A stretch of 64,000 nucleotides of DNA from Aplysia californica. Its lineage: Eukaryota. How positions within the stretch are numbered: the stretch's first letter is position 1; every line of letters starts with the position of its first letter. The notes beneath the pieces are model-generated. The model saw nothing but the letters and a program-made list of their open reading frames with translations. It was not told the DNA's origin and made no database searches. The stretch lies in contig NW_004797661.1 in NCBI RefSeq assembly GCF_000002075.1, positions 89,934 through 153,933 on the forward strand. The letters are read 5' to 3'. This document shows positions 1-64,000 of this stretch, piece by piece. The translations under genes and the position numbers were made by a program.

Positions 1-1184
1 CCTACTCTAAGATCAGGGGTATGGCTGAAAGACTTTTAGTTTAGTTTTAGAAGAGGTTTTACGGTGGTGAACATTAATTTTCAGTTTGGTAGAAATTAAT
101 TTATAATTGAATAAGGTCATATGAGCGCCTAGGGGTGGATGTCAACAGAAGTCCTTAAAGGGAATCGGGCTAATTAGGCCTAACTGTGCTCACCTCTCTA
201 GCTTCAACAACACAAAGTCTGCTTCGACTACCAAGGCACCCCGGAAATAGCCGGTCACAAGAGAGTGACAAATATACAAAAGAAGTAGAAGAAAATTGAC
301 GGTTGTAAGGATTAGGAAAGAAAAAGCAGCAGTTCCCTGTTGCAATTCCCGCATTTATGACTCCTAATGAGCATGATATCGATGAATCAGCCAAATTTAC
401 AATTTTATGTGCAACAGAACATGGTAATTCCCCCCTCCACCTTTGGGAATGACCTAAAGACTCTCCAGTCAGTAGCACCTGGGGTGTGGCTGAAACACTA
501 ACCCTACGGGTCTACTGAGATGGACACGGCCCGATCTTTTGCCGGGAAGAAGAAAATCGGTCGGGTCGTTTCTGTATTGTGTGTCCACCAATTCGGACAA
601 GACACGACTAGTCTGTTGGCCTACTGGCCGTATTATTCCACACACTGTGTCCCAAGGCTATGTCTTTGGTACAGGGCTATAAATAGTCGAGGCCAATAAC
701 CTAGACGGTTAGTGTAAGCAGAACGTAGCCAATAACCCAATGGGTTTTTAAAAGAAAATCGGTAAAATTGTTAATATACATATGTTACTTTAAGTAACTG
801 TACCTACGAAATCCTTTTAAAATTCACAAAAAAACGGAAAACGATTGAGAGTTAAACCAGGTGGTTTTCGCGTAGACTTTGTCAATTTTGAGGCGCTGAT
901 TACGAATATGACATTAGAATTTTAATCTGAACTCAAAATTAGAATTATTTAAAGCTCCGGCGGGGCATATGGCTCATGAGTCACGACCCGGCCTGGCTAA
1001 AATTGAGCAAGCGGATTTCCAACCGACAAGTCTTTGTCGGGTCGTGTCGTGTCTGTTGACACAGCCAAACGGACTTTTCTCTCATTTCTTAAGAAATAAA
1101 CGGTGTTCCATTTCAACTCCCGACTTTCCGAGAGACGGACGGAATCGGGTCGATTGGTGTCCGTCGCAGTGGACAATGGGCCCT

Positions 1185-1390
1185 ATAGGAGCCCCAGATG
1201 GAGGGGTAGAGGGAGGTGGAGGTGGGAGCAGAAGTGGAGACGAAAGAAGACGACAGAACACGATTAGAGAGCAGGAAAGGAGGCGAAAGGAGACAATTTT
1301 AGAGAAGAAATTTTTTCGTTGTTGTCAGGTTTCGAACCCAGGGCCAATAAAAGAGAGGCAAACACCATAACCTCTCTGACAACGAGAGCG
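1185..1390 (-). mobile_element. tRNA-derived SINE (family also at 45340-45622 and 46935-47210; related piece at 1-30)
   Basis: Minus-strand tRNA-like head with B-box GGTTCGAAACC; body AAGTGGAGAC...GACGACAGAACAC...GAGCAGGAAAG is shared with the other copies. Confidence 0.65.
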
Positions 1391-1523
1391 AGCCCCTCGA
1401 TCTCAACTCTGATGTGTTTTTATATCTACTCTGCGTTCAATATAAGCATAATGTCGCGATTAAAAAAGCATGATAGGCTTGCTTTTAAAAGCGATATTGC
1501 CCCAGTTTAAACGTTTAAAAATA

Positions 1524-2230
1524 CAGTGGAACTCAGATTCAACGAGGTCGCCGGGCCTGACCTAAAATCTCGTTGAATCCGAGTGTTCGTTATAGCAAAC
1601 ATGTGGTTTTGTGTAGATAATTACAGGCACTAAGCAAGTACTGTATAAAGAGAAGTCACAAGTAGTGCCTGAAATGCCTGCATATGATGAGCTGTGTAAA
1701 TCTCGCCTGTGTCATCTCGATTGTTTACCAAAAAGTTGTGTTGCTGTGTAGAGCCTAGCACACGGCAACTTTTGATTCCATAGACCAGCGCTCAATTCGT
1801 TATGTAGATCTACGTCAAGACTAACTTATCATGGTAATAGCGATCAGTTGCCGAGGTGGAAAAAAGACTGTGACGCATTTGTATCTGCGACGTTCGTCCC
1901 CGATACACACCAGAGTAGACACGTGCGCGTGCCAACAACGCATGTGTTGGTGTAAAAAAAAAAGGCCGCTGATTGGTCGCATGCAATCGGCTATGTGAAT
2001 AATGGTTTACGATCCAGGTGCAATGAATGGTTTCAAGGAATAGATAAAGTTCGTTCTGGGAGAAAATTGAGCGGAGCCACGTCTGCGGGGGCTGTTCACC
2101 CTGGAAGCGACCTCGTTGAATCCGAGCTCGCTGATTTAAGTGCTCGTTGAATCCAGGTTACTTTTTATTGATTTTAAAGAAGAAAAAAACCGGGGAATCT
2201 ATCTCATCTCGTTGAATCCGATTTCCACTG
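1524..2230. mobile_element. Tc1/mariner (Tigger/pogo-like) non-autonomous DNA transposon
   Basis: TA|CAGTGGAACTCAGATTCAACGAG ... CTCGTTGAATCCGATTTCCACTG|TA: TIRs, TA TSD and internal CTCGTTGAATCC repeats. Confidence 0.85.
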
Positions 2231-2745
2231 TATTTAGAAACCACTCAGTTTTTATTTGTATTAGTTAAGGAATTTTATAGAATACAGCAAACAGCAAGTG
2301 TTTACAAAAATAGTGTTCAGTCGAGACGCATTGATACTATTCACTGTACAAAAGCTAGAGAGTCTGTGTTCGATAGTTTAGGAAATTTGACAATAGATCT
2401 CAGTTGCACCTCGAATTTTTGACCGCACCGAGAGTCTTTGGTGCCACGCCTCTTGTACTTGTAGCCTTGGTGTCCTGTTTCTGTTTCTGTCTCTCTGTCT
2501 TGCTTCTTCCTTGCATGGCCCGGTTATTGTGTCGATGTGCCTCAGTTTACTAAAATCAACAACAACAACAAACAACCCCCCCCCCCCAAACCCTCAAGAC
2601 TTCTGGGCAGACGCAATAATATATATTATAGATTCACTATGTCGTTGAACTGGTTGGACAGAATACCGCGTAAAGCAACATACGAATACCCAATCTGGCC
2701 TACCAACCGGATCTTCTCGTGTGTTGCTTAGAACAATAAAAATCA

Positions 2746-2762
2746 CAATGGCTGCGCCCATA
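2746..2762 (+). promoter_or_regulatory. YY1-like housekeeping promoter motif (CAATGGCTGCGCCCAT) upstream of CHCHD7
   Basis: ATGGC(T/G)GC core about 120 nt before the ATG, quasi-palindromic ATGG...CCAT. Confidence 0.35.
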
Positions 2763-2870
2763 GATACGAACTGAAAGTAGACGCCCAAGAAGAGTGTACC
2801 CAAAAATCTTTGATAAAATCTTGTTGGGAGGATCAAAACCTGCTACAATTGTTGGAAACAGGTGTATTCA

Positions 2871-5800
2871 ATGGCAGATAACAACAAGGTCTTGCGAGTT
2901 GGAAAAGAAGGCTCTCTTAAGAGAGAAGACTATGCAACCCTTCGACACAGAAAGGACCCTTGCGTAAAGGTCAGCCCCCAAGGCTCAGCCTCAGCCTCGG
3001 GGATAAACATTTTTTGTTGGATTTTATTTGAATCATCCATTAACATCTTGTGCATTTTTATCTTCAATGTATTTTGATATTTCTGTATATTTTCACTTCC
3101 ACTCCCGCACTCAGATGCACTGTTTTGGGGCTGAGGGTCAAACTAGATCCACTGCACAGTATTTTTGCTGCAGATCTCATAATGATTTATATAGAACAAG
3201 TTGGGCCCCCTTTCGATGAAAGGAATGATCGGTGCTTTAATATCAACTAAAAGTCATTGGCCTACTATATTTGCACTCTACTGGAATGGGACAATAAATC
3301 TTGAGAGATGCAAAAATTATAAGGTGTAAATCTATACTCTCAAAACAAAATGCACCTCGCGAAATATCACTTCCGATTTTCTAAAATTACAAAGACAGAA
3401 GCGTCGGCCTACAAAAGCGATCAGTGAAATAAAGAAATTTAGCTTTTTGCAGCAAAACTGTCTCTAAACTGAAATAACGAAGGGCGTCATGCTCTGGGGA
3501 ATATTTTAAAGAATCTTTTGGCGAAAACCGCATGTTAATCGATGCAGCCATTAAAAAGTCTTTTGAATAGCAAAATTCGGCCACCACAAACAGATAATAG
3601 ATCTAATGATGATGCCATGGCCATTAAAACTTTCGCAAATGAATTGTTATCAAGAAAAGTTCAAACCTAATTGCAAAACATCAAGTTTAATATAGATTCT
3701 ATATGGGGAAAAAACAGGGCGAGGAGGTATACCCCCATAAAACTTCGGATTGGTCCAACAAAGTACAGAAATTAGGCCTACTCCGCAAAATGCTTCTAAG
3801 TGACTAGAGTAGAGTCTAGATTGAATAAAAACCATCAAATGTTTCAATTACTATTACTCTTTCACTACTGCGAGCTGTGTTTCACGGCTTGTGTAACCCC
3901 CAATGCTGGACGGTGAGCCGTGTTTCAAAGCTCACCATGTGCACTTAACCTACTTCCAAACCACACACCTACTTTTGTAAAAATCAAATCTGAAATTTCT
4001 GGCTGATGAATGAATATTTTTAGCAACATTTGAGATACCCTGTAGGTCATTATTTCCCTTTTATTTTTATATTGAAAATTGAACTAAAAAATCTTTAATT
4101 GTCCGACGGTAGAGGCAGAACAAAAGTAGGTCAGAGAAATAGGGCCTGGTCCAGGTGAGGAAAAACCCCCAGTAGTGAAAGAGTTGATTTACAACCAAAG
4201 TATGAAGTCAATATTTACAGTTAACAGATAAAAAATGAACAAGAAAAAGGCTTTGCAAAACCTCTGTGCATGAGTTGGTAGTCTTGAAATGCTTAAAGAA
4301 TAGGTCGCAGAGTTCAGTTGTAAGTATTTGATTTTTCAATGAATTACTGCAGAATGGCTGCTGTGACCTATAGGCTGTGGCTATCATTCAGTCCGCATAC
4401 CCGCCAAGTACAGTAGCCTAGCTGTTCGACACACCAGGCTTAAGTAGGTCATGTAGGGCCTGCACAGTGTAGTCTCCAACACAGTACAGTGCCTCACCGA
4501 CGTGAGTGTCTCGTGCGCTGGGCATTACCTCCCTACCCCGATTCCTGATCGCTCACTCCCTTTCCACATCCCATTTTCAATCTGTCGCTGGCAAGTGCCA
4601 CGGTCAGTGAGTCAGTGCCTCGCCTTTCTATTTTCCCCAGCAAGCGGCCATAAACAGGCGTTACAAGTATGCTACTACAAAGTTTGCACTGGTCTTTAGT
4701 GTACACCTCGCGTTGCTCGGTCTTTGGTACTGTAACTCCAACACCCTCTCCCCTCTGCCTCTTATTAGTTTCACTGTGTAGTTGTGTAAGGTAAGAATCA
4801 AGGGAAGAAACCAGCCTAAAAAGGTAGTGTTGTCTTTTTGCCGCTGACCTCCCCTTGTTTTTTCCTCTTTGGCTTTATATTTTCATTTATCGACATTTTT
4901 ATATATTGACATCAAATCCACTTCCCAAAGCATGTCAATATAAGTGGATTATACTGTACGTTTTTTAAATACAAAGGCCACAAAATATGAAATTCGGAAC
5001 CTAAAAATCTGCTAAACTAAGAGCATATTTCACTTTGTGCATGTTTGTTTATATAATGTACATGCTAGACCGTGCCTTTCGGAAGCTTCCAAGGTATATA
5101 CTTCAGGAATGCTAAACCTTACCATTCTCCTTGAACGTTCTTCTATTAATTTAATGCCTGAAGGAAACAAGCTGTCTTTTTAATTTGCAGAGTTTTTGTT
5201 GAATTATATTTTCTTTTTAACAGGAACATGACATGGCTTTGAAGTGCCTGGATGATGGTGGATATGACCGTAGCAAATGTGAAGACTTTTTTACCAATTA
5301 CAGAAATTGTCGTAAATTTTGGGTAAGTTGTCTATCATTCAAACTTAAGAGTTTTGCAAATATTTTGAAACTGAAAACCAGCATCTGTGGTGTAGATGCT
5401 AGGTGCTTTACTTTGCCATTGCATGCAGAAAATGCGAGTTCAATACCTGTGTGTGGAGAATTTTTATCAAGTATTTCTGTCTTTCTGCTGGGATATTGTG
5501 TCCCTCCCATCCTGCATTGGCCCTGACAGGCAAGGTCGAAGTAGCCTGCCTTATGAATAATCTAAATAGTGTCAATGGCTGTGAAAGACTACTACAGTTA
5601 CATTAATTTTTTTCTGAAAGTGAAGAAAATCTAAGAAAAAAAGCTCAATGTTACTATTATAAAACAAGGTATGTATAATTTATAAAACACAACTTTTGGA
5701 TACTGTAACGAAGTCATTATATCCAATGTAATGCCTGTGATCAGGTGCATGTCACATAATTGAAATGCAAGTTTTGACAAAGTATTTTGTTCCAAAAAAA

Positions 5801-6281
5801 ATAATTATTCCTACAATGGTTGAACAGTAAAAAAAGATAGGCCAAATAGAATTAAAGCTACAGTGATTATGACTGAGCATTTTTTCTCAAAGTAATTGAA
5901 TCAAACTAAAATTAACCTATAACAATTTGTGACTAATTCTCCTTTTTTAATTACAATTAGACACTAAATAAAAAATGTTGAGTCAACATGACAGATAATT
6001 CAAGATCATAATTGTATTCTGTATTTAAGTCTCTTTCACATAAAGAATCAAATCTAGTTCCAAAGATCTATAAATGGAGTTGATAGTTGAATATTTATAA
6101 TTTTTAGATCTAGCTGAATAGTTTAGTTATAACTCACTGATTTTTCGTTTTCCCTCATTTTGTTAAGAAATTCGTCTCTGATGACAGAAGGAAGAAGGGC
6201 ATAACACCATACTTGCCTCCCCCTGAGGAACGTGAGCAAGTCAAGACAGAATATCTTCATCAGCTGCATGACAAACTTTGA
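2871..6281 (+). CDS. CHCHD7: CHCHD7 / COX23-like mitochondrial intermembrane-space twin-CX9C protein (103 aa)
   Basis: Exons 2871-2969, 5224-5322, 6168-6281; both introns GT-AG, phase 0. Joined: MADNNKVLRVGKEGSLKREDYATLRHRKDPCVK|EHDMALKCLDDGGYDRSKCEDFFTNYRNCRKFW|KFVSDDRRKKGITPYLPPPEEREQVKTEYLHQLHDKL*. The PC-x9-CL...YDR..C-x9-CR.FW...RR..G..P..P...ER pattern matches CHCHD7 as I recall it. Confidence 0.9.
3857..4183. mobile_element. piggyBac-like MITE
   Basis: Perfect 14-bp TIR CTCTTTCACTACTG / CAGTAGTGAAAGAG; flanks ATTA and TTGA (degenerate TTAA). Confidence 0.65.
5385..5602 (+). mobile_element. tRNA-derived SINE (family also at 31340-31555 and partial at ~44180-44280)
   Basis: Shared TTTTTATCA.GT.T.TCTGTCT.TCTGCTGGGATA.TG..TCCCTC.CA...GCCCTGACAGGC...ATCTAAATA.TGT. 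Confidence 0.6.
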
Positions 6282-9200
6282 AGACTGGTCCTGCAAGTGT
6301 AACAGACTTTTGCCTGATTACTGTGATTAGGGTCAACTTTGAACAGAGTGTGACTGCTCATTTTCTGGTTTACTAGACTTTTCCATTATAGTGAATAATT
6401 GTCTGGTATGCCATAAAATGTCTGTTGCTTTGCAATCAAAGTGAGGTTGGTGTGTCAAGAGTTGATATATTATTATGATGTGAATGTTATCAGAATTGAT
6501 GGCATAATTCAAATATTGGCTATTATTAAAAAGGATAGAAAAAAAAATGTAAACAGTGTTTGCAGAACATTCTGCTGATAAAAGTAGTTTCAGTCTCTGT
6601 TTTGCTGTAAATAATGTGGATAATGAAGTGTCAGCAGAGAGACAGGGAAAGTTTTGAAGCATGAGAGGGACAAAAAGTAAGAATGGTTTAGTTTGTGAGT
6701 GACACATGTTGTAAGAGTGAATGGTTAAATGATGTTTAGTGTCTCAGACTTTGAATTTTTTCAGTTTAGGTGTTCTCACTTACATTGCCTTGGATTAAGG
6801 CTTTTTCAAGTTTCAAATACTTTATTCTTTACAGTACAGGGGACATTTATCTCCTGTGTACGGATGCCTTTAAAACCTTGACTTATTTGATGTTTAAATG
6901 GCTGTTTAAAGTATTTTGGGCTCTGATTCACCGGTTATCTGTCTTATACTTAAATCTTCACATTAGTCCCAAGTGGCTGCAAGCTGAGTTTTCTATACTC
7001 AGTGCAAGGGATGGTCTGAATTGTTCGGCTTATTGGTTTATCTAGACTATGTTCTTTGAAGTGCACTGTATGTCTTTTAAATATTAAATTGGTTCTGTGT
7101 ATAAGATACTAAATGTCTTTTATGAACTATTGTTGAACATCAATAGAAAAGACCGTAAGCAATAAAATAGAATAATAATAGAAAACAGAAATTAAAAATG
7201 AGTGTTTTATGATGAACTGAAATAGGGTGTTGACTGAGGAACGTTGAAAAAATTTATGTAATTCACCAATTGTCTGCAGGTTGAGCAAAAGACGTTACAA
7301 AATCACATGGTTTGAAGTGCAAGTAGGTATGGGTATTGTGTGTTGAGTATAAAATCTTTTTATGTTGAGAGGGCCTACTAGACTGTGACAAGCATTGGTC
7401 TTACTATATGTCAAAGAAGGGACTTAAACCATGTTACAAAAAGGAATGAGAGACTGGTAGTAGTATATATAATAATTTTTTTCTTCCTTCACAATTCTTC
7501 CACATCCACAGAGTAAAGAAGATAATGTGTCAAGTCCTAGGTGTAAGTGATTGTCAGATGAGCGAATGAGATGTAAGATGTGTCAAATTTGAGTTGGATG
7601 GAGTTTGAATAAAAAGTATATTTTTTATGTGCCTTTTTTCTCAGTTTGTCGTATGAAAATTGTACTTACTGCATTGAGTTCATACTGCTCCAGACTAAAA
7701 TCTTAAATGTCAAGTTCAGTCTGATTTTTTACTGCACAAAAATGCTTCTGTGGCTCTTTTAATCCTTCGATCTAATTTCAGAAAACGATCCTGTTTCTTT
7801 ACCTGTCCAGTTTCAATGTCCCTTTGTCTAGAACTGCTTGAAACCTAGTTAAGTTCATGTGTATTCTATCTTATAAAATTTGTAAATATTGTTCTGAATT
7901 TTTCACCCAACTATAAGTGGATTTTTTTTCCTGGGGATGAGGAGAGGGGGGAAAGGTAGTTTTCACTCTCTTTCTTCATGCGAGTTGAAAGAGTCAAAAC
8001 ATACAGTGAATATCAATAACGTATCATCATCTCTGCCATAGAGATATGACGCAATAACAGTGGAAAACATGAAGCAGACTTAAAAAGTACCATCGTTCAA
8101 AATTTCCCTGATGTAATGGTAAACATCACGTCCTACAAGGGGTTGCTCAACTGCATGTCATCTTTGCTCTGTTAAAATAGAACAATAAATTAATAATTAC
8201 TTTTATTCTCTTCTTAAATCTTAGTCAGTAGGCTACTGGAAATATTCACGAGAAATGATGAAATTTCTAGCTAACACCAGGGAGAAGTTTTCTTGTGTAA
8301 TAGCACTGGGTTAAGTTGAATTGTTGTCGGTCACAGTGAATCAGCACAAGCTCTTTTTGTCAGGATTGGAATCATGAAAAATCTGAAAATAAGTAGAAGG
8401 AGCTGTTCGCATCAGAGCATCCACCAAGACTACAAGAAATGTATTAAGGCTGTGAAAGTGCACAGTAGACTACCATACAGCACCTGGTGAGCCAGCTATC
8501 TCTTTGCATTCATTAGGACACCATCCCATTCTTGTCTTTAGAAGAATTCATATTCTAGGCAATTATTAGTAGGCATTAGTGAAATGAAGTAGCCTACTGG
8601 TACACTGGAGGAACTACAAGTAAAGTACAAGTCCATGTATAAATCTGCTGAGTTTATGAGTGTGCAATTAGATGTACCTGAAAAACGAGCAGATTTTATG
8701 AACATATCCATGAAGTACAATGGGTTCATGCACCGGTATACAGTCCATGCTGGCTTTAAGCACGGTCATCGGGAGAAAGCTTAAGCGTGCTTACTGCCGA
8801 AGTGTGCTTGAGTGCGAAGTAGACATAATCCAGAGATTTTCATGTAGAAAATTTATCGTGCTATTTTCCTTTGTTTGTAAGTAGGCCAATAGCGGTCCCG
8901 CAAAAGTGTGCACTGTTATTTTTACCCCCCATGGTAGTTTTTGTTTGCTTGTTTGTTTTTATTTTGGTGGTCGAACGGGGAATGAAAACTTACTTTAGAC
9001 AGCCAGTCACGATACAGCAAACTAGGCCTACATACCAAACGCTGCCCGCTTTGCCACATTCATACCACCGCCTTCATCCCACCTCGCCCGTGATACACAA
9101 TCAAGATTAATGGATAGCGAGGGTCAAAGGTGAAATCGCAGCCAGCCTTCCTTTCTCATCTCCACGACTCTCTTTGTATTTTTTGTGTCTGTGTGTAGCT

Positions 9201-9696
9201 TTGCACTAGGCTAGATCCTAAGTCCACGCGTGCTGCCTCTCCGCCCGTGTGAGTGTGTGTGTCTATCACTTGCGTTCTTTGTGTTTCTCTTAACTCACAA
9301 ACTGCTGAGGTGTAGACTGTTTGAACTTCGATGGGTTATCATGAAAGTATTGAATGTCTTGTAAATGAAGCGTGCCTGAAGCCGAAGTTACCGTGCATAA
9401 AGGCGTGTAAATTATATAGGAAAAATTCGGTAAGAGCCATTTAGCGTGCTTGAGTCCCAAACGTGGCACTGACTGTATTAGTTTCATGTCCGCCTTTTTA
9501 CTTGTATGATGAATTTATGCACAGATGCAATGAGAATGTACCAGAGTAATGAATATACAGTATACAAGTTCCATGAGTAAATGTACTTGTACGAGCCATG
9601 CTCCCGAAAAATAGACACAAAGTCAAAGATATGAATAAAGGTGAAACAAAGATGGCAATTTATTGTAACAAAAACTATTGAAAATTTTGACAAGGG

Positions 9697-12600
9697 TCAT
9701 CTATCCTTAACATCTTGTGCAGAATCTTTTCTCCCTCTTGACATCTGCTCTCTAATGGTATTGATGAGTTGCTTCTCTGTGACAAATGTCAGTGCAAGGA
9801 CTGTCAGCAGACAAAGAGCTGTCACTGCTATGTGGATTATTCTGTCTGTGACCGTCCCATCAACACAAAAGGTCACCTGAAAAAAGGCAAGAACATGAAT
9901 GTTGATTTGAGATAAGCTGTAGGCTCTAACCAGTCAATACAACAATGGCTACATTTCACAAGGACCAGGGGAACAGGTTATAATAATAAAAATTGCTGGA
10001 AATAAGTTGCAGGAGCAGACCACATCAGAGTACACTTGGTACACTTTATTCGTTTTGATAAAGCAGAAAAGTTCATAGAACAACCGTACTCCAGCTAGTT
10101 TCGACAATTGCATCCAGCATCTAATTAAACATACTTCATATTTTTGTGTCTGAATACAAAAAGAATTACTGTATATCTAAAGTGGAAACCAAAAATAACA
10201 GGCCCGGTAATAACAGGGATCCAGTAATAACAGGGCTGCGGTGTGCTGCAGACTTCGATCTAGTCCTAAGCCTAGCAACATGCACGTTTAATGTGTCATG
10301 GGCAGGCCATGGGAAACTACCCATGAATAAATATAGCTGGATTAGTCCACAAATGCTTATTTCTCTTGCATTTCTGATTTAACAGGGATCTGACATAACA
10401 GGACTTTTTCTCTGATCCCACCATCCCTGTTATATCAGGTTTCCACTGTATGTAATTTAGCCAAACACCCTGAAAAATGTTGAGTGTAACAACTATCTAC
10501 ACTTGGGACAAAGATGAGAATCTATGATCTTCAGCTAGAACCCTTGATGAATATATATTCTAAACCAAAAAGGCACTTGCAGACCTGCTACTCTACGAAA
10601 TCTAAAACTCAGGATCTCAGGGTGAAAAAAATCAGGATTTGGTGAACAAAACCGGGATCAATGACAAATCACCAAGGTGACTGCCAAGCTAACTTAAAAA
10701 TTTTCCAGGGGCATCCATAAATACATCCATGTACATACCTGTATAATATGCCCGATGTGTGTTTGTGTATTATCATTATTTTTATTTTTTTAAATCCTGA
10801 AATATCACGTCAAGCTCTCCTACTCCAAGGGTCTTTAAGCCCCCCCCACCCCGATACGTCCCGAAAAACTCTTCAACCAGTGTGCATGAACTTAAGGTTG
10901 ACCTCGCCAACGGACTGCCCACACACATGCCAAACTCAAACTTCGAAGCCAGGTCACCCGATGCAAATGCACGATTGAAACAGTTTTACTGACGGGTCTT
11001 GATGATGGGCCTGACTAACCAGAACTCAAACAATTTTGAAAGTAACAGCAGAACTACAAATAATATTGATCACTTGTTGTACTACCAACTGAAATAGTTG
11101 TCAGGCCATCATTGGAGAATCCTGAGTGGAAACAAAAGCGAAACTAGATCTTGAGAATGTCTCAAGTTGGAATACAATATATATTGATACTGCTTCCATT
11201 AAAGTTGAAAAATCACGTGCAAGTAAACATCCAACATGACTTGGGGTGAGTCAACTACTAAATCCAGAATCAATATTTTGGAAAATAGTGCTCTGAGTTA
11301 CTAGCTGCTGACAACAATTTCAACAGGTGCTTCGTGCGACAGAGAAAAAGGCAGAGTATGATTTTAGAAAAATCTGGTACAACCGACGGAACCAAAAAAA
11401 TCGGGAAAATCCGGAAGCTTGAGATTTGGGGCAAAAAATCGGGATATCCCGATTAAATCAGGATGAGTGGCAGGTCTGCACTTATCTAGTATGATACAAC
11501 TAGACTACATCAAGGTCAATTTTTAAAAATATTGCTGGTTCCCAAGGAAACGTCCAAGGTGCAAATAGTTATTTGGTACATGATGTACCAGAAACTAAAT
11601 TTTCAAAATAGCTGTATGCCAAATTTATCTGTTCTATATATGAAAGGCCCGATGTCTCCTGAGAATTTGTGTACCATTCTTTTACCTCTCAGTCAATTTT
11701 TAAAGAAAAATGCAGGATAAAATATTGCTAAAGTCGCTAACTGGCTGCAACCCCACGTTTGACAAATAATAAAAGAATACCAAGGGCACCAAAAATCTTC
11801 ACAAGAACAGAGTAGGCCTACAATCATTATAACATAGATAGAAAGGGAGTCGAATTTTTTTCAAGATTGTGAGATCATTTCAAATCTGTATTTTATTGCC
11901 TGAAACTGAAACACGATGATCTGTCCTTATTTCAACAAAACACAGAGCATTGTTCCAGCCAGTGCCGCCCCAGCCCCTGCGGCGAGCGAGTCGGCTCTTT
12001 GCTGTAATAAACTAAGCACTCCCTGTGTGTGTGTGTGTGTGTGGGGGGGGGGTCACATGCTTTCAGAGTTTTCTGGAAGGATTAATGCAAATAATTCCAA
12101 GCTGATGACTTTACTCTAAAAGAAAATGAACTGATCTTTCTATTAGTACCTTTTTGAGCCGGTATTTTACATATTTTGTGTTAAAAATGAAAACTGAATG
12201 TATTTTGAAAGGCTTTCTATTGAAATGCTAAAAGGCCAAAAATATAGTATATACCACGAGAAAGCCCATTCAAAGCTCTATAGTTCTCCACCAATGAAAA
12301 GATGGTAGGCCTATTTAATCATTGATCTTTCCGTGAAGCATTCGAATGCATGGGTGTTGATTTTTTAACCGGCCAATCACGCATTCTGACCCCGAGGGGA
12401 TTCGCTTTTCAAGATGATTGTCCAGCTGCAAATACTTAAACATGAAAACAAAAAACTTACACCATTGTAACGAGGAAAAGCTGAACTTTATCAAGAAAAG
12501 CTTTTGGAGTTTTATAGCGAAAGAATGAAGAAACAGGGATTTGAATTACCCCAATTCCACCAAAACCATGCGCTCGAAAGGCTGCATTTAAGCTACCTAA

Positions 12601-15600
12601 TCTATGGGTGACTGAGTCAATCTTCTCTTACAAATTTTCCTAATGTCAAGATTCAAAAACTCACCTCAGACACTGCTGTAATCACAAGTGACACAACTAA
12701 GGAGATAATCACAGCCACAGATGGGCAGACATCTTGGAGAGGTTTGTGCTCATATGTTGAGAAGTACCGTGAGATGAATATCACACTGAAAAGGTATAAA
12801 ACCACAAGAGTGAGAAGCTAGAACATCTTTATTTCATAAACTTTATGAGTCAAGACTTAATGTCAGCTGGCTATTATTATTATTGTACTGTACTGTAATG
12901 CCTCCTAAAAAGAAACAGTTCTAATCAGAATCTACCACTAGGCTAAAATCTGGTAAATAATGTAACAACGGCTAATCAGCATACCCACTTGTCTGTCTCA
13001 TAAACGAACCCTTAAAGCACACAGTCACTTTCAATCCAGGCATAGCATGACTGACAGGCTGATTTATAAACACCAACCCCCCCCCCCCCCCCCCCTTCCC
13101 CCACATACCCAAATTCCATTTACACAGTACCACTAGAGTTCCAAAAAACAAAAGTAAGACTACCTTCTGTTATACAATTATCCAAATCTTATGGTTTCAA
13201 AACTAGCCTACATACACACTAGCAGTTTCTGGACAGTGCTATAAAACACTAGGTGCCACCTTGTATGCATAGTCAGTCTTTCACCTTAAAACAGCACAAG
13301 CCAAAAATTACACCAGAGGACAGCTTAGTTATTTTAGTGCGATGTCTCTGTCCATCATTTGTCCTTAAATTGGAGAGCCGTAGCTTACTGGATTACTCTG
13401 TAGCCATGTATTTAGTCAAAGGCCAGGGTAATTGATATACATCTAGTGGTGAGCACAAATGTTAATCTGATCTGCAGAGAACATGTAAGACGGTGCAGAA
13501 AGTCCATCTTGCAACTCACTTTATGATAACATATCATGGGCAAAGCAAAATCAACTTGAAGACACGGTCAGAGCACCCTCACCTATGCGCAATCCGAGCT
13601 CCCATGTTCAGACAGTTAGCCAGGATGAAGCCAACACTGCCGACCCACTGTGTGAGAAGCCAGGAGGAAAACAAGAACAACCCAGAGAACAGCAGCATCT
13701 TCTTATTGTACCTGAAGGCCAAGAAAACCATGGCAAAGTGTCAAGTTATATTTCAACTCGTCATTTTCGCTTTTCTCCAGCACAATTTTGTACACAATGA
13801 AAAAGCTTACATTTACTAACATTTCTAATTTGCAGAACTGTAAATGTTTGGTGCCGAATTGTTCCCAACATTTTTGAAAATAAAAGAAAATATACGAATG
13901 TTGGTAGGGGGTGTGGGGACTCCTGGTAGAAGCAAAACTATCAATCTAGCAACCCACTATGTCATTTTGACCTTTTCTTTCCATAGTTGGTTATTGATCG
14001 AAAAGGCCAAAAAAAATGAAAAGTAAGGAGAGGTCCTGTGTGGACTCAGTGGCACAATTTGTCAGAGATATTTTGTGGAGGAAGGAATACAGAATAGTGA
14101 ATTTACAGGTTTGGATAAGAAGCTGCACATGAGGAAGATTGCTGGACATTACAAGAAAATCACTTAGGCAGGGTCATAAATGTACCATGCATACAGGCAA
14201 ATGAGGACGAGTCATATCAAAATTTTATTTATAATTTACTAAATCTACAGACTTTTTCTCTCCATTTTTTTTCTACAACAAAAAAATCTTTATTCTTTTT
14301 TAATTCTCCTGAATCTGGTTGCTTTAAGTCCAGCACTCCTTTTCATAAAATAATCTAGAACAAACTAAACAAGAAACTATTGACAAAGTACAGTTGAATG
14401 TAGAAAATACAGAAGTTGTATGTTAGAAAAGAAGGTAGCATAACATTTATTGTTTTAGATTCACACATGTATCATATTATTTTCCATGACTTAAAAAACA
14501 AAAGCATGTCAAAGTGATAAAGTTTTACCTCACTGAAAGTACATGAATAAATATTGAACAGATTAAAAGAAAAAGAATTCACAGAAGCATCTATACTTAC
14601 AGTAGTTTCCGCCATACAAAAGCACGCTCCGCCCAAACGCACACTTTCGTCATCTGACGGATTTTTTACTATATGATTTAGACGTACAAACAGCACGGTC
14701 ACTCCCTCTTAACGCACACTCCGATCCGCGAAACACGCTGAAAGGTAAAGCTTAACAAGGGTAAATTTTCACTACAACCTGCACAGCTTGCATAAGACCA
14801 GCCTAGATTGGGGGACTGAAATCTTTTTTGATTGGTCACTGGAAATGCATCTTTGGAAGAAGGTTTCTGATTGGTGTTTGGGTGACTGCATGTAATGTTT
14901 AGTTAGACCTAGGCCTGATGCGCAACGCGCATAAATGCTGTAAAACTCCATATAGGCCTCTATAGGATTAAAGATTAGCCAAGTAAGCCTAATCAGCTGC
15001 GCTCGAAGAACTTATGATGTACTTGGTCAACGAATCACAAAAAAAAATGTTTCTCTGAATGAAGAGATCGATGATTCTGATTCTGATGTCGCCCATACGG
15101 TTGGGGGAGGTCACTTGGAAAACCACGTGGCTGGGCCGTTGTCTCTATGACTATCACCAACAATTTCCTCTTAGGTTACCTGTTCCCGATGTTTTACAGT
15201 GCATATTATTATTCATTACATTGAGTCTGCCCCCCTCCCCCCCCATTCAACACCTTTGTATTCTTAACACCAGTCGGGGAATCATTCTCGTGTCGTCACA
15301 TTATCGGCTCAAAGTGACCCCTACCCCAAACGGAGGTAACTAGAATATCAAGGCAAAGAAATGACAGCATCCCTTCCTCCCTTTGCAAAGGTTCATGTAA
15401 ACACATGCTAAGGAGCCCTCCAGAGCACCGTGCATTTAGGCGGAGACTACTGTACCAATAGCCTACCAATGAATCTAATCCCCCCCCATGAAATAGCAAG
15501 GGTATATCCAGGCAAACTTATTAACACAACACAACCCCCCACCCCCTACTATAATTAAAATCCCTACTCAAACTTAGCGATCAATAAATATATCAACTGA

Positions 15601-18600
15601 ACACAATTCTGCTCTATACCTGTCCACATCCTCTTTACTCATGGCTGCAAACACAAAGGCCTCAGTGGTTCCATTGATGGCGATGACGAGGACATACAAG
15701 CAGTACCACCTCAGCAGTCTTGGTCCTGGAAGAACAGACAAGAAGTTACATTTGAATTATATAAACATAAAAGCAATGATGACCATAGAATCTCCTTTCA
15801 TGCCTGGATGTGGAACTGCAAAAAGTAAAAAGTTTGTGTTTTACAAAAAGTAGGCCTACCAATCGCAAATTTAAAAAAGGACTTATAGCAAAACTTGCAT
15901 CCTGTTTGATCATCAAGACCAAATTATAGTTGTGGGACTTGCATGCCTTTATCTACAAATGCATAGGTTTATGACTTACACTTTCCTAATTTTCATCTTT
16001 GATGGCAACCATTGGTTACAAAATGCAGGCCTATTTTACTACAAGTATCTGTTTATCCCTACTATTGCATCAAAATATAAAACATTATATCTGCACTTAA
16101 TATGAGCTTTGGCTAAAAACAGAAAACTGCCTATCAATGTTACTTTTGCGCTCATCAGTTTATACAACATAAATCATCTTGTCATAGCTTATTGCTCAAA
16201 GAGTTGACTTTTTCCTATATTACAGATCTTTTCAGAGCATAACCATGCCAATTAAAGACCACAAAATGACATTTGCATGCTTACCATTCCCAGAAGATAG
16301 AATTTCTCCACCGTACAAATGCAAGGCAAGAAAAGAATTTGAGTATCCGAAGACAAGTATGATGCAGCCAATTAAAGTGACAGTTTTCAGAATGACTCCT
16401 AGTACCCGTGCACTCAGTTTAAGAGAATCCTGAAACACAAAACAATTTTATAGCCACAAAAAGCAGCATATTAACTGAAAACAAGGAATGTGTATTTCAA
16501 CTGGGGTGATACCTACATGTAAAAATTACTTGATTTATTGGACTGCATTTATTTAAAAAGCAGTATAAGAAGAAACGAAAAAGGGGAATATGACACTTTT
16601 TTAATTTCTAAGATTCCAAAATTTCGAGACAAATGCCACTGTTATTATAAGCAAATAGGAGTCAATGAAAGTGGAAACCAAAAAATCATCAGGGTTTTCA
16701 TTTCATGAAAATGATAAATCTCTAAGCAATGTAGAAGTTACCAATGGTATGTAAATAGTTCATTCAAAAATATGAGTGACCACCATTATGCATTCTGCAA
16801 AAACAGGTTTAACTATAACATTTTTTAATCTTGCACAAAAAGGACTTTGTCCCCATACAGGTTGTGTCTAATATTCAAATTCTCACTTTCCGCATTTTAG
16901 ATTGCAAACGTGACCTTTAACAGCTTCGAGAAATTTTTCCTAAAACTAAAAATGTTCTGTAACCATTGATTTTAATTTTATGTGGCTTAGACTAAGTTAG
17001 ACTCAGTATCGGCGCTCATATGACCTTATGCAGTTGCGAGCGCCGTAAAACCCTCTACTATAAAAAAAAAAAAGACTCAGTATTTTCTTTGAAAACCTAC
17101 TGAGAGAGGATTCAGCTTTTCCTACACTTTTTGTTTACCTTTTCGGTAGAATGTTAATTGTCACAAAGCCCTTAAAATGGACACAATACCAGTAGCCATT
17201 TTCAAAACTGCTCTTGCTTCACCTTGCATTAAAACAACATTAAGCATTCACAACTTGAACAAAAATTAATGCTATGGACACCAAGCGAGTATTCTAAAAA
17301 AACAAAACCTTTCTGATCCTTCTGGAGATACAAATTAACCATAATAGAGGCCAGTAGTAATCACCTGGTTCTGTTTCTCCATAGGCAGTCCTCGTGTGAT
17401 CATGTGAGAAAAGAATAAGTAGCTGTTCTCTTCTATGGGCAGAAAGATGAAGCGTGCAGCCATAGAACCCAGGTTGTTTATCACATCATAGATACCTAAA
17501 AAAAAAAGGTGTTCTCTTTAACCTTACCAAAAAGAACCCAAACAAACTATGGTACCATGATAGTGCTATTTATTTCATAAAGCAAGACAAAAAGAAGCAC
17601 AAAGGATACCAGACATTTTTTACTACACTGACTGAAAAACTCAGTTTGTTTTCTGAATTTCAATTTACAAGAAGGTGCTGAGTAGGAAAGATGATTACAT
17701 TTGTTCGTGAGAAATGATTCCATTTTCCAATAGCCCCACCTATTTCAGCAAGTAAATTACTACACAAGTATAATTATTACATTAGCGTTTTCAAAAACAC
17801 AAACAACAAATTAGTTCATCTTTTAAAAAAAAAAATGATGTGTAAATAATAAATCAACTCCACTCACCTTGATCTCCAAAGCTGAGGACATCAAAGAAAG
17901 TCATCACATACTTCTCTCCTGTATGATCAAAAAAGAAAAAAATTATCAGAGAAAAGCAGACATGAATCTTGCTCTTTTCATAATCAAACCAGCAAAAAAA
18001 GCATCTTCAGTGAACCTTTGACTAACTATTGAAAAGACGCAATTCAACAAACAAAGCTAAAATGGGCTGTACAATGAGAAGCACATGACAATGTGTCTTT
18101 CTTCTCTGCTTAATGTAAATTTCACCATGGTTTGAAATATTACGCTTCATGGTGTTGAGGGGTGAGAATACAAAAGAGTTGCACATGACCTATGACCTCT
18201 GTAATCCTGCATCCCCCTCCTCAAGAGCTATCTTCAAAAGCACAATTGAAGGGCATCTTTTCCTCCATCCAGGACAATCAAAAAAACAAGCAAACCCCAA
18301 CTAATTTGTATGAAATCAGTCTTGTTAAATTATGAAATTAATAAATTATTGTTAGATAGATTAATTAAAAAAACACAAACAAAAAAAACAATGAAATAAA
18401 TGTAACTGACTTTGGAATATAATATGGCATTATACATAAGAACCGAAAATCTCTTTTTAGGAGATTGAAAAAAAACCAACAAGAAAAACTATGAAATAAA
18501 TGTAACTGACTTTGGAATATAAGGTGTTTTACATAAGAACCAAAAATCTCTTTAATTATGACAATACTATCATGACAGAGAAATAAGACCATGCCTTCAG

Positions 18601-21600
18601 TGAGGATCTGCTTCAGGAACGACTGCTGGAAGAAGCTGGCTGTCAGACTGGCCAGTTCCCTGTCAATGAAGGGCTGTCAAGAAAAGAAGAAGAAGAAAAG
18701 TTTTGTATTTGTGATAACAAATCCCTGGGTAGACTCACGCAACTGCGGAATATCTACCTTGGTCAGACTGTTCACCCTGATTTACTAATTCAATCCCATG
18801 TAATAAGAAAAGAGACTACCTTTCTAAAAAAAGTAGAGTGGAGACTTGTCAATATCCACTTCCAAGCAAGACTACACTTGTCTGAATATCAATAATAACA
18901 ACAAGTACAAAAATGTTGAGGACTTCAAAGAGAATATTGCAGATGGGTTGGCATATTCACAAACAGAACAGAAATCAGTGGCATTTCATAAACCCCACGT
19001 GAGATGAAAAGAAAATGTTATAGTTTTACGAATCTAAAAAAAAACATGTATGTAAGGAATCGCAATCCATAAATCATAAATCTCTAACTTACCTTGTCTT
19101 TTATGACAGAGGGATAGATGTCTCTGATCGACTGAAGGGGAAAATTGTCCATTTTCTTCTTATTTGAAGAAATGAAATAAGCGAAGTAGCCATGATACAA
19201 TAGTGTATAAGTGATGCTGGAAAGTACCTAGTGATGAAAAGAAAAATGCAATGCTTTTTCAACTAAATCTCACTTCAATGACACACGAGTATTATCAAAC
19301 CAGAATGCACAACACACAGAAAAAAGGTTAACAAAATCTACCAATATGTAATTCCAGAACATAAAATTAGTGAAGTCTAGTAAAATGCATTAAAAGTATA
19401 TGTCCGGGGGCAAAAAAAAAGTGACTGCAATACCAGCTGTACTGAAAATCGATATGCATATTTACTTGTTCATGGGTGGCTGTGACAGAGAGCAAAGTCA
19501 ATAGTCTTTATAGGAAATGCATTAAAGGAAAATAGAAAGCTTTGAGAGCTACATGAAATTAACACATTAAAATTAAATAGCACCACACTAAAACAATGAA
19601 ATGCGAAAAACATTTCAACTATGGTATTCTACAAATCCCCCCCCCCCCTCCCTACCCAGAATAACAGATCATAGATAATGTCAATTTTAAATCAAAATAG
19701 CATTTCAAAAGAGGATTCTTACTTGAGCAATGGCAAAATTTCCGATGCCCCACTGCGGCCTCCACAAGACCAGGAGCACAGTAACCCCACACTTGACCCC
19801 CTGAGACAGGCCCAGAAACAGAACCTTCACACAGGAAGAAAACAATCATATTTCCCTTGTGACAACAATGTGATTAATTACATTAATTCAACAAAGAAGT
19901 CTACGAAAATCAAATTTAGGATTATTTACAAAGAGCCTCATTCCTGAGAGTGCTGTCAGAATGACAGAGAGAATTAAAATAGATTTTCAGAAAAAAAAAA
20001 GAACAAACACCCTCCCCCCCCCCCCCCAAATTCAACAGAAAAAAAAGACCCATCCATATCAGCATCTCAGGGTACTCTAATAATATAAAGCCTTTAGATA
20101 AACCTTTAACAACAAAATTTTTTAAAATATAATGTACGATAGCAGTACCTATGGTAAAAAACACAAACCTTTGATGCTAAATAGATTCAGGGTAATAATA
20201 AATTAAGAAGCTCATACTTTCGAACAGGGATATGCACTAAATAAAATATGCAACTTGTCATTATCATTTATTACTCTACAAACCCATTTACATCATTTCT
20301 TTCATCACGTAACAAAAAGCAAAGAAAATTTTTTTTTCTTCTACTCAAGTTGCAACTATCTACCACTTTCTTTGATATCTAAGTTCCTACCTTGAGTTTA
20401 ACAAAGAGAAAAGCTTGGCCAACAACAAAGAGTGGCTCTGCTAGAACCTCGATCACCGTTGACACAGCAAAGCAAATGACACCGGTGGAGTAGTGTGCGT
20501 CTGCTGGGTTGTCCAGGAGATGAAGCCAGACGAAGGTGAGCAAGCTGCAACACAGGCCTGCCAGGGGGACACTGGGCAGATGATGGAGAGCAAATTGTTG
20601 GTGAAAAAATAAGTTTAAGTTAAGAAATATAATACTGGAGAGAAGAAGACAAAACACCAAAAAGAAAAGGAAAGAAGCAAAGCAGGAAAGAAAGAAAAAT
20701 ACAAACAAAGAAATATGGAGAGGAAGAAAGAGGGAAAGAAAGAAAATGATAAAAGTGCGGGGGGAAATTCATTGTACAATGTGATGCTTTTTATTTGGGT
20801 ACAAGTATTAATGTAATAGGCATAATATGAACATATCTGAGTGTATTTGAGAGTGAATATAAGTGTGTGCAATGTCAAAGTGGCAAGAATACTGGTGGAA
20901 TGATACACAAAAAGACAGGCTGAATGTCCAGTATGGTCTTCATAATGAGAACCATAAAAAACTTTTTTGTTCTATCTGTTACCATGTCATCAAAGTCACA
21001 TGTATCAATATTATGAAAGTCCTTTTTAACATCATCACCACCTTTGAGCTGTGAATTGAAACTATCTAAATGGAAGTCAGTCAGCTCCTTGTTGCTGGCT
21101 TCTCTCTTCTGCATTTAAAAGTGAATAAAAAAACCTTTATATCAACTACATTTAAAAAAAGGGTATGTGAGACAACATGATGAGCTTTGAAAAGGAAAAA
21201 CTTACGTGCACCAAAGCAGATTAATGACCTGTCTCCAGTCTCTTGTCTCTGGCTTAGTCAGACAAGCTCTATCAAATGCCTCTTTCGACAGAAATAAGGA
21301 TGTCGAATATAAAAGAGTCAGCCTGAGAAAATATATATAGCTGATAAATGATTTTTTCAATACCTTATTTTACATAAGCTATGGCTGTGTGGATTACACA
21401 AGATGGGATGAGTTTTGGTATGATAAACTTAATTATTACTGCACTACAAAAGCAGATAAAGATAAACAGGGTGATTGGAAGACGAAGCTTGAAGGTTTAA
21501 AAAATAATTATACAAAAACTCAAACTTAAAATAAAGGACAATTTGATTACTTATGGTGCAGAAAGTTGATTGTAATTTTGTAGAGCACCCAAATAGATTC

Positions 21601-22477
21601 TGTCCCATCAAATCTTTTTTACAAGCTGTAAAGAGACAATTTTATCAATAATTCAAAATCTTACCTCAATCGACCTGATTCTTTTAAAACATAGTATTTT
21701 TAACATTATGAATTAAATACTAAAGCAACCAAAGTTAAGAAAGGAATTGCAAATACAAGGGGTAATATTCAAACAACTATTGGATTCGATCATTCTTGTT
21801 GGCTCCATCAATGCGTTGGCAAAATTCGGACAAAAACTTACATGAAAGGAGAGGTTAAGAATGGGTTTCGATTAAAGATACGGTCAAGACAAATCTCATT
21901 ATCAAAAAAATATCCTAAAAACAAATATTTAACCCCTGTGTGCAACTTACCTCACATTGACAATGCCTAAGGTGTCCTGAGACACATATCGCAGTATGAA
22001 AGCATTCAGAACAAAAGTGGTCAATCGAAGGCCAAACTGGAGAGAAATAATCATTACGAACAATTATAAATGTTACACTTAATATGTGCTAAAGAAAAAG
22101 GAATATTGGTAATTTTAATCTAAAGAATACATTCAGCAAAGATATATATATATATATATATGTAATATGCTTTAATGTGAGCAAATCACTGGACTGTGAC
22201 CGATCAACAAAATCTATACCGTAGCTTAGAAAAAAAGCAAATCTATTTGCAAAATTTAAAGAATGTATAAGAGTATACAGATTGAATGAAAATAATTCTT
22301 TATCATCTCATCCTGAAGAGCGCTCTATTCTAGCACAGACTACACAGATATAAAAGAAAATGTCTTCATTCTCAAAACACCTGAGGTAAGTAGTGAAAAA
22401 AAATATATATATACCTGTAAGACCATGTTATAAGATGCTGCTTTAGCAGCACTTGACAACACAGCTGAACCTTGCAT
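9697..22477 (-). CDS. RFT1: RFT1, Man5GlcNAc2-PP-dolichol translocation protein (541 aa, 14 coding exons)
   Basis: Minus-strand exons 22477-22415, 22036-21951, 21322-21206, 20571-20391, 19824-19723, 19227-19093, 18673-18595, 17918-17868, 17495-17365, 16429-16285, 15725-15620, 13711-13583, 12785-12665, 9876-9697. All phases are compatible; total 1626 nt. RFT1 motifs: [139 protein letters not shown]. Confidence 0.95.
10180..10448. mobile_element. Tigger-like MITE (second partial copy at ~46070-46212)
   Basis: AGTGGAAACC...ATAACAGG / CCTGTTATATCAGGTTTCCACTG|TA; the right half is nearly identical to 46070-46212. Confidence 0.75.
10580..11478. mobile_element. hAT-like (Tip100-type ends) non-autonomous element
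   Basis: TIR CAGACCTGCTACTC / GAGTGGCAGGTCTG; CACTT flanks both ends; subterminal AAAATCGGGA-like repeats. Confidence 0.65.
18385..18553. repeat. Local duplication (two copies of about 70 bp, ~100 bp period)
   Basis: ATGAAATAAATGTAACTGACTTTGGAATATAA...ACATAAGAACC(G/A)AAAATCTCTTT occurs twice. Confidence 0.8.
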
Positions 22478-22729
22478 GTTGAGGTCTTTGTGGCTGGGTT
22501 TCTCTATGCCTGAACAGTCAACCCTGTAGTAATGAATATATAAAAAATAAAATGTGTTACTTATCATACTAACAATTTTTTAAAAAATGTAGCTGCTTTG
22601 AACTAGTCATTTACAACAACAACAAAATAAGAAAAGAAGTCGATAATCTTCAGATGTCCGTGAGTGTCCTGCTTCAGCTTGTAGACTGATATCTCTGTAG
22701 CCGGGATCCATTATTCATACACTAGCTGA

Positions 22730-23155
22730 TGGCCATGAGGGACATTCTTTCAAACAGCCAATTTATTTCCCTGGGATCATCAGTAGTGTCAGTCAACAAT
22801 TGGCCAACTTGGTGAGGGAATTGAATTGTCATGGGGGTGGATGATGCCGCAAGTTTCAACAGCCACTTTGACAAAGTAACAATTGGTGAGGCTTGTGTAT
22901 TTTTAAATTTGGGCTTCTTTAGCCTTTTTTACAATATTGTCGGAGGTGGAGGCTGAGGACGTGACTGCCAGCAGCGAGAATGAATCCGAACAAGGGGTGT
23001 TCCACACAAGGCATTTGCTATCCTCAAATAGAAAGATATCATTTGACCTTTTGTCATCACCCTAGTCAAGGCCTGAGGGTTCTAGGAGGAAACAATATAG
23101 GCCAGATGCATTCTATGTTGTTGAGGGGCTCATGAAGCGGGAGATGATCTCCACT
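22730..23155 (-). mobile_element. Decayed CRE-like (RLE-endonuclease) non-LTR retrotransposon 3' fragment
   Basis: Minus-strand translation with stops and frameshifts: HLPLHEPLNNI...LLEPSGLD*GDDKRSNDI..FEDSKCLVWNTPCSDSF...*KYTSLTNCYFVKVAVETCG...DDPREINWLFERMSL. This resembles the EP.GLDRGDGKRPDG..LVWD.T..D / K..KY..L..F.P.A.ET.G / RE...L.QRLS consensus of CRE-type RLE domains. Confidence 0.7.
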
Positions 23156-23928
23156 TCGATATCATAAGAAAGGATGTGGGCAGAGACTGTCAATATGCTT
23201 ATAATTGGGAGAAAATTTTAAAAGCAGGATTATTAGTTATTACTTTGAACAACGCATTCTCTGGGAAAATAAAACATGACAGATATACTATACTGAACTA
23301 ATGACCCCTGAGCCTGAAGTGATAGACTTAATTAACCATCATGTATGGGATTACAATCCTGTACTGTTTTGATCCCAGGTCCAAACTATTACTATTTTAA
23401 CGGTAGTACCCTACCTCTAAAATTATTATAATATTCCATTGGGAGCAAAAGCCGAGTTTTTCAACTATGTAAATAAATACATTCAATCAGACCAAACTAT
23501 CAAACTAATGTTTCGTATAGATACATTAGTCTCTGCCTCAGATCCCACTGCTTATGATCCTGGTTCGCTTATGATCCCGGTGTTTTACAAAAAACAGAAT
23601 TTTTACTTCTACACAAAGACAAAAGACATTTCTAAGATCCCACTCGAAAGGACTACATTTGGGTAAGATCCCACATTTCAGGACAAAATTTTCAGAACAA
23701 AAGACCCCCCCCCCTCACTGACATGCATGTATTTTAAACCTGAATAATTAGATCTAGATATCTAGATCTAGGCTACCTTTGTGTGTGTAGGCTACTCAAC
23801 AGTCAACAGGTTTCGGTCAAAGGGCCTAGCTTGCCGTAGGCCTACTTCATATATATTTTAAATATATATATATATATATATATCTCTGTATGTATATATA
23901 TATCTATGTATGTATTGTATTTTACTGC

Positions 23929-25602
23929 AGCAAGTGGCTATTCTCCGGTGTCACGCCGGTCAACAGATCGAAGGCTATTCTCCGGCGTCACGTATAGTTG
24001 CACATGTTGCTTCTCCTCAGTTTTCCACCTCCCCTGTTGGCAGGTTTTAATGGCCTTGCACAAACACTCATCAGGGCCGGCATTTCTTCAGAATGCGATT
24101 CACCATAGGTGGACACGCAGCCACTACAGTACTCAAGGAAAGGGTGATCTTTTATACTTTAGCACATTCAATTCCCAAAGTCTACTAATCCTCGACTCAG
24201 ACCTTCAAAACTTTGAACTGGGCCTAAAAATGTGCAAACTACCGTAATTTAGTCATGAACAGATGGTATAACAGTGGTTTTCGGTCTTCCATTGTGATTT
24301 TGGAAGCCAGTGAGTATAATCTTGATTAGATAGATCATGTTTTAAAGTGGTCGCTCGTTACAGAAAAGGGAATAAGGCATTACTCGGATATGGTGGTCCC
24401 GATTTTGTGACAGGGAAAATCTAGAATCTAGTTTTGACAAAGATAGTAAATAACAAGATGGGCCACTCAGCCAAAAAAGTGTCTGCAGGAAGTTCGCTCT
24501 TTGCTTCAGATGGCGCAGCAGTCTGTTTTGAAGCTCTCTTTCATTTTTCCAGAAGAAGAATGGGAATAGCACCTCCTTGCGTGCGCAGATCGACTGCTGT
24601 TTCGTTCAGTGTGGAGTTTTAGGTTTTTTAAAATTTTAATGACCTTCGCCTTTCATTCTAAAGTCAAATTAAATGAAGAAAACAATCACCCTTTCCTCCG
24701 GAAGAGGTTTTTTTGTCAATGTAACCATTTTAAAAAAGCGTTCTTCCTAAATTTATTTTTAAAAAGGAAATTTTTATTAGTTTCACTTTGATTTTTTAAA
24801 CTCAAGTAGGGTAACTCTGTTCGCATTTGCGAAAAGGGTGTCACCAAATTTTGAGGACACTTTTTTAATTGGCTCAAAGAAAGGAGTGGCCCGTCTCCGT
24901 CTTGTTATGGAGACTCTTTGATCTGGGCTACTGATAAAAAATAAAACATTGATACGGACATTTAAATCAGTTTCGATATTTCAGTAGATCTAGATCTAGG
25001 CCTAGACCACCATATCCAAGTAGTGCCGGGAATAAAATCAATTGAAAAACTTAACGTGCTGAAGTATAAGATCACCAAGGAAAACTCCATTGACGGAGGA
25101 AGGAGGAATGGCAGGGCGATTTTGTAGTTTCAGGGGGGCTTGCCCCCCTGACCTAAAAAAAATATGGAGGTGGGGGGGTTCAGGGGGGCATGTCCCCCTG
25201 AATTTTGTCCTAATTTGATGTTTTGCAGTTAGGTTGCATCCCTGCTCTTTGTGTAGCCTAATTCAAATAGAAATCTAGTATTTGGTCTTCAAGACTTCTG
25301 GATTTCTTCTCTGGATGTAAACAAATGGATCGTGGACTTTAACGAACGGAACTACAAGATCACCGAGACAGCGCCAGAAGTGCCAACAACCATCAGTCAC
25401 AACCAGAAATACAGGAAGGCGCATCTGGCACTGAACTCAGTTGCAACAATAATGGCCATGATATGCCAACAGGGGAGATGGAAAGATGTGGAGAAGCGAC
25501 AAGTGCAACTATACAGGACACCTGCAGGAGAATAATAATAGTATAGCCATCGGCGATCTATTGACCGGCGCGATGCCGGAGAATAGCCACTTGCTTGACT
25601 GA
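23929..25602. mobile_element. MULE-like non-autonomous element in the RFT1 5' intron
   Basis: About 40-bp TIR AGCAAGTGGCTATTCTCCGG(T/C)(G/A)TC(A/G)CGCCGGTCAA(C/T)AGATCG at 23929, with its reverse complement ending at 25595. A 10-bp direct repeat TATTTTACTG lies at 23918-23927 and 25603-25612. Confidence 0.65.
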
Positions 25603-25645
25603 TATTTTACTGTAGATCAAGAATTTAGGCCAAACCAGACCTCAC

Positions 25646-25760
25646 CTGCTGCCGCAACATTCCCGGTGACATTACCAGCCTGGAACTGTCACCAAGACTG
25701 TTCAAAGCTCTAGCCTACGTTGCGTGAGAAACTCCGAACTCAGAACAGACCGCTACGTAT
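25646..25760 (-). other. RFT1: Probable non-coding first exon (5' UTR) of RFT1; start boundary approximate
   Basis: Minus-strand donor CAG|GTGAG at 25646/25645 in a CpG-richer patch; the ATG-containing exon has an acceptor (TACAG) at 22524. Confidence 0.45.
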
Positions 25761-25806
25761 GTAAACAAATTTTAATAACAGTTGCAGCGGTTCCGAAAGT
25801 TTAGAG

Positions 25807-26579
25807 TAGTGATGCGCAGGTATCGATACGATATACTCGATACTTAGATACTAGTGATGGGCAAGTATCGATACCATATACTCGATACTTAGATACCTAT
25901 AGGTATCGGTATCGGTACTGATACCCGCTCTAAACATCGATACCTATGTGTTATTTATCCCAGGGCTGCCAAAGCAAGTGACTTTGGCTTGAGAATTTTT
26001 TGTTTATCAAAACAGATAAGTTTTCGTAGGGGGCAAGCGTTTTAAATTAATCTAGTGATTTTTTAACAAAAAAGAGAAGTTTTTCATGAAATGTTTCTAG
26101 TGATTTTGCAAAATCCTCACTGACAACCCTGATTTATCCTCATTGGTTTAATTTGAAGTTGCTAAAAATCTGGTAAATTGAATTGCCTTTTTAGAACTCT
26201 TGTGTTTTTATTTTCCAATACTAACATTTTCTGCAAAGTTGACTTTNNNNNNNNNNNNNNNNNNNNNNNNNNNNNNNNNNNNNNNNNNNNNNNNNNNNNN
26301 NNNNNNNNNNNNNNNNNNNNNNNNNNNNNNNNNNNNNNNNNNNNNNNNNNNNNNNNNNNNNNNNNNNNNNNNNNNNGTTTGAGTCTCAGCTAAATAGTCA
26401 CAACTTGTCTAGACACGATCACCTAAATACTTGGAAAAGTATAGTTGTATTTTGTCTTTACTTATTACCCCCGACGTATGTTACCAATAGCATTAGGTAT
26501 CGAGGTATCGGTATCGATACCTTGAAAAAGTACTAGGTATTGACATCGATACCTAAATTGTGGTATCGGCCCATCACTA
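25807..26579. mobile_element. hAT (Charlie/Ac-like ends) MITE with duplicated left end
   Basis: TAGTGATG(C/G)GC..GTATCGATAC at 25807 and again at 25852; right end GGTATCGGCCCATCACTA at 26579; flanks GTTTAGAG / CTTTAGAG (8 bp, 7/8 match); subterminal GGTATCG(A/G)TAC repeats. Confidence 0.75.
25961..26131. mobile_element. Nested hAT-Tip100-like MITE
   Basis: CAGGGCTGCCA ... TGACAACCCTG with a perfect 8-bp TSD ATTTATCC (25953-25960, 26132-26139). Confidence 0.8.
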
Positions 26580-38700: not shown

Positions 38701-41585
38701 TATCACGAATAAAGCTGTACTGTCCAAAAGAAAGATATTGTTGTGTGGACCTAGATACTTTCGTTGTGACAAAAAAAAATATTCTGTTACTATTCCCTCA
38801 AGATTTTATACAAATTTTAACCTGTAGAATTACTCATTTATACTATCCCTCAGTTTCTATAGACATAGAAAAATAAGTGAATTCTCTTACCCCCACCTTT
38901 GCAGTTCTTTCTGTTTTGTTTGTTATTTTGGTTAGACATCATGTTTTACCTCTACAGTCTGCGATCATGACTGCATTGAGTGATCTGTCTATCTCAGATT
39001 CAAGCAGTGTTTCATAAAACATCTACTCAGTCAATCAATTAAGAATTCAAGCAGAACTTTTCTCTACATTCTCAGCTGATGATTGGAGGGTGCCACTTGG
39101 TCCTTCTTCTTTTCTTTCCAACTGCTGTTTTTGCCTGTGTTTCTGTCCTGCTTTTTGTGTTGATGTGCTTCTCTTTACTCAAACAAAGAAACAAATTCTC
39201 TGCATGGATGGTTGATGGGTGCTGGTGTGATTTGCTCCTTCTTTCTTATCAAACATCTATTGTCCAAATCTCTCCTCCTGCTTTGTTGTGTTTGTTACTC
39301 TCTTGTAACACCTCTAATCTTCTGGCGCTCATATGACTTTATGCAGTAGCGAGCGCCTTAAAACCTCTACTAAAACTAATACTAATCAAATCTTTGGCAC
39401 TTATATATATATGCGTCACGAAATGGTGGAATCAGGCCCTCGTCAATTTTTGGCCATGAGAAGTTATTGGTATCACCTGAAAGCTTATTTATTTGCCTTG
39501 CTTTTCATGAAAAAAAATCCATCTAGCTTGAAAAGAACTCAAGATATTTGCGATTGAAGGAAATGAGGTCGCCTGGTTTCAGTGGTGAAATTAGCGAGAA
39601 AATGGCCGCCAAAGTTTGGTGACTGCAAAAGCTAAAGAGTCCTTGAAAAAATAAAGAATGACATATTTTGTACCTTTAATCAATATTTTTCTGTAAAATT
39701 CACATGGAAATGTGTTTTTATGTGGACATAAAAGAGGTCGAGTCAAAAATAGAAATTCGATAAAAATGTCCAAACTGGCAGAAAAATGCCTGTTTCTCCG
39801 ATTTCTGTATTTTGACGAGCGCCTGGTTTCACCATGATGCCTCCTATATGTTCCAAACCCTGTAAAACTCTTACTAAAATAAAGCAAATTCTCTGCATTC
39901 TTTAGCCCGGAGCCCCACCCATGGACAAGTTCAACCTGTGGGGCGGCTCACTCTCGCTGGGGCATCCTTTCGGAGCAACCGGCGTGCGATTGGTCACAAC
40001 AGCTGCCAACAGACTTATCCAAGAAGGCGGTCAGTTTGGCCTGGTTGCAGCCTGTGCTGCCGGAGGACATGTGAGTAACTGATTCTAATTTGCCCATGGT
40101 CCTCCTTTTTCCTGTTGAGGCTGAATCTACTATTTAGATTTCTTCTCCCTTTCCAGATTTTTTTTCGTTCTTTTTATCTTCCTAATGATGTTGGGTGTGC
40201 TTTCTCCTTTGTCCTGTCCAGATTAGGCTGCCATATCCAAGGGATCTGTATTTTGGAATTTTACTGATCAGATATTTAAGAACGTTGTCTGAAATGGAAC
40301 ATGTTTTCCACCGGTTTACAGATTGCTTTTTGTCCTGTTTTTCCGACTGTTTATAATGTCAAAAGAGCTTAAGCTTCAGAAAGTCTTGGAATAAATTAGC
40401 ACGTGGGTACCTTGTTGTAGGCCTTCATCTGAAATATTACAGCGAAACATCTTTCGTCATCTTTGAGTTTGGCTGTTTTAAAAAAGCTGGGGGTGGGTAA
40501 GGTCAGGTCCAGGGATTACGAAGCTGTTCTTATTGGGGGGGAGGGGGGGGGGGTTATTTTATCCTTATTTGACATTGAAATGAGTATGCTTATGTATAAT
40601 ATTCTACTAATTTTAGAATAAGCATATAAGATTTGATAATACTTATATTTAATTTGACTGTTTATGTCTAAGTTGTCATTCATGAGTACCGCTTTAATTT
40701 CTTCTAAATGTGTCCATACTGTACAGTGTGTTAAGTAATGTAAATTTATGAAGATGTGTGTCTTTCGGGCTCTTTCATGGGGTTTGCATTTAAGGGATTG
40801 TGTGTATTGCAAAATGCTGGTTTGATTGAGTGGGTGGCTTAATCGCAGGTGTTTGTAAATCTTAATACCTGAAGGTAGGCATAACCCTATCCGTACGACC
40901 TGTGGTTATTTTGTACCCCCGGTGTTGTAATCCTCACATTTTAGAATACTTCAAGTATGAAGATCTCTTTGAAACTTTCAGTATTTCTCAAGAAATAATT
41001 TTGACAGACTGCTATGCAAAGCATACGGATAGGATTAACAAGTAAATTTCCTCTTTGGAGAGATCCGAAGGAAATATTATAAATGCAAGAAATTGCAGGA
41101 TATTTTTTCCGTCGTTGTTCCCAGCAGAATTTTAAATTTTATAAAGGCCATTGGCCTTTATGGCGAGTTGTAGAGTGAATTTGATATTATTAAAAAATTN
41201 NNNNNNNNNNNNNNNNNNNNNNNNNNNNNNNNNNNNNNNNNNNNNNNNNNNNNNNNNNNNNNNNNNNNNNNNNNNNNNNNNNNNNNNNNNNNNNNNNNNG
41301 CAGAGGTGAACAACTTGTGTTTCGCGCGCTCATATGACCTTAGCAGTTGCGAGCGCCGTAAAACCTTATACTATACACATACATAAATTTCCTCTTCCGA
41401 AAGTGGTGGCACAGAGTTCCCTACGTCGTATGGATACAATAATAAAACGCGGCATACGGATAAGGTTAAATATATTCTCATGTGAAAATTTAAACTGCTT
41501 TCCCTTGTTACTTTGCTTTTGATTGTTCCTTCTTTCCTTCTCTTCACAGGGCCATGCTATGCTTGTGGAGCGCTATCCGTCATAA
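26710..41585 (+). CDS. HADHB: Mitochondrial trifunctional enzyme subunit beta (long-chain 3-ketoacyl-CoA thiolase), 474 aa, 14 coding exons
   Basis: Exons 26710-26749, 28482-28559, 29388-29517, 29839-29870, 30290-30357, 31154-31241, 31984-32267, 33285-33372, 34818-34942, 35644-35771, 36424-36511, 38171-38245, 39906-40070, 41550-41585; all GT-AG, total 1425 nt. Motifs: [26 protein letters not shown] (catalytic Cys), [65 protein letters not shown]-terminus resembles a mitochondrial transit peptide. Confidence 0.96.
28712..28880 (+). repeat. Copy of the Nimb-tailed interspersed repeat
   Basis: Aligns with 37942-38103. Confidence 0.7.
30904..31051. mobile_element. piggyBac-like MITE
   Basis: TTAA|CACTTT ... 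AAAGTG|TTAA. Confidence 0.6.
31340..31555 (+). mobile_element. tRNA-derived SINE
   Basis: A-box-like GTGGTATAGTGGTTAG followed by a body shared with 5385-5602. Confidence 0.6.
33792..34507. mobile_element. piggyBac-like non-autonomous element
   Basis: TTAA|CACATTACACCCTAA ... TTAGGGTGTAATGTG|CTAA, a perfect 15-bp TIR. Confidence 0.8.
36945..37869. mobile_element. piggyBac-like non-autonomous element
   Basis: TTAA|CTCACTT ... AAGTGAG|TTAA; CpG-rich interior unlike the host intron. Confidence 0.7.
37942..38103 (+). repeat. Interspersed repeat with I/Nimb-LINE-like 3' stem-loop tail (representative copy)
   Basis: GGGTGCTCTGGTGTGGTTTGCTTC...CTCTAATCTTCTGG(C/T)GCTCATATGACCTTATGCAGTTGCGAGCGC(C/T)GTAAAACCTCTACTAA. 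Other copies at about 17011-17063, 28712-28880, 39207-39380, 41325-41372, 43405-43572, 56628-56712 (+) and 40-135, 28660-28700, 60158-60212, 63094-63121 (-). Confidence 0.7.
39207..39380 (+). repeat. Copy of the Nimb-tailed interspersed repeat
   Basis: Aligns with 37942-38103. Confidence 0.7.
39402..39850. mobile_element. TIR DNA-transposon remnant, same family as 56877-57299
   Basis: Inverted ends ATGGTGGAATCAGGCCCTCGTCAA / TTGACGAGCGCCTGGTTTCACCATGATGCCTCCTATATG. Confidence 0.65.
40885..41034. mobile_element. piggyBac-like MITE
   Basis: ATAA|CCCTATCCGTA ... TACGGATAGGA|TTAA; a related end CATACGGATAAGG|TTAA lies near 41453-41468. Confidence 0.55.
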
Positions 41586-43404
41586 TAACAGCAACAACCT
41601 CCAAGGGGATTAAATGTAACTGAGTGAAGTGGTGGATTGAAAGCTGAAGTTGCAGACTGTAAATGACATTACAGTGACATCTACTTTCTACATAATTGAG
41701 ATTTTGTGTTTCAGTTTCAGAAAGCCAAGGACTTTTTCTACTTGATCTCTGGAATGACTTTAGACTTTCTGATTTTGTATCTCTCACGTTTTCAGACTCA
41801 ACACTAAAGTGTATTGAGTTTTTTTTTGTTTTTTTTTTCAGTAAGTTCTTTAATAATTTTTTCATTGACTTGAAAGCATAGATGAAGACTCACTGAGGTT
41901 TTTTTTTTCTTGCTTGTTTTTTTTTCTTGCTTTTTTAAAAAGGGAGGGGCGGTCATAAACAATAATGTTGATGGACATTGGAACATCTTGTCGTGATAGC
42001 ATAACTGAGCTGGACACACTAATAAGTTATGTCATTCTGTTGTGAAATCTGAGTGGTCTTGATTACCACATACAAGATAAATGTAACAAAATATTTTGTT
42101 GTCTCTCAATTTTGTAAGAGGATAAATCTGGTAAGTGGCATGCTTGTTTGTTGGTAATTCGTCTGTAGATTTCAGATGAGTTAAAATACAAATGTGTTCC
42201 TTCCTATTTGGTTGGTAAACTTTGTACAGCTTTTTCAATCGGCCAAAGGGTTGTTTGAGCGATGCAAAGTGTGTGATGTGCTCAGGGAAGATCTTTGTGT
42301 GTACTGTATGACAGGAAGTTTGATTGCAGAGCACTTTAATGACAGTTTACTTTAAAATGTTTTGATACTTGGCTGTGTCTTGTTGTGTACCTGAGATTTT
42401 GACCTGTGTAATCAGTCGGTGATTTCATTCCATTGTAATTGTAACAGATTAAATTGGGGATGATTGTTTTCTATTTTCTGTTTTGATGGTTCTAACACAC
42501 AGCTGTGTCTATTTTATCACAGAATTTGAATAAATCATAGCATAAGGTTTGTGGTCAAGATATTGCAGGAGCTTTTTATAGTCATTAAGTATTTAGCTAT
42601 GCTTGTAAAAATCTGTACTTTACTGTAACTTATCTTGAATGAGAGGGTGTGTTTTGCTTTGGGTTGGGGCGTAAATCTGAAGACGGATATTCTACATTGC
42701 ATGACCATGCAATTATTTTCAATAATGACCCGCATTTTGTAGGGTTTGAGAACAGATAAGTAGTATTAAAGTGCTTTCTTTGTGTGAACCGTTTAGATTA
42801 AGTACTGATACTGAGGTAAATCTATGCGTATTGTGTGTGTATTGTTGTGATACCAAGCCTGCTTTAGTGATGTAATGTGTTTGTCTCGTCCCCAATGATC
42901 AACACACAATTGCAAACTATGAATAAAACTTTTTGAAATAAAGGCAGGATTGTTTACTTTTTATGGTACAAGTTCAGGACTCATCTTATGAAAAAAAATG
43001 TCACATACAAAGAAAACAAGGCATTTTTAATCTCTCCTTTCATGTCTCCATGTTATAACTGGCTGTGGCTGAGTAGTTTCAATGCTGGAGCCGGCACCGA
43101 CCATGAAAGCTGTTGGGCACTTTTTTTACTTTTTGCGGAGCATCAGGCAATGTTAACTTTCAAAGCCTTTAGAATCACAAAATGGCTATAACCTTTTTTC
43201 TAGTTTGCTTTTTGTCCCGACACATTGGAATCGGAGGCGCGTATCGTTGCTAGTTGGCTTTTGGAATTACATTCCTGGCTCAGTTCAGATTACTGTCATA
43301 AATAATTAGATAATTCTGACAGTATGAGTGTTATTAACTTAGTATTAGGAGCTTCTAGTACAGTTGGTACTGGACAGAGTCTGTTTAAAGGTCATGGGCA
43401 GTTG

Positions 43405-43572
43405 GTTGGCGAGTGCTCTAATGTGGTTTGCTCTTTCTTTCCTATCAAACATCTATCATCCTGATCTCTCCTTCTTTTTAGTGTTTGTTACTCTCTTGTA
43501 ACATCTCTAATCTTCAGTACTTATATATGATCTTATTGTGCTGCAAGTGCCGTAAAATCTTACTAAAACTAA
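43405..43572 (+). repeat. Copy of the Nimb-tailed interspersed repeat
   Basis: Aligns with 37942-38103. Confidence 0.65.
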
Positions 43573-44589
43573 ATAAAAGGGCATGAGTTTGATTCCTCAT
43601 GGCTGAAAGTCTGATGTCCTTAAAGGAAGGACATTTTAAACAAATTTTGTGGTTTTTCCCAACTGGTACATGTATTAGCATTTTTGGGGGGGTTAAATCA
43701 CATTTAGAAAAGCGTTCCTGAGCCAAAACTGACTGCTTTGTCTATTCTGTTTCACACTTTAGAAAATGAAGTGTTCTCTAGTTCGCTGGGCATTCCGGGA
43801 CTTGAGGGAACTTTATCTGTTTACCTTTACCTTATCTCTGTCAGGTAGAGTGGTTGAGGAGCACTCTGGTGTTATCTGTTCATTCATTTTCTTATCTGTT
43901 CCGCTGGCAAAATGTGTCCATCTTTGTGATGACTCGCAGTAAAACTACAGCTCAATTGAAGCGTCCACATCCCTCTACTGTTGTCTCATTTTTCTCATCT
44001 CAGTCTTTCCTCTGTGTTTCAGTGTACTGCTGTTACGGCACATCATATACAAGTTTACAAACTTGTGTAACCTTTGATGATCAGCATCTGTGATATGATG
44101 GCTTGGTCTTTGCTTTTGAATTCAATTCTTGCCTTTATAAGGAAGTCTATCAAGTGCCGCATTTCATCTTTCTTCTTAGATTCTGTATCCCACTCAGTCC
44201 ATGATGGCCCTGACAGGCATAATTATAATGGTAGCAGCCCATCTCCCCAAATGATCTAAATTATGTTGAATGGGAGCATCAAGTATTTGTAAACATAAAC
44301 TGTTGATTATAATTAAACTTTGAGCTAAAAAAAACTGAGGATCAGCAGCTCATTGTACCGTACCTTTATTGAGAGATGTCGTTTACTCTGCTTTTGAAAT
44401 CATAATACATTCTTAATCATTTAGGTTGCTCGGCTAAACCAAGAAGAATAAGTGCATGTGACGTGCTAGCTGATTCTCCTTACCTAGATCTCCCTTGTGT
44501 CTCAATTTTAAACCGTTGTTAGTTTGTATCTTGTCTTGCTTCTCCTCCTCTAATAATAATAACAAAAAGAAGAACAACAATGATACATA

Positions 44590-44597
44590 ATAATAAT

Positions 44598-44641
<44 letters not shown>

Positions 44642-44990
44642 TAACAATAAGTAGCAGTTGTGTAGCACATATCTCCGCTTGAGAGCAGGCTCTGTGTGCT
44701 TTCCATCATGTTATGCTTTATTACTACAACAGACCCTGGTATACTGAGAAACATTCTCAACTTCCCGGGAGGCATACAGTGCAAGAAGCCAATTAACAAA
44801 CACAAACTGAAATGATATTTCGCTTTCTGTAGCCCGGTACCCATTCCCACAAGGGTGAAAAAAAGAAGAAAATTCGTATGAAGTGCCTTTCCCAAGGACA
44901 CAACATCGGGGCCCTGGCAGGATTCGAGCCCACGACTTGATTGTTGCGAGTCCGAGAGTCTAACCACTAAAACACCGACGTCATGCTGTT
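44590..44990 (-). mobile_element. tRNA-derived SINE with GTGTCCTTGGGAAAGGCACTT central motif and (TAT)n tail
   Basis: Head (minus strand) TAGTGGTTAGACTCTCGGACTCGCAAC...GGCTCGAATCC; L2/CR1-like tail ending in (TAT)n. Confidence 0.75.
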
Positions 44991-45339
44991 GCATTCATTC
45001 TGACAAACTCGGTTTGTTTGTTTGTCTTTTTGTTTCGCAATTTAAGCGTTCCACAGTGAATGAGTACGATGAGGAACACGTACAAGCAGACGCACGCTGC
45101 ACAACCGCAGGAATTTTGTTTGATAAGTGTTTTACGGCACTCGCGACTTCATCATAAAAAGGCCATATGAGCGCTCGGGGCACATTAAACATGTTCAGTT
45201 TGGTAGGAATTAATAGGCCCTATTGAATTTTTCCCGGGTGGCGGCCGAAGCCTCCTTTATCGTTCTTGGACCACCAAGGGATCGTTCGCAACTTGCACAC
45301 GCAACCCCCAAGATTTTCGTCCTTATCCGAGAAGACTAG

Positions 45340-45622
45340 ATGTTAAATCTTATCTTACCTACCCTAAGATCAGGGGTGTGGCTGAATGGCAGCAGTAAGT
45401 TAAGGAGCCAGGGAGTAGCAGTAGAAAGGCTGTAGAAAGAGTCAGGAGCCCAGAGGAGGGGACAAAGGGGGTGGGGGTAAAAAGTGGAGACGGCAGCAGA
45501 CGACAGAACACACAGAGCAGGAAAGAGGGTGAACAGAAATTTTTTTTCCATCGCTCTCAGGTTTCGAATCCGGGACCTATTGAATGAGAGGTGAACACCG
45601 TAACCTCTAGACCACGAGGGAT
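45340..45622 (-). mobile_element. tRNA-derived SINE
   Basis: Head (minus strand) CTCGTGGTCTAGAGGTTACGGTG...GGATTCGAAACCTGAG with A- and B-boxes. Confidence 0.7.
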
Positions 45623-46214
45623 GGGCGCGCAGGTGGGTGGAACCTGCACTACTATGTCATTTCTTTTCTCTTCTTCTATTGTTTCTGTCGGCATATAATC
45701 GTTCTTGTTCCGTACATGTGTAGTAATAATGGCCGTGGTCGTGTCAATATTACTATGCTTCCTTTTACTCAAACCAGACTAATTAGTTAGGTGTAAAGCT
45801 TTCACACACACACACANNNNNNNNNNNNNNNNNNNNNNNNNNNNNNNNNNNNNNNNNNNNNNNNNNNNNNNNNNNNNNNNNNNNNNNNNNNNNNNNNNNN
45901 NNNNNNNNNNNNNNNNGAGAGAGAGAGTAACGCAGTGATGGAGCAAGCTCATGTAAGCCACGCCACTGCAGGCTCACGCAGCGGGTGAAGCGAGAGATGG
46001 CCGTGGTGTGCTGCATGCTTCGATCTAGCTCAAAGGCTAGCAAAACGCACGCGTGATGTGTCATGTGCAGGCAATGGGAAACTACCCATGAATAAATACA
46101 GCTGGATTAGTCCACAAATGCTTACTCCCCTTGCATTTCTGATTTAACAGGGATCTGATATAACAGGATTTTTTCTCTGGCCCTACAATCCCTGTTATAT
46201 CAGGCTTCCACTGT

Positions 46215-46570
46215 AATAATAAATAATAAGCAGCATTTGTATCGCGTATATCTCCGCTCGAGAGCGATCTCTGTGTGCTTTCCATCATGCTATGTATTAT
46301 TACTCCAGCAGACCATAGTATACTCAGGAACATTCTCTACTTCGCGGGAGGCATACAGTGCAAGAAGCCAATTAACCAACACAACCAAACTGAAATTATA
46401 TTTCGCTTTCTATAGCCTGGTACCCATTCCCACCTGGGGGGAAAAAAGTAAACTCGTGTGAAGTGCCTTTCCCAAGGACACAACTTTGGGCCCCTGGCGG
46501 GATTCGAGCCCACGACCTTATGGTTGCGAGTCCGAGAGCCTATAACTAAACACCGACGTCATGCTGTTGC
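46215..46570 (-). mobile_element. Second copy of the same tRNA-derived SINE
   Basis: Aligns by eye to 44640-44990. Confidence 0.75.
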
Positions 46571-46934
46571 ATTCAATCTAAGAAACTCGGTTTGTTTGTC
46601 TTTTATGTTTCGCAGTTTAAGTGTTCCTCAGTGGATGAGTACGATGAGGAACAAGTACAAGCAGACCCACTGCACAACCGCAGGAATTTTGTTTGGTAAG
46701 TCGGTAAGTGATTTACGGCACTCGCAACTTCATCATAAAAATAAAAAGGTCATATGAGCACGCGGGACACATTCAACATGTTCAGTTTAGTAGGAATTAA
46801 TAGGCCCTTTTGAATTTTTCCCGAGTGGCGGCCGAAGCCTCCTTTATCGTTTTTGGACCACCAAGGGATTGTTCGCAACTTGCACACGCGACCCCCGAGA
46901 TTTTCATCCTTATCCGAGAAGACAATGTGCTAAA

Positions 46935-47210
46935 TCTTACCTTCCCTAAGATCAGGGGTGTGACTGAATGGCAGCAGTAAGAAGGAGTAGCAGTAGAAAG
47001 GCTGCAGAAAGAGTCAGGAGCCCAGAGGACGGTACAAAGGGGGAGGGGGGGGGGATGTGGGTAGAAGTAGAAGTGGAGACAGAGGCAGACGACAGAACAC
47101 ACAGAGCAGGAAAGAGGGTGAACAGAAAATTTTTTCCATCGCTCTCAGGTTTCGAATCCGGGACCTATTGAATGAGAGGTGAACACCGTAACCTCTAGAC
47201 CACGAGGGAT
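46935..47210 (-). mobile_element. tRNA-derived SINE (duplicate of 45340-45622)
   Basis: Near-identical head and body to the 45340-45622 copy. Confidence 0.7.
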
Positions 47211-49328
47211 GGGCGCGCAGGTGGGTGGAGCCTGCACGACTATGTCATTTCTTTTCTCTTCTTCTATTGTTTCTGTCGGCATAATATCATAATCGTTCTT
47301 GTTCCCTGTATGTGTAGTCATATTGGCCGTGGTCGCGTCAATATTACTATGCTTCCTTTTACTCAAACCAGACTAATNNNNNNNNNNNNNNNNNNNNNNN
47401 NNNNNNNNNNNNNNNNNNNNNNNNNNNNNNNNNNNNNNNNNNNNNNNNNNNNNNNNNNNNNNNNNNNNNNNNNNNNNNNNNNNNNNNNNNNNNNNNNNNN
47501 NNNNNNNNNNNNNNNNNNNNNNNNNNNNNNNNNNNNNNNNNNNNNNNNNNNNNNNNNNNNNNNNNNNNNNNNNNATGTCCACATGGTTTAACCCTCTTCT
47601 ATTTAAACTTGATACCTCTTTGATGATTGCCTGGTGTCTTTACTTATTTTAAGTTCTCTTCAGTGTTACTGTTACCGCACTGTTTCCCTTATCCGTTCCT
47701 TCTTGCTAAAGACCTATGTGCTATTAGCAATTAGGGCCTACTTATCCACTCTCATTGAAACGGGTTTCCTTCTTTCAACCAGTCAAGGCAAGATGATTGT
47801 TTTCATATCAGGTGTATTTTCTTCTTCAGAAAATTCCAAAGTGAACAATACAAAAAGGGCTGTTCTCAGCGATTTCCTGTGACCTCTTTTCAACCCGAGT
47901 CATGTGAAAAGTCACGAGACAAAATTATGTTTGACAAGAAGAAACGCATGACTGCTTTATTGGGGTCAGCACACGGAGGTCGTAAACTCTATGGGTCATG
48001 AATGAAAACAGGGGCATGATAAAGAAATGAATAAGAACTTTTATCAGTTTAAGACAACGCAGGTTAATGTTGGAGGGTGCTATAACGGTTAGGTCTGACA
48101 TCGTTCCCACTTCCCTCTATTTCTGTTCTTTCTACTCGACTTTCGATGTTGCTTCTCCACAGCGCTGAATGGTTATAGTTATACTTTACTTTTGATTCGC
48201 TTCTCCGCTTCAAACAACACTGTGTAAAGGTGATTTACAATAGCCTTTTTCAGTGCACAAGTTGATGTGTTGTTTTTTTTCTAATGTGTTATGGATATTG
48301 AGACATAGCCTACATTTTAATAAAAAAAATGACCGCTTCGTATATTACGCTACCCAAACCTAATTAAACGTATCGTAGCAAAAAAAATAAAAAATGATAA
48401 CAAAGGTTCAGAAATACCGATTTAGATGCCACACTAGTATCATATAAATTTACACTATACTAAAAAGGAGGTACAGTATAGAAAAGTGTCCTTTCCCGTT
48501 CTTCTTTTTTGCCAGTTTAGTTGAGTAGGCATTACATAACGCTCTTCAACACACGAATGAATCGCTGTAAAGCATATAATATCGAGGAGTATTCCAATAA
48601 CAAGATAAGTAATAAGAAAGAAAATAGACGCCGCACCAAATTACTTTTCTCTGCTTGGATGCTCGTCTAGATTTTGTTTTGCACCCAGCATGAGTTGGAT
48701 GACTAATAAAAGTAGCGTAAATCTATGGATAAAACACTTTTACATAATGTAGCCATCATGCATTACACAATATATTTTTTAATACAATGATAAACTGTGC
48801 TTCAATATTTCAAGTTATGTAAGCCAGATGTTTCGAAAAGGAAGTTGTTTTTGTTCTTGGGTCTAATAATAGATGTGTACCAGCTCTGGGTGCTTTCCAG
48901 AACTCAAGAGTAAACATTCTGTCAGGATGAGAAAATAATATATGGTTTATATAAATAATAGAATAAATATAACCTCCTTATTGGTCAAAACAAACACAGA
49001 CGCCGGTAACGTGTTAGCAGGGCATGACAATGCAAGGGAGCCGCTTGAAAAAAGGTTTAGGCTAAGTTTAATTAAAAAGCCTGGTTCTCCAAATAACCCA
49101 TCCAAACAACAAAACAGGGAATCTCCTAAAGAAAAATGAAAGTAGGCCTTAAAAAAATTCATTCAACATAATACTTATGGTGGTGAGTGGTGACTGTTTG
49201 AGTTGAGGGCATCGCGGACACATAATATATAGCCTAATGTCTTATCAGCACAGACCGAAGGCAATTATGTTGCTATACATTTCGAACCATAAAAAAACAT
49301 AGACCCGAAACAAGTTAGTATCATACTT

Positions 49329-49331
<3 letters not shown>

Positions 49332-49392
<61 letters not shown>
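49332..49392. repeat. (TA)n microsatellite
   Basis: Seen directly. Confidence 0.95.
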
Positions 49393-49395
<3 letters not shown>

Positions 49396-49595
49396 ATTTT
49401 CACTTGCGGCGTTTTGGCATTATATCTTCGATCTTTGCTAAGATCCACGTTATGAAACATCATGTGACCACGCCCCCTGCCTCCGCAACTCCCCCCCCCC
49501 CCCCAAACCGACGCCAGGGAGTGCAGGTGCACGCGCTCGCGTCCATGCATGCATGCGTTTGTAAGTGCGTAGGGCCTATAGTATATGCGTGCGTT

Positions 49596-49600
<5 letters not shown>

Positions 49601-49662
<62 letters not shown>
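49601..49662. repeat. (GT)n microsatellite
   Basis: Seen directly. Confidence 0.95.
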
Positions 49663-49663
<1 letters not shown>

Positions 49664-49859
49664 GGCGTGTGTGTGTAGTAAATAAATTTACGAAGTGCCA
49701 TAAATTTATGTCTTTTGGATATAAATAATTTATCTTATCTTTGTTTTGACCTACAACAAAAGCAGAGCGATAGAGTCTTGCAGTTGAAACCCCAGAGTAG
49801 CTTCCCTTGCACTCCAAAGGACAAAACGGCACAGTGGAGGGCAGGGCAGGCAGGCACGT

Positions 49860-50017
49860 TTTTTACACTTGCATTGGCAGAGTTGGTAACGACGGACGCT
49901 GGAGAGGCCGAGTGAGAGCGTTTGTTTCGCCTACTAGATCTACCCGTTGTATTCCTGCTGTGTTTCTCTTCTGCTAGATTTATAAATTGTAACAGACTGT
50001 GTTGCAGGTTGCCGTCA
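49860..50017 (+). other. Probable non-coding first exon (5' UTR) of the SBP-like gene; start boundary approximate
   Basis: Strong donor CA|GTAAGT at 50017/50018 and a polypyrimidine + CAG acceptor at 50165-50167, just upstream of the ATG at 50192. Confidence 0.45.
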
Positions 50018-50191
50018 GTAAGTTCTAGTCGAAAACAACTAAGCTAAAGCCTACACTAGCTTTTTGTTGTTATTGTTGTTGTCAGCTCTGCAGCAAGATT
50101 AGTTCAGGGTTAAGTTGTGTAATAAATACATTGGATCGTCAATCTTTTTAACGATTTCTTTTGACAGTTTGCGTCGCCGGGATCTAGCAGT

Positions 50192-53100
50192 ATGATGTGG
50201 AGTGCAGCGCTGTCATGCATGACTATTATCTGGATTCTCGTTGGATCCTTGGCCTGCCAGCGAAATTGTGGATCGCAAAAAGAAGATAATGACCGCTTCA
50301 TCTTGGATAGTGTTGTCTACAAGAATGAAGTCTCAACATCATCTCTTTCCGTACGTAGCCTTTTCTTTCTTTTAAATGAATTAATGTCTAACCCTCTAAG
50401 ACTAGGCTAATTTTTAAGAGTGGCCATGGGTTGTCCTATAAATGTTATCAATTAAGAATAGAATAAATACATGAACCTCNNNNNNNNNNNNNNNNNNNNN
50501 NNNNNNNNNNNNNNNNNNNNNNNNNNNNNNNNNNNNNNNNNNNNNNNNNNNNNNNNNNNNNNNNNNNNNNNNNNNNNNNNNNNNNNNNNNNNNNNNNNNN
50601 NNNNNNNNNNNNNNNNNNNNNNNNNNNNNNNNNNNNNNNNNNNNTACTTTATTTAATGATAACGAATTTCACAGTGCAGGCCATAATATAAGTCCTATGC
50701 TTTTAAAAGAGTCCATCAATTTAGGCTAGAAAAGACAAATTCGAGACTTGAAATATAAATCTTTTTGCTTTGTGTGTGTTTTATTAGGTTATAAATATAT
50801 ATGTGTGTATGTGAATAGCTAAAATAGCACAATCTTGAAGACACATCACATCACGATACTACTATAGACATAGATCTAGACAGTTATTTCATGCACCACT
50901 TTGTTTTGTACATGGGATGAAGGGCTAAAACAGCACCTGGACATGGATGGCTGGTGCCTCTATAAATAAATCATTGATGGTCAGGACATGGGATGAAGAA
51001 TTAAAGATGTCATAATTAAATTGGCATGTTTTAAAATTAATGTAAAGCAAACATTTGCTTTTGTTTCAAATTTTCAAAATCGCATCGCATATGAACCTGA
51101 CAGTTGTGTTAAGGTTACTCGAATGTTGTACGTATAGCCTATAGCAGTTAAATTATGATTAGGCTAATCAAATTGTATTTAAATTGGCTATCTTGGTCCT
51201 TATGTTGAATTTGAATGTTCTGTTTCAGGCTGGTAAAGTCTGGTTGTTTGCTGTGGATGGTCGTAGAAAACCGTACAATTTTCTGTAAGTGTGTTTTTTT
51301 CCTTTTATGCAGATTATCATAAAATTATAAAACTTTGTTTCGAGATCAGTATAATAAATATGGCCTATTGATTGAGTAAAGGCGGATATATCGCTAGAGC
51401 TGTACTCTAAAGACACCCAAATATGCCGTGAAGTAACTGGTGTTGAATTTAGCTGCGGATTTTGGATATGATGTGGTGGATATATTATGGAATCGATGGG
51501 GTTATTTTTTAAATTTGTGTGGGAGGTTAAAAAGGAAAGGCTGGTGGAGATTTGGGAGGAGTATTATTATTATTATATCAGTGAGTCAGTGTCTGAAAAC
51601 AACAAAAAATCTTTTTATTAATTGATATTTGAAAGTTTTTTTGTTTTTGTTTTTCTTTCTGTGGAGATCACTATCTATGTATAATGTTAGTGCTTTTGTA
51701 AATTAAAAACATGATTTTACTTATCCTTTTTTAAAACATTCTATTGACAGAGATGAAAATGGAAAGCTGGTTGGCTTTGATGTGGATTTCATATCCAAAG
51801 GTAAGTGTCAGCAATTATTCAGTCATTTGGAAAAAGCATGGGAAGTGCAGAAGTATACTTTTTGGCTACTTCAATTATTTGTTTGTAATGTAGGTTTGAC
51901 ATGTCATCTGTAGCGGTAGGCCTTTTGGAGCTGCCGGAAAAGGAGTATATATGTTCCTTTCGATTAATAATTTCTTTAGCTAGAGTTGACAAAATTGTCT
52001 ACCGTCAAACCTGTCCAAGACGGAATTGCAAGGAAGTGAGAAACAATTTCGATTTTAGATAATTTTCCATCTTGGATAGGGGAGTTTAGGAGGGCCAACT
52101 GTACATGGTGGGATAAAATGTCATCTTTCAAGTCGGCAAGCAGTGGTTAAAAAAAAACTTCACACCCCCCAAATGCTGTCCTAGCCACTGTGATAGTAAA
52201 GGCATAGGCCTACATCAGTCTTACTAATCCATTGCCACTCGTGCTTGCATCTCATAGGGACCACTGCTTGACCTTTAAAAAAACAAGAAACCATTGGACG
52301 TCTCTTTTGTTTCCACTCTTAGCACGACCCATGGGTGTATAACGGAAACAACCAATGCCACCCTTCCTCTGCAAAAAACAACAATTCAGGAACTTTTTTT
52401 GTTGCTGGCCATACCATCGGGGTGGGAGGCAGTGGTCAAATTTCACATCTCTGGCTACCCAGAGAATTTTGTGTGGTATGCCATTTTGAAGAAAAGCAGC
52501 AGTGAAATTTCCCAGCCACATGATCGTGGCTATCTTCACAGCTCAGGTTCACATGGGTGGGGTAACAGCTACCCCCAAACTGCTTTCCTTTCCTCGTCCT
52601 TGGCCTGACAACTTGTGAGTCTTATTTCAAAAAGATCTGAGGATTGAGCGGGCAAAACATTTTCTATCTTTGACAGGAGAAAACCCTCCAAAGGGAAGGA
52701 ATTTCTGTGTCTGTTTCTGGGGTGAAAGTTTCTATCTTAGACAGATGTATTTTAAAGGAATTTATCGAGGGTGGGCGGGGTTCAGTCAAGACAGGTTCCT
52801 ATCTTGGAAAGAGATTTCCGTTTATGGTACTGTACTTTTTTCATTAAATTTTTTCCTCGATAGATATAAAAGAGATCTTGTCAGCTTTTATGTCACCCTT
52901 TTCATTCTATTATAACAATGCTTTGAAATGTTTAAATTTTGCTTTGGAATTCTTTGTCATTTATTATGCTCCTTGTGGTTGATACTTTCATAATGTTCAT
53001 CATTTTAAATGTTTTCATGTTTCAGTATGTTCTGTTGTACAAAAGAAGTGCAAAATTGTACTTGCTGAATTCACTGAATGCACCATCACTGAAAGAAATA

Positions 53101-56100
53101 TCAACTATGCTGGAAGAGGTGAGCAGTTACTTGTTCTACAAATTTTGAGTGCTTTAAATGTCAGTGGTGAGCATGTAACTTCATTGAAAAAATAAATGCT
53201 CTCACTGCAATATGGGGCGGAAGGGGGTGGGGAGGGGGTGGGGGTGGACTGTCTTTCAAAGAGACATGTACGTAGAGATATGTTGTATTTTTTTCCAAAG
53301 AATGTCAGCTTGTTTCGTTTGTTTTGTAAAGAAACTCTCATTGAGTTTAAACTGTAGTGACCTCTTTAGGCTTAATGATGCAATTAATTTTTTTGTTAAT
53401 GAGCACATTTCATCGATTTTACTGCAGATGTTGTTGAGAACTTCTGTTAGATTTACCTAATCAGGAGCCTCCATGTGGCAGACAAAAACAAAAAAAAAGA
53501 GGGAGAAGAAGTTATTAGTGTTGTGTCGATGAAATGAATATAATCATAATAATTTTGCATGTGACATAATTTCTATTGTATATTATTGTGTATAATGGTG
53601 TAGCAATAACCAACATTGTATCATTAAAATAAAATGCTTTTCTCTGTTCACTTATTCATAAAGAGCAGCAGATTAAGTAAAGACAAGGGTAAAGGTAAAG
53701 TTGTTCCCGCATCCGATCTGGACATTGGAGATAGCCTTGTTAGTGAGCGAGACAACTTCCTGGACCTTTGGCATAATATTGTGGTAGGGTGGAAAGACAT
53801 GGGTATTGCTGTGAAATAAAGAATTCTATGTCTTTGGTACATCAAATCAAAGGCACATAATATGCTGAAATGACTTTGGACATGAACAGAAAGCTGAGAT
53901 GTTTTTGGTTTCTTTCCAGGCCTCATGTCAGGATGGTTTGATGGATGTCCAGGTTATGTTCTATCCTTGGACAGGCAAGGAGCTTTTGATTTTACTGAGC
54001 CTTATCTTGCAACTGATGCTTCTTTCACTGTGTCTCCTGGCAACCCCTCTGGCTTTGACCCAGACTTGGATGATTACTCTAAATTCACCTTGAGTGAGTA
54101 ATTTTGATTGTGTTCACGTTTCCGTTTTACACAGGTTTCTGTTAAGGTAGGTTCGACTGTATATAGCGAATGCGGTGGGAAGTGGAAATCTTTTCGTTAT
54201 GTACGATTTTTTCTTTAAATATTTATTTTAATTAAATACAAAGATTGTAAGTCAAAACTGTCTCAGACAGCCATCTATTGTGGAAGAAAAAAAGTGTGTT
54301 TTTTAGAAATTACTATGCAAACAACACGCAAGGGAGGAAATGGGACGTGGCCGTTTGTACAGGTGGGTGTTAGAGCTGGGTCGGCTGTGCTGGTATAAGC
54401 AAAGATTCCAAATCTGAAAATTGGTTCGATATGTAGGTATTTGCTATGTGTGTGTGCTAGAGTGCATATCTTTTAATTTTAAGATTGTACCTTTTTAAAA
54501 ATTTAGCTACAGTGAAATTTGTTCAGGAAGTACTGTCACATTAATAATGCTGTGGCACCCATATGATGGGCACCTCTGTTCTTTTAATTTTTCAAGTGGG
54601 TAGTATCTGTATTCTCGTACCTTAAATATGCTGCTGAAATCTTCCTTCCCATCATTGCCGGAGAGGTATAATGAAGTATCAGGGGGAAAAATTAATTTAT
54701 GACAGACATTTTTCTTGTGTTATAGGTGCTGAGTTTCAGAGTTAGAAAATTACATAACTGTTTTTATTGTTGATGACCCCTGCTTTTTCAAAGTTCAATT
54801 TCAGAGTAAAGGTGGGGGAAAAATTTCTAAGTCAGAGTAGTAGTTTCGTGTCACTGACTCTCTGATTTATGTTTGCAGCCCATTTGACAGGAGCTGTCAC
54901 AAATGCTCAGTGCCTGAATAGGTTGCACAAGAAGTTTGGGAAAATTATTGTGGCTGCAGACTTACCAGATGCCAAAGAGTTGTTACTGAACAGAACTGTA
55001 AGTTATTGCTATTGTAGCATTGTGTTATGTTTCAGTATTCATGGGGGTGAGTGGACGTTCAGTTCAGTGGAAATGAATTTACTTTGTGCTTTTTTTAATC
55101 AGAGATTTTGATGGGCTGGTGATGCGGTGTGCTTTTTCTTATCAGTGGTTTCGGTTGGCTGGTGATGCGGATACCAATACTTATAATTTGTAAGTGTTAT
55201 GTTATTTACATTCCAAGGAGGAACTAAGAAAAAATTGTTTCTTTGTCTTATTTAGTCGTGAAGAGAGAACAACATAAGAAGGAAATCTAGGGGGAGAGAA
55301 AAAAAAGGATGCTTTATATATACTTTACAGATCTTTTTCGCTCCACATAATGATAACCAAATTTTATTTTTGTCAAATTTTTCTTCAGGCTGATGTGTTA
55401 TTCTCTGCCCGAAGATCAATTTCAGGCCTTGAAGTTTTGCCCCAGCGTGTGCACTGTGAAATGGGTGGCACCGGAGTGATGCTGAAAAAAGGCAGCGAGC
55501 TGGCTCAGTGGTGGAATCCTGCCTTTCAGACGTTGGTCTTGTCTGGCGGGTACGCTCAGTTCTGTGCTGAAAGTGAAACCAAATACAATGGTTAGTATTG
55601 ACACCAGTAGAGACAAAGAGATGTTTTCTTCCTTTAAAAAAAAAGAAATTATGAATCTTAATCATGTCATTGTCAACATCTGTTAAACATATGCATCATA
55701 AATTTAATATTGAGAAGTTTTTTAACATCCTGATCTTAACAAAGACGTGAGGATGGTCACAAAGCTCCACTACAATACTTTTCTTCTTTCTTATTCACAT
55801 ATTGTTACTGCCAGTTAGTTGTCTAGCCCTCCTTCAGAATGCCTCACTCTCTGACTAACTTAATGTCAATATACTTTTTATTAAACTTCCTTTCTGCTAC
55901 CACATTACAATTGTCTTTGAGCTGTAGTTTGAAGGCAATCATTTGACATAGATAGGGTATCCATTGTCCCTTAATTCTGACCTGTCTCTTTTCATTCACA
56001 GCGACATTCAGATGTCTGTCAGGCCTAAAGGCTGGCCATATAATATCTGGAAAGCCACTGACCCCAGCAACACAGACCATGTCTCAGGTGATTTGTCTGT

Positions 56101-58353
56101 TGTATTTTATTTGTTTGGTGTGTGGCTTTCTATTATAAGCTTTGATGAAATGTAAAAGACAAAGTTATCAATGTGAAAATCCATCTGTTATAGGAGTTTT
56201 CGAAAAGATGTAATTACAGCTTGGAACACTTTAGGGTAAGATTCAAGCATCAAGTAATTTCTCGACACAAAAGTTGGTTCCCAACCCAGTTTTTTTTTCT
56301 CCTGTATTTCCTCATTCAAAATTTGAATTCTGGAAGTTTTGAAAAAAATTTGAATTCCTGCCCTGATTCAGGTTCCACAAGTATTTTGTTTGATTCTGTT
56401 ATAAAAGTAATTCTCTTTTGTTCAGGACGCTGCTGATCAGAGAGTGTGGCTTTTCGCTCTTAGTGGCAGGAGGAAACCCTTTGCATTCCAGTAAGTATTC
56501 AACTATAATAGGCCTATGTATTGTTTTTCTTCTTTCTATAGATCTGTTTATATTGTCTTTTTCCTGGTGATGTCATTTGCAAACATATGGAACTCTCCTC
56601 CTTTTTTTTGTGTATTTTACTATCTAGTAACACCTCTAATTGTCAGCCTTTACATGACCTAATTGCTATATGACCTTATTGTGTTGCTAGTGCCATAAAA
56701 CTTATACTAAAATGTGTTGAAATATGTATTTGTATTTATGTATTTATATGTGTCTATAAAAAGCTTATAATTTGTGTACATATTATGTTTATACTCATAT
56801 TTGTTACACACATTTTTTAAATGAAAGATAGAAGCATCTTTAGTACAGTGAACAATACAGTCACATATGTTCTTTCCATATGTGAGGCATCATGGTGAAG
56901 TCAGGCGCTTTTCAAAATATAGACATTTTTTTCGAATTTTTGTTTTTTTGTTTTTTTTTAGGCTCAGCACCTTGTATGTCCATTCAAAAACACTTTTATA
57001 TGTGGATTTTATGGAAAAGCGTTGAATATAGGCACAACAAATTTAAATTTGCAGTTTCCAAGGACTCTTAAGCTATGGAAGTCACCAAACTTTGGCGGCC
57101 ATTTTTTCACTAATTTTATCTCTGAAACCAGGCGACCCCACCTCCTTCAATTGCATATGTCTGAACTTCTATTCAAGATAAATATATATTTTCTTCATCG
57201 AAAGTTAGGCAAATGAACAACCTTTAAGATGATACCATTAACTCCATATGCCCAAAAATTGATGAGTGCCTGATTCCTCTTCGTTGAGAGACATATATGT
57301 GAATCTTCAATACCATGATACTTTTTATATGTGGGGGTTAGATGCAAAATACGCTAAGCAATATTTTTGGAAAAATCGATACTTTTTGCTTATAAATGCA
57401 CATTGTTACTGGTTATCAGATGCACAAAGTGTTTTCAGCCAATACCCAACACATACTTCATAAACGCTATTAAAAAAATCTTTTTACGCATGTTTGTGCA
57501 TATAGCATGCAAGCAGCATTAGAAAAAGCAGATTTTCTCAAAAGGGCTGAAATGGATGTAGCTGGTTTTGCATAGTTTGGCTTTGTGTTGTAATTTAAGA
57601 CAAAGGACTTTATTCTCTCAATGTTATCTGTGAGTTGTGACTAAAAAGCTCTTATTTTTGAAACTATGTTATTGTGTTGCTAGTTGCTAATGGCGTCCCA
57701 AAACTCACTCAATTTGAATTGTGCTCGTAATTTTTGTACTTTCTATTTCAGGGATGAGGAAGGGAGGTTGAGTGGCTTCAATATTGATTTTGTGCGTGCA
57801 GGTGAGGTAACAATAATTATTTAAATTGATGCTACCTTATGGTAATATATTTGATTTGGTATGCTGTGTTTCATGCCACCTCTTTTTTTTTTTTTTTGAT
57901 TTTTGCATTCTTTTGATTTTCCTTTAACATGGCATGAAACCGGTGAGTTAAAAAACATATATACAGTTGAGTTAAAATGGTTATTTTTATAATGATTATG
58001 ATTTTGTGAAGTGGGTGGTGGAAGGGTGTTTCTTGTAGTTTTTATTTCTTGTGTGGTATGTCATCTACTTTTTCGAAGCTTTGAAGTCTCAATCCTTGCA
58101 GCAGTGTGTTTTTCCTTTACACAAATGAGCATCTATTGGATTTATAGCTGTAAAGCATTATATTTTCTATTGCGAACACTGATAAAAACAAAGTTTCTCT
58201 TTGCCTTTTACTCTCAGTGTGTGCTGAAGCGAAGCAAGTGTGTGACTTTGTCTTGTCACAGTTTACAGAATGTTCCTTCACCCAACGCAACATCAACTAT
58301 GCTGGAAGAGGTAAGTCCTTGTTGTCATCGTCATCATTATTGCCATTTTTGTC

Positions 58354-58391
<38 letters not shown>

Positions 58392-61300
58392 TGATGATCA
58401 TCATTATCCTAATTGTCGTTGTCATCATTTTTTTTGTATGTTAGCTTACGTTGGCAATCATTGTTCTCAATTTTACTCTGTGTGTGTGTGTGTGTGTGGT
58501 CTGGCACAGAAGGTTCATTTCCTTTTCATCCCCTTTTCATTCTGGTTTCATTCTTTGTTTTTCTTTCTTTCAATACTTGGTTTGTTAGGTATTTGTTTTT
58601 GGGTTGTTTTTTTTACATCTGTTTTATGTACATTTAGAGTTTTTGTAAAGGGAGGTGGAGAATTTAGGGGACTAGTATTATGCACATCTTAGATTGGGTT
58701 TGATACATACACTTTTAACATAATTTGCTTAAATGGCGATACAGTCTTCTTGGGATGAAGCAATGTGTTCCTTAAATTCTTGTTAAGAAAAGTGAATGGA
58801 TTGTGAGGAAACTGAGGGTGGGGTGGGAGGATGAGATCACTGATGATATTAGTTGGAATTGTGCTGCTTTGCATTCTCAGGGATTCCATGACAATGAAGT
58901 TGGTCTGTTTAAAATCCAGTATAGCAGTGGTAGCCTATGTCTTCCTGCACACAAAAAATACATAGCTTGTGTTCAAATATTGTGTTTTGGTAGGTTTCTA
59001 GAAATGTCTAATGTATAGTTAAAGGGTTACTGTATATTTTTGGAGAAATGTATGGTTTCAGTAAATACAGTAAAGCCTACTTAAACTGTACAAGGTTCAT
59101 CCAAAAACAGCAGTAAACAGAAAGAAATGAAAATTCCTCATTTTTTTGTTATTGTTTATTTGAGAAGCCTCTCTTTAATTAAAAACCTGGTTTAACTAAA
59201 GAAAACCCTGCTGTCTGGCAGATTTAGGTTAAAGTGGATTCTACTGTTCTTTGTGAAGTCTCCAGTATAACATGCCAACTCCTCCTTGAGTGTATTTTTG
59301 AGGGCTGTAAAATATACCTCTAGGGCTCATGGATGGCTGGTTCGATGCTTGCATGGGTTATGCGGACTCTGTGGACAGAGCGGCTGCCGTGGACTTCACA
59401 GATGCTTTCCTAGAATCATCCTCCACCTTCACTGTAGTACCAGGAAATCCATCTGGCTTTGACCCAGATCAACAGGACTTCTCAAATTTTACCTTCAGTG
59501 AGTTCAAATTTGAGATAATGTTGGGACTGATGGCTTTTGCTTATCAACTCATGTCGTTTTTTTTGGACAAATCAATGACCTGGAATAGGCCTACATTTTG
59601 ATTCTGATGCCTGAACTTAATTGACAAGGGCAAAGCTCAAAACTCAAAATTTAGTGTCAGTTGAAAAAACTCTTAGTTTTCAGTTCCTAAGTGTGATCAT
59701 TTTGAATATGCGTATACTTGAGATGAGATATAATTTTGGCAAAGTCAAGTTGAGATTCTGAAACATGTTATTATTGAACCCAGAAGGAATTCTCTCTGTA
59801 TGTTTTAGTGAAAGCATTATACAGGCTATAACAGTCAAGTTTGTATATAAATCTTCCTCAACTTTTTTCCTTGAATCTGCACATTTTTTTCTCTGAAGCC
59901 GTGGTGTTGAAAGGACAAAGCCTTAGTGTAGATTGATAACTTTTCTTGAATCAGTATTGCATTGTTGCTCATTTTCTCTGCCAGCTCATCTGACTGGAGC
60001 GTACACCAATGCCCAGTGCTTGAACAGACTGAAGAAAAAGTTTGGAAAGATTGTTATTGCTGCAAACCTTCCAGAGGCTAAAGAACTGCTCTTTGACAGG
60101 AAGGTAAAGAAATTGTGTAATGGTATATAATGCTATTGGTGCGTATATGTGTAAATTAGTTTTAGTAAGAGTTTTACGGCACTTGCAACACAATAAGGTC
60201 ATATAAGTGCCGTATGTGTAAATGAAAGTGCATGAACTAGGTGATTTTAATTCTGATAGCATCTGTTGGAAAACGGAAACAAACTTTGGAGATTGAATTT
60301 TGGAAGAGATGATAATGAATGATCAAAATTATTTGTCAATAATATCTTGTAAATGTATTTATTTTCATTTTTAATCAAAACTATTGTAGTAGATAATCCA
60401 GATACCCAATGGTTGTTGGGTAGCAGATTCAGAAGTGGTGGGACAGTGGGGGAAAAAAATTAACATTTTTTGCCTCATGTTTCAGGCAGACGTGCTGTTC
60501 TCCCCACGGGGCAAAATCCCCGACTTGGAGGTGTTACCCCAGAGAGTGCACTGTGAGCGCACGGGCTCGGCCATCATGACCAAGAGAGGGAGCCCCCTAG
60601 TGGACTGGTGGAATGCAGCGTTTCGCTCTCTTGTACGGAAAGGGCTGTACCAGAAAGTGTGTGAGGAGGGCAGAGTGAAATACAACTGTGAGTTGAACAT
60701 TTATGTTTTTTGCAGATTTGTTCAGTAGATAAGATAAGATAATATACATCTTTATTGTCCAGATCCTGGCACATNNNNNNNNNNNNNNNNNNNNNNNNNN
60801 NNNNNNNNNNNNNNNNNNNNNNNNNNNNNNNNNNNNNNNNNNNNNNNNNNNNNNNNNNNNNNNNNNNNNNNNNNNNNNNNNNNNNNNNNNNNNNNNNNNN
60901 NNNNNNNNNNNNNNNNNNNNNNNNNNNNNNCACACTCGTAGGCTTACAAGCACATGCATAATATAAATGAGCAGCAATATAAACAATAATAATCGTGAGC
61001 TAGATACACACTCAATGTTATTTTGATGCTTGCTCTAAGGTTCTAAGTATACTTATACAAGATGGTTAAGATGAAAGTATTTTGATAGATGTAGCTATTG
61101 CAGTTGTACAGTGTTAGAAAAGAATAATGATTTATATTTAGACAGTCGAAATTGTCTAAGGTGACTACCCATTGTTGAAGAGAAAATTGTCCGTCTTAGG
61201 GGAATGTCTTATATAGTGTCATTATATTGTACAGGAATGCTGGAGGTGAAATGGGAAGTGACTTTTTATACAGGTGATTGTCTTATACAGGTGGCCGTTA

Positions 61301-62720
61301 GAGCATGTTCGATTATACAGTATAACACGGATAGTTAGAACTTGTCGGGACCGACCTTGGAAGTTCGAGGGATCTGTAGTTTGAGGAATACGTGAACAGT
61401 ATTGTGGCATCAGTTGTTTCAGAGAATCAAGGGAAGCAAAAAAGATTGGATTGGAACAGATTTTTCTTTTTCCTGCCATTGTCGTAGATCAGATAGGATA
61501 GATCTATGCCTGTTGACTTGAATTTGAAATTTGAGAGAATTTGAAATTGACAGATTGAGAATGAGAAACACTGCAACGCTTTCGAGTTCGATCGGTAATG
61601 AGCCATCCGGTACCAAAACTGTTTATTTGCATGTGTCAGTGTGAGCAGTCTTTAGACTGCACCAACGGAATGGTGCCTTTTCAAATTTTTCAAGACATAA
61701 ACAATCTGACAAGATAAACATATCGCAACAGTAATCAACAAGGCGATGACGAAACAATGCAGGTTTTCCCTGCCTCTCCCACTAAGCGCGCAATCCTTTG
61801 CAAAGAGGGGGTGGGTGCCAGTCAGTCGTGTGATGCACATCCCCTCCTCCTGCCTACTCTACACAAGCCTAGCTAGGCCTAGGACCTAGGCATGCGCAGA
61901 GGGCACACATGTTGAGCAGCGCGCTAAAAATAGCACAGTTAGCCTCTTCTATGGAGAGGGGGGGGGGGAGATGGTATTTTACTGACCTTGCCTTTTTCCG
62001 TTTTTATCATTATTATTGTTATTATTTTGTCTCAAGTACACCTCAAAGGACATCGACTTTAGACCTCTACGGTGGCGTAATTAGTTCGACTGTTCTGTGT
62101 TTGTGTCCGAGCCTGGTGTAATTTGCTTACAAAAATAAAGAAGAAAAAAACCAAAAAACGGGACCACAGGCACAGTTCGACGGATGCGTGATTTCGAGTA
62201 ATCTGTGCTCGACCTATCCGGGTTATACTGGATATATATAATATAAAATTGACTGGGCTTTTTTTTATGTGGTGAATTAGAGATATTGGTACCTGACTAA
62301 AGTCACTTTCAATTCTTCATAATAAAGAATTCATTGTTCCTCTGTTGAGTATATTCTATAGACAAGTTATTATGTTGTGCAGTTGTAACATACAGTAGTC
62401 TTCTCTTGCGAAAATGTTTTGGTTTCTGATTTTCAGCATCTGATTGCTATTACTTGAACAAATGGTATAAAAACTGCGTCCAGTTTAAAACTATATGGTT
62501 CAAAGTTTCATGCTTCCACAATGCTACATATCAATTTGTTTTTTGTAGCTTTTTTTTTTCCAGTTCCTCTGAAGAATATTTCTGTTGTATTTTTTTTTTT
62601 CACTGGATGACTTTTGATCACTCATGCTTCTTTCTGTTTTTCACAGTTCCAATCAGATGTTTTCCAGAGAACACTTCCTTACCTACCAGTGGATATCCAG
62701 AGGATTATATTATTGGGTAA
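50192..62720 (+). CDS. Secreted protein with two tandem bacterial-type polar amino-acid substrate-binding domains (SBP family 3 / PBP2; HisJ/ArgT/ArtJ-like), about 571 aa, 15 coding exons
   Basis: Exons 50192-50350, 51229-51284, 51751-51800, 53026-53118, 53920-54093, 54879-54997, 55389-55590, 56002-56087, 56426-56490, 57752-57801, 58218-58310, 59324-59497, 59985-60103, 60486-60687, 62647-62720. All GT-AG and in phase, 1716 nt open. Signal peptide MMWSAALSCMTIIWILVGSLA. SBP3-like motifs KPYNFLDENGKLVGFDVDF, VC-x6-C, GLMSGWFDG, DRQGAFDFTEPY, ADVLF, KKGSELAQWWNPAFQTLVLSGGY, each present twice. Family assigned by motif recognition, not by database search. Confidence 0.85.
51229..56020 (+). other. 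SBP3/PBP2-like domain copy 1 (exon set)
   Basis: AGKVWLFAVDGRRKPYNFLDENGKLVGFDVDFISKVCSVVQKKCKIVLAEFTECTITERNINYAGRGLMSGWFDGCPGYVLSLDRQGAFDFTEPYLATDASFTVSPGNPSGFDPDLDDYSKFTLTHLTGAVTNAQCLNRLHKKFGKIIVAADLPDAKELLLNRTADVLFSARRSISGLEVLPQRVHCEMGGTGVMLKKGSELAQWWNPAFQTLVLSGGYAQFCAESETKYNATFRCL. Confidence 0.8.
56877..57299. mobile_element. TIR DNA-transposon remnant, inverted homolog of 39402-39850
   Basis: CATATGTGAGGCATCATGGTGAAGTCAGGCGC...TCACCAAACTTTGGCGGCCATTTT...GAAACCAGGCGACC matches the reverse complement of 39560-39850. Confidence 0.65.
58354..58398. repeat. (GAT)n microsatellite
   Basis: Seen directly; produces the spurious poly-Met and poly-Asp ORFs. Confidence 0.95.
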
Positions 62721-63692
62721 AACTTTAGCAGCTTCGTATTCTGGAGATGTCATTACCCAAAAGCATCAAATAAAATAATTTTATTTTTAGAAAAGGTGGC
62801 ACGAGAATCACTATGTTTTGAAGGTAGATTTGAATTTTTGAATAATGGGAGCCCAGGAAATTGTTCTGGTTTTATTTTTGGAACATACCACATACTGATG
62901 TCTTCCATTATCACCCTTCTTAATGAAATGTGACTTGTGTACCACTCAGTATTAGGCTTGCTGAAAATGTAACGGTAAAACCCTTTTACAAACTGCCATG
63001 CCTTTTCCTTTTGTTTTGCGTGAAAATGTAGATCAAATAACGGGAGTTTTGTTGACTTGCAGCCTGGTGTGTTTTACGTTTTAAAAAAAAATATAGTAGA
63101 GGGTTTTACGGCGCTCGCAACTTTTTAAGTCTTTGTTTTCATTTTGTGTCAGAAGTATTACAATGTAATCAGATCTTATATATCATCATCTGTTTTTATA
63201 TTATAATGATATTATGGTTGTGGCCTTGTCATTTCTATAAAATTATGAACTGCTGACATAATGACAATGCTGTTTCTGTGCAGGAATAATTTTTATTTTG
63301 AGCTGTGTGGGTTTATACAGAAATGCGCAATTATTATTGTGAGGAACATATGAATGGGGTTTGGATGGGAAGAGGTTTCAGATCTGCATGAAACTGTATA
63401 TTGATATTCTTTTGACTGTGTGTCATGTGTGGCCAGCAAAATGTGTCTAAATATAGGTTGAGTATTGGTGCTATCATGACATCTTTTTACAATGTTTATT
63501 TTTTTTTCAATCATTTCTTGAAAGTGAATAACTTAAAAAAAATTGAAGCTTATTTCACTTCATCTTTTTGTTGCTTCTTGTAGGTCATGCCACAAAGGTC
63601 TGCATGTTATGTGAATGATTTTAATTCTTTTCAAAGATTAATTAGGTACAGTTGTAATTATTGATGACAGAGAGAGGGAGGGAGGGAGGGGG

Positions 63693-63694
<2 letters not shown>

Positions 63695-63746
<52 letters not shown>
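63695..63746. repeat. (GA)n microsatellite
   Basis: Seen directly. Confidence 0.95.
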
Positions 63747-63748
<2 letters not shown>

Positions 63749-64000
63749 TTTTTATGCAGTGTATTGTTTTCACTATGTTGCTCTCTTAACTAGCCTTATT
63801 TTGAAAGACAGAGTGACAGGTACATTGTTTTAGTCAAGTGGATGACTGCAGTGTAGGCTAGTCCGTTTATTAGTTGCCATATATATATTATTATGTGTGT
63901 TTCATTTTGTTTTGTATCAATTTATCATCTTATTAGACCTAAATAGTCATTTCGAACTGATCTCACTCTGCAAGGTTTTAGGATCTATATTTTCTTGCTG

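What the first reader, a model, noticed from the sequence alone, without database searches (positions are those of the whole stretch)
51229..62720. Whole-domain intragenic duplication after intron gain: identical exon lengths and phases in both SBP repeats
Seen in sequence: repeat 1 exons are 56/50/93/174/119/202/(86) nt and repeat 2 exons are 65/50/93/174/119/202/(74) nt, with identical intron phases (2,1,1,1,0,1). The introns are unalignable and the proteins are only roughly 55-60% identical by eye. Inference: the ancestral single-domain gene already had at least six spliceosomal introns before it duplicated. This shows long residence in an animal genome and rules out bacterial contamination of the assembly.
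Basis: partly seen in the sequence, partly recalled or inferred. Interest (0 to 1): 0.7.

Follow-up and report, generated by a model that had tools for sequence, protein, structure and literature searches.

The report
Sea-hare twin-pocket protein, ancient introns
This sea-hare gene makes one spliced message for a likely secreted protein with two copies of a bacterial-style binding domain; both copies have introns at the same six places, four of them shared with distant animal relatives, and the two halves were likely once separate sister genes that fused, which is an ordinary way for such proteins to arise.

Summary
Exons are 56/50/93/174/119/202/86 and 65/50/93/174/119/202/74 nt, phases 2,1,1,1,0,1 in both halves, all introns GT..AG. 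Spliced contigs from three studies cross the join between the halves, so it is one transcript and not contamination. The repeats are 61% identical and synonymous sites are saturated. Two corrections. (1) The introns are far older than the duplication: four of six sit at the same position and phase in single-domain homologues only 23-29% identical, from a subfamily that also holds amphioxus, echinoderm and priapulid proteins. (2) 'Intragenic duplication' is not the favoured route: repeat 1 groups with one single-domain gastropod paralogue and repeat 2 with another (69% against 13% of quartets), which favours fusion of older sister genes; AU tests do not reject the alternative. Transfer from bacteria is not shown. 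The mechanism is ordinary. What remains of interest is a widespread animal family of secreted class-3 solute-binding proteins for which I found no study.

The parts
50192..50350 (+). First coding exon (159 nt): start codon, hydrophobic signal-peptide-like stretch, spacer; phase-0 intron follows.
   Evidence: joint 50350>51229 in contigs of X5 and X12; exon begins at 50168 in those contigs
51229..51284 (+). Repeat 1 exon 1 (56 nt, phase 2 after)
51751..51800 (+). Repeat 1 exon 2 (50 nt, phase 1)
53026..53118 (+). Repeat 1 exon 3 (93 nt, phase 1)
53920..54093 (+). Repeat 1 exon 4 (174 nt, phase 1); holds Arg138
54879..54997 (+). Repeat 1 exon 5 (119 nt, phase 0)
55389..55590 (+). Repeat 1 exon 6 (202 nt, phase 1)
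56002..56087 (+). Repeat 1 exon 7 (86 nt): last cysteine plus linker, phase-0 donor; counterpart of the terminal exon
   Evidence: linker residues 299-310 have pLDDT under 50
56088..56425 (+). Bridge intron between the repeats (338 nt, phase 0); no AATAAA/ATTAAA and no signal-like reading frame
   Evidence: spliced out in contigs of X5, X12, X6, X9
56426..56490 (+). Repeat 2 exon 1 (65 nt, phase 2)
57752..57801 (+). Repeat 2 exon 2 (50 nt, phase 1)
   Evidence: spacing of contig pieces leaves room for it
58218..58310 (+). Repeat 2 exon 3 (93 nt, phase 1)
59324..59497 (+). Repeat 2 exon 4 (174 nt, phase 1); holds Arg401
59985..60103 (+). Repeat 2 exon 5 (119 nt, phase 0)
60486..60687 (+). Repeat 2 exon 6 (202 nt, phase 1)
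62647..62720 (+). Repeat 2 exon 7, coding part with stop; the 3' UTR continues to at least 63120
   Evidence: X5 record 4

Best explanation
This is one spliced Aplysia gene for a 571-residue, likely secreted protein with two class-3 solute-binding domains, whose halves likely come from two already diverged single-domain sister genes that were joined by read-through splicing in an ancestor of sea hares, sacoglossans and pulmonate snails. Shown: gene structure, single transcript, domain family, shared intron sites. Inferred steps: an intron-rich single-domain gene duplicated at DNA level early in gastropods; the copies diverged (the 'DG' and 'SG' types still found as separate genes in caenogastropods); a phase-0 donor in the last exon of the upstream copy was spliced to the phase-0 acceptor that used to follow the downstream copy's signal exon; the fused gene then duplicated whole to give the neighbouring paralogue. 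Each domain likely closes like a clamp on a small carboxylate-bearing solute outside the cell: the carboxylate-binding arginine is kept (Arg138, Arg401), while the aspartate that holds the alpha-amino group in bacterial amino-acid binders appears replaced, so the ligand is probably not a standard amino acid bound in the standard way.
For: Single transcript: one contig spans signal exon to 3' UTR in X5 and signal exon to repeat 2 in X12; X6 and X9 contigs cross the bridge intron; three studies in all. Family: PF00497 twice, 97.8 bits; model pLDDT 88.5 with two like domains; top fold hits are class-3 binders. Old paralogues: of 3360 quartets, 2317 (69%) pair repeat 1 with DG genes and repeat 2 with SG genes, 442 (13%) pair the two repeats, 11 the third way; with Patella in place of SG 79% against 4%. 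Mean identity repeat 1 to DG 63%, repeat 1 to repeat 2 55%; diagnostic columns 3:0:0. Bootstrap trees: the two repeats of this gene together 94 of 1000; all heterobranch repeats together 0 of 1000; repeat-1 clades with DG 739 of 1000. Whole-gene copy next door with the same exon sizes; adjacent pair in Lymnaea by accession.
Against: AU tests do not reject the two repeats as one clade (p 0.376) nor all heterobranch repeats as one clade (p 0.16). The deep forks are open in the careful tree. The partner of repeat 2 shifts with the model: SG genes under LG+G4, Patella under the mixture model (repeat 2 with SG alone 0 of 1000). With bivalve and Haliotis outgroups the quartets are nearly even, 33% against 27%. 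Only three diagnostic columns. The DG and SG genes of Littorina and of Babylonia have different longest-contig lengths, so they may not be neighbours there. No ligand was tested, and the aspartate column rests on a gapped profile alignment.
Confidence: 0.55

Rival explanations
1. One reading: one single-domain gene duplicated exons 1-7 internally on the heterobranch stem, and repeat 2 then evolved faster, which blurs the tree.
For: Two-repeat forms among named gastropods were found only in heterobranchs, single-domain forms in Patella, Haliotis and caenogastropods. AU tests do not reject it. A true internal duplication is seen in the family: the first two repeats of the three-repeat Elysia chlorotica protein are sisters (support 91/69).
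Against: Quartets 13% against 69%, identities and diagnostic columns; 94 and 0 of 1000 bootstrap trees.
Confidence: 0.3
2. The two-domain gene is older than the main gastropod lineages, and the single-domain genes of limpets, abalone and caenogastropods are its split halves.
For: It predicts the same unrooted tree as fusion.
Against: It needs several separate fissions, each giving the second half a new signal exon; most named single-domain SG and DG proteins have complete signal-like N-termini; bivalve, brachiopod and deuterostome relatives are mostly single-domain.
Confidence: 0.12
3. Two separate neighbouring genes wrongly joined, or bacterial contamination.
For: Reading on from exon 7 gives a 16-residue hydrophobic tail and a stop, unusual among 108 control sites.
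Against: Spliced contigs of three studies cross the bridge; the 338-nt bridge has no signal-like frame or polyA signal; two-repeat orthologues in other snails; 14 GT..AG introns.
Confidence: 0.03

Closest known systems
Bacterial class-3 solute-binding proteins (PF00497: LAO, HisJ, ArtJ, GlnH type)
   Same: Pfam match over the cut-off, same predicted fold, conserved arginine and F-T/S-x-P-Y hinge motif.
   Different: About 16-27% identity; eight cysteines per domain, spliceosomal introns, no permease or ATPase seen beside it, alpha-amino-binding aspartate apparently replaced.
Tandem SBD1-SBD2 of the GlnPQ transporter (PDB 6h30); BvgS and EvgS periplasmic double domains
   Same: Two class-3 domains in one chain; the top fold hits for the full-length model.
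   Different: Those are tied to a membrane permease or kinase (recalled); TM-score about 0.3 and rmsd 18-23 A, so the domain arrangement differs; separate origin.
Invertebrate multi-domain globins (Barbatia di-domain haemoglobin, ascarid, Branchipolynoe)
   Same: [quoted passage not shown]
   Different: Different family. The Barbatia case is cited there as a recent duplication, whereas these repeats are old and synonymous-saturated. That such genes keep intron positions per domain is recalled, not read in the passages.
Ligand-binding domain of ionotropic glutamate receptors
   Same: The same superfamily fold in animals (recalled; weak PF10613 score for the Elysia homologue).
   Different: No membrane segments or channel; no glutamate-receptor structure among the listed fold hits.

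Membership tests
SBP_bac_3 (PF00497) | Profile score over the curated cut-off | tested here: met
   97.8 bits against 26.4, two stretches
SBP_bac_3 (PF00497) | Two-lobed type II periplasmic binding fold | tested here: met
   Models and Foldseek, E about 1e-13, target TM about 0.6-0.7
Amino-acid-binding class-3 SBPs (ArtP/HisJ/LAO) | Arginine that binds the alpha-carboxylate | tested here: met
   Arg138 and Arg401; column aligns with the R of T-x-E-R; its role is recalled
Amino-acid-binding class-3 SBPs (ArtP/HisJ/LAO) | Aspartate that binds the alpha-amino group (LAO D161, role recalled) | tested here: inconclusive
   ADVLFS-A/P stands where bacterial proteins have DAVVT-D; no aspartate, but the profile alignment is gapped there
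Amino-acid-binding class-3 SBPs (ArtP/HisJ/LAO) | Partner ABC permease and ATPase encoded alongside | tested here: inconclusive
   Upstream neighbour looks like a thiolase (motif recalled), downstream neighbour is a paralogue; the region was not searched for ABC genes
Amino-acid-binding class-3 SBPs (ArtP/HisJ/LAO) | Measured ligand binding | not testable with these tools
   Needs protein
Intragenic whole-domain duplication | Both repeats in one transcript with one signal exon | tested here: met
Intragenic whole-domain duplication | Same intron positions and phases in both repeats | tested here: met
Intragenic whole-domain duplication | The repeats are each other's closest relatives, apart from single-domain genes | tested here: inconclusive
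   Disfavoured (13% of quartets, 94 of 1000 bootstrap trees) but not rejected (AU p 0.376 and 0.16)
Horizontally acquired bacterial gene | Nesting within a bacterial clade with an identifiable donor | tested here: inconclusive
   No relative found in prokaryote genomes by motif scan; listed plasmid matches 25-28%; green-algal homologue exists; no tree with bacterial rows was built

The most novel reading that the evidence does not exclude
Animals have kept, since before protostomes and deuterostomes split, a family of free-standing secreted Venus-flytrap proteins with four added disulfides and a rebuilt pocket, used as carriers or sensors of an unknown small solute; sea slugs and pulmonate snails fused two specialised paralogues into one two-ligand protein.
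Probability: 0.3. Interest if true: 0.6.

Novelty: new member of a known kind. Interest (0 to 1): 0.3.

Why it matters
The matching exon pattern is what any DNA-level copy of an intron-bearing gene gives, so by itself it is ordinary. Two by-products have some value. The intron sites date this 'bacterial-looking' gene to early animals or before, so it should not be counted as a recent transfer or as contamination. And the family is present in molluscs, annelids, brachiopods, priapulids, echinoderms, hemichordates and amphioxus under borrowed names such as 'arginine-binding', with no study found in my searches; its ligand is an open and testable question.

Tried and rejected
dN/dS between repeats: dS saturated (NG86 undefined, ML dS about 13; 35 of 54 four-fold sites differ), dN about 0.27-0.32, so no usable ratio. 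Raw reads of runs X21 and X22 gave almost no cover on the exons, and X16 contigs none at the bridge; this says nothing about expression elsewhere. No RNA holder was on record as RNA; the spliced joints are what show these contigs to be transcripts. Motif scans with the gastropod alignment found no relative among 123 metagenome and 40 genome stretches; a scan with the distant alignment could not run. Homodimer fold of the Haliotis domain: no answer. PF00497 scan of the own genome gave 8 other places, none matching seven family members by tblastn at E 0.05; not followed. Short single-domain isoform by read-through of exon 7: no contig cover at 56110-56271 in 4 of 4 runs and no polyA signal; not supported, not excluded. 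Literature: LOC101861674 0 papers; 'binding periplasmic protein-like' 0; five-term search 0; six-term search 0; PF00497 with invertebrate 1, about sponge glutamate receptors (one passage seen); two listings unrelated by title (listings only). No hit for SBP terms in the main text of PMC13350694 and PMC4729200 (term search only). The supplement of the metazoan HGT compendium PMC13342648 could not be read, so the family may be listed there. Earlier findings of this scan: none. Rows left out of trees: long or partial rows and near-duplicates (76 cut domains, 66, 44).

Full report
Observation. All 14 introns are GT..AG. A search with exon 6 returned a 571-aa protein named LOC101861674 of Aplysia californica (XP_005103882.1) whose printed sequence reads the same as my translation. 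The repeats are 61.5% identical over 231 ungapped codons; identity by codon position is 65, 80 and 39%, and 35 of 54 four-fold sites differ, so synonymous change is saturated while the protein is conserved. Paired introns do not align (5 of 6 no hit, one 14-nt match). Six coinciding intron sites are far beyond chance.

One transcript. In one search a 2218-nt contig of run X5 lies on the signal exon, repeat 1, repeat 2 and the 3' UTR, and an 1806-nt contig of X12 likewise up to repeat 2; the listed joints include the first eight introns, among them the bridge 56088-56425 (43 further joints were not shown). In one search single contigs of X6 and X9, from two further studies, cross the bridge; X14 gave separate pieces and X16 none. 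The bridge intron has no polyA signal and no signal-like frame.

What the protein is. Pfam PF00497 twice. The full-length model has pLDDT 88.5, two domains with like secondary structure and a disordered linker. Fold searches return class-3 amino-acid binders and, for the whole chain, tandem SBD1-SBD2 of GlnPQ with a different arrangement. Each domain has eight cysteines, most of them invariant in the alignments, which suggests four disulfides (inference). Arg138 and Arg401 align with the arginine that binds the carboxylate in bacterial proteins (role recalled); the aspartate for the amino group appears replaced by Ala or Pro, on a gapped alignment. Names such as 'arginine-binding' are thus annotation transfer.

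Range of the family. Two-repeat proteins: Aplysia, Lymnaea, Physella, Bulinus, Arion, Bradybaena, Plakobranchus, Elysia; three repeats in Elysia chlorotica. Single-domain: Patella, Haliotis, Littorina, Babylonia, Batillaria, Nucella. More distant, among 253 representatives at E 0.001 of which 150 were listed and 20 looked up by name: Mytilus, Pinctada, Owenia, Lingula, Branchiostoma, Amphiura, Anneissia, Saccoglossus and the green alga Prasinococcus; Diadema and Priapulus. Multi-repeat forms recur in other branches (Owenia, Prasinococcus, unnamed P0043, P0091, P0111, P0134). Listed bacterial matches are 25-28% identical. No donor was found and no tree with bacteria was built, so transfer is neither shown nor excluded.

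Age of the introns. A degenerate pattern for the start of exon 4 gave 16 metagenome loci; 9 of 16 matched the family, 6 of these as interrupted genomic pieces, and 5 had enough exons to model (junctions chosen by hand from GT/GC and AG candidates, one GC donor). These homologues are 23-29% identical to the Aplysia repeats. Introns 3, 4 and 5 fall in the same column and phase in 5 of 5, intron 1 in 4 of 4 modelled at both ends; intron 6 lies one codon off in 2 of 2; intron 2 is absent in 5 of 5; 3 of 3 contigs modelled past that point have an extra intron inside Aplysia's exon 6. Four exact matches by chance have p about 2e-4 even with only 70 usable sites. On a quick tree of 142 domains the contigs sit in a 63-row clade (SH-aLRT 95) with Branchiostoma, echinoderm, Priapulus and one Lingula protein, while Aplysia sits in a 22-row clade (96) with bivalve, Owenia and another Lingula protein. 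The host of these contigs is not known. If the tree is right, the two subfamilies split before protostomes and deuterostomes did, and so these introns are at least that old (inference). Indirect support nearer home: the Nucella model lacks the 31 residues of exon 3, and many short gene calls begin or end at the exon 4 and exon 6 borders.

How the repeat arose. A second, gapped gene 17-30 kb beyond the window has two 50-nt exons and 174, 119 and 202-nt exons; Lymnaea has the two types under consecutive accessions on one contig length. The repeat clades of both genes are well supported on their own, and the two repeats of the paralogue never group together (0 of 1000), so the two-domain form predates the gene pair and the split of sea hares from pulmonates and sacoglossans. 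Caenogastropods have two single-domain types, with D-G or S-G in the first strand's loop, as repeats 1 and 2 do. Quartet mapping pairs repeat 1 with DG and repeat 2 with SG in 69% of 3360 quartets against 13% for the two repeats together; identities and three diagnostic columns agree. Against this: AU tests reject neither internal-duplication clade, the deep forks are open, the partner of repeat 2 changes with the model, and quartets with outgroups are nearly even. I put fusion of older paralogues at 0.55, internal duplication on the heterobranch stem at 0.3, older duplication with fissions at 0.12. Both main routes need the same splice event: a phase-0 donor in the last exon joined to the phase-0 acceptor of the next copy's first domain exon.

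Comparison and verdict. Repeating a whole domain in one chain by duplication or fusion is well known in invertebrate globins (PMC4503718, passages; PMC1553488, abstract start in a listing). The gene is already annotated, and the exon match is the expected trace of any DNA-level copy. The finding is real and ordinary in mechanism. The family itself was not found in my paper searches, which cover only the held library; a supplement that may list it could not be read. Interest 0.3.

Noticed in passing
G000:C391:171066-184100 (L005-L007), beyond the window: A second two-repeat paralogue in the same orientation, partly in N stretches, with the same exon sizes; its second repeat is on a long branch.
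   Followed up: partly
window 56088-56138: Reading on from exon 7 gives a 16-residue strongly hydrophobic tail and a stop, like a membrane-anchor signal; the only such case among 108 donor-like sites. No contig cover seen; may be chance from T-rich intron sequence.
   Followed up: partly
window 39880-40072 and 41550-41618: Last exons of an upstream gene on the + strand with a C-terminal motif typical of thiolases (label recalled; translation).
   Followed up: no
window 44636-45783 and 46214-47377: A 1.2-kb direct duplicate, 86% identical, probably non-coding or mobile-element derived.
   Followed up: no
window 56877-57277 and 39428-39850: An inverted pair of a 0.4-kb dispersed repeat, one copy in intron 1 of repeat 2; it draws many unrelated transcript contigs.
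   Followed up: no
L012:147-1800: An unnamed uninterrupted two-repeat homologue whose second repeat groups with Aplysia repeat 2 while its first is on a long branch.
   Followed up: partly
P0002 (Elysia chlorotica, 811 aa): Three repeats; the first two are sisters, a likely true internal duplication on top of the two-domain form.
   Followed up: partly
P0091, P0095, P0119, P0134: Multi-repeat homologues of up to about 1500 aa outside the mollusc clade, one from the green alga Prasinococcus; repeat expansion recurs in this family.
   Followed up: no
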